Shown in pieces: positions 1-64,000 of a stretch of 64,000 nt of DNA. Every line of letters begins with the position of its first letter. Positions within the stretch are counted from its first letter, which is position 1. The stretch is from contig CM041465.1 in NCBI GenBank assembly GCA_023213395.1, forward strand, positions 71,679,741 through 71,743,740, given 5' to 3'. The notes under the pieces are model-generated. The model did not search any database. It was not told the origin of the DNA and saw nothing but the letters and a program-made list of their open reading frames with translations. The translations under genes and the position numbers were made by a program. The stretch comes from Cycas panzhihuaensis (lineage: Eukaryota; Plantae; Cycadophyta).

Positions 1-1464
1 AACCAAAAGCTAATGGGGTCTATGGATTATGACATTAGAAAATAGGGCCTAATGTTATGTGCTAAATGGTTTATCTGAGCCACATGAGGGGGAGGGGTGC
101 ATAAAAATTTCATTGAAAAAATAATCACTCCTTTGCAACTCCTTTAAAGATGAAAGGGTTCTATTTAATTCCCCATATTGAGATGTTTTCTCTGGTGGTT
201 GTTAAAGTCAAAGTCATGCATCTTCAAGTGCATCTAATCTACCCAAAGTTTGTAAGAAGTTCCTTAAATGGAAAGGAAATAATCCATGGAAGAGTTTTTA
301 GTTGGTGATTATTGCATTTGAAGGTTTATAATTATACTAAAAGATGATAAATGCCTAGGCTAGATCCCTTATTTCAAATCCAAGCAATTGGCCAAAAGAA
401 GCCTCTGCACAATGGGGCAATTCTTTGACCTAATCAAGGGTTGGTGGAGGGCCAAGTTTAAGCTCAAACAAGCCTTTGAATTTAAAAACTCTAAGCAACT
501 TTATTCTTGGGGGAATATGGAACTTCTTTATAGTGAACTAAATCCCCAAACTGATAATGAACCCATATTCTAAATGGTGGAAATTTTGAGCTTGGTAGTC
601 AACCAAAGTCTTTGGAAAGTTCCTTATATTCCATATGTATAAGCTACTGATACTCCCTATGAAGTTGGAAGGGGGGATTAACAAAAGTTGGAACACTAAA
701 GCCTATGGTAGGGTTTAGTCACAAAAAGTGGAGAGCTTTTAGAAAGTGTCACTAAATCCCAAAAATGCATGATATGCTTGATCGCTCCTATAAAATGGTC
801 TTTATATCAAGGTTAGATTAGTGAAACTTGGAAATCTTGATAGGACTTGTCCAATTTGTGATTGGCCCAAATAAATTATATACAAGATTTGGTCATTTCC
901 TTTAATTAAGAGCACTTGGGCTTGGGTTGAAATGTTCTCCAAGTTAATTCATTATGCACCATTAGGATGTAATATAGTGTTGTTAGGAGATAAAGAAGCC
1001 CTTTCTCAATCCTTCTTACCAACTTAGGACATTCTCAAGCTAGAGACCCTTTCTGCCATATGGAAGCACAAAAATGTAGTGATTTTCTCTAGCAATACTT
1101 GGTTGTTTTATTAACATTATGTAATCTATGGATCTGGATACCTATACCTTGCATATTAGTGTATAGGGAAATAAGGTGTAAGTTGAGATATCTCATCTCC
1201 TACAGTCGATAGACCATCATGGGCTCAATCCCTTCCACTATGAGTAGGCCACAACTTATGGAGAACAATGCAGTGTATAAGATTCAAAATAGGGCACGTG
1301 GTAAACGTTGCTACAAAAGCAAGAATTAGAGGGCTAAATGGCAATATCCTCAATCAATGAAACTCATGCAAAAGGATGGCCTAAGAACCATAAACAAGGC
1401 CATCAAGCTAATGGGTCATGGGTGCAACAAAGCAATGTGGACTCAAATCCTTCGAAGAGATGGG
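1..1464 (+). mobile_element. Degenerate L1-type LINE ORF2 C-terminal remnant, probably continuing at ~9536-9850 (3' end, A-rich tail) after element A
   Basis: Start reads (with frameshifts) PKANG..MLCAKWF, resembling the PK.xGGLG...AL.AKW motif after LINE RT. TCPIC at ~845 resembles the zf-RVT region. Many stops. Confidence 0.5.
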
Positions 1465-2997
1465 CGTGAAAAAAAGATATCCAAGAACAAAATAATAAAT
1501 AAAGTTTATTAGGTAGAATTAGTCTACCTTATGATATTTTCATTAATTCTCAATACATGATACAAAGTATGGTATAAATATAAACATAAGTGTTGAACAA
1601 GTTATTGCCCATTGGATGAATAACTACATTAACATTTATCATATAACCATTAAGGACTTTGGTAACTCTCAAGGATACATGGTACATATTGAGTAATTGC
1701 TCAATGATTCACCTAAGCATTAGGATTCTCAACATTAAGTTATGACCTAAATTAACATTAATTTTAATGATCTCCTTAATGTTTAGTTTATTAGTTTTCA
1801 TGCTAATACCATCTCTCAAAATTTCAAATTTAACTTGTATTAGTGATTACTAAAGATACATGTCAATTGTTCCTTGATAGGCTTGCAAATTAGTTCAATC
1901 TCCCCGCTTTGTATATGCTCTATGATAAATTTATAATGCACCTTAATGTGTTTGGTGTAAGCATGAAATATTGAATTCTTGGCTAATTTCAATGTACTCT
2001 AATTGTCATAGTACAATTTTATAAAATATTCTTGATAAAGATCTAATTCACCAAGAATCTGTGTTAACCATATGCCTTTACATGCCACTTCAACTACAAC
2101 TTTGTGTTTGGCTTTAGTTAAAGAAAGGGCAACATTAGGGTGCATCTTACTACTCCAAGTTACAAAAGTTGATACAACATTAAAATAATACCTAGAAGTA
2201 GACTTTTTATTATTACTGCACTAAGCCCAATATGAATTAGAAAACCCCTCTAATATAAACATGTTGTAGGTGAAATCGAGCTAATACTTTAAAGTTCCCT
2301 ACAAATATCTCAAAATCATTTTTATAGCTTTCTAATTGGCTTTGCTTTGATTCTGCCATAAACCTAGATATCATCCCTACTACATAAGTAATATTAGGTC
2401 TGATTGTAGTCAAATAGATGAGACTACTAATTGGTTGCTTATACAAAGTGTCATCTATTTACTTTTCTTCATTTTGAGTGTAACTTTATCCTTGTTTCCA
2501 TTAGGATTAGTGTAAACATATAATCCTCCATTATAATTTTTTTTCAAAATTTTACATGTATACTTAACCTATGAAATGAATATTCTACTAGGTCTTTTCC
2601 AAACTTCTATTCCAAAGAAGTAATAGAGTAGTCCAAAATATGTCACTTAAAATTATTCTCTAGGTCTTTTACCATCGAGGTATCATTGCTAGTTATAATT
2701 TAACTCAGTAGCATATAGGATCATTAATGTTACAAATCTTTAATCATGACCTTTTAAACATATTTTTCTAAAAATAATCACCAATTTTAGGATATCAAGC
2801 TTTAGGAGATTAAGTCATATAAAACCTTTTTTTATGCAACATGCAAGATGTTCTTATTCTTCTATATATATTTAAACAATTTCTCCATATTGATCTTTTT
2901 TGTTAAATATCTATTAAGAAAGACACTCTTTACATTAAACTATGTAGCTGCCATTTAATTTATGTAATTAATACAAGTATGATCCTAATGCTCATCA

Positions 2998-5584
<2,587 letters not shown>

Positions 5585-8500
5585 TATTATTTTTGCTATT
5601 GAAGCAAATTTCTCATGGTAGTTAGCTCTTCCTTTCTACTGAAATTCTTAAGCCACTAATTTGGTTTTAATTCAAGTTTTATTATTTTTCACTACTTAAA
5701 TTTCAACATCCATAGCATCTTTCCACTTTTGCTTATGACTTACCTCCTCAAAAGTAGAAGACTCTTCTACATTATACACTTATGCCATGAGAGCATAATT
5801 GATTCATTGTATAGGCCTCATCTTGAATTTCTGCTTATCTTCCATATTGGATGATTGTGCATTGGTAATTGTTTTTTAGTGCCACCTAGGTAACTTTTTC
5901 AATGGTAGAATGATTTTAGATTGAGCATCTTCAAATTACTCATCATTATTATTATTAGTTACTATATTGATTGGTTCTAATTCTAACATGATAATTTCTC
6001 TCAAAGAACTTGATTATGGATATTTCTCGATTTATTTTCTCATCTTGTTTGATATACAATGAACCCAAGTCTATCTCCTTGTTGCCTTATTCAAAGATCA
6101 CATCATAAGTGTCATCCACATTTTTGGTTTTCAACTTTCATACAATAAGCTTTGCTTACCTCACTATACTTGATGAAATTACACTTGAAACTTTTGCCAT
6201 TAAACTTTTATTTTTTTTCCTTTGGAATGTGCATACATGTCATACACCCAAAGCTTCTAAGATGACTCGCTATAGACTTTCTATCTACCCGAGTGTCCTT
6301 AGGCATCACATTTCTAATGGCTTTTGTAAAACTGATGTTTGCCAAGCAAGTTGTATTAATAGCTTCTACCTAAAAAGAATCTAATAAACTCTTAATCTTC
6401 ACCATTGACTTGCCATTTTTAACAAGGGTCTTACTCATTCTCTCAATCTCTCTATTCTACTATGGTGTGTGTATATGTGTGTGTGTAAACTACCATTTAA
6501 TTCAATGATTCTTACAATATTGATTAAATTCTTTTGAGGCATATTTACAACCATAGTCAAATATGAAAATCTTAAACTTGTGCCCACTTTCATTTTCATT
6601 CTCCTTGAATTCTTTGAAAATATTAGAAATCTTAATACTTCCCCTTTATGGAATAAATCCAAACTTTCCTCAAGGAGCCATCAATGAAAGTAAAAGAAGT
6701 ATTTGTCACTTCTAAGTAATGTTGTTGCCATTGGTTCACAAATATTATAGAGAACCAAGCCTAATTTCTCTTTGCTCTTTAAGCTTTAACTTTTTCAAAA
6801 TTTTCCTAGTGTTGCTTGCCCACTATACATGGTTCACACAATTTATTTTTAATTGCAAGTATTTGTAGAACATGTACTGCATTCAATTTCAACATAAACT
6901 GAAGATAAGAGTAGTGCAAATGTTCCATGTGTTCATGCCATAATAGATTCTTTTGAGTTACATAAATAATAAATGTTCTTTGATTAATAGATATGCCTTT
7001 CAACCTATAAAGACTAGCTTCTTCTAAGCCTATTGATACCACTTTTTTATTATTATCTTTGATTATATGTTTTATGTGTTCAAAATGAACATTGTCATTT
7101 TTCAAAATTTGACTAATAGGGAACAAGTTCTTCTCTAGTCCATGTACATACAAAACATCACTAATGTAAGCATTCTCATCACTCCAGGTAATTATGGGGA
7201 CCTTGCTAATTCCTTTAACCCATAATATAAAATCATTACCAAGTGGAACAAATTGATCATTCGCCTCCCACATGTGCCTAAATTATTCCAACTTATTTGT
7301 TATGTTTAATAGTGCTTGAGTCAATATATTAGGCTTCATCAAAAAGTATGCCTCAACTAATAAGTTGTTATGAAGAGTTATTTTCCATATCCATCTTTAT
7401 CTAAAGAATGGCAAAAAAATAACTAAACTACTTATTTTTCTACTATTTCAATTGATGGTACTATTTTTATTGATCAAGCTACAACTTCCTATAATCTTTT
7501 TTGAAGTGCATACCACAATAATAACAAACTTTTGATTTGTTTGGTCCTTAAGGAAACTAAGACCCTCATTCTAAATAATTTAGTCTTTGGAAGTATAATT
7601 CTTTCTTTGAACAAATGGGTTCTTCTCCTTGTACTTTGTTGCATGTGCACTAGATATTTGACTTTTATCATTTTCTTTTAGGAGTTGTTCATGTTGTAAC
7701 AACAAATCCTCAAGTTCATTAAAAGTGATTGTGCTGAACTTCCTAGCTATTGTCAAACTAATGACAAAACATTTATGGGATTTGGGCAAACTCTTTAAAA
7801 TGGAGGTACTAGTGACAATTTCACTAATAGTGCCAAGTTAATTATTTATAGCCTTCATCTATTGTATATGATCTGCCATGTTCCCCGACAACTTGAGGGT
7901 ATACAATTGATTTCAAAGCATTAAAGCTCTCACATCATTCTTATTCTCATACAAGGATGTTATGGAATCCTTAGCTTCCTTCACAGTTTTGGCATTTTTA
8001 ACATTCTTAATCAAGTTGCTTCCAAGTGATAGATTGATCAATGCTAATGCACTTATGCTTTTGGCATCATATTCAACTTGTATAGTGGTATTTGCAGCAT
8101 GCATAATATATTTGCCTTCAACATTATCCATAAGTTATCCAAAATTAACAAATGTTTAATTTGATGTTTCCATATATCATAATTTTTTGAAAACTTATTA
8201 AGTTACCGTTTGCCATCTTGTAGAAGAGTATAAAGTATAAATGAGCATTGCATGAACAAAAACACCCCACAAAAGCACCACAAAGGGCTTCAAAACAATT
8301 CTAATACACCAAAAAAGGCCATTATATATATAGACATATGTATCTATATATATTATCATTGCTCACTTTAATAAGTGCTAGAATAAATGACTAAACCTTA
8401 GTCAACATGCTAGATGCTAGGTAAACCCAATATGACCATTTCAAAAAGGGAGAAAATTTAATTATAATTCTAAAAATATTTTTAAATTTTGAAAAAGATG

Positions 8501-11500
8501 TTGCCGAGGGCTACAAATGGCTTAGCTCTTTTTGTCCATGTGACCACTTCCCAACAACGAAGGGGCTTAAAACCAAAATTCAAAAGTTTATAAAATAGAG
8601 TTTGATTAAAATTAAACTTTAGAAATTGATTTTTTTTTTGATAAAATCAATGGTTTTTTTCAAAATTTTGGCTATGTTATTTCACAACTTATTGTTATTC
8701 AAATGTGTGGCTGTGACATTTAATTAATCCATTATTTGAGATATGTTATCAAAGAGCACTAGATTGTCTAACTCTACCTCTTCTTCCATGTCTTCCCATT
8801 CATACTAAGCACAACTATTACATTTAAAAAATTTGAACTGCCATTCAAATTTCAAAACTACCGCGTAAGTATTCTTGTTGTATTTGACTACTATGTTTAA
8901 GTCCAAATTTGGCATTTGAGTCTTTTATACTTAAGAGAATTTCTCTCTCCAACCAGACCTCTATTAGATCTTTGCGTTAATTGTATTCTCGATGTTTAAT
9001 TTGAATTTGAATTGCTTCCACATGATCCTCTGCAAGATCTTCTACAATGCAGGTCCTCCCCAATGTTGCTTTTAGCAATTAACTATGGCTCCTCAACAGT
9101 GTTCTTGTCTCCATATAATAAGCTTCCACAAGTCATTGCTTTAGTATCATGGCTCAATGTTCTCTCTTCAACACTCAACTCCAAATTTTTGTTATGGCTC
9201 CATCACCTTTGGCCTTTGACTTTGATGTCAAATGTGAGGAAGAAAGAACCAAAAATAGAACAATAAACAAAGTTCATCCAATAGAATTAATCTACCTTTT
9301 AAGATTTTCATTAATTCTCAATACATGATATAGAGTATGGTACAAATGTAAATACAAGTGTTGAACAAGTAACCACCCATAGGACCAATGACTTCCCTAA
9401 CATGTCATATACCTATTAAGAACTTTGGTAACTCCCAAGGATAGATAATTTGTATTGAGTGACCCCTCAACGACTCACTTAACCACTAAGACTCATAATT
9501 TAAGTTATGATACAAGTAAAAATTAATTCTAGTTGTGGATGCTTCATGATAACAAACAAAACCAAAGCTCATGATAACTAGGGGCATGGTTAGGGTGTTG
9601 TTCCTAAGGAAGGCATTGGTGCTTGATATTAGATTTTCTGTATATCTGATTTCGCCATTAAAGGGGCAAGATTTTGTTCTTTCGAGTATTACTATGCAAC
9701 GTTGTTTTATCACCTTATGCTATTGTGTATCATCCATAAGAGGGAGGGGGTAGATCATTTTTGTCTGTCCATCTTTTCTATTCCTTTGCCATAATTGTAT
9801 GTGATTTTTTCTATGAATAGAATAAATTATTTTAAACAAAATGGCAAAAAATTAAAAACATTAGAAACATGGTCCCTAATAACCTTTTGCACAATCTAGA
9901 ATCTCACCCATAAGAACTTATTGGGAAATTGTTTTTGGAATCAATGCATGACATTTCTCATATAAATCATCTTGAAGTCTCACAAATAGCTAGAGGTAAG
10001 AATAGAGGAAGACCACCAATTAAATCACTATTCAATGCTTGTTGGCATCAAATATTTGTGCAAGTAAGGAAATACCCCACTTAATCGAAAATATCCTTTC
10101 TTCTTTGTTTAGTCAACACACTTGCACTTAATACAAGGACATACTAGCAAAACACGCTTAAATTTAGAGGTTTAAGATACATGTAGATAATGTGAAATTG
10201 TCATGCACACATTCATATGGTCCAAGTTAGCCAAATTTCCTTTGATTGACAAGCTTATTCTTTTACAAATATGTTCGAGAATTTCAATTTGGTGCTGACC
10301 TTAATAGAAAACATTAGCTCCCGAAGCGTATGTTTCCATTATACATGACATATTTTATAAATCAAGGCTCTCTTTTTATTACAGAAACATACACATAATC
10401 TTGCATTTAATTTAAATTTTCATATAGAGATATTAAAAATTGAGTTAAGAAGGTTGATTATCAATCCTTATTAAAATTTTGAGTGCAAGTGGAAGAGTAA
10501 TGTCCTTCATTGAATTGCACTATATCCTTGAGGCCACCAAATGCTCCATCTATCATTTTTCCAATTAGTGATGCTATAGCAAGAGGATGAGGGTGTTAGA
10601 AGTTAATGTTTAATATGTAAGTGTCTAAAGTGTTTAGGTGAATGTTATATATAAGAGTCAATATTATAATGTTAATGTAATGCACACTTGTGCAACTAAG
10701 TGGTCATTAGGTTATTGGTCAACGAGTAGGAGATATGTCATTGGTTGTGTTAGAGGTCATTTATCCTACATGTAACACGTCTAATGAAGTGAGGGCAGAG
10801 CAGAACAGTAAGTTATAAGGCCATTGTGAAATAAGCTCAAAACATTAACAAAAATTTTGTATAATATTGGTGGTGTTGAGAAACATCTTTGGGACATGAG
10901 ACCCATTTAAATAGTCGAGATATTTGGGTAGCCCAACGTCTACCGACGTTTGGTATTAAAAAACACTATAAAAATATTAGGTGAGTGGATTGGCTAGGGT
11001 GGCTGGAGTCGATTCCACACCACCTAATGCCGACACACTTTTTAGGTTTCCAGTAAATGAACATTATCAAACATGTCTCCTCCACAATGTTTATTAGAAA
11101 AAACTCCAATCTTGTCTCTGAATTTGTGAAACTTGGTTTTTCTAAGAGGCTTAGTGAAGATGCCTGCCATGTGTTCATCTATATTGCAGTAAACCAATTC
11201 AATTTCGCCAACCTATACCAATTCCCTGATAAAGTGACGTTGTATTTTAATATGCTTCACTCATCTATGAAACACTGAATTACGTGTCATTTGAATTGTA
11301 CTTTGACTGTCACATATCATATGTGTAGGTCCATCATGTTTTATTTGTACATCTTGGAGTAATTGATGTAGCCAAACTATTTCACACGCTCTTGCTACTG
11401 CTACTTTGTACTCTGCTTCTGCAATAGACAATGATATCGTGTTTTGCTTCTTGGTACTCCAAGCAATTGATACTGATCCCATGCGGAGATTGTCACTAGA

Positions 11501-11780
11501 TGTGGATTTTCTGTCATTAATATAACCTGCCCAGTTTGAATCTGTGTAGCCAATTAACCTAGAATCTGTTGAGGACTTATAATATAACTCATAACTAATT
11601 GTGCCTTTTAGGTATTGAAGTATTCTCTTCGTCGCTTACCAGTGTGATATTTTGGGTTCTTGCATAAACCTGGATACCACACTTACTAAATGCAAAATAT
11701 CAAGTCAAGTTGGTGTTAGGTAGATTAAACTACTAATCAGTTGCCTATAGAGTGTAGGATCAACTGATGTAAAATCATCG

Positions 11781-13416
11781 GACTTGGATAATTTTATTCC
11801 AATTTTTGCTAGTGTAGCTAATGCCTTACAATCATTCATCTTGAACTTTTAAAGTAAATTTAGTGTATATTTTCTTTAAGATACAAATGTCCTATTTTTG
11901 TCTTGCCATACTTCTAAACCTATGAAGTAATACATGAAGCCCAAGTTAGTCATCTCAAATTCTTTGCACAAGTCATCATTAAACTTTTGTGACAATTGAG
12001 AGTCATATCCTATATAGACTAAGTCATCAATATATAGTTCCACAATAAATATTGAGTCTTCTTCTATCTTTATATACAGATTAGGATTTGATTGACTTGT
12101 TTCGAAGCCTTTGTCTCTAAAATATTTGTCTATCCTAGAGTATCAAGCTTTAGGTACTTGTTTTAATCCATACAAGGCTTTCTTGAATTTATATACCTTG
12201 TTTTCTTCCCCCTTAACCTCAAAGCCTTTGGGTTGTTGGATATAGATCTCCTCTTGTATGTATCCATTTAGGAAGGCGCTTTTAACATCCATTTGTTGGA
12301 CAGTCTACCCCTTTTGTGCAACAAGACTTGGATAATTTTATTCCAATTTTTGCTAGTGTAGCTAATGCCTTACAATCATTCATCTTGAACTTTTAAAGTA
12401 AATTTAGTGTATATTTTCTTTAAGATACAAATGTCCTATTTTTGTCTTGCCATACTTCTAAACCTATGAAGTAATACATGAAGCCCAAGTTAGTCATCTC
12501 AAATTCTTTGCACAAGTCATCATTAAACTTTTGTGACAATTGAGAGTCATATCCTATATAGACTAAGTCATCAATATAGTGTTCCACAATAAATATTGAG
12601 TCTTCTTCTATCTTTATATACAGATTAGGATTTGATTGACTTGTTTCGAAGCCTTTGTCTCTAAAATATTTGTCTATCCTAGAGTATCAAGCTTTAGGTA
12701 CTTGTTTTAATCCATACAAGGCTTTCTTGAATTTATATACCTTGTTTTCTTCCCCCTTAACCTCAAAGCCTTTGGGTTGTTGGATATAGATCTCCTCTTG
12801 TATGTATCCATTTAGGAAGGCGCTTTTAACATCCATTTGTTGGACAGTCTACCCCTTTTGTGCAACAAGACTTGGATAATTTTATTCCAATTTTTGCTAG
12901 TGTAGCTAATGCCTTACAATCATTCATCTTGAACTTTTAAAGTAAATTTAGTGTATATTTTCTTTAAGATACAAATGTCCTATTTTTGTCTTGCCATACT
13001 TCTAAACCTATGAAGTAATACATGAAGCCCAAGTTAGTCATCTCAAATTCTTTGCACAAGTCATCATTAAACTTTTGTGACAATTGAGAGTCATATCCTA
13101 TATAGACTAAGTCATCAATATATAGTTCCACAATAAATATTGAGTCTTCTTCTATCTTTATATACAGATTAGGATTTGATTGACTTGTTTCGAAGCCTTT
13201 GTCTCTAAAATATTTGTCTATCCTAGAGTATCAAGCTTTAGGTACTTGTTTTAATCCATACAAGGCTTTCTTGAATTTATATACCTTGTTTTCTTCCCCC
13301 TTAACCTCAAAGCCTTTGGGTTGTTGGATATAGATCTCCTCTTGTATGTATCCATTTAGGAAGGCGCTTTTAACATCCATTTGTTGGACAGTCTACCCCT
13401 TTTGTGCAACAAGACT
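11781..13416. repeat. Tandem triplication of a 544-bp RT segment in D
   Basis: The unit starting GACTTGGATAATTTTATTCC recurs at 11781, 12325 and 12869, and the closing GACT is at 13413. Copies are near-identical. Confidence 0.97.
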
Positions 13417-16400
13417 CAACATGAGGTGTACAGTTTCCATTTGAGCTACAAAAGCAAATGTTTCATTGTAGTTGGTTCCTTTAATTTGAGCATACCCTTT
13501 GGCTACAAACCTTGTTTTATGATTGTTAATAGAGCCATTAGACCTTAAATTTGTTTTATAAACCCATTTGGTGCCAATTGCTAATTTGTTTAAAGGGAGA
13601 TCTACTAGTTCCCATGTATCATTTTTTATCAAAGCATTGTACTCCTCCTACATTACATTATGCCATTCATGTTTAGTATTAGCCTCTTCAAAGGTACGAG
13701 GCTTATGTGATGCCATGACTTGGCTCATTAGAGAGAAGTTGAGCCTATTGGAATGTGTAGATCTCCTTTCAACATTGTTATCTAACATATTTACTAGTTC
13801 ACGTTGTCTTTGGACCCATTTTGGAACATTTTGACTAGATGTGGAGGGTCCAATCTCATTATAACTTGAGTCACGTATTGTTTGCACATTTGAAGACACA
13901 TTTGTCGATGTAGGTCATGAATCAAACTTCACTATGATATTCTTCCCCTCGTCTTTTTCAACTTCTGCTTTATAATAATCATCCTCTTTGAAGATAACAT
14001 CTTTACTCATGATTATCTTCTTTTCCTTAGGGTTAAATAACTTATAGAATCTAGTTGAATCACAATATCCTATAAATATGTATTTGGTACATTTAACATC
14101 CAATTTCATTCTTTTTTACTCTGGTATCATAGAAAGTGATAGACAACCAAAGATTTTCAAGTGATGAATACTTGGCTTGTGCCTTGTCCAAGCCTCTTCT
14201 GGTGTGACCCACCTAAGGGCCTTAGTGGTACACCTATTTAATAGATAAATTGTTATGTATACGACTTTTGCCCAAAATTCATACCCAAACTGCTTGTCCT
14301 TGAGCATGCACCTTGCCATCTCAACAATGGCCATATTCTTTCTTTTTGCTACTCCATTTATTGTGGAGTATATGGATTAGTATATTGTTTCCTTAACCAT
14401 GATGGATACAAAAATCTTTGAATTCATTTGAGGTGAATTCCCTCCCATTATCTAATCTAAGGGAGAGAATCTTATGTCCACTTTATTTTTCCACAAAGGA
14501 TTTGAAATCAATAAAACAATAGCAGACATCTGATTTGAACATTAAAAAATATACCTTAGTTTTTTTGGTAAAGTCATCAATAAACGTCATGAAATATTTA
14601 GCATCTCCAAGCGAGGGTACATCCATGGGACTACATAAATCTGTGTAAGTTAATTGGAGGGGACCTTGTGCTCTATAACTATTATTTGAAAAGCTCTCTC
14701 TATGTTACTTCCAAGTAGACACCTTTCACATATTTCTTTATTTCCTTCAATAGTAGGCAAACATTTAACCATTTTTGTTCCTTTCATTAGAGCTAAGCTA
14801 CTATAGCTTAAATGACCAAATTGTTTGTACCATGTGTCACTTTCAACTTTTATAGAGGCTTTCAAAGCATAGTTATCTATTAGAGGAATGATTAGCTTAA
14901 ATAGTTGGTCATTAGTCATTTGTCCCTTGGATACAATAGTTTTATTCACTCTTTTATCTTTAATTGTACATTCACCGCTGTAAAAAATGACCTTATAATC
15001 TTGATAAATCATCTATTTTATCGAAAGTAAGTTCTTCTTCAAGGTAGATACATGTAGTACATCATCAATGTACCTAGTTTATCATGATTCTATGGTTATG
15101 GTAATGTTGCCCTTGCTAATTGACTCATATATTGTTGTCCCTAAACATAATCTTTTCCTTTTTCGTTCTGTCAATAATCTTAAAAATTTCCCCCTTATGA
15201 GTCATATGTGTTGATCACCCTAAATCTATATACCAACTATCCTCTTCTTCATTGGTTGCAAGATTCGATAGGAAAAGTTTATTATTGTCTCTACTTTCAG
15301 TTACAATATTTGCACTTCCTCTTCGTTAACTTGCATTTTTGGCAAAGCAGTGGTCCTCTATGTGTCTAATTTTGTGGCAATATGAGCATTGAATTAGTTT
15401 TCTATTTCTTTGACTATGGCTTTTTCTTTTAAAGGATCCTCTTCCTCTAGAGGTTGATCTTCTTCTTTTAAAAAATGAGGTTTGATTTTGCTCTCGATAA
15501 AATCTAAGTATTGACTTGCTCTTGGATAACTTTCTTGTCCTTGACAATTATTGTCCATGGCAACAATGATTTTGTTCTTGTATTCTACCTTGATTGTGGA
15601 AGTTGTTCCTCCCTTGGTACCTCTGATTTGGTGGTTGGTGTTTTTGATGAGGTTTTTGATATTGTTACCTCTTCTAGGGGATGAATCCCTCCTCCTAGAA
15701 CTTTGTCCTTGGTTACTTTGCTTAATCCTTTCCTTTATGGCAAAGGCGTGTTCTAAGGATTCATATCCTCATTTCTTCTTTTCTACAAGGAGCATAGCAC
15801 TTAATTGCTCAATCTTGAGGGTACTTAGATCCTTTGAAACTTCAATGCTTGTAGCTACCATTTCAAATCTTTTAACTTCTCCAACACATCTCAATATTCT
15901 CTCTACAACCCTTTATTCGATTAACTCTTCTCCAATGGATTTTCTCTGGTTGACTAAGTCTTAGACCTTGGTAATGAATTCATTGACATTTTCTCTTGGT
16001 GACATCTTCAAGTTCTCAAATTTGCTTCTAAGGGATTGAAGCTTAGTTGATGCGACTCCTTCATAAATTAGTTTTAGAGTGTCCTAAGCTTCCTTTAATG
16101 TAGTGGCTTCACTAACTCTAGAGAATATATGGTCCTCTAAAGCACAGAAAATAAGAGCTAAGGTTTCATTGTCATTTTAAATACATTCTCTCTAAACTAG
16201 TTTTTCATCCAAAGTAGCATTTTCTCCAATGTTATCAAATCCATCTTTAACAAATTCCCACATATCTTTAACTATGAAGATTGATTTCATTCTCCTACTC
16301 CAATTAAAGAAGTTGGTTCCATCAAATTTAAGTATGATTATGTTTCCAAAGGTTGTTGATATTGTAACTTTAACTATTTTTAGTATACAAAAAAAAAATT

Positions 16401-17695
16401 AAAGTATATTTGTATCTTATCTACCTAGAGGTTTCTAACATAGAATTCTATGTCCTAGGGTCTCCAAAGAAAGCTCTCAGTTATTATTCTCTCTAATGGC
16501 GCCTACCCACAAGTGATAAACTAATGATCCAATATACCTGTACTTGAGTTCAAGGTCTGATATACCTTAATACGTGAGATGCAAAGAAGATCCCCTTGAT
16601 TTGTTGGTCCACCTACACTAGACTTATGCCTAACAACGAATCTAGTGTTGAGAACTTGACCAACCAAGACACGCACTCTTTCTGGGTCTAGTCTGGTCTC
16701 TAAAGTCCAAAAGCAAAAAGGTTTTCCTCCTCAACTTGCCACCTATTACATTTGATAACTAATGGTTTCCTCAACAATTTAGAATACACCAAAGACATGT
16801 GTGGGATAGTAACTTCAAGAGTCCTAATCGTTCCTCTTATAAGGCTAAAAAATAAGGTGGTTGATTCAAGAATTATCTTGTTAATATATAAAAAATTAAT
16901 ATTAATTATGGTCTTCTTTACAAATAAGGTTCATTTTACCAAAAATTGAAAAAACTTACAAGTAAATAAAATGAAATGAAATGATACTAAATGAAATAAT
17001 TCAAAGTGGTAAAAGGGTTCAGAGAGCTTTTTATTTGTGAAAATTTGACTTAAGATTATTTGATTCACTTTCAAAAGTAAACCTACATAAAATCAACCAC
17101 AAAACCTTTATGAGTTAAAATAATAGACTAAAATCTACTAATAATAGTTAATACAATGATGTAATATTAATATCTTTGAGAAAACTTTAAAAATAGCTTT
17201 AAAATAATGAAAAAAAACTCAAGTAAGGATCAATCAAGTAAGTCCATTTGAGCAGTTTAAAAGTCCTACAAAACAACTTCAAATTAATCCTAAACTTATT
17301 CTAAATTGAAGAGCTCTGAATCAACTTCCCGATAGTTTAAACCGTTCGAAAAACTGACTCTTGGATCAAAGGTTATTGCAAAAAATATGAAAACACCTCT
17401 TTATGACTGAAAATCAAAAGAGGGGAAGTTTAAGCCCCTTTAGCAAATAGGCCCCTGATCACCAGATCACAACATATGACCACTTATTAGTAGAAAAGGG
17501 GGCTACAAATCTTAAAATTTATGAAATATAGCTAAATACCTTAAAATCCAAAATTATAAAATATAGCTTAATGGGTTTTCAGATTTGTCCCTTTTTATAA
17601 AGAATAGAATCACATGCGGTAAAAATATGAGCACCCACTTATGACGAATGGGGCTAACACACTCTAACATTTAATTAAATTTAACTAAATTTATT

Positions 17696-18178
<483 letters not shown>

Positions 18179-18293
18179 CAAAATTTTATCCGTAAACCTG
18201 CAAAAACATGATCGCGTACAAAAATTGTAATTTCAATCAATTAAATTGATAAAAAATCAATCCAGAAAACTTCTAAAAATCGATCGAATGACC

Positions 18294-21200
18294 TGTTAGA
18301 ATATTAATGCACATTTGTTTTTGTCCCACATGCAAGTAGGTCTCACTCTCTCTATATTGACATGTATTATAAATACACAACATTCTGTATCATATTATGT
18401 CTCTTGTAACATATTATAAGAATGTTTTTGTTAATTCGATTTGAGGTACCTTAAGGGTACCGTTTGATCATGGAGGTGTTTGGTTCTATTTGTGAATATC
18501 TTATTGCAGGTTCTATTTTCCAACATGGTATCAGAGCAAGGTGTTGTTGGTGAAACCCTAATTCTGTTGGTACGTGAAGAGGTGGCTCCGTAGAGCCGTT
18601 GCTACCTAGTACGTTTGTTTGATAATGTTTGTTCCTCTTGAATGGCTGTTGAACCTATAGAAGCACTGGGATTGTGTGGAGGTGTCTTTGATGCCCTTAA
18701 TTGAGCTGTGGAAGAGTGCAGAAACCCTAGAAAGTCAGTTCCAGAGCCGTAAAATCATTAATACATCATATCATAAGGTATACTCAGTATATTTATTACC
18801 CGCTTGAATTTAGGGTTTGAATAATATATTTGATCACCCACACCCGTATATGTATAATATAAATGTTACATGATAATCATTATCGCTCGTTGGAATGTAT
18901 TCATGCACAAATATTTGATATATCAATATTTGTGATATATGATTTGTTTATTGATATAACTATCTGCATAATAATGCTTGCATCAGTATATTAGCTCTCT
19001 GATATATTAGTATCGCCCTCTGTTATTGTATTTGCATATACCCTGCATATATGTTTCAATTACCCTGTAGAGAATGATACTGCAACCTATGTAATAGTAT
19101 GAAGTCGCTCGGTTTACGGTGATAGCTATACAATTTTACTGTCATTATGATGAAATAGTGAGAGATTGAATCCTCTCCGTTAGGCCATTATTATCGTTGC
19201 TTGATAATATTCGATGATCGCCTTTGTGTAATATTTTTTTACTCGCTAAGATATCACTACAGTCTGAGTGTTGACATACGCTGCGTGATGTTGGAGTTAC
19301 CTGCGTCACCTGCATGTGTATTTTTCAGTCGTCTGCATGATGTATTTTAGTATGAATTCATATACCCAGTCGTGTGATATTATGGGACATATGCTGCATA
19401 TTGCTACATTAATATGATTCGCTACAATTCCGTACGCAAGTTTGCAGCTGCCAGTCTATATAAATGCAGTTCACCCAATATATCTACGACAGTGTGTTTT
19501 ACTACACTTTATTATATATATTATATATATACATATACAAAGTTGCCCGTTGACGCACATTTCAATTCATTCGCATAACAACGTTCAATGGGTGGTCGTA
19601 ATAGAAGGTGAAGTGTCGTCACTGCACTTCAAAGCAAGCGCAACAATTTGTATTTTTCAGCTTCTACAAGGTCGTATCCAAACTCGGTACCATACAGAGA
19701 GTCTGCGCTAATGATGGGTAAACAGATTGAAGGATTTTCATGTTTGCTCCTGCGTTGTCATCCTTTTCCTTGATTGTCTATGAAGCATAATTACCAGTTG
19801 TCTTGATTCAATTGACATTCAGATTTGCCATGTTAATAAGTGGGATATCTTGTGGTAGTGTGGTGGTTTCATGACAATTAAAGCTCAAGGTTTCATGGAG
19901 CTACATTAGAGATAGGGTTAGAAGTTTGCATTGATTGCATGTTGGTATTAGCAAGTGAACTTTTTTTGTATTGGAGAGAACTGTTTTGGAGCATTGCAAT
20001 GTATTTGTGTGTTATTCATTAATAAAGGGGTTATTTAATAATTGTTATATGAGTTGATTGGTGATAAGAGATACATTTGCACATTGGCTACATTGATTAA
20101 GAAATGTGGGAATATTTGTCAATATTTTTAAGCATGTGATTTGCAATCAGACGTATAAAGATCGAATTGGTTCCTTTTAGCAGTTTTTGGCTTGTTGTGC
20201 GTTGAGTGGTAATTAGTTTTTCCACATTGGGAGATTGATTGGACTACCGTGTGAAGGAAATTTGCTTGATAAAAATTGGTTTTGGGTTTATTGTTTGATA
20301 TTCTTTAAGCTATGGAAAAGTTGGTAACCTTTAATTGAAATAATTTCAACGAATGGTCAAGGTTATGGTTCCCACTAATCAAGAAAGGGGTTGAGAGTGC
20401 AAGAGAAGGGTAATAAGAGGGCATGTTCATGGGTGATTGTTATCAAAGTAATGATGATCACAAATTGATAGGAAAGCGAGCTATTTGTTGAAGATACCTG
20501 AGTTGCAGGTAAGCAACACTTGTTGAGTGGTGTAGTGGCATGAGTTATGTTTTGGGCAATTAAGTGAAGTGTGTGTCTTGGCAATTTAATGGTGACATGT
20601 GGCATATATGATCATTGTGAGATTTATGAGGCATTGATTTGGTGAAGTGAGTGTTTTAGATTCTATGTGACTGTTTATGAGAAATGGGCAAGGTGATGAT
20701 GTGACGATGAATTCAGTGATATGAGGGACATGAGACATGAGAAAGTTTGTTGAGATTGATGGGTGAATTTGTTGATTGAAAAAGGGATATTGTTTAGAGG
20801 TACATTTACAATCATGGAGAAAAATGATGTGGTTATGTATGTTTAAGAAACAAATGAATATTACTTAAGGGATTTGTTTCTTCTAATACCTAAGTGTAAT
20901 GGAGAAGACCACTTCTTTTGGACAATTAAAATGAGATGTTTTTTCATAGCTAGAGGTTTATGGAAGATTGTTACTGATGGATATGATATACTTAAGGGTG
21001 AAGAATAAAAGGAAATGCTTGAGAAAAAAGACAGAAAGACATTCATTATGATTCGTGCTACATTCAACGAGGTTGATCTTCCTTCTGCATACCATTTTGT
21101 CATTCCTAAGATTCTACATGTAAGTACTGCTAAAGAAGCGTGAAATTTTTTAAAGGAAGTATTTGAACAAACTCCTGAATAGACACAACGAATGATTGGA

Positions 21201-22175
21201 AAGGCAATTAAGGTCAATTATGGTTATGGTACAAGTACAATGAATGAAGAAAATATCAACAACGCTGATGAAATGACATGTCAAAATGAAGAACGTATGA
21301 GTACTGATGAAATTTCTACTGAACGTAAATAAACAATGGTTGAATGCATTGATGAAACTATAACTATTGATAAAGATGTTGAAAGTGATCAATCGATAAA
21401 GGTTTATTTAGATGACACTATTATTTCAAGAGAAAGTGAATGTGAATCTGATAATCCCATAAAGGATGAGTCTTGTAATGATTCAGGTCTAAATGATGCC
21501 CCTACTTTGAGCTTTGATTTAATTTCAAAGAGTATGCTAGTTGATCAAGATTATGCTCCAAAGATTGAAGAAATCACTGTTGTATATGGTGATCAAGAAC
21601 TTATACAGGATAATGATGACAAGCAAGTTATGTTTGAAGATGGTTACTTACAAGATCTACATCGGAATCAGACTAGACCAACCACAATGAAGAATCATGG
21701 TTTGCACTTGCTAGAGCTGCTACATCAACATCATCACTACATGATTGAAGATGGAAATTAAGATGAGGACATCATCTTACAAAGGCATCAATACAGAATT
21801 GAAGGCAAAAATCAAGATGAAGACATCATTCTACATCAAAGACATCACTATAAGATTGAAGACAAAGATCAAGTTGAAGATATCATCTTCAAGACATTTT
21901 CAAGGACAAAGCATTGCAAATACAAATGACCCAAATGTGCATTAAGGGGGAGTGTTGGAATATTAATGCACATTTGGTTTTGTCCCACATGCAAGTGGGT
22001 CCCACTCTCTCTATATTGACATGTATTATAAATATACAAGATTGTGTATCATATTGTAATATATTGTAAGGATGTTTTTGTTAATTCAATTTGAGGTACC
22101 TTAAGGGTATTGTTCGATCATGGAGGTGTTTGGTTCTGTTCGCGAATATCTTATTGCAAGTTCTATTTTCCAACA
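18294..22175 (+). mobile_element. Element E: 3.9-kb gag-only (TR-GAG-like) element, related to C, inserted in the 5' UTR of D
   Basis: LTRs 18294-18525 and 21953-22175. Perfect PBS TGGTATCAGAGC at 18526. PPT AAGGGGGAG. Perfect TSD TGACC. Confidence 0.95.
20814..21929 (+). pseudogene. Copia-type gag N-terminal region plus acidic tail and RNase-H-terminal-like motif of E, with in-frame stops
   Basis: MEKNDVVMYV*...PKCNGEDHFFWTIKMRCFFIARGLWKIVTDGY...AKEA*NFLKEVF is a Copia gag pattern. The frame ends DQVEDIIFKTFSRTKHCKYK. Confidence 0.8.
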
Positions 22176-24749
22176 TGACCCTCTATCAATTGATCGATCA
22201 AGATTATATAGAAAATTTGAGATTTTAATTATTAAACATTAAATAAATCAATGGAAAAATAACACGAATAATGGGTTTTTACAAATCCGCAAGGGTAACT
22301 GAGCTTCAAAGGATAAGATCTTGCAAACGGGCTAACAAAATCTCGATCTGTCTTCGCCACTACCAAGAGAACTCAATGAGGATCGAAACAAATAGTCATA
22401 TGCTAGGGTTTTGATCGTCTAACAGAGAGCAAGAGTTAGTTGAAGTCAAGGTCACCTTATTAAACCTGAAACTGAAAGTAAAATCCAATGAAATTAATAA
22501 AAAAATCCTTGAGTTCTAATTAAAGCTCCTCCAAATCATTATCAGCATGTACACAATAAAAAAAGCTGTAAAAATTTATGAGTTAATGGTTCAAACAAAT
22601 CACACGGGCCGTGTATGTACACACACAAGTCGCATAAATGTAGAGCATATAAAAATCAAGTTACAAACTATAAATGAAGTAATGTTGATAAAAAATATTT
22701 CGACTAAGAGATATGCAAGCCAACGATGTAGACAGTCACTAAGCCAACTACGTAGGAGCATGAAGCCCTGCAGACATGGAGAGCACACAGAGAGGACGAA
22801 TGATGGCAGCGAAGTATATACTCAATGATGTACTACACCTAATAATCAAACACACACACGCGCACACACACACATACACATATATGCAAGAGGGCATTCA
22901 ATGCATGCAATGAGCTCCAAGGCAAGATGACAACTCGCATAAGCTCTAAACTATGTTATTTCATTTGGTTTCGTGGATTGAATTAATCAAATATACTCAA
23001 TAAACCTGCAATAAAGGTAAGTATAAATCAAAGGTATATTAACATGCTAATCCTTGTAGATAAACGAGGCTCTAATACCAGTTGATGGAGTGAGGGCAGA
23101 GCAGAATAGGAAGCTATAATGCCATTGCAAAATAATAACAAAACATTAACAAAAATTCCATATAATGTTGGCAGTGTTAAGAAACACCTTTGGGACATGA
23201 GGCCTATTTAAGTAGTCAAGGCATTGGGGTTGCCCAATGTTTAACGATGTTTGGTGTTAAAAAAACACCATTAAAATATTAGGTGAGTGGGTCGACTAGG
23301 GTGGTTAGAGTCGGCTCCACACCACCCAATGCAGACACACTTTTTAGATTTCTAATAAATGAACATTATCCAACAATGTTCTCCTACACTCTCTCACTTA
23401 TGATCTATAAATAAGTGGTTGAGGTAGTGTACTGAATATTGAGTGAAGATGAAGTCTATTATGATATTATTGTTGTGGAGTCATTGTGATGTAATCACTT
23501 TCATTATGAGTTAATACTATCATACTATGTTCATGATATTTGCTCTATTGTTCTTGAATATTAAATGATCTCTTTGAATATTTCAACATGGTATCAAAGC
23601 AGGTTGCTTACCTAGCATAATGATTTGTAGGTTCACTATGTTTTAATGTAGGAGGAGGTGGCTCTGTAGAGCCTATTACCAGATTGTGGTTCTGCTTGAA
23701 GAGGGTGAAATCCCAAGGGCATCAATATTTCAAAGTGTACCAAGCATTTATGCAAGACAAAATTATTGCAGATAATATTGTTCCTTTATTGTGTTATGTG
23801 AAGATAGATATGGGCCAAGGTGTATCTTGTGATGAAATTAGTTGATATAAATTTATGAAATTGGTGATGAGATGAAATTATTTTTATGAATCTGAATTGT
23901 TGGTTGAAATATTGACTCTGTACCTACAATAGTTTTGGTTTGTGTTGGAAATCGTTGAGAATTAGGCTGGTGAATTTAGAGTTAGTTCCCAAAGTTTATG
24001 CAAATTGTTTCTCTGGAAAATCCTGCCATAGCTGCTGCATAATTTTACCTATCATAAAGGAATGAATTATGTTTATATGGCTCTACGACAAAAAGATAAT
24101 CAGTCATCATAAATTATAGCACATAAGAAATGATATTGCTTGCCAAGTTGCATGGAATACAGAGTCATTTGTTCAGCTGTGAGAAGCCATGCGTAAGATA
24201 AGGAAGATTTGTCTATAGCCGAAGCTCACCACAGAATAGAAATCTCTATGTAGATATATAAACAATTGTGCATGAAGAGACAATCCAGTCCATAGATGCC
24301 CAAAACTGCCATGGAGTCTGTCCGCCTCTTGCATTAAGTGATATTGAGTGAAGCTTGTTACTATGAAGCATGGTTGGCACTATGGGAAGAGTACCCTGCA
24401 AAACCCTAAATGCAATATAGATTTCTATTGATTCTTGCCACGTATTCTCTGTGTTGGGTTGCATTGGATTCGTTCCTTATGATCGCGTATTTTGGTGTAA
24501 TTTTGACTGATTTTTGCTTGTTATTTTGGTGGTTTGTTGGACTGGATTTCGTGGTTTGGCCTAAAGGGCATCATCTGAAGCTCCAACAAGCCCTAATGGA
24601 AGGCCCCCGTGTAGGTATTGAATTGCATAGGACCATGCTTCTTTAATCACAAGCTTGTGGTGTCTGAGGAGCCTAGGAGTAGTGGTGGATTTGGCCATGA
24701 GGAGCGCTTCGATTGCCCTCAGTAGCATGACTTACATCTTTCTCTAGTA

Positions 24750-25320
24750 GACAGAGGAACTTGAGTAGGAGTCCTCACTGAAGTTTGAGCAAGAGCTGGA
24801 GTAGAAGCCCTCATCACAGTTTGAGAAAAAGCAAGACCCTGAGTAGAAGGTTTTCAAAAGGCCTAAGCCCTATCATAGAGAAAGGATCATTGCCACCCCT
24901 AAATCAGAGTCAAAGTGCAGCAAGAAGTCCTAGTCCAAAGAGCTCACCCAAACGTGTTAGGAGGGGTCATGGTTTCAGTCAATGCTGTTCTTATGCCTGT
25001 TGCTATCATACCCCTTCCCTAGAGTGTTCTCCCTCTAGATCTCATTGTTTTAGTGAAAGAAGCATTTTAGAAAGGGACTGTGATAGATATATAAGATAAA
25101 GGAGTTATCCTAATCACTCTTCACCAAGATGTTATAGTAACTCACAAAGAGGCAGGACTCCTCCAAGGTACAAGAGAAGCCAGAGTTGCAGCTTAAGTTA
25201 CAACCCAATTGCCTATTGCAATCGTAGGAGGAATCACATTGTAAGTTTTTAGAGCGATGCTCTAAGTAGATCTAGAAGCCCTAGTAGGAGCTTGCAGAGG
25301 AATTTGAGCACCTGCCACAT
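24750..25320 (+). pseudogene. Captured fragment of an SR-rich cyclophilin (CYP63/CYP95-like RS domain) inside element C; may extend upstream to ~24570
   Basis: RSPSPKSSPKRVRRGHGFSQCCSYACCYHTPSLECSP...DRY...RGRTPPRYKRS matches my recollection of the plant CYP95/63 motif [30 protein letters not shown]...RGRTPPRY. Arg>Cys/His/stop changes are typical of CpG decay. Confidence 0.8.
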
Positions 25321-28300
25321 AACCAACTATAGAGTGTGAAATACTCGTAGAGGAGAAAATAAGCGCCTGCAAGTTATTCAAAGTAGGCATATGAGGAGAC
25401 CAGACAAGTAATAACACCCTTCAACTTCCAAACCTTCAAGAATTTGGAGCCGCATCATGGGTATGCCACGATCAGGGATTTGAATCAGAAAACTTGTTAA
25501 GACCTGCGAAAGAGACATCTATTGTCGTGGTTGAGGTTATCATTACTAGAAACCTCCAAGATCTAGAGATCATGTGCTGCTGATCAAATATCAAGCTATA
25601 CTATCAAACAATAAACAAGCAAACTAAGAGCAAAACAACAATAAATCAAAGTGCACGGGTGAATTAGTCACAATGTGAGGCTCAATTTAGGTAGAGCTTC
25701 CATATATAATTAAAAATCATGTACAAAAGAATGATGTAGGGCTTAATTTATAAGCAACCCGCCAATATTTCCAATAATACAATTCGCTGACTAAGCAGCA
25801 CATATGGCGGACCTGACCTAATTATCAAACATAATTAATTTAACAATGTGGGTTGCCTTAGGGTGCAAAATACACATGATGTACATAAAATTAACATATA
25901 TTACAAAGAAATGAAGGTGATATTACAAAGTTTTAACACCCTCCCTTAATAACAACTTAATTTTTTTAATGTCAAGGTCATGTCGAAACTACTCAAACTT
26001 TAGTTTACCAAGTGCTTTAATGAAGATGTTCGCAACATGGTCCTCAGTTGGTTAGTAGATGAGATCAACTTCTTCGTTTTGAACATGCTCACAAATGAAG
26101 TGATGATGGACCTCAATGTGCTTGGTTCTGGCATGAAATACAAAATTCTTCATCATCTTCAACACACTTTGATTGTCATAATAAAGGATGGTTGGTGCAT
26201 GTTGTTGAAGTCCAAGCTCAATGGAAATCCTTCTAAACCAAATTAAATCTTTTGTGGCATGGACAACTGCTTTGTATTCTGCTTTGGTGGAAGAAATGGT
26301 AACATTTAGCTACTTCTTACAGCTTCATGAGATTACAGTTGAGTTCATGTCAAAGCAATATCCTAAAGTTGAATGGTAAGTGTCTTCGCAACCTACCCAA
26401 TCTGCATCTATGTGTCCCTTCAGGATAGGGGAGTCAGTTTGGTTGTATTCAAGATCAAACTGATGTGTGTCATGAATATATTTGAAGATCTTGATTATGG
26501 CTTTCCAACATGATGCTTTAGGTTGTAACATGTACCTGGAGTAGATCCCTACTACATATGATATGTCCAGTCGAGTGTGGGTGAGATAAATGAGACTCTT
26601 AATTAATTGCCAATACAAAATAGGATCAAAAGACTTTTCTTGTTCATCTAGGTTCGACTTGGTTCTTATCTCTATAGGAATTGGCATTGGCTTGCATTTT
26701 GTCATCCTGAATCTTCCCAAGAGCTCATTAGCATATTTTATTTGAGCCAGGAATGTGTGTCATAGTTTTTGCCAAACTTCAATTCCAAGAAAGTAATGGA
26801 GCAACCCAAAATTTATCATCTTAAAGTTGCTTTTCAATTTTGACTGAAGCCAAGTAATGTCTTCTGTGTTATTTCCAGTAATTGCAAAATCGTCCACATA
26901 GAGAACAATGATTGTGATCAAGTTATCTCTAACCCAAATGTAGAGGACTAGGTTAGAGGGTGAACGATTGAATACATGCAGTGTGAGAAAGGCATCAATT
27001 TTCGTACAACAAGCACGTGATGCCTACTTGAGTCCATATAGAGCTTTCTTGAGTTTACAGACTAAGTATTCTTGGCCTGAAACAATATAGCTAGGGGTTG
27101 CTTCAAAAAAACCTCTTCTTTGAGCTCTATATTGAGGAAAGCACTATTCACATCCATCTAGTAAATAGGTCAATTGAATTGGGTTGCTAGGGACATAACC
27201 AAATGGAATATGGTCATGTTGGCTACCGGTGCAAAGGTCTCATTATAGTCAATCCCCTCCTGTTGTTTGAAACATTTTGCTATAAAGCAAACTTTGTGAT
27301 GCTCGATGGTGCTATCTACATGGAATTTTGTCTTGTATAGTCATCTACAATTAATTGCCTTTTTTCTATGTAGCAATATGTCAGCTCCCAAGTGTTATTT
27401 TTTATAATGGAGTTCATCTCTTCATCCATAGTTGTTTTCCACGTTTGGTCTTTGACTGCCTCCTCAAACGTAGAAGGCTCAGGTGTTTCTAGGACATATG
27501 CCATTAAGGCAAAATTTATGGAGCGTCTCATTTTTTAAGGCCTTTTAGCAATTGTGGGAGGAGGAGGAACATCCTTGAATAGCTATTATATCCACTTAAG
27601 AGGTGGTTGAATACTAGTAGCTTCCGCTTGAAGGTCATCAATTGAAATAGGTGTCAAGGTTGTGCTTGCTTATGTTATTGATGTGGAGGTTGTTGGAATT
27701 GATGAAGGACCTAGAGTGTAGGAGGAGGTTGGTACTGGTGACTCTAGAATTTGTCCAAGAAGCACTTATGATACGCCAACTTCATCTGTTGCTATAAACT
27801 AAGTTTGGGATAGAGTTAGGTCCTGTGTATCCTCTGTAAATATTACGTCTTAAGTTGTGTAGGCTTGGTTCCCAACAATGTCAAATACTTTGTAGGCTTT
27901 GCAACTAGGTCCATAGTCAATGAAGATGCATTTCAGGCTTTTATCATCAAACTTCTTTCTGTTTTCCTTTAGAACAAGTTTATATGATGTACATCCAAAA
28001 ATCTTCAAGTGTGCAACAATTGGTTTTTGTTCTAACCAAGCTTCCTCAAGAGTGATATTACTAACCGCAACTATGAGAATTATGTTGGTTAGATATGTAG
28101 TTGTGGCAATTACATTAGCCCAAAATTTGGTGACTAGATTAGTGGCACTAAGCATGGCTTTTCCTTTGTTCACCAATGTATGGTTCATCTTTTTGGCTAC
28201 ATTGTTTTGTTGTAATGTGCTAGGTGCTGAAAATTGACATTGCATGCCATGTTCCTTGCAGAAATTGTTGAATTGATTGAAAAATATTCACCACCATTAT

Positions 28301-28712
28301 CTGATATGAGGGTCTTGATTATTATACCATTTTCATTTTCAATAGCAACTTTCAACTCTTTGAATTTATCTAGGGCTTGGTACTTGTTTCTCAAGAAGTA
28401 GACCCGCATTTTCTTTGCGAAGTTATCTATGAAAATCATGAAATATAAGCTCCCATTGAGTGATTAGACTGCCATGGGCCCATAGATGTTTTAGTGGACC
28501 AATTCTAATGGTTGTGAAGCTCTCCATGCATTCTTGGAAGAGAATTTTTCTCTTTGTTACTTTCCCTTTAGGCATGCCTCACATATGCTATTGTATCTCT
28601 TAATTTTAGGTAAACCATGTACCATTTGAAGCCTAGACAGAAGGTCCAGGCTTTGTATATTTAAATGACCAAGGCATCAATGCCATAATTGGGTTTTGGA
28701 GTTGTTTGAAGT

Positions 28713-31700
28713 TGTGAGAGTTTGTGTATATGTAGATTGCAGGTTGATTATCTATCCAACCAGAGGCCGAGACTATTACACGCTAGGATCATTCACAAGG
28801 GGGCTTGAACACCAGATATATCATGGAAAACTCTCGAGAGAGAAAACCCACCAACACAATGTTTTAATATATTAAACGTAAAACAATACAAAGTGTTTTA
28901 GAGATGAGATGGAGCACGAAAAGATTGTTGAGATCACATGATCTTGAGTTGGTGATTTAAATATTAAGGAGGTATGAATATATATACCCCAAAGTGGTAC
29001 CACGTAAGGTCATATCTTTTCATCATGTCTTTTCGCCAATGAACATGTCCGTTCATCACACCTGCACACACTAATTAACCCTAATGAAGCATTAAGTTAT
29101 AGTTAACCTAAGTTAACTATTGCTAACTTCCCCCCTTAATGCGAATAGTGGATGAAGCAAAAACAAATGCTCCATTAGTCAAGAGATCTGTCCTTGTAGA
29201 CTGATCCCCCTCAAGGATGATCTTGCTGAGTGTTGATTGGTGACGTTTATCTAACAACTTTATGAATTGATTCACAACCCGATTAGTGGTCAAAGAAGAT
29301 TCAACTTGAAGTTTGTTTTCATAAAACACCTCTTGAACAATTGCCTGGTATCTCACTTCTGATGTTGATATTTGATCTTTCAGGTACTCTTCCCCCAAAT
29401 TAAGAGCTTCTTCCATAGGTCGTAATATTCCATCAACCGAAGATGAGTCCAAATCGAACACAGGGTATGTACCATTAGCACAATTCAACTAGCATGATTG
29501 TTTATCCTGTCCTTTCTTAACGACCTCAGAGGTTTGCGCCTGATATGATCTCCCCAAGTCTAGGTTAAGAAACGAAGACTGAATATTATTTTGATATAAC
29601 TCTCCACCAAGTGTAGTTGCTATATTTGAAGTTTTTATTAGCTTCTGATCAATGGATGCAATCGTCGTCTCAGGGTCAATAATATAGAAGGGATATTTCC
29701 ATGTAAAGAGTCATTTTCCTTCTCCATAGCCGCTTTCCAGGAATGATTCATTTGCCATAATGAATCAGGAACATGGGAGTGAATGACTTTCATCATTTGA
29801 AGTTGACTAGTAGTTCAAGTTTTAATCAACCTTTCTATTACATCCTCAGTTACGGCCAACAATGACTTAGAGGAGGTTGTCGTTTCCTCAATGAGTAACT
29901 GATGTTTTTCATTACCTTTTACTTTATCTTCCTCTTGGAGCTCAACCTTTACAAGATTAGGAGATGTCGTGAAGGGAGGGTAACAAACCTCTGTTAACAA
30001 AGGCTTACCAAACTAGTATGTCGATGCTTCATTGATTTTTATATCCTGACAACGAAGGAACTTCTACATCACCAGATCCCACTGTCTATGAATGTTTCCA
30101 TAATATCTCACAAAAGCGCTTTTGCGACTATGGTCAGATTCCTTCATTTGTTTGTTAGAGATTAGTGCATTTTCGATACACCCTAAAATTTTTTCAATGG
30201 AAGGCTTCTGACTGGTCCATTTTTCCTGTGGCATCACACTTCAAACTATAGAGATTGGAATCCAGTTCACAATGTGAACAACAGTTCTCACAGTTTTTGT
30301 CCTGAAGTTGAATGGGATATGTTGCATTTGCACCTTACACAACGCCATGTCAATCAAGGTATCATCTTTTTGTGTGGCAACTCCATCATGTGGGATTAAC
30401 TCAATACCTTGATTAGAACATGACTTAGAAATGTAATTGTTGTTAGCTTTTCCACGATTACTCCTTAATAAATTTACTTGATTTTCACATAGTTTTTCAT
30501 CTATCACTTTATCTTTTACATCTGACTTATCTTTAGGAGAGCATACCCAAGTATCCTAAGCAGAACAAAGATTTTGATTCATTCTAGTCATATACTGCAG
30601 TTTCTCGAGACAACCATCTTTTCTCGTGGATTTGCTTTCAAAGATTTTTGGTCGGTACCACATCAGCATTATCGAGTATGACGTTCGTCTGGCCAAGATC
30701 TTGGTTCAACACATCAAAACTCTGCTTTTTAGGAGAGATATGTTGTGCACTTGAGTTAGTTGATACTCGCACACAAAATGCTGCAAATTTCTCCTTTCCA
30801 TTGGTCTGCCTTAACTTATTTTTCCTTATCCAACAATCCTTTTTTCTGTGGCCAATCTTTTGTTAGTAGGTACATGAACCAATATATTTATTATTCTTCC
30901 CTTTATTGGTAACCTCTTCATGTGAATGTTTATCCCTATCTTCATCCTCATTCTTTTGAACTTTCGAGGATAGGGCATGACTAGTATCAGTTGAACCCAC
31001 AAACCCGTAATGTTTGGGCTTAGTTTCCTCTACAAAAAATAGTTCCTTCAGCGTTTGAAATGAGGTAACTTGCAACATCTCGCCAATGCTATACACGGTC
31101 TAAAAGGTGTTGTAAGCTGTTGACAACTTGTTCATAACGATTGCGAATAGGATTTTATCGCTAATCAAGTCTTCTTCAATTCCCTCGAGGTTATTCCTGA
31201 TACGTGCCAACTTATTCAAGTAGGTGTTGATGTTCCTCTCATCCTCAATGCAGGAATTGAACAATTCATCCAATAAGACGACTGAATAGTTTGTCTTCTT
31301 TTGTTTAAACATATCACAAAGAGTTTGCCAAATGTCGTGTGACATATTCAATTTGTAGACGAGTGCTCTTTGATTTGGAGCAAGCGAGAGCTTCAGTAGA
31401 CCGGTGGCATGAAGCTACTTTCTCCATGTGAGTTTATCTGGCACAACATCAGGTTCCCCTTCCTTTTTCTTGGGTGGTGTCTCGCTAGTTAGGTCCCACA
31501 GCTTCTAGACCATCAGTACAAGTTCTATGTTGGACTTCCACTCCTCGAAGTTAGTGCCGTCAAAGATTACTTGCGGCAATTGGGTCGTCTTGGGATCCAT
31601 ATTTGCAAATACTCTGATTCCTCTTCCACTTGATTACTGATCACGACAATAAGTCTTGTTAACATTGTTTTAATATTATACGAAGTTTAATTCACAGATT

Positions 31701-32551
31701 CATATATCACTTTACTGAGATTAGTATGGCGTGTTCTCTGTAAGCAATATGCCTTTTTAACATCAATTAAAGAAATAATATTTTAAACGATGCCTTTTTA
31801 ACACTCCAAATTCTTTGATGAAAGCAATATACTCTTATACACGGACGTCATGTATCTTTGGGCCGATCCCGGATAAAATTACTTCGAATAAAAGTAATAA
31901 AAACTCTTTAAAATAGAGTAAATCACTTTATCAAAGGCTTTAAGGGCCAATTATTAAACTTAGAATATTCAATAGAATATTCTTATTCAATTGTATGCCT
32001 TCAAACTTTCGTATGAAATTCTTACATCTGCATGCATCATATCAAATTATTACACCCGCGTGCGTCAAAGAGTCGATTATTTAATCAAACTATATATCAA
32101 ATATGATATATATATCAATTAAATCAATCGGTTAAATTTATATGTTTGCAGAAAAATGACAATAGCTCTGCGTGTGACTTGATTAGACTATAAATCGAAT
32201 CAACTCAGTTGTAATATTATCAACTGATGTGATTTTACAAATTAAACGACAACTGTGTGATTAAATATGGAAACATCGGTGCCTCTACATACACAGTTGT
32301 TTTGGACTTCCGTATAGTTATTACTAGCCTACGTCCGTGAAAAATAAGATCAATATTGATCTTCTGCCTTCAGACTTTATCATATGCTTTCGTTGCTACG
32401 TTTTTAACATTTGTTTTTGCGTACTACGATGGTGATTGCCAATCACAAGTTGAAGTGATCAATCTCCAATACGATAGCTTGTTTAATAATTTATTTATGC
32501 CATTTGGGCACTGTATGGCTTAGGTGTTTTATTGAAATATTAATATATCTC

Positions 32552-32587
<36 letters not shown>

Positions 32588-33427
32588 TTGCAACACTTTT
32601 AGAAAGAGCACACCTTGTTTTGAACAGTTGCAGGACTACGTACACCTTTCAAAATCCTTCAGATTACTTAGAATGAACTTAGACGAGTAGATTTTTCTTC
32701 AAATTCACTCTGCATTGCTTTTGATTTGGTTGTACACGTGCTTGCATGCCCAATACTGCTTTTGTGATGCCCAATTTGAGCCCAATGTTGTTGTATGGCT
32801 TCGATTTGAAGTCCAACGTCACTGTATACCTTCCAATGTTGGTGCCACAAGCGTATAAGGTGCCAAATACGATTTGTAACTTTAGATGGCCACTATTCTC
32901 AGTTTCAAATCGATCTATGATCTCCAATCTCTGAATCTAGCCGGTTAGTGATAAATTCACTTGTTACCAGTCTCAATCTAAGTTCTAACATCGATTCAGG
33001 CTCTGATACCATGTGAAAGTTTATGTATATGCAGGTTGCAGGTTGATTATCTATCCAACCAGAGGCTGAGACTACTGCATGCTAGGATCATTCACAAGGG
33101 GACTCGAACACTAGATATATCGTGGAAAACTCTCGAGAGAGAAAACCCACCAACACAATGTTTTAATATATTAAACATAAAACAATACAAAGTGTTTCAG
33201 AGGTGAGATGGAGCACGAAAAGATCGTTGAGATCACATGATCTTGAGTTGGTGATTTGAATATCAAGGAGGTATGAATATATATACCCCAAAGGGGTACC
33301 ACGTAAGGTCATATCTTTTCATCATGTCTTTTCACCAATGGACATGTCCATTCATCACACCTGCACACACTAATTAACCCTAATGAAGCATTAAGTTATA
33401 GTTAACCTAAGTTAACTATCGCTAATA
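28713..33427 (-). mobile_element. Element H: 4.7-kb non-autonomous mini-Copia with gag and strongly shortened pol
   Basis: Highly similar LTRs 28713-29128 and 33012-33427. Perfect PBS complement GCTCTGATACCA at 33000-33011. PPT complement TCCCCCCTT. Perfect TSD GAAGT. gag starts at ATG 31600 (FDGTNFEEWK...; knuckle CTY*QKIGHRKKDC). Confidence 0.95.
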
Positions 33428-33459
33428 GAAGTGATAATGTCCTTTGAATATGAGCATTC

Positions 33460-36400
33460 TACAGAGCAAGTAAAATATTTAAATCTCCTCCAGAGGTAAT
33501 TATATTAGAAACAACAAGTATATTTATACATGAAGTACAATGCAACTGACATACGAGATGACGACATATGTCATACACTTGTCACCAAATATAAAAAGAG
33601 GGAATGTGACCCTCAATGTATAGAAGTCTTAAGTGAAACATTATAATCTAACACCCTCTCTTAATGTTTCACTCTTTTAGTCCCAATTTGTCTCTGAGAA
33701 ACAGAAACCTATCTTTATTAAGAGGTTTTATCAATATATCTGCAATTTGTTCAGCCGATGAATGGTATACCAAATCAATTTCTTTATTTTGCACTTTTTC
33801 TCTTATGAAATGATAACGAACCTCAATATGTTTTGTTCGAGCATGAAGGACAATATTCTTTGTCAATTTAATGGCGCTTTGATTATCACAGAAAAGAATT
33901 GTCGGTACTGTCTGTTTTTTATCTAGATCTGATAAAAGTTGTCTGAGCCATACTACTTCACATGTTGCATTGATAGCTAATTTGTACTCTGCTTTTGAGA
34001 GGGTAACTGTAGCTTGTTTTTTGCTACTCTAGGAGACTGTTGTTGTTCCAAGTAAAAAACGATGACCACCTGTAAATTTTCTATTTTCTCTGTCTCCAGC
34101 CCAGTCTAAATCACAGTAACCAAATAAATTTTCTGCCATATCTTTTAGATAAATGAGCTTTAAATTGATCAAACCCTTTAAGTACCAAAGAATTCTCTTT
34201 GCTACTTTCTAGTGTTTGATCTTGGGACCTTGCATATATCTTTAGACCAGACTTACTATATATGAAATGTCTGGTCTGATTGCAATAAGATAAATGAGGC
34301 TACCAATCAACTATTTATAGAGTGTTTCATTAACATTTTCATCACTGGGAGCGAGATCACATCCTATTTCCATAGGTGTGACACAGGGATTACTCTCTTC
34401 CATTTTAAACTTAATCAACAGATTTTTGATGTATCTGCTTTAGGATAAAGAAACTGAATTTTCTTCTTGTCCTATTTCAATTCCCAAATAGTAATTCAAC
34501 AATCCCAAGTCAGTCATTTCAAAACCTCTTTTTAGTTGACTTCTTATATCTTTAATTGATTCAATGTCACCACCAGTGAGAATCATAGCATGAACATAGA
34601 TAATTATGATTGTAATCAAACCTTGCCTTTTTTGTGTGTACATGATAGATTTTGAACTACATCTGCTAAACCCAGTCTAGATGAGATATTTATCTAGTTT
34701 TGCATACCAAGCTCGGGGAGCTTGTTTCAACCCATACAAGGCCTTTTTTAATTTGCGAACAAGGTTTTCTTTACCAGCTTGAATAAAACCTTTTGGTTGC
34801 TTCATATACACTTCTTCTTCGAGATCACCATTTAATAACACACTTTTCACATTTAATTAACATATTTCTAATTGTTTTGAGTTGCTAAGGCTATTACAGT
34901 TCTCATAGTATCAAGTTTAGCAACTGGAGAAAAAGTCTCTTCATAATCAATTCCATAAGTCTGAGTATAGCCCTTGGCAACTAACCTGGCTTTGTATTTG
35001 CTTATTCTTCCATCTACATCTTCTTTAATCTTGTATACCCATTTGCAGTTGACTATGGGTTTTCCTAGAGGTGGACTTACTAGATCACAGGTTTGATTTT
35101 TCGTGATTAACTCTATTTCTTTGTTCATAGCATCTTTCCATTCTTGGTGATCTTTAGATTTTCAAATGATTGGGGTTTTATATATGTCAGAAGAGCATGA
35201 GGCATTTGACTTCTTGTTTTATGAGCATATATGTCTCCTTTGCTTGCTTCAATGGTTTTAAGATACCACTTGGGTATCCTTTTCCCTTCTCTGCCTTCAT
35301 CATCATTTCTAGTTTCAACCTCGCCTGATATTCTTTCTCCTTATTCATTAATAGAGGAGTCCTAGGATTCCCTCTCTGCATTAATTGTCTCTATATTCTT
35401 TGATGTGATTTCTGAAGTTTCTTTAACTAGAAACCGAAGTTGAACTAACCTTTTTGGACTTTCTTTTATCAGTTGTACTTTTGTGCTTTTAAGATGTTCA
35501 TGTTCATCAGAAACAACATCTCTGCTAATATAGACCTTATTTGTTTTAAGGTCTATACATTTATAAGCCTTAGAATTTTTGTTATAACCTACCATAATAC
35601 ATTCTATGCTTTTGGAATCTAATTTAGTCCTCTTTTTATCTAGGATATGGACAAAGGCTTTACAACAAAAAATTCTTAGGTTACTTACATTCGGTTTGAT
35701 GTTTGTCCAAACTTCTTCTAGAATAATATGGTCCAATATTCTTGTAGGACTCTTGTTTATTAGATATACAACTGTGTTGACGGCTTCTGCCTAGTAAACT
35801 TTAAAATTTGACTTTGTTCGATCATGCATCTTACCATCTCCATGATTGTCCTGTTCATTCGTTCAATGACTCCATTTGATTGAGGAGTGTAAGGAGTAGT
35901 TAATTGTATTTTGATCCCATGAGTTTTGCAAAAGTGATGAAAATCACTTGATATGTATTTGCTTCCACCATTGGACTAGATACATTTTATTTTTGTTCCA
36001 GATTCTAATTCGACTTCTACTTTAAATTCTTTAAATTTTTCAAAAACATCAGATTTATTGTACAAAAAATAAATCCAAGTTTTTCTAGAGAAGTCATCAA
36101 TAAAGGACAAAAAATATCTTACACCATTAATGGAGCATGGTGTAAAAGGGTAGCAGAGATCAGTGTGAACCAACTCTAGCTTATTTTGACCTTTCCATTC
36201 ACTGGCTTTGAAAGGAAGCCGATGTTGTTTTCCTAAGATGCAAATTTTGCAGTTAAGATGTTGGAAGGAGATATCTGGAAGACCATCAACCATTGTAAAT
36301 TTTTTTAATTGCAACAATCTATCAGAGAAGATGTGCCTATACTTCAAATGCCATAATTTATTAACATCATTGCTAACCATAGTACTTGTTTTTTCATTGT

Positions 36401-38646
36401 TATTAACCGGTTTTGAAAGTAACTTATATAGATTGTTACTTTCAATACCTTTGGCAACCATCATACCTCCATTTTTCATATCTAAAATATAGCAAAAACT
36501 ATTCTCATCAAACATAATTCTCAACTTATTTTTCATAAGTTGAGAAATAGAAAGGAGATTCTTTTTAGACCTGGAACAAACAAGACATTACCAATTCTTT
36601 TAATTCCCTCTTTTATTTCGATGGCAATGGTGCAAATTCCTTCAATGTGCAAGGGTTGTTTATCTCCAAGTTCAACAGATTTATGAGAAACAAATGGTTT
36701 TAATGATTCAAACTAGTCTTTTCTTCCAGTCATATGTCTGGATGCCCCTGAATCAATGTACTCGATTTCTTCATCATTGAGACAAGCAGTGAGGGCTGCA
36801 AGGAATGTCGTTTCTTTCTCATCATCATCATCTTGCTCTTTATTGAAGTTTCTAGCAAGTTGCTTGCCTTTATTAATTTCAGCTCTCCTTTAAAGACATT
36901 AGTAAGGATAATGTCCTGATCTGCCACAATGATAACATACATCGAAGACCTTGCAATTGCTAGAATAGTGGCCAAGTTTACCACAGTTAAAGCAAACTCT
37001 AACCTCTCTGGGAGGTATATTGCAACCTCTTCCGCAAGTGTCATGACTTCTTCCTTGGGTCATGCTTCTTGATTTGGATGTTCTGCCATGTCCTCAAGAC
37101 TGACCCTTGCTTCTGGGTCCTAAATGGAGTTTGGACACAAAAGCGTCTTCAATTTCTGTTGTATCCTCATACCACTTATTTCTTTACTCTTGTCTGAGTA
37201 GGAGACTTGTCAAGGTATCAAGGGTCATCATTGATTTGCTCATTAATAGTGATAGTATTAATTGTGACATCAAAGGACTTGCGTTGTTTGCTTGCAATCA
37301 TCTCGACCAACACTTGTTCCTCTATTTTGGTGCCTGTACTTGCTAGATTATTCCTAATGAAGGTGACTTTGTGGAGAAATTCAGAGATAGTTTTAGAATC
37401 TTTCATACGCAATTTAAATAGATCTTCTTTGAGAGCTATGATATGAGCCTTATTTTTTTGACCATGCAAATTTTTAAAAAATTGCCACATTTTTTAAGAG
37501 GAATTTAAATTTTTAACACAGACCAAAAGTGAATATGAAGTGAAGAGTTTCAAAGTGATTAGTCTAGCATTATCTCTTTCCTACCAGTTGGGATAATCCA
37601 AATCATCTTCATCTGGTTTTGGTTCTCTACCTATAGCAATTCTCTAGCCATTTTTTGCCCTAAAAATGTCTCTATTTTTATCTTCCAAATATGATAATTC
37701 TCGGAAGTCAGTTTGTCTTGATTTAACAGAGCCAGAATAGATGATGCCATTCCTAAATTGATGAAAAAATGAGATTCAAAGGATTGTAACCAGGTCTGTC
37801 TGTACAATTGTATGGATTTCTATACGATACCAAAGTTATACGGAAGAGATAAAAAGTAGCCCTAACTTCAAGAGGATGAAAATGGGTATCCAGAAATACA
37901 AATATTTTTCTGAGTTCACTCTGGTCTGAGAGAAAAGCGATGAGAAAGTTGGAAAAACACGCGACTAGGGTTTGACGTTTTTGATGAAAAAGTCCACAAA
38001 AAATCAGAAATAATCTAGCAAAATCTGTGTCACATCCTTCGACCTTGACTTAGATAGAGATTTGATATGATAAACACCAAATTTAAGAAGAAAATCCTCA
38101 AGAAATTAAGTGATTTAACCTCAAATCCGTGCGCCTGAAGAGGAGGTCGAAAGTCCCTCGAAATGAGCTCAGATCAATTTGACGCAGAGGCAAAAATTAT
38201 TGAGGAGGCCAAGATCTACAAATTGGGAAATTTTGAGGCGATTCTGACAACTTCAATTTTAGAGGTCTGTACAATCGTACAGATCTGTACACAATCCATA
38301 TACAGAGGTTTTTGAAATTATCTTTCACGATTAGAAGACCCAATTTTCTTCTTGATGATGATCTCCTCTTTGACTCCAGATGTGTTACAAAATTTCTTCT
38401 TGTAGATCAAGAGAATACTTTAGCCAGGCAAAGTGTTCCTACTCTGATACCATGTAGAGCAAGTACAAAATCTGAATCTCCTTCAGAGGTGATTGTATTA
38501 GATACAACAAGTATATTTGTAGATGAAGTACAATGTAACTGACATACAAGATGACGACATGTGTCATACACTTATGACCAAATATGAAAAGAGGGAATGT
38601 GTCCCTTAATGTATAGAAGTCCTAGGTGAAACATTATAATCTAACA
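33460..38646 (-). mobile_element. Element I: compact 5.2-kb Ty1/Copia with ~194-bp LTRs, decayed
   Basis: LTRs 33460-33653 and 38453-38646. PBS complement CTCTGATACCA. Perfect TSD CATTC. gag with two zinc knuckles, protease IDSGASRHMTG, integrase LELVHTDLC..FIDDFSRKTW, RT YKARLVAKGYTQTYGIDYEETFSPVA, RNase H HARTKHIEVRYHFIRE..QIADIL. Confidence 0.96.
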
Positions 38647-40561
38647 CATTCACTTGGTTCTTGGATACAAGGGGACTTTTCAACAATTACAAATTACATC
38701 TTTTCTCTTATCAATTTGAGTTGCATTGACCATCGAGCAGGATTCATTTTGGTGAGTAGTGGCAAGGGGGATATCATCTAGCTTGTGTAAACCACCATCT
38801 TCATGTCTTGTGACCACAAGTTTACCGGTTGCATGATTTGTAATTTCATAAATGCCCTGGCTAAAGAGGACATCTAGATTCTGTTATCAATCTAGCTAAT
38901 GGAGAACAAGTTCATCTTCATTCCTAAAACAAGGAACACATTGTTGATATGGTATCTGATGTTGGAATATTTTAATGCTATTGGAGCCCTACTAATTTTG
39001 GTCACATTATACATCAAATTATCACAAAATGTAACTGTATGAGTGCTTATTGGGTAGGTTTCTTCCAACATCTTTTCTAAATCAATCATGTGTTTAGTTG
39101 CACCCAAGTCAAGGAGCCAAGAATTTTCATCAAGTTGAGAAGATATAACTGCAAAGAATAAATTGTGGGAGGAGGAATCTTGGTTGTCTCCTACATTGCC
39201 TCCTTGTTGCTGATTGTTTTGTTGGTTCCTTTGTTTTTCGTTGGGGAATCACTGCATGTTCTGTGGTATTTGACTTTGAGTAGGTCTGGATTTCAATTCT
39301 GTTGGTAGAATTGTCCTTGTGGTTGGAATGATAGCCCTCCTTATAGATAAATAGGGCCACCTTGTTGGAAATAGGGGATTTTTGTTGTAAAATAGGGCCT
39401 CCTTGTTATCAGAAAAGGGCTCCCTATGGAGGGCATGGTCCTCCTTGTTGATAGCTTTGTCTTTGTTGCTAGTAACTTGGACCACCTTGTTGATAAAAGG
39501 CTACTACCTGTTGATACAATGGGGTTGTTGGTTGATAATATCGTACAGCTTGTTGGAAGTTAGGCCTATAAGATTGGCTCCCTTGATTTTGCAAGAGTTG
39601 TAAATCAGTTTGACGTCTCCTGCATTCAACAGTGAGGTGTCCTATTTTTTCATAGTAAAAGTAGGTGGCATTTGGTCTACTCTGTTGGTTCTTTTATGGT
39701 TGAGATTGTAGTTGTTGTTGGGGTTGTTGTCGGTGCTGACTTAGATTGGAGGAGGTGCCAACTGGTTGTTACTATTGCTAAGTTGGCTATTGATGTGGCT
39801 CTTAAGTGATGTTGAGAGAGTCTAATTGTTAAGCAAGGTTTTGGAGTTAACTTGGTTGCTGAGTTATTCTTTGTATAGTCTTGCCTTTTTCTAAGTTATG
39901 GATTACAAAGGTAGGGGCAGAGTAAAAAATAGATATAACCCCAAGTCAATTGAAAATGTTCTCTTCTCGTAACAAGAGCTCCTCAAAGGTGATGAAGTTC
40001 ATTTTTGAATAATTTTTATGAAGTTTAGAGACAAAATTATTATATTCTATGGGAAAAGTGTTTAGGATATTAGATATGAGGTCATGATATGAAGGTGGTT
40101 CACCTAGGATTATCAATTGGTTCCTAATAGTCTTTACTTCAATCAAGTGGGCTATGATAATGCTTGTAAAAGGGATGGCAAAGAGGCAAGCTTTAAGGGT
40201 CAAGGACCTAGATTCATCCTTTCTCTCATAAAGAGCACAAAGAATGGTCCATGCCTCATAAGATGTTTCAATTATTTCTATGTTTTGATCCACTTGGTCT
40301 TCGACCGCCAAGTGGATGAAGGACAAAGCAATATTATCCTTAGCTTTAAAGCTAGCCAAGGTTATAGGATCAGGAGGAATTAAGGTATTAGGGTTGTTGG
40401 GGTCTTGAGTTGGTCTAGGAAGGGGTAGGTTTCCATTGCCATAAGCCTAAAAGTCATTCATGATAAGTAGATTTTTTACTTATTTTTTCTATGATATAAA
40501 ATAGTTGATACCATTTAGTTTAACTGTGTTGGATAATAACATTTGTGATGCTATTTTTCTA

Positions 40562-40592
<31 letters not shown>

Positions 40593-43565
40593 GTCTTTAG
40601 ATTTTATGTGCTTGTGAACTAATCTACCTAAGATGTTGCTAATCTAGAATTCTAAGTTTTAAGAATCTATAAAAAAGTTCTTAGTTACTATTCTGCCTAT
40701 TAGCACATGCCCACAAGTGGCAAACCAGGGATCTTATATACTTGTACATGAGCTCAAGGTTCTATATATCTCAATACACGTGGTGCAATGAATGTCTAAG
40801 AACTCCCTGATTTGTTTTTCCACCTGCGCCAAACTTATGTCTAGCAACAGATCTAGCGGTAAAAACTTAACTAACTAAGGTACTCACCCTCTTCGGGTCT
40901 AGCCTGGTCTCCAAACTTTAATAGAAATATTCCCACCTCAGCTTGCCACCTATTACACCTTATAGCCAATGGTTTTCTCAACAAAGTAGAGTATACCAAT
41001 GGCGTGTACGGGATGGTAACTTCAGGGTCCTAACCGTTTCCCTTGCAAGATTGGTATAAAGAGGTTAATTTGGGAGTTATCTTTTTAATATGATAATATT
41101 GATTTTATGAAGTGAGTTATTATAAGTAAAGTTTTTTTTTTAACAAAATAACTAAAATATGAAATGGAAATAAAAGAAATTAATGAAGAAGGAAGGATTT
41201 AGAGTGCTCTTGAGTGAGCTTGCACAAGAGAGATCCACTTCAATCTTTCAAGAGTGACACCTATAAAAGACCAACGCCATGCACTTTGTTAACCAGAAAA
41301 AATAGAATAAAACAGCTGACAAAAGGTTAACAATAGCTTAAAGCAGCAAAAGAACTTTTGAAAAACTAAATTTAGCCTTTAAAGAGTGAAAAAAAAGTGT
41401 GAAGATGCTCAAACACCAAGCTCTACTTTGGTAGCTTATAACTTTAGCAAAACAACTTCAAATGTAGCTCAATCTGATTCCAAATTGTAGCCCTCTGAAT
41501 TCTCTTTCCAACAGTTCAAACAGTTAAAAAATCGAACACTTGGTTGCAAAGTTATGGCCAAAATAGTGGAGGTACCTTGTTATGAGAAAAAACTTAAGAG
41601 GGACGAGCTTAAGCCCCTTTAGAAATTAGCCCCTAGTTGCCTGCAGACTACATAAAACCACTTGTTGATGCAGCTAGGGGGTTTGTGGACTAGAAATCTT
41701 ATAAAAAACAATCTAAACTTTTTCATTATGCAAAAATAATTCAAAATGGCATAAAGTCTTTTGAAGTTTGCCCTATTAAGTGAAGGCCATGGTCATATGA
41801 GTGTTCAAATGACTAAATCAAAGGGGCTAGCCACTAGATTTCAGTGAAAAACGAAATGTAACTTGATTTAAATCACTAAAGTTCAAATCTTATTGAAAGA
41901 ATATAAAAAATTTTGAGAAAATATAAGTCGTGGAGGTCTCGCGACCTGCGTACGACTTTAGACAGCCTGCGTAAAGGAACGAAGGCCTGGAACACAGCGT
42001 AAACCCAATATTACAATATGAAATCACCAAAGGGGGGACAAAGAGCCCAAAGGAAGCTAATAGATGGTGGTTTTTCAGAAAAAGAGCTTTGGACGAATAT
42101 AAACGAGTTACGGAGAGCAAGGGGCCTGTGTGAGCTAGACAAGCTAGAAACGAGCTTTGGACTGCATAAAACTCATTTGAATAGACTCCAACAGGCTAAG
42201 AATGAGTCTAGATAACCACCAGAGAGAGATATTGTTCCAACAGGCGTATACGTCTCAATCTATGGTTGAAATGGCTTGGAAACAAACCTTTTTCACGGTT
42301 ATTTACTCAAAAACGAAACCCTGACCACATATGGTTATAAACAAATTGAGTATCAGTTGTATAGGGTTGATATATGTTGAAAATGGTCTGCATTTCATGT
42401 TAATATTGTAGTATGCACTAACAACTACAAGCAAAATAAAGAAATGAGTCGAAACATGGTGTCATTATGAGGGAATGGGTCTCCGTTTTCTAATATTTTC
42501 TAAAAAATCTTCAAGTCAAACCACAAACTAGCTCTGAAAGCATGCTAAAAACCTCCAAGATCTAGAAATCATGTGCTACTGATCAAATATCAAACTATAT
42601 TATCAAAATAATGCAATACACAAGCAAAATAAGAGCATAACAACGATAGATCAAAGTGTACGGGTGAATTGGTCACCATGTGAGGCTCAATTTGGGTAGA
42701 GCTTCCACATATAATTCAAAATCATATACGAAAGAATGATGCAGGGCTTAATTTATAAGCAACCTGTCAATATTTTCAATAATACAATTGGCCGACTAAG
42801 CGGCACATGCGGCATACCCGACCTGATTATCAAACATAATTAATTTAACAATGTGGATTGCCTTAGGGTACAAAATACATATGATGTATATAAAATTAAT
42901 ATATATTACAAAGAAATAAGGGTGATATTACAAAGTTTTAACAATCATTTTTTGACATTATTTTTTAGAAAGTGATTTTTTAATTTAATTCAATTGGAAT
43001 AAAATTTGGATTTTGCATATTTGAATTAAAGATAAAGCAGATTGAATTATTTTTGTAAGGTCATTTTTAGAATCAATTAGTTTGAAATGTAATTTGAAGT
43101 CTGCTAGCCCCGTAGCGGTTGTTAGAAGTATTAATGTCACTTTTATGTTATTATTAAGTTATTATTTAAGTCACATGTATAATTTCTGATTTAAGTGATT
43201 CTAAAGTTAAATGTTTAGAGTTTTATTAAATTATTATGTGGAAGGTCGTTGAAATGCGCAACCGCCCATTTCAACGAACCTTTCTTGGTATTAATACTTC
43301 TCCTAGATTCAAAGAGATGGTTCCAAGAATCTAGGAGGCTATCCAAAAGCCGGTTTCAAGGCTGGTTTTGTCTTTCATAGGTAGTTTTAATTATGGTTTA
43401 TGCATAGCTTTTCTTCTTAATAAAATTCTAGATTTAAGAGGTGGTTTTTCTTTCCCAGAAGGGGTTTTCCACCTATCAACCCTATGTACATGTGCAATGT
43501 CTCTTTCTCTTGTATCTTTTCTATTCCTGTGATGTTATGACTTTGTACATGTGCCTATTCTATCA

Positions 43566-44215
43566 TGGTATCAGAGCCATAAGAACAAAAATGCCCAAAA
43601 CATTCCATGTAGCAGCTAGTGTTCCAAAGAATGATAGCCAACTGATGAGAAGGCTGTTTAGAATTGCATGAATTAAAAGGATTCCCCCATAGAGAGCTAT
43701 GACCACATACTTGGAAGCCTCGTATCCACCGCCATTAATGCCCCCTGTAATGAGTAGAATAATTACTTGAAGCAATTGCGCGAGAGAAAAGTCCACACTT
43801 GTGGTGATTGCCCACTAGCCAACTATGTTAAACCAACCTGTTATCCACGCAGCGAACGGTCCCCATTCTTTACCAGAAAGTTTGGCACTCCAATAGTAGA
43901 GACCTCCGGAAGTCGAATAGGAACAACAAATTTCAGCCATGGAGAGACCAACAAACAAAGTGAAGAAACCAACAATCATCCATCTGTATACCATGGTGAC
44001 TGGACCTTTCGTATATCGGTCAGAACAGACATTATAGAAAATGAGAAGGCAAAGTTTTCCAGTACCGAAAGATCACGCTTAAGCTCTTGTTTGTAGCCGA
44101 GCTCATGTAGACGATTGTGTCCAAAGTCTGCCGGGATCCGATTGCCAGAAGATTTATTCCGTATGTTGATGCCATCCTTCTCTAAGCTGTTAGGAGAATC
44201 GACTTGCCAACCCAT
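43566..44215 (-). pseudogene. BAT1: Processed 5' part of a BAT1/GABA-permease-type (APC superfamily) amino-acid transporter mRNA
   Basis: RLHELGYKQELKRDLSVLENFAFSFSIMSVLT, then a short deletion with frameshift, then GPVTMVYRW..VGLSMAEICCSYSTSGGLYYWSAKL..WITGWFNIVG*WAITTSVDFSLAQLLQVIILL..GGILLIHAILNSL..WNVLGIFVLMALIP. Collinear with Arabidopsis BAT1 as I recall it, with no introns. Confidence 0.93.
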
Positions 44216-45752
44216 GAAAGAGAGAGCATGAAACGCAGAGAATCATTTCTTCCCGCTCAACAACAGTTGCTTGGATTACCAGTCTTGCTAATCGCAAGAA
44301 TTGGAATCAAGATGTGGATTCTCCTCGTCTTTTCGGGAGGAAATCAACAGATGAGTTGTTTCCTTTGACATTTACGCTCAATGCCAACCCCCAACAAACC
44401 AAAAACCCAACAACAGAAACTTCCGAAATAGCGGAGATAATCGCTCTGCCGCCATTGCTGTAACGCTCTAGACCTTCGACGTCGTCGCGTGGAGAGAAGG
44501 GCGAAAATGAGGTAGGGTTTCAAGGTATTAACCCCCGGACCTCAATCTTTTTCAATTCTAGTTTTCTTTAATGAATCGAAACCTGTCGTCGGGTTCGCAT
44601 TCCAAACGATTTTATGAATTGAAACCTTCCATCAGGTCTATTCAATTCTAGTTTTCTATTAGTTACATTTCAAAAATTCTAGTTTTCATTGGTAGAGGCT
44701 TTAATAGAAATATATATATTTCCACTTTCTTTAATATTGCAAATAAGTTTGATAATTTAATAAGTATAATTTCATTGGTTTCAAGTTGGATTTTATATGT
44801 TTCTTCCAGTTTATAATGCACATACACACAAGTAGATATTTCTAATGGTCTGTTATAGGTTTAGCATGAGAAATTTGAGGAGTTTGCTACAAATTTGATG
44901 CTTAATTTATGAGTTTGATTAGTCACACTTCTATTAGTTACTTTCAACATTTCTTTCCATTATATCTATTGCTTATATAAGGTGCCCATTTTGACCTCAT
45001 ATCATTCTCCATAAACTTTAGCATATCATATACATTATTTCTCAAGATTGCTCTAGTGTAACCATTAATTTGCTTAACTTTTTGAGATTCTTTTGCTTAT
45101 ATTTTGATACTATTTCAATTATCATCTACTCTATAATGGTGTTATGTGGATTACATTTGTAGTTTTGTCAAAAATTCTCTATATCTAGTATAAATACTAC
45201 TAAAATTTTCATAAGTCTAACAATTTTAACTGGGAAAATTTCATGTGTTACATAAATATGTTTTATGTCTTATAGCTTTTAGTGAATGCTATTCTCACAT
45301 CTTTTACAAGATTTCTTCAAGGTACCACAAGCATGCTACAAATTTCATCATGTGGTTGGTAAACATTATTGAGGTACATTTAATTATCATTTTAAAGACA
45401 TTAAAATAAATAAATACTCAGGTTTTTTTTTTTTTTTAGAATTACTATATTCTCAGCCTTATTTGCTAATCAACAATAGTAAAATATAGGAATTTGAACA
45501 CTTATTTTTAAGGGGAACTATTTATTTTTTAATTAAGGAGGATAATTTCTTTAAGAGGGACTATTTTTCTAAGAGGAATTATTTATTTAGCAACATGTGA
45601 CTTTTAATTAAGGAAAAACCCAGTAATACATGCTACAATGCTTTCTTTTTCATTCTTTAATCATGCATGTTAAAATGTTAATTTGATGATTAGTAATCTT
45701 ACTAAGTGATTATTTTTCACCTACCATTAAATCCTTCAATTTTCAATCAAAC

Positions 45753-48700
45753 TTGATAATTTCCAATATGACGTTAATTCCAAGGACAACCACCTGCGTT
45801 CTAATTTCAGTGTTAATTGGCTCAAACTATGCTGACTGGAGGAATTACATATTCCATCAGCTTAAACAGCAAAAGAGATGGAGATATGTGACAGGTGAAT
45901 TTAAAAAACCAAAAGATGAAACTACAAAGAGTTATATAGTATATCTAATGAACTCAGATTCAACCTTAAGCACCATATTAAGCCCACTCTTACTAGAAAT
46001 CAGTCGACAATTTTCTGAAACAGACAACCTAGCCACTGTCTGGACAACTCTGCAAGAAAAATATGATAAGGTTGATACAAATCAACTGGTTGTCTTAGAA
46101 CAACAACTGTATGACCTTACTTATGATGATTTTACCAATGTTGAGGATTTTTTATATAAAATTCAATTAATTAATAAAGACCTAGGTAACTGTATTAAAT
46201 CCAAAATCAAATAAGGTGATATTGAAAAAATAATCACGCATGCTAAAGACGACGATACATTCGTCCGTCTTGCAATAAACAAATTGCCAAAATATTTTAA
46301 TTTTTTCAAAGCTGCCAGACAACAAGCTGGCAATCCTCCGATCACATTCAATCAGTTAACAAACTAACTAGTTAAACATCAAACAATGTTGATTTAAACA
46401 GGCATATTAAAAGATCCTTCCCAGGCATTATTTTCCAAAACTAAGCCACAAAATAAAAACAAACAACAGAACAATTCTAATCCAAAATTTTAGAAACCTC
46501 ATAAAGGTTCTCAATTTAATTCTCAAAATAATACTAAATATTCTGGTCCATCTAAATATCTGAATACTCCTAATCAGTCATTTCTTAATCGGAACAATGT
46601 AAATCCTTCTCAGAACACTAGTTGTGCCTATTGTCATAAAAGATGTCACACTATTGATGTCTGTAGAAGTTGAATAGCTTCGGAAGCATGGAAAGCTTCC
46701 AAGGGATTGCAAAATCGACCTCAATTCCGGCGTCAAAACTGACAAACTTTTAATCGTTATCTAACAGGAACAACTTCTGTATTTGTTGTCCCAACTAATC
46801 AACCACCACAATGGATCCTTGACTCTGGTGCATCCCATCACATGACTGGACACCAGAAAAATTTATCCACTTATCAATCTAAAACTAACTATTTAAAAGA
46901 GATTTCTTTTGGAAGTGGAACTCAACTTAAAATAAAAGGATAAGGTGATGTAACCTTAAAAGACGGTTCGATAACAGACGTCTTCTACATACCAGGTTTG
47001 TTACCAAACCTACTTTCTGTTTATCAAATCTTGTAGAAAGACCTTGTAGTCGAATTTTATAAACATAAATTTATCATTAAAGAGCCATTAAACAAATTTA
47101 AATGTATTGTCTCAGGATATGTTGATCATAACACAGGTCTCTATAGTTTAACAAGTCTACAAAATAACAAAACAAACCCCTTCAATGCCTTTATCGCCAA
47201 CCGACTCAAGAAGCATGCACGATTTGGCCATACAAGTTATGGAAAACTTCAATATCTAAAAAAGCATGAAATGGTATATAGTCTTCCACCCTTAAACACT
47301 GTTTATGGTGTTTGCATGTTCTGACAAATGCAAGTTAAATGATGGACCCATTCCCATATAAAACACAATTCAGAGCGACTGTTCCACTTGAACTTGTTCA
47401 CTCTGACATATGTGGACCTTTTCATATAACATCATACTCTGGCTTTCGTTATTTTGTTATATTTATTGATGATTATTCAAGAAAATGCTGGATTTACATG
47501 TTCAAAACACGTAGTCAAGTATTTGACATTTTCGTTGAATTCAAAACACTTGTTGAAAACTAATCAAACTAAAAAATCAAAATTTTTAGATATGATAATG
47601 CCAAGGAATACTTAAGTGGCAAATTCACTTCTTTCTGTGAAAAATAGGAAATTCAATTCCAGCATTCTGTTGCATATACTCCTCAACAAAACAGTGTTGC
47701 TGAACGCAAGAACCGTACTCTTCTTGAGATGACCCATTGCATGTTACATGCCACGAATCTTGACCTAAAGTTGTGGGCATAAGCAATTAACTACTCCAAT
47801 TATCTTCTAAATCGTTTACCTAGCAAATGTTTACAAAACGTCACTCCAAAACAAAAATGGTCTGGAAGAAAATCTTTAGTCAATCATTTATGAATCTTTG
47901 GAAGTATTGCGTGGGGACACATTCTTAAAGAAAAACGCAAGAAACTAAATCCTAAGAGTAAAAAATACATCTTCGTTGGATACAACGAAGAAAGTAAAGC
48001 TTATAGACTCTTTGATCCAGTGACGTATCAAATTTCAATTTTGCGTGACGTAATATTTGATGAAGAATGATCTTCTTCAACATCTACTTATGTAGAACTT
48101 CCAGTTGAAAATTTGTTAACCAACATATATTTGGTTGACCCCTCTGACAAACAAGCTGATCCAGAAATTATAGAATCTTTATCTACTCAAGTCCAGAATT
48201 GGACTCTATCCGAATCTACTGAAATAGATTCTTCCTCTCAAGCAAATTCTACAAATCAACCTGTAACTTCATAAACAATTACTAACAATCAACCTGTTTG
48301 GGCAAAGAAAACACTTGTTGACGTTGGATCCAATATTGGTAATCGTTCAGATACCAGACAAACTCGTGCCCAAAAATTACATGCTAACTTTGCCTTAATA
48401 GCCAAAATAATGGATAATAATAATCCCAAAACTTTTAAACAAACTAGCAATAATCTTGTATGGAAGGAAGCTATGCAAATTGAATTCGATGCTTTAATCA
48501 AGAATTCAACTTGGGATCTCGTACCACTACCACCTAGAAAAAATGTAGTCGACTGTAAATGAGTTTATAGAACAAAATACAACTCAGCATGTGTAGTTGA
48601 AAAATATAAAGCTCGCCTAGTTGCAAAAGGATTTTCTCAAATTAATAGCATTGACTACAATGAAACCTTTACCTCTATTACAAAGATAAATATAATTAAA

Positions 48701-49710
48701 ATAGTTATTGCTCTAGCAACCAAGTTTGGTTGGGAAATCCATTAAATAGATATAAAGAACGCATTTCTGAATGGTGATCTCAAAGAAGAGATCTACATGT
48801 CCCAACCACCTGGCTTTATTGATAATCCTAATTTAGTTTGTAAATTAAAGAAATCTATTTATGGATTAAAATAAAATTCATCGAAACTGGTATCTAAAGT
48901 TAATGATTATTTAATTCAAATTGAATACACTAGATGTATTAGTGATCCAAATCTATATTTCAAATATGAAAACGAAAATATTACTATTTTAATCTTGTAT
49001 GTTGATGATATCATAATTACTGAATCATCAACTAATAACATTCATCATTTAAAATCTACTTTAATGAATAAATTCGAAATGACTGATTTTTGTATCCTAC
49101 ATTATTTTCTTAGATTACAAATCTATCAATATGATTCAAGAATCACAATATCATAACTTAAATATATTTTAGACTTAATTCAACGGTTTAACATAGAAAA
49201 TACTAAATTGCCTAATCCGATTCTGATCGGAGTTAAATTATCTACTGATTGTTCTTTACCTTTATGTGACCTTACATTATATAGACAACTAATTGGTAGT
49301 CTTATTTATTTAACTCATACACATTCTGATATTTTCTATGTTGTCGCTTTATATTCACGTTATATGCAACAGCCACATGAATCTCATTGGAAAGCTGTTA
49401 AACGTATATTATGATATCTTAAGTATACTGTTTTTTATGGTCTAACTTATAATTTTTATAGTAAACCTCTAACTTTAACTGGATATACTGATTCAGATTG
49501 GGCAGGTGATATAAATGATCGAAAATCTATATCAGGTTATGTATTTTTTATAAATTCCTCACCTATTCTTTGATGCAGTAAAAAAATCTGACTAAACTTT
49601 ATCAACGGAACCGAATATCGACAAGACTTGTTGTTTCAAAAAGCACTTTGGATCAAATTTCTACTAAATGAAATTGGTCTGTCTCTAAACTCTTCCATTG
49701 AACTCTTCCA
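45753..49710 (+). pseudogene. Decayed gag-pol of J with RNase H truncated at the 3' end
   Basis: Knuckle CAYCHKRCHTIDVC ~46623, protease WILDSGASHHMTG ~46812, integrase LELVHSDICGP..FIDDYSRKCW, RT LYVDDII ~48995, RNase H start GYTDSDWAGD ~49480. Many stops. Confidence 0.92.
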
Positions 49711-50532
49711 TTAAAGATAAAAGAAGTCTCCATCAAAGGGGGATCAACGTGATGAAATCTTTCTTTTCCTATAGCATAAAAGTTAATATTAAAGGGGGAT
49801 GTTAAAAGTACTAATGCCACTTTTATGTTATTCTTAAGATATTATTTAAGTCACATGTATAATTTCTTATTTAAGTGATTCTAAAGTTAAATTTTTAGAG
49901 TTTTATTAAATTATTATGTAGAAGGTCATTGAAATGCGTAACTTCCCATTTCAACGAACCTTTCTTGGTATTAATACTTCTCCTAGATTCAAGGAGATGG
50001 TTTCGGAAATCTAGGAGGTTGTCCAGAAGCCGGTTTCAAGGCTGGTTTTATCTTTCATAGGTAGTTTTAATTATGGTTTATGTATAACTTTTCTTCTTAA
50101 TAAAATTCTAGATTTAGGAGGTGGTTTTTCTTCCAGGAAGGGTTTTCCACTGTCAACCCCGTATTACATGTCTGATGTCTCTTTCTCTTGTATCTTTTAT
50201 GTTCCTGTGATGTTATGACTTTGTACATGTGTCTATTTTATCAGCGGTTAAGCCCCCTGGTTCTGTGTAGTATCAATGTGACCTGTCTCTAGTCTTCTAA
50301 AGGGGCTTATCTCCTAACGTCACATGTTTGTTCTTCAAAAGAAAGTGTTTACACGTTTTCTTTCATATCTTTGCATCTAGGTATCTGTTTTCCAAACCAT
50401 CTGAGACGTTGGAACCGTATTTCAAAGACAATCATTTTGGCACATGATTTGAAAGTATTTGTTGATGATTCTAGTTTAAAATCGATACAGGAATCTTGAG
50501 TAATGTATTTGTAATCAACTCAATCTCACATC

Positions 50533-51751
50533 ATGGAGTTGGAGGATATTATTGTTTTTGTACAAAAAAATAATAAATTTTGGCTAACAGATTGTCCCTA
50601 GGCCTTATCCAACTATATTGGAATAAATTTTTAAATTTGGGCAATTAAAATGGAATAAATATTTATAGCTAAAAGGCTATGAAAAGTTATTCGTAATGGT
50701 ACTACATTGATTAATGAAGAAGGGGAGGAAAATTTTAAGAAAAAGAACCGATTAAGAATCGATATCATGCTTGCAACATTTGACAAAGAAAACCTTCCCT
50801 CTTCATATCAATTTCTTGTTCATGCAATTCATAATGCTAACACTACTAACGAGATATGGAATATGTTGAAGGATGCATATGAAAAGAGCCCTCAAGAGGT
50901 GCAAGAGGGTCTTGAAGGGACAAACAAAACTATTGACAGTTGTAACAGGAAAATAAGATGATTTAAATGAAAATGTATGTGAAGAAAGTAATAAATGTGA
51001 AGAAACCACCATTGAATGTGTTGTTGAATCTATGCATGTTGAGATTGAAGATTTGATTGCTAACAATGGAGATCAAGCAATAAAAATTCCTCTAGATGAA
51101 TCTATTGCTTTAGGGGAGGATGAAGTCAAATCTGTTTGTTCTTTTGAAGATTTTGTTGAATTAATTTCTGATTCAATTATTGGTTCTAATCCCAATTGCT
51201 CGCAAGTTGATGAAGACTTTCCACCAAAAGTTGAAGGAATTGTTGTTGGAAGTACTAATAGAAAAGGAAAACATATATAGGTTATTGATAATCATATTTC
51301 AAGGGATGTTGATTCTTCTTTCGTTGATTTATCTTCAAATTTTGACATTGGTTCAATAGATCCTAATTATACTCATGTTGAAGAGAATGAAGACAAACAG
51401 TTGATGATTGAACCGATCACTGAATACATGCTTGATACATACCACAAGTTTCAAGTTGTTTTTAATGAGTACATCCAAGATCACCTAACAGTTCTACACC
51501 AAACTCAAGTTAGTTCAACCATGGTCTAATATACCCTCTGCATGACGAATGATTGATTCTTGCATATGAAAATGAAGAAAGTTAGGCTCAAGGACCATCA
51601 ATCTAGAAAATTGCTTCAAGGACGACATTACAAGAATCAAGATGAAGATCAAAGTGAAGATATTGTCTTCAAGACCATTCCAAGATCAAAGCATTGTAAA
51701 TTCAAAACAATGCCTCGTGGAGTCATATGTCAGTTGGTCCATAGTACCTAG
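50533..51751 (+). pseudogene. gag-like ORF remnant of element C, homologous to that of E
   Basis: MELEDIIVFVQ.., IMLATFDKENLPSSYQFLVHAIHNANTTNEIWNMLKDAYE, an acidic tail, then DQSEDIVFKTIPRSKHCKFK. Aligns by eye with E 20814-21929. Confidence 0.8.
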
Positions 51752-52829
51752 TATCATGATGTCCTTAGAATTCAGTTTTTGTCATCTTGACATTAAACAT
51801 TAAGGGAAGGTGTTAGAAGTTAATGTTTAATGTGTAAGTGTCTAAAGTATTTAAGTGAATGTCATATCTAGGAGTCAATATTATAATGTTATTATAATGC
51901 ACACTTGTGCAACTAAGTGGTCATTAGGTTATTGGTCAATGAGTAGGAAATATATCATTGGTTGTGTTAGAGGTCATTTATCTCATATGTAAGACATGTC
52001 CTCTTACACTCTCTCACTTATGATCTATTAATAAGTGGTTGAGGTAGTGTAGTGAATATTGCGTGAAGATGGGAGTCCATTATGATATTATTGTTGTGGA
52101 GTCATTGTGATGTAATCACTTTCATTATGAGTCAATGTTATCATACTATGTTCGTGATATTTCCTTGATTGTTCTTGAATATTGAATGATCTCTTTGAAT
52201 ATTTCAATAGAGGGTTCATGACAAAAGGGATCAAACAATTGTGTTTAGTCCCATGAGTCTCCCATTCATCTTGATACAAGGGAGGAGACTGACGAAGGGT
52301 TAACTATGACTGTTGCCTCTCCACCTATGGTAGAAAGGGGTAAGCTTTCTAGTTGGTAGGACAAACCTAAGCCATGGGACAGTAACCTGATAATAGATTT
52401 TGGGGACAAGGATAACCCTTTGTAACCACTTCTTTAGCATATTGCAAAACTTTCTTCGCAATTGATCATGCACAATGCATAAAGTTGCATTGAGTCGTAA
52501 ACTAAAATAATTTGTCCAGTTACAAAGAGATTAAAACTAAGTATTTTCCCATCTATGCTTTAGTGCTTCCTTTAATGAGCATGGCACAATCAAGATATCT
52601 TGACTTTTCTAAGGTCTACAAATCTTATGAAATGTAGATAACTTTACGATAAATAAACACAATGATAAATCATTTAGATGGATTACAAAGAACTAGCTCA
52701 AACACGGTAAGGAATGTGTACAATTTTCACTCTCAAAAATTACATTTCTCACCACAAAGTCAACATATAAGAGAAAAGATGTGATAATGAGAGAGACTAA
52801 TTCTTGGTGTGAAAGGCTCAAAAGCTATG

Positions 52830-52945
52830 TCAATTTCTGACATGCTTATCCAAGAAAGCCTTTGCTAGATTACTGAACCTAATATTGACTAATCCTGCAT
52901 CTTCATACTTCCTCATAACTTCAAGCACTTGTGGTGTCAAAATCT
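52830..52945 (-). CDS. ARMC7: Armadillo repeat-containing protein 7, last coding exon
   Basis: AG acceptor; (E)ILTPQVLEVMRKYEDAGLVNIRFSNLAKAFLDKHVRN*. FSNLAKAFLDKHV matches the plant ARMC7 C-terminus. Confidence 0.92.
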
Positions 52946-53063
52946 CTGCAATGTCAAAGAAAAAAATAAAAGATTCAGAAATCCATTACATGCTAAAAAT
53001 GATTTAATAAATGTTTCCAAATATGTGAATCCTATTAAAAATTTAATGTTCTAATAACCATAC

Positions 53064-53118
53064 CTGCCTTAGTTGATGGGATGCAAAGGTAGTAGAGAGA
53101 TGCAATTGCAGAGAGAAC
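53064..53118 (-). CDS. ARMC7: ARMC7 internal exon
   Basis: AG...GT boundaries, 55 nt, VLSAIASLYYLCIPSTKA; phase consistent with neighbours. Confidence 0.92.
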
Positions 53119-54401
53119 CTATTAACAAAAGCCAAAAAAATATTGAAATCCAGAGTGTCAATGAAATTGGAAAGAACAACTCTTATTGGTGAATTTGGTA
53201 ACCTTTTCACACAGTCATTTGAAAACGATGTCTTAATCTAAGCATAGGGTAGGTACTGATATCAAAACTAATCACATTCCATCCTCTAATAGACTTGATG
53301 TTGTATTGTCAATTGGGCCTTTTCGGCTAATAAATGACTTGGTCATCCACAAATCATTGATCTACTCCAAAATGAAGCAATTTCCATTGGAAAGCTATTT
53401 CCACATTTGGTTCATTCACAAAGCCATGTCTCTCATAGAACCAAGTAACTTCCCCTACACAAAGTGTTTCTTAATTCAGCAGATCCGACTGACATACAAA
53501 TTGTCCAATGCTAGGCCACTTGCTTTTCAGTTCATCATCATCATTTAGTCTTATGTGACCATTCCATGCCTCTTTATATGCATTTTCAAGGCATACTGAA
53601 TATCAAACACATAAGCTAGTGCAACTCAAAAAGGTTGACAACTATAATCATTGCCTACCAATGGTCCAAGATAATCATGGATTTTATCTAATATGCTAAA
53701 ATTAGGTGTTGTTTACTTTGAACAAAGAGAAATAAATCACAATTGTAAGCTTTAGTTCCCATCTCCCTTAAGCCAGAGCATGAGCAATCAAGATGATGCT
53801 CCATTTAAATTCATTTGATACAATAAGAATTTTGCAAAACAATTGAGAGGCTTGAGCTATTCTTTAGAAGCCCCAGTAGTCATGATCTCTTGATATGCTC
53901 TATTTGAGCTACATAAAACACTCTTTAACTTATTTTGACAAGGAGAAAGTAGAATAATTTCTCAAGGAAACCCTTGCTACTGTTCTTTTGGTGAATGTCT
54001 GAGTTTTTATTTTAATATAAAGTCAGGTTGAAAAATGCCTCCTAAGACTCTTTGTCTAAAACATGCATTGACAAAATGATTGCTAGAATAATGAAAATTT
54101 TCAAATTAATAAAAAATAAATTTACTGTTTATTAATTAATAAATACACAAATAGCTCCAACAAATTCTCTCTGATAGTTGCCACCAAGAAAGAGTGTTCC
54201 TTTCCTCCTCATCCTAGTGAAGGAATACAATTTAAGATATGGCGAATGCTTAATGAATAGAAAAAAGGCCGTCATTGCTTACCGTATTCTGCACTGGACT
54301 AAGCAAGGTAGGTATGTTAGAAGTTCCTTTTCTTCCTGTATCTTAATAAGGGAATACAACTAGAATGCACAGTGAAGAGAAAAATGGTTCTAAATACTTA
54401 C

Positions 54402-54484
54402 CGTATTCTGCACTGGACTAGACAAGCAAGATATCATAAGAGGGATACCACCATTTTCAACAATGATTGCAGCATTTGCTGGGT
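54402..54484 (-). CDS. ARMC7: ARMC7 internal exon
   Basis: AG...GTAAGT, 83 nt, (D)PANAAIIVENGGIPLMISCLSSPVQNT. Confidence 0.93.
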
Positions 54485-54837
54485 CTGCAATTACAAAATA
54501 ATGCAGTAGTAAGTTTAGTTGAAAGTCCTCATCTCACTGAAACCACTATATTCTTGTTCTCAGCCATGCATTATATTCTATGACAATATTCTTTCACTGA
54601 AATAATTCTCAGTTCAAATTTAGTTTAGTAATTGCTCTAGTATCTGGCTCTCATTTCAGAATGCATTACTTTTTCTCTCTTGCTCCTGCATATAAGCAGA
54701 GTTCCAGAAGAATATCTACTCAGTGCATTCTTCCCAATTCTGAGATGACAACTTGGATAACCACTATTTATAAATAACAAAGCATAATCAAATATACATC
54801 CAAACATAATGGAAGGTGAATATGAAATTGAAGTTAC

Positions 54838-54931
54838 CAGGACAACAATTACATATACCACCAGCTCCAAATTCCACTAGCTTTTCATTTGACTCTGTTA
54901 TGCAGTCCAGGAATAGGTCCAAAACATTCAG
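54838..54931 (-). CDS. ARMC7: ARMC7 internal exon
   Basis: AG...GTAAC, 94 nt, [31 protein letters not shown]. Confidence 0.95.
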
Positions 54932-55026
54932 CTGTATGAATACCCAAACTGCAAGCTTAGAGAACTGCAAAAATAGTAAATTCACGTAACATAAAAATTG
55001 GAGATTTCTTAAATCTAACCCATTAC

Positions 55027-55100
55027 CTTGCGGAGAAAATCATAATTGTAAGGATCATATGCAAAATTTGCCAAATGTGCAACAATCTGCTCCTTTGATT
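55027..55100 (-). CDS. ARMC7: ARMC7 internal exon; upstream exons not found in the window
   Basis: AG...GTAATG, 74 nt, (E)[24 protein letters not shown], containing the ARMC7 signature [10 protein letters not shown]. Confidence 0.95.
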
Positions 55101-56342
55101 CTGCAACACAAATAACCTCCAGATTCTACAGTTTATGCTAACTGAAGTTCATAACCTATGTGCACAATGTACATATATCTCTTCCCTTATGCACAACACT
55201 TACTATGGAACTCTGCCACCCAGCAAAAACCATTTGGTGAGGCAGCTAAAGTGTTCAAACAAGATAGCAAATGCCATGAATCACCATAACGCCTCAAGTA
55301 GTACGAAATTTATTTAATCAATAGAAAAACCTTGTACAAACAGAAATATGTTTTCTCCTTCCCTGCTCTCTTACACTCTACACACACATTTCTCCTCTCT
55401 CACACAGACTTCTTATTTTGTTTCATTTAATAAGACATACCAACCAAACAACCCAATGTAAACATCCTTATTGTCCCATAGAATTGAAAACATAGGCAAA
55501 TGGAATGGAACTGATATTAAAAGAATTACATCAACAACAAAATTGACAAATGCAATACTGGAGGATAAAATGGAGAGTTGTTTGAAGACCTAATCCAAAA
55601 CAATCACATCTTACAATGAGGCAACAATGAACTTCTATATTGCCTAATGTTACTCTTGTATGCATGGAAACTAGCATATGGAGACTTGGAAATGGTCAGG
55701 TACGGCTCCAGGAATGGCTTCAAGAGCAGAATGGTGAAAATGAGAGTGCAAAATAGTGAAAATCTTACCTGGAAACAGTTGAAGCGGCTACAAGAATAAT
55801 TGGAATGGTCACAGTTCAGCAATTTAGCTTTCAGATAATGGCCAATAGACTATTGTGGAATTGGAACGGTCTCAAGGGAATGAGAAAGACTAGAAGGGAA
55901 TAAGAACAGCTAAGAAGAAATGGTTCTCTGACATTTCAACAACTACAATGGTGAATGTACATATGGCTATACAAACATATGGAAATTGTGTCATTATTAA
56001 GTTGTAATTATGATTTGTTATGAAAGGTTAAAGTTATATGCAATGTCTGTACCTTTTGGATCAAAGGTTGTGAAAAGGGTATAAATAGAACACTCTCACC
56101 CCAGTTTCAGTGCAAGAGTTGAACTATGTGATCATATAGTGTGAGAAACAATCTACCCAAGCATACCCAATGGTAAAGCAGTGCACTTGGTCATTGTTTA
56201 ATGAATATATAAGTTATGTGGAAATTTGTGGACATGGAAACTATAAAAAGTCCATATGAAAACGAACCTAACTGCCATAGAGAGCTTCATCCTAATCTAG
56301 ATTCAAAAGGGGCAGAGACCAACTCCTACTTCAATAATTGGT

Positions 56343-57495
56343 TGTAAGGGGCTTATGAGATGACCCGCCCATCTTTCTAATGCTCTTTATTATCTATAAA
56401 TTATGATATTGACATTAACAATGGAAATAATAGAAATATTAATGAGTGCATAAGTATTAATACTAGTAATGATAGCCATATCGATAGTGATGTATGCCCC
56501 AACATAGGTAGCATAATTGGTGGCATAGATAGTGAGTCAATGCAACAAAACTTCATAGAATTTAAGGATTTAATAGGTGAAGTTGGAAAGGAAGTACCCC
56601 TCCCCAATCGTAGAGAAGATAATCTAGATAGAGTGGACTCTAGATAATCTAGATAGAGAAGATAATCTAGAGGTATGAACTGTATAGAGGTACGCATAAA
56701 GAAAGAAATTAGAATTAGTGCAGACTGGGTATGCAATACAGGATGCATACCTTTTCGGGTATGCAACACAGGGTGTGTACCTTTTTGGATATGCTAGCAG
56801 ATGGAATGGTATGCATGACAGAAAAAAACCTAAAGGGCGCCCAAATCTAATAATGTTAGCCAAATCAGAAGCATGTACAGATGTACAGATAGAAAGGAAG
56901 TCATTAAAGATGATTAATCGCATGATTTAGTGAAATGGTACATTGGTGACAAAACAGTATGGTTATGACTTGGGGTCATACCATTCATTTAAAGGACACC
57001 AAAATGCGTATTTAATGGTACTTTTCTCACCATCTCAATGGTGAGAGTTGAGTTATTCATTCCATGGCATATTCTCAAGTGTGAGAGATGTGTATTTATT
57101 ACATAAAGCATTCCTAAAACGGGAGTATCAAGGAGAACGGTACAGTGATATGATCTAGCAGATACATTCCTTGATGCATTCCCTTTTGGAACACATGTGA
57201 CAGTATAGTGTGTATACAGCTAGAACGTATGCAAGATACGTTCCAAAACTAGATGTATTGGTTTATTGCTTAATAAAGTGAAAGTTACATGGAAAATTGT
57301 GTATTATGTGTGTTATAATGATTGCATGAAGAATATATGATGATTGGTATATTGTTGTGCTAAAATAATGATGGATATGTGATGATTTATTCCTTCCATA
57401 TTATGTGTAAAGTGATTTTAATGGTAATTAATGTAAACATAAGCATGTTGACTATATCCTAACCAACCAGACTACCAACCAGTGATCCCTTGACA
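56343..57495. repeat. Probable LTR (5' LTR of the Gypsy or a separate solo LTR) with internal short tandem repeats
   Basis: Termini TGTAAGGG...CCCTTGACA form an imperfect inverted repeat. Internal repeats AGATAATCTAGA x3 (~56617-56671) and ~30-bp GGGTATGCAA..TACCTTTT units (~56727-56800). No partner LTR or TSD in the window. Confidence 0.4.
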
Positions 57496-57499
57496 AGTG

Positions 57500-60400
57500 C
57501 ATATCTTACAAGTGTAGTGAGAAATCTAAGTCAACATTGGTTCCATTGCCTATGTCCACTGAGAAGGGATTGTGCCAAGAATTTTAGGAGAGTATGTTCA
57601 AAGGGCAAGGAACCCTAAATGTCATCATGATGGCAGCTAGGGGACCTTCCAATGCCACTTAAAAGGCCTTCAAATGTAGGGGAGCCACAAAAAGGTACTT
57701 CACCTAAGGGGAAAGAATCAACAAGATAAAAGGTACTATGATGGTCAAAGGAATCTAAATTAAGAAGGCCAAGAAGATTAAGCCTAAATAACGAGACTAA
57801 GGGACAGTCCGTTGAAGAATCTAAGACAAGTGGAGCCCAAACACCTCAAGAACAAGGAGAGGAAAGAAATGGGGAACAAATGGTACTAACACTTGTCTCA
57901 ATTAGATCTGACCTTATAAGCCCAAAAAAGGAGAAGAATTCAAAAGGGAATTTGGAACAAAGTGATATTACAAATAAAAAAGAAACCCTAAGGAAGGAAG
58001 AACATATAAATGTGGATGATACCCCGAAGGACTTAAGTGATAATGAGGAGTAATTGGAGGAAGGTCCCTCGGCATATTGGGAAAACAAGTTAACAAGACA
58101 GCTATTTGAAGGCTCACTGGACAAGGGGTCCTAGTAATCATATTCAGTGGTTATACCATTGATGGTACAAGTGCTCGGATTGCCTAACCCTATTCATTTA
58201 AAGACATCATTTCAAAACCCTCTATTTGGAAGAGATAATGTTGCACCAAGCACACTAAATACATCACCCAAACCAAGTAATGAGGAGAAGGGAACAAAAT
58301 CTTCAAAGGAATCAAACTCAGAGAGAAAGAAAGGTCAACATCACTAGGAGGGACACCGGCAAGTCACCAAGGATGGACAACTCAAGGGAATTTGGGAAGT
58401 TAATCTTCAATGATACATTTGATGTTGTGCAACATGCATGTCTATTTCAAAATTTGATTAATGTGAAAAAAATCATGGACGAGGAGGAGATAAAGGCAAG
58501 GTTTGCTTGTACATTGAGGGAAGTATCGTTGGCATGATACAAAGAAACAGACAAAGTAGAAACCTGGGCAAATATAAAAATGTTGTTTGAGGAAAGATTC
58601 CAAAAATTTTGTAGCAATGAGACTGTCGAAATCACCCTAAGGGAGATCAAACAAAGACCCGACGAATCAATATTAACGTATATCAATCGCATGAAGATAA
58701 TTGCCGCTAGTATGACCAATGAGATAGTGACAGACCATAATATGAAGAATTGCTTTGTTAGAGGTTTGAATGAAAAACTAAGATCCATGATGCACGCGCA
58801 ACCCCTAAAGTCTTTTAAAAATGCTCAGAAGTTGGCATTAGATTTTGGGGCCGAAATGGATGCCCAAGCCAGAGGGCATGATCTGTTATTGCTCAGATTA
58901 CAAGATGAAATAAGGAAAATAAAACAAAACCAACACAATTGACCCCTCTGCCAGATGGGAAAGTCAGAGGAAGAATCAAAAAATAAAGCCCTAAGGAAAG
59001 AAGTGGCAAGATTAAGGATGAAGAATAAGGAGGAAGAAGAAACCAAGAAAAAAAATGATCGGGAATTTAGAATTGCAAAATGGTGTCATATATGCGAGGA
59101 AAATTCGCATACAACAAAGGGGAGCGCACCAAAAACTTCAAAAAAGAAGCTACCAATGGGAAGGTGCTTAATTTGTCTACAATATGGCCATTAGAAATCT
59201 GATTGCCCAACGGAACAGGATTATGAGCACAAACCGTTCATGTGCAACAATTGTGGTCCAGTTGATCATAAAACTAAGGAGTGCAAGGGCAAAGCAAAAA
59301 CAACCAATCTAATGACGAACATCCGTGAAAATAGCAAAAATGTTAAATTACAAAACAAACAAAAGGGGAAAGAGGTAATAAGTGAAGATTACCCTAATCC
59401 TAAAGTGGAAGTAGATCGATTCAAACAAGCAAAACAAGTGCTAGAGAAACTGGCTTAACAAGAAACAAAAATAATGGCTTAACAAGAAACAAAAACAATA
59501 TTACCAATGGGTAAAATGAAGACAAAATATGTATATGTTAGGAAAAACAAACAAAAGGAGAAAATATCTTAGGAGCAGAAGGTGCAACCGTAGTTGGTTC
59601 AAATGGAAGAATTATTTAAAGGCTTACCAATGGAAGACATTCCTCGAATGTTGTTGTTGATCAAAAATCTAGTGAAACAATTACAGTTAACAATTCCCTT
59701 ATACTAAGTGACAGACTGAATTAAGGCAGGGATATTAAAGTAGCAAGAAATCACAAAAAGTCTAAAGAAGATAATGCCATCATTTGACTTGGATTCGATG
59801 GTTACAATTACAGTATTGGGAGAAAGATTTTCAAAGTGATTGTGGATGGAGGAGTAGCGGTGAATGTGTTGCCCACCACAACTTGGCAAAAATTGGGAAG
59901 TCCTAAGTTGGAAGCTGCAACATGCTCACTCAAGTTAGCAAATGAACTATTGGTGAGACCAGTTGGGAAGTTATCAAACATAAAAGTGGATGTGGGAAGA
60001 ATTGCAGTCTGAATTGACTTTACAATTGTAGAGATGGAGAAAGGAGCTATACCTTATCCAACATTGTTGGGATGATCGTGGTTGTACAAGACTCTATCTC
60101 CACAGTTGGAGGGATGTAACCTTCACATTGTTTGACGAAGGAAGTGAAGTGGTCCTCCTGATGTTGGGAAAAAAATTGATTCAGGTGATACCAAACAACG
60201 CCTCAAGACAACTATCGCAAGTGAAGAAACCGCATCTTCTTTTAACGAAAGCAATTTATATCACATGACAGAGGAGCTGACAAAGTTGATTAATTCTCAA
60301 GAGATGGAGTTGACTTATTTAGGGGAAATTTACAACTCTTCTGATGATGAGAGTATGACAAAGTTTGTGGATTATTGGTTGTAAGATGCATATGAAGTCA

Positions 60401-63400
60401 ATCCCCCATCCTATAGGTGTAACTTGCTTTCTCAGAATGTAACTAATGACATTGATATTAATTCTAAATCTTTTGATTATATGAGTGTTGATAATAACAT
60501 AAAAGTAGTGTAGGAAATGATGTTAGTATGATTCAAACTCTAGACCCAAATCCCAATACCCTTCATAAACTAAATCCCTACCCTAGTTCACCTTCTGATA
60601 ACCCCATTCCCCCTAACCCTAACCCTTCCTTTAACTTTGGTGTGGACCTTGACGTAGATCACCCTTCCCCATCCCTGTCTTAGCCCAAGGAAGGAAGTAA
60701 CGAACCTTCCTCATCTTCTTTAGAGGTACACCCACCCAACAAATGGTCCTTTTCAAATGCTGGCATTAAATCTAAGGAAGAAGAAGAAGAACCAATTGAA
60801 AGTATCCCTAAAGACTCAGGTCTAGGAAACAAAATTGCCATTCTAGAGGAGAGAAGTCATGAAATATACATTGGAGGTTATGTGAAGCCTTTTTATGGAG
60901 AGCAACTATACGAAACTACCCATTTAATACGTTATATAGAATATTGGTTGGGAGAAGGAATCATAAACAAGGTTCAATGAAAATTAGATTTTGTGTTAAC
61001 ACTGAAAGGGCTAGTGTGGTACTAGTACTTAGCCCACCAAGCCACTTTCAAGAATTGGAAAGATTTGCAAATCGCTTTTAGAACCCAATTTGATCCTCCC
61101 AAGCAATTAAACATTCCATTGTTTTATGTGGGAGATTGCGCAAGCAAGCATATCCAAAAATGTAAACAGGAATGAATATTTCAAAGCTTGCCTAGAAAAA
61201 CCTAGAGTAATCTTTTCTATCATACCCTAGGCCAAGTGGCAAAAAATTGGCTTATAGGAAAAGAACAAACCTTGGATGTGACATGGAGTAATCTTAAGAA
61301 ATCCTTCATAAAAACATTTTCACATACGTCAAACAACAAGAAAACTAACAGAGTACTTAAAGCAATTAGAGAACTAAGTATAACAATGGAGAAAAGAAAA
61401 ACAATATCATCGGTATGTAAAAAGGAAAGTAGAGAATCAAAGGATGATGAATAAAACCATAACTATCCCCCAGAGTTTACAGAGATTAACTATGGTGAAA
61501 GGAGGATTGAAGACATCCCCGCTCACCATGTTAGTGGACAAAACGCTATCGAAGTGACAAAATTGGAAACAACTGAAATTAATTTAGAAACAAAAGAAGA
61601 CCCAAAGAACATGCGAATCAAAAATTATTGGGATGATAAGACCATAGCATCAACTCAGCAATTGTTTGAAGAATTCTGCGATGTTTTTGCATGGTCCTAT
61701 AAGGATCTCAAAGGCATTCCTCTAGAAATAGGAATACATCATATTGATCTTATTGAGCAGGCCAAATCGGCAAAACAAAGATCTTATCGCATGAACTCGA
61801 AATACAAAGAAAAAGTAAAGGCTAAATTAGACAAAATGTTAGAAGCAGGATACATTTATGAAATTGACTATAGTGATTGGGTGAGCCCAGTGGTGGTAGT
61901 CCCAAAAAAGAATGGGAAGATATGAGTATGTGTGGACTATAGACAACTGAATAGAGTAACAAAAAAGGATCCCTTTCCACTATCATTAACGAAGGATGTT
62001 TTGGAGATAGTAGGAGGGAACGAAATGTAGTCTTTCACAGATGGATTTAATGGATACAATCATGTTCAAATTGCCCTTGAAGACCAAGCGAAAATGACTT
62101 TTGTTACAGAATGGGGAACGTACGTGTATAGGGTAATGCCCTTTGGCCTTATCAATGCTCTAGCCACATTTTAGAGAATTGTTATAAACATTGTTCGCAA
62201 AATGATTGGGAACAAAGTGGCATTTTTTCTAGACAATTGGATGTTGTATGGATTCATAAAAAATCACATGGATAACCTGAGGGAGATGTTACAAACCTGT
62301 TAGGAAAACAAGCTCTGCTTAAATCCAAAAAAATGTATCTTTTTTATGCCTTTTAGGAACTTGCTAGGTTATATTGTGAGTCAGGAAGGATTATTAACAA
62401 ATCCAACTGAAGTTTCGGCAATCCTATATTTTCCAATACTAATTACAAGGAAGCAATTAAAAGGATTCCTAGGATTAACAGGATATTACAGAAAATTTAT
62501 TTAAGGATACACACATATATCAAGGCCTCTAGAAGAATTGTTGAAAAAAGACATAGATTGGGAATGGAACATCAAGTAGCAACATGTTTTTGAATCCTTG
62601 AAGAAAGCAATTTTATCTGAATCAATATAAAGATTCCCAAATTGGAAAAAAATCTTTCATGTGCACATCGATGCATCGCAATATGCCATTAGGTGTGTGT
62701 TAGCCCAACCAAGTGATAACAAGGTGGATCATCCTATTTATTTTGCAAGTTGAAAGTTGACAAAGGCCGAACAAAACTATATCGCAATAGGAAGAGAAGC
62801 ACTTAGAATGGTCTATGCATTGCAAAAATTTTGACATTACTTACTATCTAATCCGTTCATATTTTTCGTGGACCACCAAGCCCTTATGTATCTGATAAAC
62901 AAACCTATAATGAGAGGGCAAATTAGTAGATGGCCTATGTTATTCCAAGAGTTCTCATTTAAAATAACGGTGAAACTAGGGAGAGCTCATGTGATACCAA
63001 GCCAACTATCAAGGATTACCAACGAGGAAAAAGCCACAGGAGTTCCAATGATTTTTCAGACACAACACTATTCAGTGTATAAGCAGTTCCAACATAATGG
63101 TATGGGGGAATACCAAAATATCTGGAAACAAGTGAACTACCATCAGGGATGGATAGAATGGAACAAAGAAATTTTATACGAAAAGCTAAACCTTATCAAT
63201 TAATCAAAGGAGAATTATATAAACTATGACCAAATGAGGTATTACAACGTTGTGTGAAACTACATGAAATTGATTAAATCATGGCTCAAGCACATGAGGG
63301 AATAACAGGAGGTCATATGGGAAAAATGGTGACATGGAGGAAGGTCTTAACATCAGGATTCTAGTGGCCATCAATGTTCGAAGATGTGAAAAGATGGATA

Positions 63401-64000
63401 CAAAAATGTGACTATTGTCAGAGAGTAGGAAAACCTAATCGACAAGATTTCCAACCACTTAACCCTGTCCTACCTTTGACACCGTTCAAAAAATGGGCAC
63501 TTGACTTTATCAAACCAGCCACCCAACATTCTCAAGCTCATTTTATCTTAGTAGCAATAGATTATATGACAAAATAGGGAGAAGAACAACCACTCAGGAA
63601 AGTTGATTCAGAAAGCACAACCCAATTCTTAAACGAAGTGATTATAACACTAAGCGACCAAGGAGCTCATTTCTTAAATCAAATCATAGAAATACTAACA
63701 TCAACCTTCATGATCAATCATAAAAAATCTACACCATATTACCCAAGAGCTAATGAACAAGCAAAAAGTTCTAACAAAATCATAGAAAACTATTTACGGA
63801 AAATCTGTGATGTGGGAAGATAGATTAGGCTGAGAAGTTGCCCTCGGTATTATGGGCATTTATAACAACATATAAGAGATCAATTGGACAAACACCATTT
63901 CAGCTAGTGTACGAAATTGAGTCCATCATTCCAATCGAATTTGAAATTCCAAGTTTGAGGGTGGTTATGCAGTGTTGACTAGATGACTTCCACTCCTTAT
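57500..64000 (+). mobile_element. Decayed non-chromovirus Ty3/Gypsy (Athila-related, Phygy/Selgy-like) internal region, running off the window
   Basis: gag ~58350-59450 with zinc knuckles (CLICLQYGH*KSDC, CNNCGPVDHKTKEC), protease VIVDGGVAVNVLP ~59836, RT FAWSYKDLKGIP..WVSPVVVVPKKNGKI..VMPFGL, RNase H HIDASQYAI..VDHQAL, integrase H..H..CDYCQR and WALDFI, in Gypsy domain order. Confidence 0.93.

What the first reader, a model, noticed from the sequence alone, without database searches (positions are those of the whole stretch)
43560..44215. Host mRNA captured exactly at the PBS: BAT1 codons mimic the tRNA-iMet 3' end
Seen: J's 5' LTR ends ...TATCA at 43565 and is followed by TGGTATCAGAGCCATAAGAAC. 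Read on the minus strand this is GTT CTT ATG GCT CTG ATA CCA (V-L-M-A-L-I-P), in frame with the permease copy. Known: plant tRNA-iMet ends UGGCUCUGAUACCA-3', and BAT1 orthologues read VLMxLIP at this position. So the 14-nt PBS and the host coding sequence coincide, with no element sequence between them. Inference: either plus-strand strong-stop DNA ending in the PBS annealed to a co-packaged BAT1 mRNA instead of minus-strand DNA, or a cleaved BAT1 mRNA replaced the tRNA primer and, lacking the m1A58 stop, was copied through. Both models predict the three observed traits: antisense orientation, junction at the PBS, and only the mRNA portion 5' of the mimic captured. This would be a sequence-directed capture route distinct from ordinary sense-strand template switching; I do not know of a prior description.
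Basis: partly seen in the sequence, partly recalled or inferred. Interest (0 to 1): 0.92.

Follow-up and report, generated by a model that had tools for sequence, protein, structure and literature searches.

The report
Backwards host mRNA captured at retrotransposon primer site
A plant Copia retrotransposon carries a spliced, backwards copy of the front part of a host amino-acid transporter (BAT1) mRNA, and the copy starts exactly inside the element's tRNA primer site because that mRNA happens to contain a 13-base look-alike of the tRNA's end, which suggests the element's own replication DNA once primed on the host mRNA by mistake.

Summary
Element J (43120-50243) is a complete Ty1/copia element with a 5-bp TSD (GCGGT), LTRs about 91% alike, a tRNA-iMet PBS, a PPT, and gag, integrase and RT. 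Straight after the LTR, the PBS (43566-43577) runs without a gap into an antisense, intronless, decayed copy of BAT1. It covers codons 1 to about 221 (44215 to 43566) and at least 300 nt of 5'UTR.

- **Parent carries the mimic.** An RNA contig of a close relative is colinear with the cargo down to 43567 and then continues as BAT1 codons. The parent therefore reads ATGGCTCTGATACC|T: 13 nt of the tRNA-iMet 3' end, and 11 nt shared with the PBS.
- **Parent has introns.** About 70 exon-limited plant ORFs place conserved introns at two sites that the cargo crosses unbroken.
- **No LINE signature.** There is no poly(A) or LINE-type TSD, and it is the 3' part of the mRNA that is missing.

Relatives without the insert exist: PBS, 24 nt, then 45380 onward. 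The whole insert is therefore 43578-45379, and the origin of its last 0.8 kb is unassigned.

Best reading (about 0.6): plus-strand strong-stop DNA annealed to the mimic and copied the mRNA. This is inferred, not shown.

The parts
43115..43119 (+). 5' target-site duplication GCGGT
   Evidence: Same 5 bases at 50244-50248
43120..43565 (+). 5' LTR of Copia element J (TG...CA)
   Evidence: 91% identical to 49800-50243
43566..43577 (+). 12-nt PBS TGGTATCAGAGC, complementary to the tRNA-iMet 3' end. Bases 43567-43577 (11 nt) are shared with antisense BAT1 and hold the crossover.
   Evidence: PBS identity per PMC3852365. Relatives of the family diverge after 43577.
43566..44215 (-). Antisense, intronless, decayed BAT1 coding fragment (codons 1 to about 221)
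   Evidence: blastx 76-80% to plant BAT1; Pfam AA_permease; 95% identical to parental RNA contig X10 rec 13
43815..43817 (-). In-frame stop TAG at the codon that is CAG (Q138) in the parent; also the site of a conserved intron that is absent here
   Evidence: other runs read G at 43817; exon starts cluster at residue 138
43593..43595 (-). Codon G212, site of a second conserved BAT1 intron, absent here; the mimic lies 4 codons downstream in the next exon
   Evidence: Exon-limited ORFs end at 212/213; DNA contigs of relatives break at 43594 and 43600
44007..44008 (-). Site of a 28-nt deletion relative to the parental mRNA (causes the frameshift)
   Evidence: X10 contig has 26+1+1 extra letters here; the X1 captured-type contig lacks them too
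44216..44521 (-). BAT1 5'UTR homology. GC-rich, mRNA-like composition continues to about 44609.
   Evidence: X10 rec 14, X1 rec 7 and 8, X4 rec 29; GC falls from 42-47% to 24-30% near 44600
44522..45379 (.). Rest of the insert, origin unassigned. Mostly AT-rich and non-coding, low copy, with short repeats spaced 90 nt apart at 44551-44690.
   Evidence: No ORF, Pfam or Rfam signal; no match elsewhere in the window; depth similar to the cargo; repeats
45380..45752 (+). Native leader of the family. Insert-free relatives join PBS + 24 nt directly to 45380.
   Evidence: Joint 43577->45380 in X2 and X4 with the same 24 letters between; depth rises to 500-4000
45753..49700 (+). Degenerate gag-integrase-RT of a Ty1/copia element
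   Evidence: Retrotran_gag_2, rve and RVT_2 hits; broken ORFs
49791..49799 (+). Polypurine tract AAAGGGGGA
49800..50243 (+). 3' LTR
50244..50248 (+). 3' target-site duplication GCGGT

Best explanation
During one replication cycle of an ancestor of J, the plus-strand strong-stop DNA made a wrong transfer. This DNA is the LTR plus a 12-nt copy of the tRNA-iMet primer end, ...TGGTATCAGAGC-3'. Normally it moves to the PBS complement on the minus-strand DNA. Here its 3' end annealed instead to a co-packaged, spliced BAT1 mRNA, which carries GCUCUGAUACC (11 perfect pairs, including the 3' terminus) at codons 218-221. Reverse transcriptase then extended it along the mRNA towards the mRNA's 5' end. 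That produced an antisense, intronless copy of the 5'UTR and codons 1-221 directly abutting the PBS. Synthesis then returned to the element's minus-strand DNA 24 nt downstream of the PBS, possibly via another template that supplied 44522/44610-45379, and those 24 nt were lost. The chimeric element stayed transposable and spread modestly. This copy later inserted with its own TSD and decayed. Shown: the anatomy, the 11-nt overlap, the parental mimic, the spliced origin, the insert-free relatives, and multiple cargo copies in related genomes. Inferred: every enzymatic step.
For: The three-way junction shows the overlap. J reads ...TATCA|TGGTATCAGAGC|CATAAGAAC, the insert-free relative reads ...TATCA|TGGTATCAGAGC|TATTCTACA, and the parent in antisense reads ...CAGCA|GGTATCAGAGC|CATAAGAAC. 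An 11-nt overlap at a random junction has probability about 2e-7. Only about 0.7 sites per 45-Mb transcriptome would share 13 nt with the tRNA end. Other plants' BAT1 mRNAs match only 9 of 14 scattered positions here, so the mimic is specific to this lineage's parent. The orientation fits: the element's plus strand is the complement of the mRNA, running from the mimic towards the mRNA 5' end, which is what extension of a PBS-ended plus-strand DNA on mRNA gives. Only the part 5' of the mimic is present, although the parental RNA contig runs 1070 nt further. The cargo crosses two conserved intron sites. Insert-free relatives occur in two organisms. Intronless cargo contigs occur in DNA runs of relatives: rec 4 and rec 16 span 43713-43866 with 2 differences, and 10-16 distinct contigs cover 43648. 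So the chimera amplified after capture. Unchecked notes of this scan report the same architecture with other host genes in this genome.
Against: No step of the mechanism is observed directly. The parental sequence at the mimic rests on one RNA contig of a coded relative (X10, 'RNA?' by guess), and I saw only its alignment limits and 30 loose letters, so a mismatch inside 43567-43579 cannot be excluded. The parental locus of this genome itself was not available. The far end of the cargo is not resolved. BAT1 homology is documented to 44521 (to about 44609 by X1 and by composition), a minor X10 contig continues 311 nt upstream with unlike sequence, and 0.77-0.86 kb of the insert has no assigned source. 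So 'copied to the mRNA 5' end' is not shown. No contig bridging the LTR-PBS-BAT1 junction in another genome was among the pieces listed. That the strong-stop DNA ends after 12 nt is recalled knowledge, not tested here.
Confidence: 0.6

Rival explanations
1. A cleaved BAT1 mRNA fragment ending ...GAUACC-3' replaced tRNA-iMet as the minus-strand primer. Plus-strand synthesis then copied this unmodified primer all the way to its 5' end.
For: It gives the same product: antisense orientation, junction in the PBS, only the 5' part of the mRNA present, and the T at 43566 templated by the element. The mimic matches the tRNA end over 13 nt.
Against: It needs a precise cleavage after CC with a 3'-OH, and priming from an 11-bp duplex without the tRNA's other contacts. 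That is an extra rare event compared with simple annealing of strong-stop DNA. Nothing in the sequence calls for it.
Confidence: 0.1
2. The insertion happened at the DNA level. A break just 3' of the PBS in an integrated or extrachromosomal J copy was repaired by microhomology-primed copying (SDSA or filler DNA) from a BAT1 cDNA or an existing processed BAT1 retrocopy plus its flank. The chimera transposed later.
For: The insert replaces 24 nt, as filler repair does. The unassigned 0.8 kb could be the genomic flank of a retrocopy donor. Capture of reverse-transcribed spliced mRNA at breaks is documented in other systems (PMC4516963, listed; title and abstract only).
Against: It needs a break exactly at the PBS and an intronless, 3'-truncated or suitably oriented donor, which are two extra coincidences. 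It does not predict antisense orientation or that the overlap be the functional PBS. Scan notes report repeated PBS-adjacent antisense cargos with different genes in this genome (unchecked), which would be hard to get from random breaks.
Confidence: 0.15
3. The junction overlap is a coincidence of an ordinary, non-directed capture (read-through, minus-strand template switching, or LINE-mediated retrocopy insertion into the element).
For: LTR elements do carry host fragments picked up by template switching (PMC13317346, PMC5131818).
Against: Minus-strand switching and read-through give sense-oriented or unspliced cargo, whereas this cargo is antisense and spliced. LINE retrocopies keep the 3' end, a poly(A) tail and a TSD, whereas here the 3' part is missing and there is no A/T run at either cargo end. 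An 11-nt overlap by chance has probability about 2e-7.
Confidence: 0.05

Closest known systems
Host gene-fragment capture by LTR retrotransposons through RT template switching (maize Bs1; 'LTR-mediated retroposition', Tan et al. 2016, PMC5131818; reviewed in PMC13317346)
   Same: Intronless host mRNA sequence sits inside a complete LTR element with its own TSD, and there is short sequence identity at the switch point.
   Different: Those models switch templates during minus-strand synthesis and give cargo in the element's own orientation at arbitrary internal sites. Here the cargo is antisense, abuts the PBS, and the overlap is the PBS itself. Neither paper mentions PBS, strong-stop DNA or the cargo's orientation relative to the element.
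Second (plus-strand) strong-stop DNA transfer of retroviruses and LTR retrotransposons
   Same: It uses the same reagent: LTR DNA ending in a copy of the tRNA primer's 3' end, which looks for its complement (general scheme in PMC13191261).
   Different: The normal acceptor is the PBS complement on minus-strand DNA. Here the acceptor would be a cellular mRNA with a chance look-alike, and the extension is RNA-templated.
Ty1-mediated retrosequences and chimeric Ty1-cDNA in yeast; retroviral oncogene transduction (recalled from memory, not checked here)
   Same: Cellular mRNA is reverse-transcribed inside the particle and joined to element sequences at microhomologies.
   Different: As far as I recall, these are sense-oriented and not anchored at the PBS.
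Plant BAT1 / GABA permease (AA_permease family), the parental gene
   Same: 76-81% amino-acid identity to BAT1 over residues 1-221; Pfam AA_permease hit.
   Different: A truncated, antisense, frameshifted pseudo-fragment, not a gene.

Membership tests
Ty1/copia LTR retrotransposon | Paired LTRs with TG...CA ends and a 5-bp TSD | tested here: met
   LTRs 43120-43565 and 49800-50243, 91% alike; TSD GCGGT
Ty1/copia LTR retrotransposon | PBS complementary to tRNA-iMet directly after the 5' LTR; PPT before the 3' LTR | tested here: met
   TGGTATCAGAGC at 43566; AAAGGGGGA at 49791; motif per PMC3852365
Ty1/copia LTR retrotransposon | gag, then integrase, then RT (Copia domain order) | tested here: met
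   Retrotran_gag_2 at 45753, rve at 47339, RVT_2 at 48995; all ORFs are broken
BAT1-type amino-acid permease gene | Sequence homology to BAT1 / AA_permease | tested here: met
BAT1-type amino-acid permease gene | Complete open reading frame (about 520 aa) | tested here: not met
   Ends at codon ~221; stop at 43815-43817; 28-nt deletion at ~44007
Processed (mRNA-derived) copy | Introns of the parent are absent | tested here: met
   Continuous over conserved intron sites at residues 137/138 and 212/213; colinear with an RNA contig. The parental locus of this genome itself was not seen.
LINE-mediated processed pseudogene | 3' end of the mRNA with poly(A), and a flanking TSD | tested here: not met
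   The 3' 1 kb or more of the mRNA is missing; no A/T run at the cargo ends; 24 nt replaced, none duplicated
Template-switch gene capture by LTR elements (minus-strand type) | Cargo in the same orientation as the element | tested here: not met
   The cargo is on the minus strand and the element on the plus strand
Proposed plus-strand strong-stop mis-transfer onto mRNA | Junction lies within the PBS, and the parental mRNA carries the PBS complement at that codon | tested here: met
   11-nt overlap at 43567-43577; parent reads ATGGCTCTGATACC|T. One RNA contig of a relative.
Proposed plus-strand strong-stop mis-transfer onto mRNA | Only mRNA sequence 5' of the mimic is present, in antisense | tested here: met
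Proposed plus-strand strong-stop mis-transfer onto mRNA | Cargo runs to the 5' end of the mRNA | tested here: inconclusive
   Homology reaches 44521-44609; the TSS is unknown; X10 rec 14 continues 311 nt with unlike sequence
Proposed plus-strand strong-stop mis-transfer onto mRNA | Strong-stop DNA ends with the 12-nt tRNA copy, and RT can extend it on RNA | not testable with these tools
   Biochemical. The 12-nt stop at modified position 64 is recalled, not verified.

The most novel reading that the evidence does not exclude
Plant Copia elements have a recurrent, sequence-directed route of gene capture. Plus-strand strong-stop DNA mis-anneals to cellular mRNAs that by chance mimic the 3' end of tRNA-iMet and copies them backwards. 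This creates a cargo slot between the PBS and gag that always holds antisense 5' parts of spliced host mRNAs. Such elements would transcribe antisense host RNA from the LTR promoter and could feed silencing of the parent genes.
Probability: 0.4. Interest if true: 0.85.

Novelty: new variant of a known kind. Interest (0 to 1): 0.72.

Why it matters
Gene capture by LTR retrotransposons is usually attributed to unspecified 'aberrant template switching'. Here the junction is a legible fossil of one specific step. It names the donor strand (plus-strand strong-stop DNA), the acceptor (a spliced mRNA) and the guiding sequence (an 11-13-nt look-alike of the primer tRNA's end). It also explains orientation, position and extent in one stroke. 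If general, the route predicts from sequence alone which host mRNAs are at risk of capture: about ten per transcriptome at 11 nt. It would explain why cargos in this genome sit antisense next to the PBS, and it offers a natural source of LTR-driven antisense transcripts against host genes. It can be tested with standard retrotransposition assays.

Tried and rejected
Intron positions were inferred instead from exon-limited ORFs.
- **The search for homologous proteins with the 77-aa ORF** found nothing closer than 83%, so the source species' own BAT1 was not identified.
- **The metagenome scan** returned only intronless plant transcripts (L001-L003) and microbial homologues, with no plant genomic BAT1 locus. 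L002 and L003 showed only 9 of 14 scattered matches at the site.
- **No second J copy in the window** and no internal match for 44522-45379. That stretch has no ORF, Pfam or Rfam signal. The 24 nt of the insert-free form are not in the window. The window holds no tRNA gene.
- **The other Copia PBS sites** (18526+, 23069-, 23589+, 33000-, 38441-) show no obvious antisense cargo by ORF inspection. This was a shallow check.
- **Literature searches** found no description of capture at the PBS, or of antisense capture by strong-stop DNA. The held library lacks many older subscription papers, so this is not proof of novelty.
- **Rejected routes:** LINE-mediated retrocopy (wrong end of the mRNA, no poly(A) or TSD); read-through transduction (the cargo is spliced and antisense); minus-strand template switching (it gives sense cargo).
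- **5'UTR intron retention at 44521 or at the 105-nt skip (44310-44414):** no GT..AG fits within the allowed shifts.
Full report
**1. The observation**

The sequence is as described. The 5' LTR of element J ends ...CTATCA at 43565 and is followed by TGGTATCAGAGCCATAAGAAC. On the minus strand this is V L M A L I P, in frame with ORF 43563-43796.

J is a genuine, complete Ty1/copia element:
- The LTRs at 43120-43565 and 49800-50243 are 91% identical and have TG...CA ends.
- A 5-bp target-site duplication, GCGGT, lies at 43115-43119 and 50244-50248.
- A polypurine tract lies at 49791-49799.
- Pfam finds Retrotran_gag_2, rve and RVT_2 in Copia order, all in broken frames.

TGGTATCAGAGC is the standard plant Copia PBS, complementary to tRNA-Met (PMC3852365). 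In the window it occurs 6 times at up to 1 mismatch, against 0.26 expected.

**2. The cargo**

The minus strand from 44215 to 43566 encodes the N-terminal ~221 residues of a BAT1-type amino-acid permease:
- The middle piece hits Pfam AA_permease.
- The 77-aa ORF is 81% identical to residues 145-221 of a 530-aa plant BAT1, P0001.
- blastx against 120 plant BAT1 proteins gives 76-80% over residues 75-221 and about 79% over residues 24-66.

The fragment is a pseudo-sequence. It has one in-frame stop at 43815-43817, where relatives read CAG. It also has a 28-nt deletion at about 44007 relative to the parental mRNA. Upstream of the ATG, at least 300 nt of 5'UTR are present. Nothing 3' of codon 221 is present.

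**3. The parent carries the mimic**

No run holds the stretch fully. I laid four runs on 43400-45800.

Run X10 is RNA. It has 50 M letters, the gene contig has depth 50, and LTR depth is only about 30, against about 100,000 in the whole-genome runs. It has a 1767-nt contig colinear with 43567-44235 (33 differences, 28 gap letters). The contig continues 1070 nt beyond the junction. The 30 letters before 43567, read on the sense strand after the window's own letters, give ATGGCTCTGATACC|TGCTGTTGCTCCTAAGAGAGCTAGC. This translates to M A L I P A V A P K R A S L, which matches the BAT1 consensus M-I-L-I/V-P-x-V-A-T-E-R-A-S.

The parental mRNA of a close relative therefore shares 13 contiguous nt (TGGCTCTGATACC) with the tRNA-iMet 3' end. 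It departs from the element only at the base that corresponds to 43566.

BAT1 mRNAs of other plants (L002, L003) match only 9 of 14 scattered positions here. Chance expectation for a 13-mer is about 0.7 sites in a 45-Mb transcriptome. For an 11-nt overlap at a given junction it is about 2e-7.

Caveat: I saw the contig only through its alignment limits and loose-end letters, so a mismatch inside 43567-43579 is not excluded.

**4. The parent has introns that the cargo lacks**

About 70 short ORFs called on genomic contigs of many plants are homologous to BAT1 only between residues 138 and 212/213. There are 44 starts at residue 138 and 46 ends at 212/213. After W-N-x-x-G they run into unrelated sequence, and before W-A-V-T-T-S they show unrelated sequence ending in Q (the CAG acceptor). 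mRNA-derived fragments, by contrast, continue V-F-V-L-M-I.

This places conserved introns at window positions of about 43815-43817 and 43593-43595. In the laid DNA runs, contigs break at 43594 (X1) and 43600 (X4, 64 unlike letters). One X1 loose end reads ...GGCCAG|GTCCGTCAAA on the sense strand, which is an exon end plus a GT donor.

The cargo is continuous across both sites and colinear with the RNA contig. The mimic lies four codons into the next exon. The cargo therefore derives from spliced mRNA.

**5. Relatives without the insert, and the true size of the insert**

In the whole-genome runs of two organisms (X2, X4), a contig joins 43577 to 45380 with the same 24 letters between. Other family members also diverge right after 43577. 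Three things follow:
- The family's PBS is 12 nt.
- The insert is 43578-45379 (1802 bp) and replaced 24 nt of leader.
- The 13th and 14th tRNA-matching bases of J come from BAT1.

The three-way comparison places the crossover inside the 11 nt GGTATCAGAGC (43567-43577).

The insert has two parts. The first is GC-rich (42-47%) and mRNA-like. It is documented as BAT1 to 44521 and probably extends to about 44609 (X1 rec 8 and composition). The second is an AT-rich (24-30%) stretch reaching 45379. It has no ORF, Pfam, Rfam or in-window match, and its copy number is as low as the cargo's. Its origin is open. It could be a second template, a subfamily-specific leader, or a longer BAT1 transcript.

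**6. After the capture**

DNA runs of relatives hold intronless cargo contigs. Rec 4 (X1) and rec 16 (X2) cover 43713-43866 with 2 differences, spanning the 137/138 intron site. X1 also holds a contig with the same 28-nt deletion, beside a parent-type contig that keeps those letters.

Ten to sixteen distinct contigs cover 43648. Summed depth over the cargo is roughly 1-4% of that over the native leader. Several internally deleted variants appear as joints.

So the chimera transposed after the capture and is a small subfamily. LTR divergence (9%) and cargo-parent divergence (5%) suggest that the capture and this insertion are of similar age, a few million years at usual plant rates (inference).

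**7. Mechanism**

The element's plus strand after the PBS is the complement of the mRNA, read from the mimic towards the mRNA's 5' end. That is the product expected if a DNA ending in the PBS sequence primed reverse transcription on the mRNA. The natural DNA of that kind is plus-strand strong-stop DNA (general scheme: PMC13191261).

With a 12-nt tRNA copy, its 3' end ...GGTATCAGAGC-3' pairs perfectly over 11 nt with the parental GCUCUGAUACC, and its extension gives exactly the observed ...GAGC|CATAAGAAC. The 12-nt stop is what I recall for plant and fungal initiator tRNA, which carries a 2'-O-ribosyl phosphate at position 64.

Return to the minus-strand DNA 24 nt past the PBS is plausible, because the internal PBS can still pair with its normal partner and hold the strands together (inference).

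A DNA-level repair of a break at the PBS, using a BAT1 cDNA or retrocopy, remains possible. It would give a natural source for the unassigned 0.8 kb, but it needs more coincidences and does not predict the orientation. LINE-mediated insertion, read-through and minus-strand switching are excluded by the anatomy.

**8. Comparison with what is known**

Capture of host fragments by LTR elements and microsimilarity at switch points are known (PMC5131818, PMC13317346). Neither source mentions the PBS, strong-stop DNA or the cargo's orientation relative to the element. My other searches found no description of this route. The library is incomplete for older retrovirus and Ty1 work.

I class this as a new variant of a known kind: template-switch gene capture, but on the plus strand, guided by a tRNA-end look-alike.

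**9. Earlier notes of this scan**

These are unchecked by me and are not independent evidence. The same architecture is reported elsewhere in this genome:
- An antisense, spliced FY fragment of about 0.95 kb abutting a Copia PBS with 8 shared bases (s1-817219, followed up by another agent).
- An enolase case (s1-829088).
- Four 'recurrent architecture' notes.

In this window, the other five Copia PBS sites show no obvious cargo. Element C's RS-domain ORF is sense-oriented and about 1 kb from its PBS.

**10. Verdict**

The mechanism is well supported by anatomy but not demonstrated. Interest 0.72.

Noticed in passing
window 43594 (read laying X1 record 3): A 177-nt contig of a relative places intron-like letters plus the end of the upstream exon (...GGCCAG|GTCCGTCAAA on the sense strand) directly beside 43594-43742. 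That order does not fit a simple gene or the cargo. It may be a rearranged copy, a duplication or an assembly chimera.
   Followed up: no
window 43640-43720: In whole-genome run X2 the PBS-proximal ~100 nt of the cargo has much higher summed depth (265-576) than the rest of the cargo (26-119). This suggests a more abundant derivative subfamily that keeps only the start of the cargo.
   Followed up: no
window 43831-44435: Relatives hold internally deleted or rearranged cargo variants. The joints are 43831->44082, 43979->44172 and 44212->44435, some with 28-39 other letters between.
   Followed up: no
window 44310-44414: 105 nt of the captured 5'UTR are absent from a minor RNA contig of a relative (X10 rec 14). 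The ends do not fit GT..AG in any allowed shift, so this is an indel rather than an intron. The main X10 transcript diverges from the window about 20 nt upstream of the ATG.
   Followed up: partly
window 44551-44690: A short motif (TTCAATTCTAGTTTTCT) occurs three times, at spacings of 90 and 31 nt, at the boundary between the GC-rich 5'UTR-like part and the AT-rich unassigned part of the insert.
   Followed up: no
window 45423-45440: A run of 17 T on the + strand (A on the minus strand) lies in the native leader, just after the insert's distal junction. It is shared with insert-free relatives, so it is not a cargo poly(A) tail.
   Followed up: partly
window 18526, 23069, 23589, 33000, 38441: Five more tRNA-iMet-type PBS sites (exact or 1 mismatch) mark other Copia elements on both strands. 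No obvious antisense host cargo follows them by ORF inspection.
   Followed up: partly
window 24785-25099 (+): An arginine/serine-rich 104-aa ORF lies inside the element whose PBS-like site is at 23589 (+). It is in sense orientation and about 1.2 kb from the PBS. It matches another first-reader note (SR-cyclophilin fragment) and has a different architecture from J.
   Followed up: no
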